Shown here: piece by piece, positions 1 to 4,482 of the stretch
Layout of the letters: every line of letters begins with the position of its first letter
How positions within the stretch are numbered: the first letter of the stretch is position 1
Source: a virus
Taxonomy: Duplodnaviria > Heunggongvirae > Uroviricota > Caudoviricetes
DNA length: 4,482 nucleotides
Strand: one strand, 5' to 3'
IMG/VR virus record: IMGVR_UViG_2648501466_000024
Notes under the pieces: model-generated
Database searches by the model: none
The model's input: only the letters and a program-made list of their open reading frames with translations
What the model was told of the DNA's origin: nothing
Made by a program: the position numbers and the translations under genes

Positions 1-2
1 AG

Positions 3-1526
3 GCAGCAGAGCAGAACAGAGCATACCAGGCATTGCTGCAGATGAATGTTCAGCATACGGAATTTAACCGTCTGCTGGGGCTGGGGAATGAACTGCTTCA
101 GCAGCGGCAGGGACTGGTGAATGTGCCGTTACGGCTGCCACAGGCCACCCTGGATGATAAACAGCAGAGTGCCCTGACAAAAACAGAGCGTGAGCTGGCC
201 CTGTCCAGACTGAAAGGGGAAGAAAAAGAGCGTGTCCGGCTGGGGTATGCGGCGGATGACCTCGGTTTTGTGGGTGATCCGTATCAGGAGGCGAGACAAC
301 GTTATATCAGTAATGCCCTGGAAGCCTGGCGCAATAACGAGGCGAATAAACCCAAATCCCGGGGTGGAAAATCAGAGACGGAAAAAGCGGAAGACAGTTT
401 TTCCCGGCTGCTGAAGCAGCAGAAAGAGCAACTGGCACTGGTGGGGCAGAATACAGAGCTGGCGAAGCTGAAATACCAGACTGCGCAGGGCGAACTGAAA
501 ACCCTGACGGAGATGCAGAAGCAGGAGCTGCTGCGTAATGCGGCCCTGATTGACCAGCAAAAAATCCGGGAACAGTTGCGATCCCGGGAAGAGACACTGA
601 AGAATGAGAATGCGGCTGCGCGTGCGTCGAATGATGCTGAACTGCTGGGGTACGGGCAGGGGGAACGAGCCAGAGAACGCATGCGGGAGTTGCAGCAGAT
701 CCGCGACAGCTTCCGCCAGAAGGATGCGGACCTTCAGTCTCAGTATCAGACCGGGGATATCAGTGAGGATTTTTACAGACAGGCTCTGGCGCAGAATGCA
801 CAGTATCTGAGTGAACGTCTGAAAGAGCAGGAAGCCTTTTATGCCGAATCGGATGCGCAGCGTGCGGACTGGCAGAAAGGGCTGCAGGAGGGATTCAGTA
901 ACTGGGTGGATAATGCGTCCGATTACGCCTCACAGGCAGCACAGCTTGCGACGGAGGGTATCTCAGGGATGGTGAATAACATCACGGAGATGCTGAACGG
1001 AAATAAAGTGGAATGGCGCAGCTGGGCCTCATCAGTGCTGCAGGAAATATCAAAAGTTCTTATGAATGCCGCGATTGTCAACGGAATTAAGACGGCGGCA
1101 AACGGTATGTCCGGTGCGGGAGGATTTCTCGGCAGCATTGGTGACTGGCTGGGCGGAGCGGTGGCCAATGCAAAAGGCGGCGTGTATACCTCGGCAAACC
1201 TGAGTGCGTACAGCAACAGTATTGTGGATACGCCCACGTACTTTGCCTTTGCAAAAGGGGCCGGGCTGATGGGGGAGGCCGGACCTGAAGCCATTATGCC
1301 TCTGACGCGGGCGGCGGATGGCTCGCTGGGTGTGCGCGCGGTGGGTAGTATGAACGGCAGTGCGGGTCTGGTGTATTCCCCGGTCTACCATATCGCCATT
1401 CAGAATGACGGGACTAATGGCCAGATAGGGCCGGAGGCGGCAGGCAGTCTTGTGCAGCTGATTGACCAGCGGGTGCAGGCGGTGATGCTGTCCATGCGAC
1501 GTGACGGAGGAATGCTGAGTGGCTGA
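3..1526 (+). CDS. H: Tail tape measure protein, C-terminal portion (5'-truncated by window edge; codon phase begins at nt 3)
   Basis: Frame is open from nt 3 to TGA at 1524-1526 with no upstream stop, so the TTG at 33 in the ORF track is not the true start. Translation has a long charged, Q/E/R/K-rich helical region followed by a Gly/Ala-rich hydrophobic stretch (GMSGAGGFLGSIGDWLGGAVANAKGG) typical of lambda-family tape measure C-termini. It sits immediately upstream of M-L-K-I-J in lambda order. Confidence 0.88.
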   Translation, partial: AAEQNRAYQALLQMNVQHTEFNRLLGLGNELLQQRQGLVNVPLRLPQATLDDKQQSALTKTERELALSRLKGEEKERVRLGYAADDLGFVGDPYQEARQRYISNALEAWRNNEANKPKSRGGKSETEKAEDSFSRLLKQQKEQLALVGQNTELAKLKYQTAQGELKTLTEMQKQELLRNAALIDQQKIREQLRSREETLKNENAAARASNDAELLGYGQGERARERMRELQQIRDSFRQKDADLQSQYQTGDISEDFYRQALAQNAQYLSERLKEQEAFYAESDAQRADWQKGLQEGFSNWVDNASDYASQAAQLATEGISGMVNNITEMLNGNKVEWRSWASSVLQEISKVLMNAAIVNGIKTAANGMSGAGGFLGSIGDWLGGAVANAKGGVYTSANLSAYSNSIVDTPTYFAFAKGAGLMGEAGPEAIMPLTRAADGSLGVRAVGSMNGSAGLVYSPVYHIAIQNDGTNGQIGPEAAGSLVQLIDQRVQAVMLSMRRDGGMLSG

Positions 1527-1860
1527 GATAAAAACGCTGCATCTGGTCCCGCGTGAAGGGATGCAGGTGAGTGAGAAGCCGTCGGTGGTGAGGGTGCGGT
1601 TTGGTGACGGTTATGAACAGCGCCGCCCCACAGGGCTGAATCCTCAACTGAAGACGTTTCAGGCGGTGTTCCGGGTGACGGATGAGTCAACCCGGCGCTG
1701 GCTGGAAGAGTTTTTATCGTGGCATGGTGGTTACCGTGCCTTTTTGTGGCGACCGCCGAAACATAACCGGACGGTGAGGGTTGTGTGCCGTGAGTGGAGT
1801 GTCACGGATAATGCCCGGTACAGTGATTTCAGCTGTACGATTGAGCAGGTGGTGAACTGA
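1519..1860 (+). CDS. M: Minor tail protein M (tail tip assembly)
   Basis: 113-aa ORF with the gpM-like motif VRVRFGDGYEQRRPTGLN and C-terminal EQVVN. GTG start at 1519 is preceded by GGAGG (1506-1510) at 8-nt spacing and overlaps the H stop by 8 nt. An internal ATG at 1561 is an alternative start but has poorer spacing to any Shine-Dalgarno sequence. Confidence 0.88.
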   Translation: MAEIKTLHLVPREGMQVSEKPSVVRVRFGDGYEQRRPTGLNPQLKTFQAVFRVTDESTRRWLEEFLSWHGGYRAFLWRPPKHNRTVRVVCREWSVTDNARYSDFSCTIEQVVN

Positions 1861-2558
1861 TGCAGGATATTCACGAAGAAAGCCTGAACGAGTCGGTTAA
1901 GTCAGAGCAGTCACCGCGGGTGGTGCTCTGGGAAATCGACCTGACGGTGCAGGGCGGTGAGCGGTATTTTTTCTGCAATGAGCTGAATGAAAAAAGGGAG
2001 CCGGTGACCTGGCAGGGGCGGCAATATCAGGCGTACCCGATTGAGGGCAGTGGCTTTGAGATGAACGGAAAGGGCAGCAGTGCCCGCCCGTCGCTGACGG
2101 TGTCCAATCTGTTCGGTCTTGTCACCGGGATGGCGGAGGATTTGCAGAGCCTGGTGGGTGCCACGGTGGTCCGCCGCCGGGTGTATGCGCGTTTTCTGGA
2201 TGCGGTGAACTTTGTGGCAGGCAATCCGGAGGCCGACCCGGAGCAGGAGCTGACTGACCGGTGGGTGGTGGAGCAGATGTCATCGCTGACGGCCATGACG
2301 GCCTCGTTTGTGCTGGCCACACCGACCGAGACGGACGGGGCGCTGTTTCCCGGTCGCATCATGCTGGCGAACACCTGTATGTGGACCTACCGCTCTGATG
2401 AGTGTGGTTACACGGGCGGGGCTGTGGCGGATGAGTTCGATAAACCCACCACCGATATCCGTAAGGACAGATGCAGCAAGTGCATGCGCGGGTGTGAGAT
2501 GCGCGGCATGGTGGCTAATTTTGGCGGTTTCCTTTCCATTAATAAACTTTCGCAGTAA
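1860..2558 (+). CDS. L: Minor tail protein L (tail tip assembly; putative Fe-S cluster protein)
   Basis: 232-aa ORF, the same length as lambda gpL as I recall it, with matching N-terminus MQDI, C-terminus NFGGFLSINKLSQ, and motifs GERYFFCNE and PVTWQGRQYQ. ATG at 1860-1862 overlaps the M stop TGA (1858-1860) in an ATGA-type junction. AGGTGG Shine-Dalgarno sequence at 1847-1852. Confidence 0.95.
   Translation: MQDIHEESLNESVKSEQSPRVVLWEIDLTVQGGERYFFCNELNEKREPVTWQGRQYQAYPIEGSGFEMNGKGSSARPSLTVSNLFGLVTGMAEDLQSLVGATVVRRRVYARFLDAVNFVAGNPEADPEQELTDRWVVEQMSSLTAMTASFVLATPTETDGALFPGRIMLANTCMWTYRSDECGYTGGAVADEFDKPTTDIRKDRCSKCMRGCEMRGMVANFGGFLSINKLSQ
2376..2495 (+). other. Cysteine cluster in L C-terminal domain (candidate Fe-S ligands)
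   Basis: Five Cys codons (aa 173, 182, 205, 208, 212 of L) in the pattern C-x8-C-x22-C-x2-C-x3-C, read from the translation. Lambda gpL has been reported to bind an iron-sulfur cluster. Confidence 0.6.
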
Positions 2559-2568
2559 ATCCCGGTTT

Positions 2569-3312
2569 ATGACACAGACTGAATCAGCGATTCTGGCGCA
2601 TGCCCGGCGGTGTGTGCCTGCGGAGTCGTGCGGCTTCGTGGTGAGAACGCCGGAGGGGGAGCGGTATATCCCTTGTGTGAATATCTCTGCAGAGCCGGAG
2701 GCGTATTTTCGTATTGCACCGGAAGACTGGCTGCGGGCAGAGATGCAGGGGGAGATTGTGGCACTGGTCCACAGTCATCCCGGTGGTCTGCCCTGGCTGA
2801 GCGAGGCCGACCGGCGGCTGCAGATAAAAAGTGCACTGTCCTGGTGGCTGGTCTGCCGGGGGGAAATTCATAAATTCCGCTGTGTGCCACATCTGACAGG
2901 ACGGCGCTTTGAGCACGGGGTGACGGACTGTTACACGCTGTTCCGGGATGCCTACCATCTGGCGGGAATTGATATGCCGGATTTTGAGCGTGAGGATGAC
3001 TGGTGGCGCAACGGTCAGAACCTGTACCTGGACAATATGGAGGCGACTGGTTTTTACAGGATTTCCCTGCCTTCCGCACAGCCTGGCGATATCCTGCTGT
3101 GCTGCTTTGGCGCATCGGTGGCCAATCATGCCGCCATATACTGCGGCAACGGTGAGCTGCTTCACCATCTGCCTGAACAACTGAGTAAACGGGAGAGGTA
3201 TTCCGAAAAATGGCAACGACGAACGCATTCAGCCTGGCGTCACCGCCACTGGCACGTATCTGCCTTCACGGGGATTTACAACGATTTGGCCGCCGCCTCA
3301 GCCTGTATGTGA
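2569..3312 (+). CDS. K: Tail tip assembly protein K, two-domain JAB/MPN (JAMM) plus NlpC/P60-like
   Basis: 247-aa reading from ATG 2569 (10 nt after the L stop) to TGA 3310-3312. Contains an exact H-x-H-x7-S-x2-D JAMM motif (HSHPGGLPWLSEAD, nt 2770-2811) and a downstream Cys/His region (GVTDCYTLF with Cys at 2929-2931; NHAAIYCG; LLHH) consistent with an NlpC/P60 papain-like fold. Start is uncertain: ATG 2569 has no clear Shine-Dalgarno sequence, while the in-frame ATG at 2743 would give 189 aa. Confidence 0.85.
   Translation: MTQTESAILAHARRCVPAESCGFVVRTPEGERYIPCVNISAEPEAYFRIAPEDWLRAEMQGEIVALVHSHPGGLPWLSEADRRLQIKSALSWWLVCRGEIHKFRCVPHLTGRRFEHGVTDCYTLFRDAYHLAGIDMPDFEREDDWWRNGQNLYLDNMEATGFYRISLPSAQPGDILLCCFGASVANHAAIYCGNGELLHHLPEQLSKRERYSEKWQRRTHSAWRHRHWHVSAFTGIYNDLAAASACM
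2770..2811 (+). other. JAMM metalloprotease signature within K
   Basis: HSHPGGLPWLSEAD fits H-x-H-x(7)-S-x(2)-D exactly. Candidate upstream Glu residues (e.g. E19, E29/E31 of the long K form) are only present if K starts at 2569. Confidence 0.7.
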
Positions 3313-3890
3313 ACACGGCAGCGGAAGCCATCCGTGCCCTGTCGATGCAGATGCCGGGATTCCGCCGTCAGATGAACGAAGGCTGGTACCAGATACGTAT
3401 TCGCGGTGAGGACACGGCACCGGAGGCGGTGTACGCCCGTCTTCACGAACAACTGGGTGAGGGAACGGTCATCCACATTGTGCCGCGACTGGCCGGGGCC
3501 GGAAAGGGTGGACTGCAGATTGTGCTGGGGGCGGCAGCCATCGTGGGCTCTTTCTTCACTGCCGGGGCATCAATGGCGTTATGGGGTTCAGCCCTGGCAG
3601 CCGGTGGTTTTTCTGCCACCACGATGCTGTTTTCACTGGGGGCCAGCATGATACTGGGCGGTGTGGCCCAGATGCTGGCCCCGAAGGCAAAGACGCCGGA
3701 GTACAAAAGTACGGATAACGGTAAACAGAACACGTATTTTTCGTCACTGGACAACATGATTGCCCAGGGGAACCCGATGCCGGTGCCTTACGGTGAAATG
3801 CTGGTTGGCTCCCGGCGAATCTCCCAGGACATCAGCACCCGTGATGAAGGTGGTGGCGGGAAGGTGGTGGTTATCGGGCGGCAGGGGTAA
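3210..3890 (+). CDS. I: Tail tip assembly protein I
   Basis: 226-aa ORF with gpI-like motifs ARICLHGDLQRFGRR, VIHIVPRLAGA, a Gly/Ala-rich hydrophobic segment, and KQNTYFSSLDNMIAQGN / YGEMLVGSR. Strong Shine-Dalgarno sequence GGGAGAGG (3191-3198) 11 nt upstream of ATG 3210. The first 103 nt overlap the 3' end of K in a different frame, as in lambda. Confidence 0.92.
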   Translation: MATTNAFSLASPPLARICLHGDLQRFGRRLSLYVNTAAEAIRALSMQMPGFRRQMNEGWYQIRIRGEDTAPEAVYARLHEQLGEGTVIHIVPRLAGAGKGGLQIVLGAAAIVGSFFTAGASMALWGSALAAGGFSATTMLFSLGASMILGGVAQMLAPKAKTPEYKSTDNGKQNTYFSSLDNMIAQGNPMPVPYGEMLVGSRRISQDISTRDEGGGGKVVVIGRQG

Positions 3891-3896
3891 AAAGAA

Positions 3897-3930
3897 TAAA
3901 AAAATCCCGCAGAGTTGCGGAGCTGCGGGA
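3897..3930 (-). terminator. Terminator-like hairpin with T-tract on the minus strand, just downstream of the I stop
   Basis: 8-bp inverted repeat TCCCGCAG (3905-3912) / CTGCGGGA (3923-3930) with a 10-nt loop. On the + strand it is preceded by an A-run (3897-3904, within AAAAAGAATAAAAAAA), so on the minus strand the hairpin is followed by a T-run. On the + strand there is no U-tract after the stem. Confidence 0.45.
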
Positions 3931-4060
3931 AGAGATACAAAGATTAACTATAGAGAATTATTCTTATGTCACGACAAAAAAATTAACGCAGAGAAATTAT
4001 TAGCGCCACAGTCAGTTTGTGAAAATGTGAAGATATTCAGAATTTTTATTCAGTGATGAT

Positions 4061-4094
4061 ACAGGCATCCTCCGGGATGCCTGTTGTTTTTGTG
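4061..4094 (+). terminator. Rho-independent terminator-like hairpin (+ strand) between I and J
   Basis: Perfect 10-bp inverted repeat ACAGGCATCC (4061-4070) / GGATGCCTGT (4075-4084) with 4-nt loop TCCG, followed directly by TGTTTTTGTG (4085-4094). Lies 33 nt upstream of the J start codon. Confidence 0.6.
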
Positions 4095-4126
4095 CGTGAA
4101 CAGTTATCACAGTAAAGGGTGAGACA

Positions 4127-4482
4127 ATGGGCAAAGGTGGCGGCAAGGCGCACACGCCGGTAGAGGCAAAGGACAATCTTAAGTCCACGCAGATGATGAG
4201 CGTGATTGACGCCATTGGTGAAGGGCCGATTGAAGGTCCGGTGAAGGGACTGCAGAGTATTCTGGTGAACAAAACCCCGCTGACGGACACGGACGGCAAT
4301 CCTGTGATACACGGCGTGACCGCGGTCTGGCGCGCCGGGGAGCAGGAGCAGACACCACCCGAAGGCTTTGAGTCCTCCGGCTCTGAAACCGGACTGGGCG
4401 TGGAAGTGACGAAGGCAAAGCCGGTAACGCGCACCATTACATCCGCGAACATTGACCGCCTGCGGGTCACCTTCGGGGTGCA
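4127..4482 (+). CDS. J: Host specificity / tail tip central fibre protein J, N-terminal 118 codons (3'-truncated by window edge)
   Basis: Translation MGKGGGKAHTPVEAKDNLKSTQMMSVIDAIGEGPIEGPV...TITSANIDRLRVTFGV is a clear match to the lambda gpJ N-terminus as I recall it. Shine-Dalgarno sequence AAGGGTGAG (4115-4123) precedes ATG 4127. The ORF is open to the window end. Confidence 0.95.
   Translation, partial: MGKGGGKAHTPVEAKDNLKSTQMMSVIDAIGEGPIEGPVKGLQSILVNKTPLTDTDGNPVIHGVTAVWRAGEQEQTPPEGFESSGSETGLGVEVTKAKPVTRTITSANIDRLRVTFGV

Follow-up and report, generated by a model that had tools for sequence, protein, structure and literature searches.

The long, two-domain form of tail tip assembly protein K in a lambda-like phage, and a single G absent from the lambda reference sequence

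The window, that is, the whole stretch of 4,482 nucleotides analysed here, covers the tail-tip portion of a tail module like that of lambda, running from the end of H through M, L, K and I to the start of J, and is 95-96% identical over its whole length to Stx-converting phages of E. coli. Its genes and the junction between L and K are arranged as follows.

33-1526: H, end of the gene (from the ORF list)
1519-1860: M (from the ORF list)
1860-2558, + strand: L, minor tail or tail tip protein L, the upstream neighbour of K (from the ORF list; TIGR01600)
2556-2558: stop codon TAA of L
2559-2568, + strand: spacer of 10 nt between L and K, ATCCCGGTTT, without a Shine-Dalgarno sequence
2569-3312, + strand: K, the whole coding sequence, 247 aa plus stop, a predicted JAB/MPN and NlpC/P60 tail tip assembly protein
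3210-3890, + strand: I, tail assembly protein I, the downstream neighbour of K
4128: ATG at the start of J, which reads MGKGGGKAHTP...

L matches the NCBIfam equivalog TIGR01600 (phage_tail_L) with 372.9 bits, and K lies between L and I in an H-M-L-K-I-J module whose order is that of lambda, which is the position of TAPK, the lambda K protein. The coding sequences of K and I overlap by 103 nt (3210-3312). Inside this overlap the synonymous divergence of K falls from approximately 0.16 to 0.05 and pN/pS rises to 0.54, as expected if both the K and the I frames code. Protein I, which carries a ubiquitin-like domain (PMC1779556), is 67% identical to lambda I, and its start is preceded by a Shine-Dalgarno sequence (-8.5 kcal/mol) that stands 9 nt away. 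The long version of I, beginning at ATG 3210, looks right, since a shorter I would lose the first strand of the ubiquitin-like domain and since this ATG has a good Shine-Dalgarno sequence; two lambda records, PV340536 and KT232076, put the start of I at the K stop. The A/T-rich gap between I and J (3891-4127) measures 237 nt in the window versus 60 nt in lambda, and is closed by a terminator-like hairpin at about 4062-4094 (acaggcatcc tccg ggatgcctgt, followed by the T-rich tgtttttgt), with J just downstream. In Stx2a_WGPS2, an IS66-family element lies inside this gap.

The reading frame of K begins at ATG 2569-2571, 10 nt past the L stop, and continues to TGA 3310-3312, giving a 744-nt ORF of 247 codons. 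Whether its first 58 codons belong to the protein is the matter in dispute, and the features within K that bear on it are given below.

2569-2742, + strand: disputed N-terminal extension of 58 codons (partial Prok-JAB match, pN/pS, secondary structure in the AlphaFold2 model)
2623-2625, + strand: codon GAG of E19, the predicted JAMM glutamate, within P17-x-E19-x-C21-G22 (conservation)
2697-2715, + strand: GGAGG (2697-2701; -9.5 kcal/mol) and, 11 nt further on, codon 49
2743-2745, + strand: second in-frame ATG, codon 59, the candidate start of a short form of 189 aa
2770-2811, + strand: H68-S-H70-x7-S78-x2-D81, the predicted zinc-binding part of the JAMM motif (conservation)
2899-3240, + strand: NlpC/P60 (C40) domain, residues 111-224 (PF00877, 49.9 bits, profile positions 1-105 of 105)
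2929-2931: C121, the predicted NlpC/P60 catalytic cysteine, whose site is completed by H187 and H199

No Shine-Dalgarno sequence was found at ATG 2569 or at ATG 2743 by duplex energy against the 16S tail (-2.4 and -3.6 kcal/mol, respectively, against a median of -4.0 for all positions in the window), so that start signals cannot choose between the two; the initial annotation had likewise considered the signal at 2569 weak. It had also described the frame as open up to ATG 2569, 10 nt after the L stop, for which the coordinates are right, although the openness does not end there and continues to a stop codon at 2296-2298 (open from 2299), and two more ATGs of this frame, 2398 and 2431, lie within L. 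The probability of 58 open codons arising by chance is about 0.06, from (61/64)^58; because openness by itself is only mildly unlikely, the significance of the extension rests on its conservation.

For this purpose, the comparison set comprised 80 viral-contig loci and 8 annotated phage records, and counts over 88 refer to 87 loci (that is, without the lambda reference) plus the window. K is matched as a single uninterrupted protein in 87/87 related loci, the lambda reference excepted; the 744-nt ORF is found in 87/88 and begins with ATG at codon 1 in 86/88, and the spacer between L and K is either 10 nt or 5 nt among these relatives. Across 75 distinct sequences from close relatives, with approximately 85-100% protein identity, pN/pS for codons 2-58 is 0.26 in the K frame, compared with 2.5 and 2.2 in the other two frames. 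Since substitutions are mostly synonymous in the K frame and the frame is open in 87/87 loci, the extension is coding, with somewhat weaker constraint than the rest of K outside the I overlap (0.145). Frameshifts or stops within 2569-2742, which according to the initial annotation would have counted against the long form, occur solely in the lambda reference record, where a single base is omitted.

More distant relatives are in line with the long form. A search with one representative per 50%-identity cluster recovered many homologues of 230-260 aa with 35-50% identity, whose own N-termini align at query residues 4-10. In an alignment of 56 diverse homologues, the residues of the extension that are invariant or at least 90% conserved are P17, E19, C21, G22, N38 and F47, with G22 invariant and P17, E19 and C21 at 90% or more. 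Downstream of the extension, H68, H70 and D81 are invariant in the same alignment, while S69, P71 and S78 reach at least 90%; the second domain has D120, H187 and H199 invariant, with C121 at 90% or more. Some E. coli K proteins of odd length (P0003, 277 aa; P0005, 282 aa; P0070, 204 aa) show another kind of variation, including internal tandem duplication of about 30-35 residues in the JAB or the NlpC/P60 domain and, in one of the three, an internal deletion that takes out the HxH region. These duplicated or deleted variants may be assembly errors or decaying prophage copies.

Profile comparisons separate the long and the short products clearly. Residues 3-105 of the 247-aa K cover positions 3-113 of the 114 in the Prok-JAB profile (PF14464) with 56.6 bits, against Pfam cut-offs of 25 bits for this family and 23 bits for PF00877. 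The 189-aa form retains NlpC/P60, whereas its Prok-JAB match is reduced to a C-terminal fragment (positions 66-113 of 114) of 24.2 bits, below the cut-off, so the incomplete JAB core that the initial annotation had foreseen for a short product is indeed what the profile returns. The 58-residue extension alone matches Prok-JAB positions 3-57 with 30 bits. Lambda K shows the same pattern, with a full JAB match for the corrected protein and 23.3 bits for the annotated 199-aa form. Among PDB sequences searched by profile, 2kks and 2kcq, both JAB proteins, match from profile position 3, and the NCBIfam desampylase profile aligns with residues 3-103 at 30 bits, far from its cut-off of 130. PHROGs represents K only in pieces, namely phrog_7305 (76 positions, "unknown function", covering K residues 1-76), phrog_2635 (the N-terminal 135) and phrog_2552 (the C-terminal 142), which suggests that fragmented K annotations are common among phage records.

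With the extension included, K contains a complete E-x(n)-H-x-H-x7-S-x2-D motif composed of E19, H68 (2770-2772), H70 (2776-2778), S78 (2800-2802) and D81 (2809-2811). The expectation of the initial annotation that the extension would supply the JAMM glutamate thus holds with E19, and the span that it had singled out ends at 2811, the last base of the Asp codon. The N-terminal domain (residues about 3-105) would accordingly be classed, from its motif and its modelled fold, as a putative JAB/MPN+ (JAMM) zinc metalloprotease. The C-terminal domain (residues 111-224) scores above the cut-off for PF00877, has one Cys and two His at the expected site (C121, H187 and H199) and matches the fold of MepS/Spr, and is predicted to be an NlpC/P60 papain-like cysteine peptidase.

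An AlphaFold2 model of K, built on the alignment of 56 homologues, has a mean pLDDT of 96.9 and a pTM of 0.91. In this model, the MPN elements lying in or across the extension are a helix at 3-15, strands at 21-27 and 30-36 and a helix at 51-60, and a K starting at residue 59 would lack the first helix, both strands and most of the second helix. In Foldseek searches, the first domain aligned with Pyrococcus JAMM1 (5ld9/5lda; about 110 columns, rmsd about 2.5 A, target-normalised TM-score 0.68-0.69) and further with 2kks, AMSH, Rpn11 and CSN5, which gives the N-terminal domain an MPN fold at the level of the predicted structure; the second domain matched MepS/Spr. Taken together, we assign a probability of approximately 0.92 to the reading that K starts at ATG 2569 and that its product is a single cytoplasmic assembly protein of 247 aa containing two peptidase domains.

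The annotation of lambda itself appears to disagree with this reading. The last base of L in NC_001416 is 14127, and the annotated K spans 14276-14875 (3777-4376 in locus L001), which leaves an L-K gap of 148 nt and a protein of 199 aa. The initial annotation had given this length correctly but had placed the lambda start near the equivalent of ATG 2743, whereas it corresponds to codon 49 (2713-2715), 10 codons further upstream; its description of a tight, lambda-like L-K junction is right for the 10 nt seen here and applies to lambda only once the sequence is corrected, when the annotated gap shrinks to 5 nt. An unannotated ORF of 76 codons at 14133-14363 (3634-3864 in L001), beginning MTQTESAILAHARRC..., is homologous to the N-terminus of the window K and leaves the K frame after GEPEA. 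NC_001416/J02459 is without one G after 14266 (GAGGC^TATTTCC), the counterpart of which in the window is G2703 by alignment, and it is the absence of this G that breaks the lambda K ORF into the 76-codon piece and the annotated piece.

The G is present in five other lambda-derived records (PV340536, lambda imm21, DE3, KT232076 and LC730321), and the reference version is found among lambda-like records only in J02459, NC_001416, OR474059 and OR974322. When the G is restored, lambda K has 247 aa and starts 5 nt after L, matching the annotation of PV340536. Many complete E. coli genomes carry the corrected 302-nt stretch with 100% identity, under the annotation C40 family peptidase. The DE3 and imm21 records contain the G and retain the 199-aa annotation, which was apparently carried over by annotation transfer. 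Judged from these records, the 199-aa K of lambda is the result of one G absent from the 1982 sequence and does not represent a biological short form; the strong GGAGG before codon 49 is probably one reason why the original annotation, and gene calls made later, settled on that start.

It is unlikely, for lambda alone, that the absent G was a real mutation in the 1982 stock, with a split or truncated K and tails still assembled. OR474059 and OR974322 also show the reference version, but the former is an unverified record of an engineered strain and the latter has coordinates and annotation identical to the reference, so that neither is clearly independent. Against a real mutation stand the five records with the G, one of which, LC730321 (Lambda_AGU), also lacks one G of the reference at position 138, near cos and upstream of nu1 (GCGAGGCTTTTT in L092 versus GCGAGCTTTTT in L091). 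The corrections to J02459 listed by a commercial supplier of lambda DNA, namely removal of a G at 138 and addition of one at 14266, agree with the record differences at both positions. Moreover, the site is a G/C-rich run (GGAGGCG), and such runs are prone to gel compression. Among the papers covered by a full-text literature search, none was found to state that the short lambda K stems from an error in the reference.

Also unlikely is the production of two isoforms, namely the 247-aa K from 2569 and a shorter NlpC/P60 protein with a JAB remnant, initiated at codon 59 or, in lambda-type phages, at codon 49. Other lambda genes have nested starts, and if two forms of K were made, tail assembly would hinge on their ratio. 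The ATG at codon 59 is kept in 86/88 close relatives, but it is without a Shine-Dalgarno sequence, its duplex energy lying above the window median, and residue 59 is other than Met in the more distant homologues shown; a product from this residue would, in the AlphaFold2 model, start where a helix ends and retain one half of the MPN domain. In favour of a start at codon 49, a strong GGAGG stands 11 nt before it, and lambda and some relatives (8/88) have ATG there. Codon 49 is, however, ATT or ATC in 80/88, and because it reads ATT in the window, the lambda reference start does not exist here; the GGAGG itself is accounted for by coding need, as it spans E42-P43-E44-A45 of a conserved P-x-x-x-F segment.

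The reading in which only the short form is made, with K starting at ATG 2743 (189 aa) and 2569-2742 being an untranslated spacer open by accident, can be considered effectively refuted by profile, selection and residue conservation. A short K is annotated in the lambda reference as well as in several records derived from it, and the exact 189-aa protein has been deposited on 9 contigs; the lambda annotation, however, goes back to one absent base, purifying selection acts on the extension in the K frame alone, the extension holds invariant residues of the family as well as the catalytic Glu, and both the full JAB profile match and the fold need it. Equally improbable is a longer K of 293 or 304 aa from ATG 2431 or 2398 inside L, for which the upstream open frame and an 882-nt version annotated in NC_004813 (BP-4795) speak, but which is ruled out by the spacer variants, since the 5-nt difference in the L-K spacer changes the upstream frame among relatives and in the 28 loci whose spacer is 5 nt long the K frame extends just 6-7 codons further upstream and has no ATG there, and by the lack of conservation of the added segment, the JAB profile and all distant homologues beginning at residues 1-10 of the 247-aa form. 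The BP-4795 gene, ORF70 (2931-3812 in locus L002), is named "putative tail fiber component" and, with its 293 aa from the equivalent of ATG 2431, is 46 codons too long.

For the 247-aa K from ATG 2569, the closest known system is corrected lambda K (gpK, or TAPK; PV340536, XSB40720.1, 247 aa), which is 86% identical over 245 of 247 aligned residues and has in common with the window K the L-K-I-J order, the JAB and NlpC/P60 domains and a start right after L. The two differ in the L-K spacer (10 nt in the window, 5 nt in corrected lambda) and at codon 49 (Ile in the window, Met in lambda). Prokaryotic JAMM/MPN+ isopeptidases that remove ubiquitin-like proteins, such as Pyrococcus furiosus JAMM1 and haloarchaeal desampylase, share the fold and the full E...HxH-x7-S-x2-D motif; identity to them is only 20-24%, however, and K is fused to a second peptidase domain and has no more than a putative substrate. 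With NlpC/P60 cell-wall endopeptidases such as E. coli MepS/Spr, K has the fold and the Cys-His-His catalytic residues in common, but unlike these enzymes it is a phage assembly factor whose N-terminus, MTQTESAILAHARRC..., judged by eye, bears no resemblance to a signal peptide. Peptidoglycan as a substrate of K is doubtful, because gpK is an assembly factor not detected in virions and its N-terminus is not signal-peptide-like.

Beyond the reading frame, domain boundaries, conserved catalytic residues, fold and the purifying selection acting on the extension established above, a working model of K can be outlined. As its ATG has no Shine-Dalgarno sequence and lies 10 nt (5 nt in other relatives) past the L stop, ribosomes that finish L probably re-initiate at K, in agreement with the coupling suggested earlier. 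In line with Iyer et al. (2006), K would be a putative assembly-time protease, probably acting on its neighbour protein I during tail-tip assembly and left out of the virion. These authors proposed that the JAB domain frees the ubiquitin-like N-terminal domain of protein I (PMC1779556). Lambda gpK is needed for tail assembly and has not been detected in virions, and the part of gpI resolved in the tail tip is limited to residues 135-223 (PMC10721106, PMC12617516). The absence of gpK from virions and the partial gpI are consistent with the model of Iyer et al., and neither proves cleavage.

The 247-aa K from ATG 2569 is correct and already known: the identical protein occurs on 978 public contigs under the RefSeq multispecies name "C40 family peptidase", K is annotated from the same start in the close relative Stx2a_WGPS2, and K has been known as a two-domain protein since 2003-2006 (PMC1779556). 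The annotation of the window is accordingly unchanged, the long form already being standard for the identical protein. It is in NC_001416/J02459, the most widely used lambda reference, that K (NP_040598.1) is short by a quarter of its length and misses the catalytic Glu of the JAB domain. This truncated entry is still in use: a 2020 review applied structure prediction to the 199-aa K and reported a peptidase domain only (PMC7291167), and a 2025 screen gives NP_040598.1 as the expressed gpK (PMC12236752), for which reason the lambda reference error merits a curation note. Tests of whether K processes the ubiquitin-like protein I, as has been proposed (PMC1779556), require the 247-aa form.

Follow-up and report, generated by a model that had tools for sequence, protein, structure and literature searches.

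The DNA analysed here, a stretch of 4,482 nt of a tailed phage that we call the window, carries a hairpin followed by a T-rich tract between two genes of a tail operon. This raises the question of what a terminator-like element does inside an operon, and whether it belongs to the tail genes themselves or to DNA that was inserted between them. The window has the gene order of a lambda-type tail, namely the C-terminus of H followed by M, L, K, I and J, according to Pfam and RefSeq annotation; the Q gene is not within it. An identical spacer is found in Escherichia coli CAU16175 (NZ_CP047378), where the gene directly upstream is annotated as 'tail assembly protein'. The earlier note had named the gene downstream of the hairpin as J, and Pfam and the RefSeq annotation of the identical spacer agree on that identity as well as on that of I. 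The 236 nt between I and J (3891-4126, the I-J spacer) have a GC content of 36-41%, vs 55-65% for the flanking genes. The features of this region are the following:

3309-3890, plus strand: tail assembly gene I, the stop codon of which ends at 3890 (Pfam Lambda_tail_I, E 3.6e-9)
3898-3974, minus strand (3974->3898): putative PasB-type small-RNA gene, convergent with the tail operon (mapped PasB ends, alignment)
3898-3921, minus strand: predicted intrinsic terminator of the PasB-type RNA, with a hairpin at 3921-3906 and then a U7 run to 3898 (scan)
3996-4023, minus strand: sigma-70 promoter-like site of the PasB-type RNA (scan, 10/12 matches, the best in the window)
4026-4041, no strand assigned: predicted CRP-like palindrome, TGTGA-N6-TCAGA, next to the PasB-type promoter on its upstream side
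4061-4084, plus strand: pre-J hairpin, with a 10-bp perfect stem and a UCCG tetraloop (direct reading, scan, folding)
4085-4094, plus strand: T-rich tail of the pre-J hairpin, TGTTTTTGTG (direct reading, scan)
4115-4129, plus strand: J ribosome-binding region (AAGGGTGAG) and the ATG at 4127 (sequence reading; the J start is annotated in the identical copy)
4127-4482, plus strand: 5' part of tail tip gene J (Pfam FNIII-A_GpJ; RefSeq annotation gpJ)

The stem of the pre-J hairpin is formed by ACAGGCATCC (4061-4070) and GGATGCCTGT (4075-4084), which make 10 perfect pairs, six of them G-C, on either side of a TCCG loop (4071-4074; UCCG in the RNA). The tail begins at the first base past the stem and contains seven T in 10 positions, five of them consecutive. 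Given that the T-run is interrupted by a single G after the first U (UGUUUUUGUG), the efficiency of this terminator could be partial. The hairpin ends 42 nt ahead of the J ATG (4127-4129), and the end of the tail at 4094 lies 33 nt before it. Direct reading and the scan thus bear out the stem, loop, T-tract and distance to J described in the earlier note, which had also proposed a folding calculation as a check. The predicted free energy is -19.3 kcal/mol, compared with -8.6 +/- 2.6 kcal/mol for 200 dinucleotide shuffles (z -4.09), and none of these shuffles (0/200) was as stable. A loose scan of the whole window for terminator-like sites gave only a mild enrichment (8 found vs 3.8 +/- 2.4 expected), and the pre-J hairpin ranks top among the eight. 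A second terminator-like hairpin lies within the coding sequence of gene M, on the plus strand at 1721-1750 (GGCATGGT-GGTT-ACCGTGCC then TTTTTGTGGC). A longer structure joining 4053-4061 to 4104-4111 was also considered and dropped, as it is absent from variants with other J leaders.

The pre-J hairpin thus combines the hallmarks of intrinsic terminators, i.e. a GC-rich stem in the range of ~5-14 bp with a short loop, a 3' U-rich tract, excess stability and conservation. By every sequence criterion it would be ordinary in kind, a Rho-independent terminator. It is not located at the end of a transcription unit, as it sits between I and J inside the tail operon. However, a mid-operon position is normal for operons transcribed by antiterminated polymerase and does not exclude it from this class.

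Absent from the earlier note are the presence of equivalent hairpins at nearly all I-J junctions and that of a small-RNA gene on the minus strand of the spacer. The latter resembles PasB of enteropathogenic E. coli (EPEC) E2348/69, an 83-nt RNA encoded on the minus strand (1466343->1466261) between E2348C_1436 and E2348C_1437 (Pearl Mizrahi et al. 2021, table S6) and described as embedded in a phage structural-gene operon (Zhu, Shabalina and Storz, bioRxiv 2026). In the RefSeq record of E2348/69, the tail assembly protein gene ends at 1466255 and gpJ starts at 1466496; these are the two genes that flank PasB. The published PasB ends align to window positions 3974->3898, and the 3' end coincides with the end of the U-run at 3898. 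The terminator found in the scan consists of TCCGCAACTCTGCGGG followed by ATTTTTTTAT, and the Northern probe used for PasB (AATCCCGCAGTGATCGCGGAGCT) is similar to window positions 3905-3926. The two RNAs are identical at 60 of 85 aligned columns (about 71%), the terminator and a UUAAUCUU core being kept and the 5' part having diverged. These comparisons place the window gene in the published PasB family, as a divergent member. Together with its promoter-like site and terminator (3898-4023), it takes up the two thirds of the spacer nearest to I. As its 5' part is different, its targets may differ from those of PasB.

The promoter-like site of this gene comprises a -35 element TTCACA (4023-4018), a 16-nt spacer and a -10 element AATAAT (4001-3996), which is TATAAT in E2348/69, and the promoter region is nearly invariant among copies. 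The published 5' end of PasB is approximate; the promoter-like site predicts a start 15 nt further upstream. The 5' end of the PasB-type RNA may be nearer 3989 if the predicted promoter is used. The CRP-like palindrome (TGTGAAGATATTCAGA) is the single match in the window, with one mismatch, where 0.10 is expected by chance. Its half-sites are retained across copies and the 6-nt spacer between them is variable. Its centre is ~44 nt from the predicted start of the PasB-type RNA, a distance that is not canonical. Published RNA-seq of EPEC gives a strongly lower PasB level under the 'activating' condition (log2 change -6.8). Such a drop would fit catabolite control. The 'activating' medium is presumably glucose-rich DMEM. 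Window positions 4003-4060 are more conserved than the body of the PasB-type gene, and the PasB promoter and CRP-like site explain the conservation of 4003-4049. Rfam searches returned no meaningful score for the window, the E2348/69 locus, three spacers of the enterohaemorrhagic strain (EHEC) Sakai and a spacer of the class B described below; PasB is without an Rfam model.

Counterparts of this RNA appear to be known in EHEC as well. EcOnc22, EcOnc23 and EcOnc24 of strain Sakai are RNAs of about 85 nt on Northern blots that are destabilized without Hfq (Tree et al. 2014). Their genes, in prophages Sp15, Sp14 and Sp11, respectively, run opposite to the late operon (Tree et al. 2014), and all three fall in I-J spacers. 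In the current Sakai record, the EcOnc22-24 peaks seem to match the pre-J hairpin on its antisense strand, 22-84 nt from the J start. This match is only apparent, an artefact of the record version. The coordinates of the Tree laboratory refer to NC_002695.1, and those of NC_002695.2 are about 136-146 nt higher between 1.27 and 2.93 Mb, as determined with three landmarks (AgvB1 located by Rfam, stx2B plus the stated 282 bp and, within Sp15, the tR' of StxS1). Once corrected, the Hfq peaks cover the body of the PasB-type RNA, in the I-proximal half of the spacer and on the opposite strand, and not the hairpin. The EcOnc and StxS coordinates of Tree et al. (2014) and Sy et al. (2020) are thus misleading if read against the current Sakai record. 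The Sakai equivalents of the predicted termination zone (about 4088-4094), on the minus strand, which is that of the late operon, are about 2902733-2902741 (Sp15), 2676664-2676672 (Sp14) and 2166714-2166722 (Sp11) in NC_002695.2, where the equivalents of the hairpin end roughly 138 higher than in NC_002695.1. The anti-sRNAs AgvB and AsxR were considered as a further lead and set aside, as they sit at the PR' moron site and not between I and J.

Location, strand and size, together with the corrected coordinates, make it probable that EcOnc22-24 represent the PasB family in EHEC, an equivalence that the source papers do not state. The small-RNA family next to the hairpin is therefore one already known (PasB, probably EcOnc22-24), of which the window appears to hold a divergent variant: the genes share the I-J spacer, the antisense orientation, the terminator sequence and a similar length. 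PasB-family members bind Hfq in EPEC, and probably in EHEC. An Hfq-dependent RNA of about 83-85 nt in the lysogen has been published for homologues of the window gene only.

We then asked whether the pre-J hairpin and the PasB-type gene form one unit. An exact-match scan of viral contigs with window positions 4019-4042, in the PasB promoter region, yielded 120 stretches, which together with loci collected earlier make 123 anchor copies of two classes. In the 60 class A copies, the promoter region continues into a CAGGCAYCC...GGRTGCCTG hairpin and T-run. None of the 60 lacks this hairpin family and its T-run, so the pre-J hairpin must be more than a chance occurrence. Beyond the T-run, three unrelated J leaders are found, each after the same TGCCTGTTGTTTT, and homology among class A spacers with different J leaders stops just past the T-run. 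In class B (63/123 copies), I, PasB and the promoter region are kept up to about window position 4049, and about 190 nt of unrelated sequence take the place of 4050-4126. This sequence harbours another hairpin, AAAGAAAACCCCGGUAUC-UGCU-GAUACCGGGGUUUCUCUUU (dG -32, z -6.6), about 105 nt before J. Thus, PasB and the pre-J hairpin are separable modules, since class B breaks at ~4049, upstream of the hairpin. We found no convincing ORF and no Rfam match in the right half of class B. Its hairpin, very stable and located between A-rich and T-rich runs, has a bidirectional look (locus L071, 7133-7320).

An alignment of the pre-J hairpin over 14 variants of the window family has 98.6% of its cells paired. 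The sole compensatory pair is pair 7 (C-G / U-G / U-A), and 13 of 500 shuffles do as well; within-family covariation is thus weak taken alone.

To compare I-J junctions irrespective of PasB, we assembled a collection by querying with the I protein, to which lambda was added. A search of genome contigs supplied distant relatives; it gave 13 loci, several of which represent E. coli contamination in unrelated assemblies. A terminator-like hairpin was defined, for this analysis, as a stem of at least six pairs including at least four G-C, with a loop of 3-8 nt and at least five T in eight positions. Such hairpins are present on the sense strand in the last 130 nt before J in 89 of 96 junctions, which are distinct sequences rather than independent lineages and come mostly from Enterobacteriaceae prophages and close relatives of two I proteins. 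The antisense strand of the same regions has them in 20/96 cases, shuffled spacers in 8/1920 and coding windows of the same loci in 26/1293. The pre-J hairpins surveyed amount to 35 sequences and, when grouped by eye, about 11 stem types. Most have UNCG-type loops with U-runs directly after the stem, which is typical of intrinsic terminators.

In prophages of Escherichia ruysiae, Enterobacter, Rahnella and Pantoea, whose I proteins are 35-63% identical to that of the window, the stems are unrelated (GGUGC/GCACC, CCCGCC/GGCGGG, GCCACC/GGUGGC and others) and are followed by U5-U7 and the J ribosome-binding region. Examples are AAAGGUGC-UUCG-GCACCUUU + U7 in Enterobacter and AGCCACC-UCCG-GGUGGCU + U7 in Pantoea. 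The hairpin structure thus exists, is unusually stable and is held in position across very divergent phages with different stems, which supports the view that the element is under selection. Because an equivalent hairpin is found at nearly all I-J junctions, including that of lambda, it would be an ancestral feature of the junction and not a peculiarity of this locus.

The I-J gap also accommodates other cargo than PasB, including sodC and an insert of 625-631 nt with a short ORF. The lambda-type hairpin is retained 23 nt before J at a junction with a 722-nt insert after I, and at those with the 625-631-nt inserts the hairpin is 16 nt before J. The sodC-insert class, with four junction sequences, is the only one without a pre-J hairpin; the hairpin is therefore dispensable in some prophages. 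The I-J spacer of that class is 851 nt long (L151, 1783-2630; also L152, L156, L161, L164 and L140), and the insert, which cuts the PasB-type gene at its promoter, encodes on the minus strand a Cu,Zn superoxide dismutase-like protein, recognized as SodC-like by eye from its translation. The spacers of 625-631 nt belong to Enterobacter-type tail modules (L137, L138, L237, L250 and others). Their insert, which is different and also placed after I, has a short ORF in the sense direction, the start of which (MKKYGLVLFGVLFISGCAP...) resembles a signal peptide, and after it a hairpin and T-run of its own.

The hairpin of lambda itself (NC_001416, about 15465-15492) is AAACCGCC-UGCG-GGCGGUUU followed by UGUCAUUU, and it lies 22 nt before the J ATG. 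It has the same position and strand as that of the window, a GC stem, a UNCG-type loop and a T-rich tail. In contrast, the stems are unrelated (AACCGCC in lambda, CAGGCAUCC in the window), and the lambda spacer is only 60 nt long and without a small-RNA gene, whereas that of the window has 236 nt. Our scan misses the lambda hairpin, probably because a G-U extension of the stem consumes the T-run. The hairpin is kept in all 21 distinct sequences of lambda-type junctions, the spacers of which are 56-85 nt long. As the stem is conserved in sequence, these junctions provide positional support and no covariation support. In the literature searched, we found no description or test of the lambda I-J hairpin. 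The E-Fi, J-lom and lom-stf gaps of lambda (7163-7180, 18920-18935 and 19612-19633) each have a sense hairpin with a T-run. The pre-J hairpin of lambda is thus one of a set of intergenic hairpins in the late operon.

With respect to other known systems, the pre-J hairpin is comparable to tR' and tL2a, which are intrinsic terminators within long operons dependent on Q or N antitermination. However, those have been mapped experimentally, and their short products, 6S/StxS and LPR1/PreS, respectively, bind Hfq, whereas the hairpin of the window is known from its sequence. The PasB-type cassette, for its part, is reminiscent of morons, which are promoter-gene-terminator cassettes inserted in lambdoid late operons, a description credited to Juhala et al. 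(2000). The segment 3891-4049 is extra, AT-rich DNA of deviating GC content with its own predicted promoter and terminator. Its cargo differs from that of morons, being a non-coding RNA whose transcription runs opposite to that of the operon. The pre-J hairpin does not appear to be part of this moron-like cassette, as junctions devoid of PasB and those of class B contradict such a membership.

We favour the idea, somewhat better than an even bet in our judgement, that lambda-like tail operons have an ancestral intercistronic intrinsic (Rho-independent) terminator at their I-J junction and that 4061-4094 is the copy of it in the window, its activity being predicted from its features. Four alternatives have to be weighed against it. 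The one that we take most seriously, although it is unlikely, is that the hairpin acts inside the full-length late mRNA and that termination is incidental. It might be a barrier to 3'-to-5' exonucleases that stabilizes the upstream tail-gene segment, or the structure and the U-rich tract might leave the ribosome-binding site of J accessible and free of coupling to I. This would agree with the compact junctions, in which the hairpin ends 16-26 nt before the J start, with the U-run abutting the conserved Shine-Dalgarno region of J (UUUUUUUAUGGGUGAAAUAUG), and with the persistence of the hairpin beside J despite DNA inserted after I. The hairpin is also conserved in lytically growing phages, though Q-modified polymerase is expected to ignore it, and the similar hairpin that lambda has right after its highly expressed capsid gene E fits a stabilizer. 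However, neither a stabilizer nor an insulator of the ribosome-binding site needs the full terminator signature, including 7-U runs. The spacing to that site is also loose, with 42 nt in the window and about 105 nt in class B, and the genes upstream of the I-J junction presumably encode low-copy proteins, for which stabilization would have no obvious purpose. A quite improbable alternative is that the hairpin belongs to the PasB cassette, having come with the small-RNA gene as its J-side boundary, insulating J from transcription of the cassette, for example from divergent initiation at the PasB promoter. Its sequence is indeed unrelated to the lambda type, every class A copy has it together with the PasB promoter region, spacers with differing J leaders cease to be homologous right past its T-run, and the whole spacer is poor in GC relative to its flanks. 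Nevertheless, junctions that never had PasB show equivalent hairpins in the same position, and class B combines PasB and its promoter with a completely different right segment.

The earlier note had offered two regulatory readings of the element, as a terminator that insulates J unless antitermination takes place or as the 3' end of a short transcript arising in the spacer. The former finds support in the terminator features, their location on the coding strand within the tail operon and the signs of selection; the latter found no support in the data examined. A discrete plus-strand small RNA that ends at the hairpin in the lysogen, with a start either in the spacer (near 4007, diverging from the PasB promoter) or still further 5', in which case it would be antisense to PasB, is in our opinion very doubtful. 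The A/U-rich stretch, hairpin and U-tail do look like the 3' module of an Hfq-binding sRNA, terminators of antiterminated operons are known to yield such RNAs (StxS, and lambda LPR1/PreS at tL2a), and 4003-4060 is conserved above the PasB body. However, the PasB promoter and CRP-like site account for most of that stretch, up to 4049, and an RNA of the StxS/PreS type would be expected to have a sense promoter nearby and a sense-strand Hfq signal. No plus-strand promoter-like site of at least 9/12 matches is present in the spacer, the best by eye having 8/12. The EPEC RIL-seq entries listed include none for the plus strand of the spacer, and all peaks that the EHEC Hfq-CRAC list places in the three I-J spacers of Sakai are antisense, with none on the late strand. 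In addition, PasB-less junctions have the hairpin and no room for such an RNA. That the hairpin is merely a chance palindrome or a DNA-level recombination scar devoid of RNA function is hardly credible. Mosaic boundaries coincide with it and its covariation within the family is weak, but the survey revealed a marked strand asymmetry, with the T-run always on the 3' side. Moreover, many unrelated stems with UNCG-type loops occupy the same position, and such hairpins are rare in shuffles and coding controls.

What would an ancestral terminator do at this place? In lambdoid phages, late transcription depends on antitermination by Q at tR', and the polymerase that transcribes the late operon carries the Q modification and passes terminators. 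The element could thus stop only polymerase that lacks this modification, in lysogens or ahead of Q synthesis. Under these conditions, the pre-J hairpin would shield J and the genes after it from leaky or spurious sense transcription, for which the AT-rich PasB cassette directly upstream could plausibly be a source. During lytic growth, Q-modified polymerase would read through. We consider this restriction to unmodified polymerase the most reasonable interpretation, resting on the established features of lambdoid late transcription. The PasB-type cassette, made of terminator, gene and promoter (about 3891-4049), would have been inserted between the stop codon of I and a pre-existing hairpin. 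In line with an ancestral terminator, the hairpin stays beside J when PasB, 722-nt or 625-631-nt DNA enters after I, and class B has swapped it for an unrelated and stronger one, still upstream of J. Against the terminator reading stand the near silence of I and J in EPEC lysogens (base means of 4.8 and 15), the weak covariation within the family, the interrupted T-run and the sodC junctions devoid of a hairpin.

An extension that joins both elements of the spacer is speculative, and we give it little chance of being right. The I-J terminator would then, besides marking a landing site for cassette swaps, set where a stable anti-PasB RNA ends, and this RNA would titrate the small RNA. A non-antiterminated sense transcript ending at the pre-J hairpin would carry the full complement of the PasB-type RNA, and an increase in late or leaky transcription would thereby turn off regulation by PasB. 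The near-universal I-J terminator would let lambdoid phages exchange PasB, sodC and other cassettes with J expression undisturbed.

To return to the ancestral terminator, our analysis gives a corrected anatomy of the spacer, in which the notable feature is the PasB-type regulatory RNA gene on the other strand, and the plus-strand hairpin is older and shared with lambda. It adds a near-universal pre-J terminator and cassettes that insert between I and this terminator, a pattern of which we found no description in the literature searched. According to the survey, a terminator-type hairpin before J is among the most constant non-coding features of lambda-like tail operons. This raises the question of why phages whose late transcription ignores terminators retain one ahead of J, and it offers a simple rule for annotating such prophages and for locating cargo at the I-J site.
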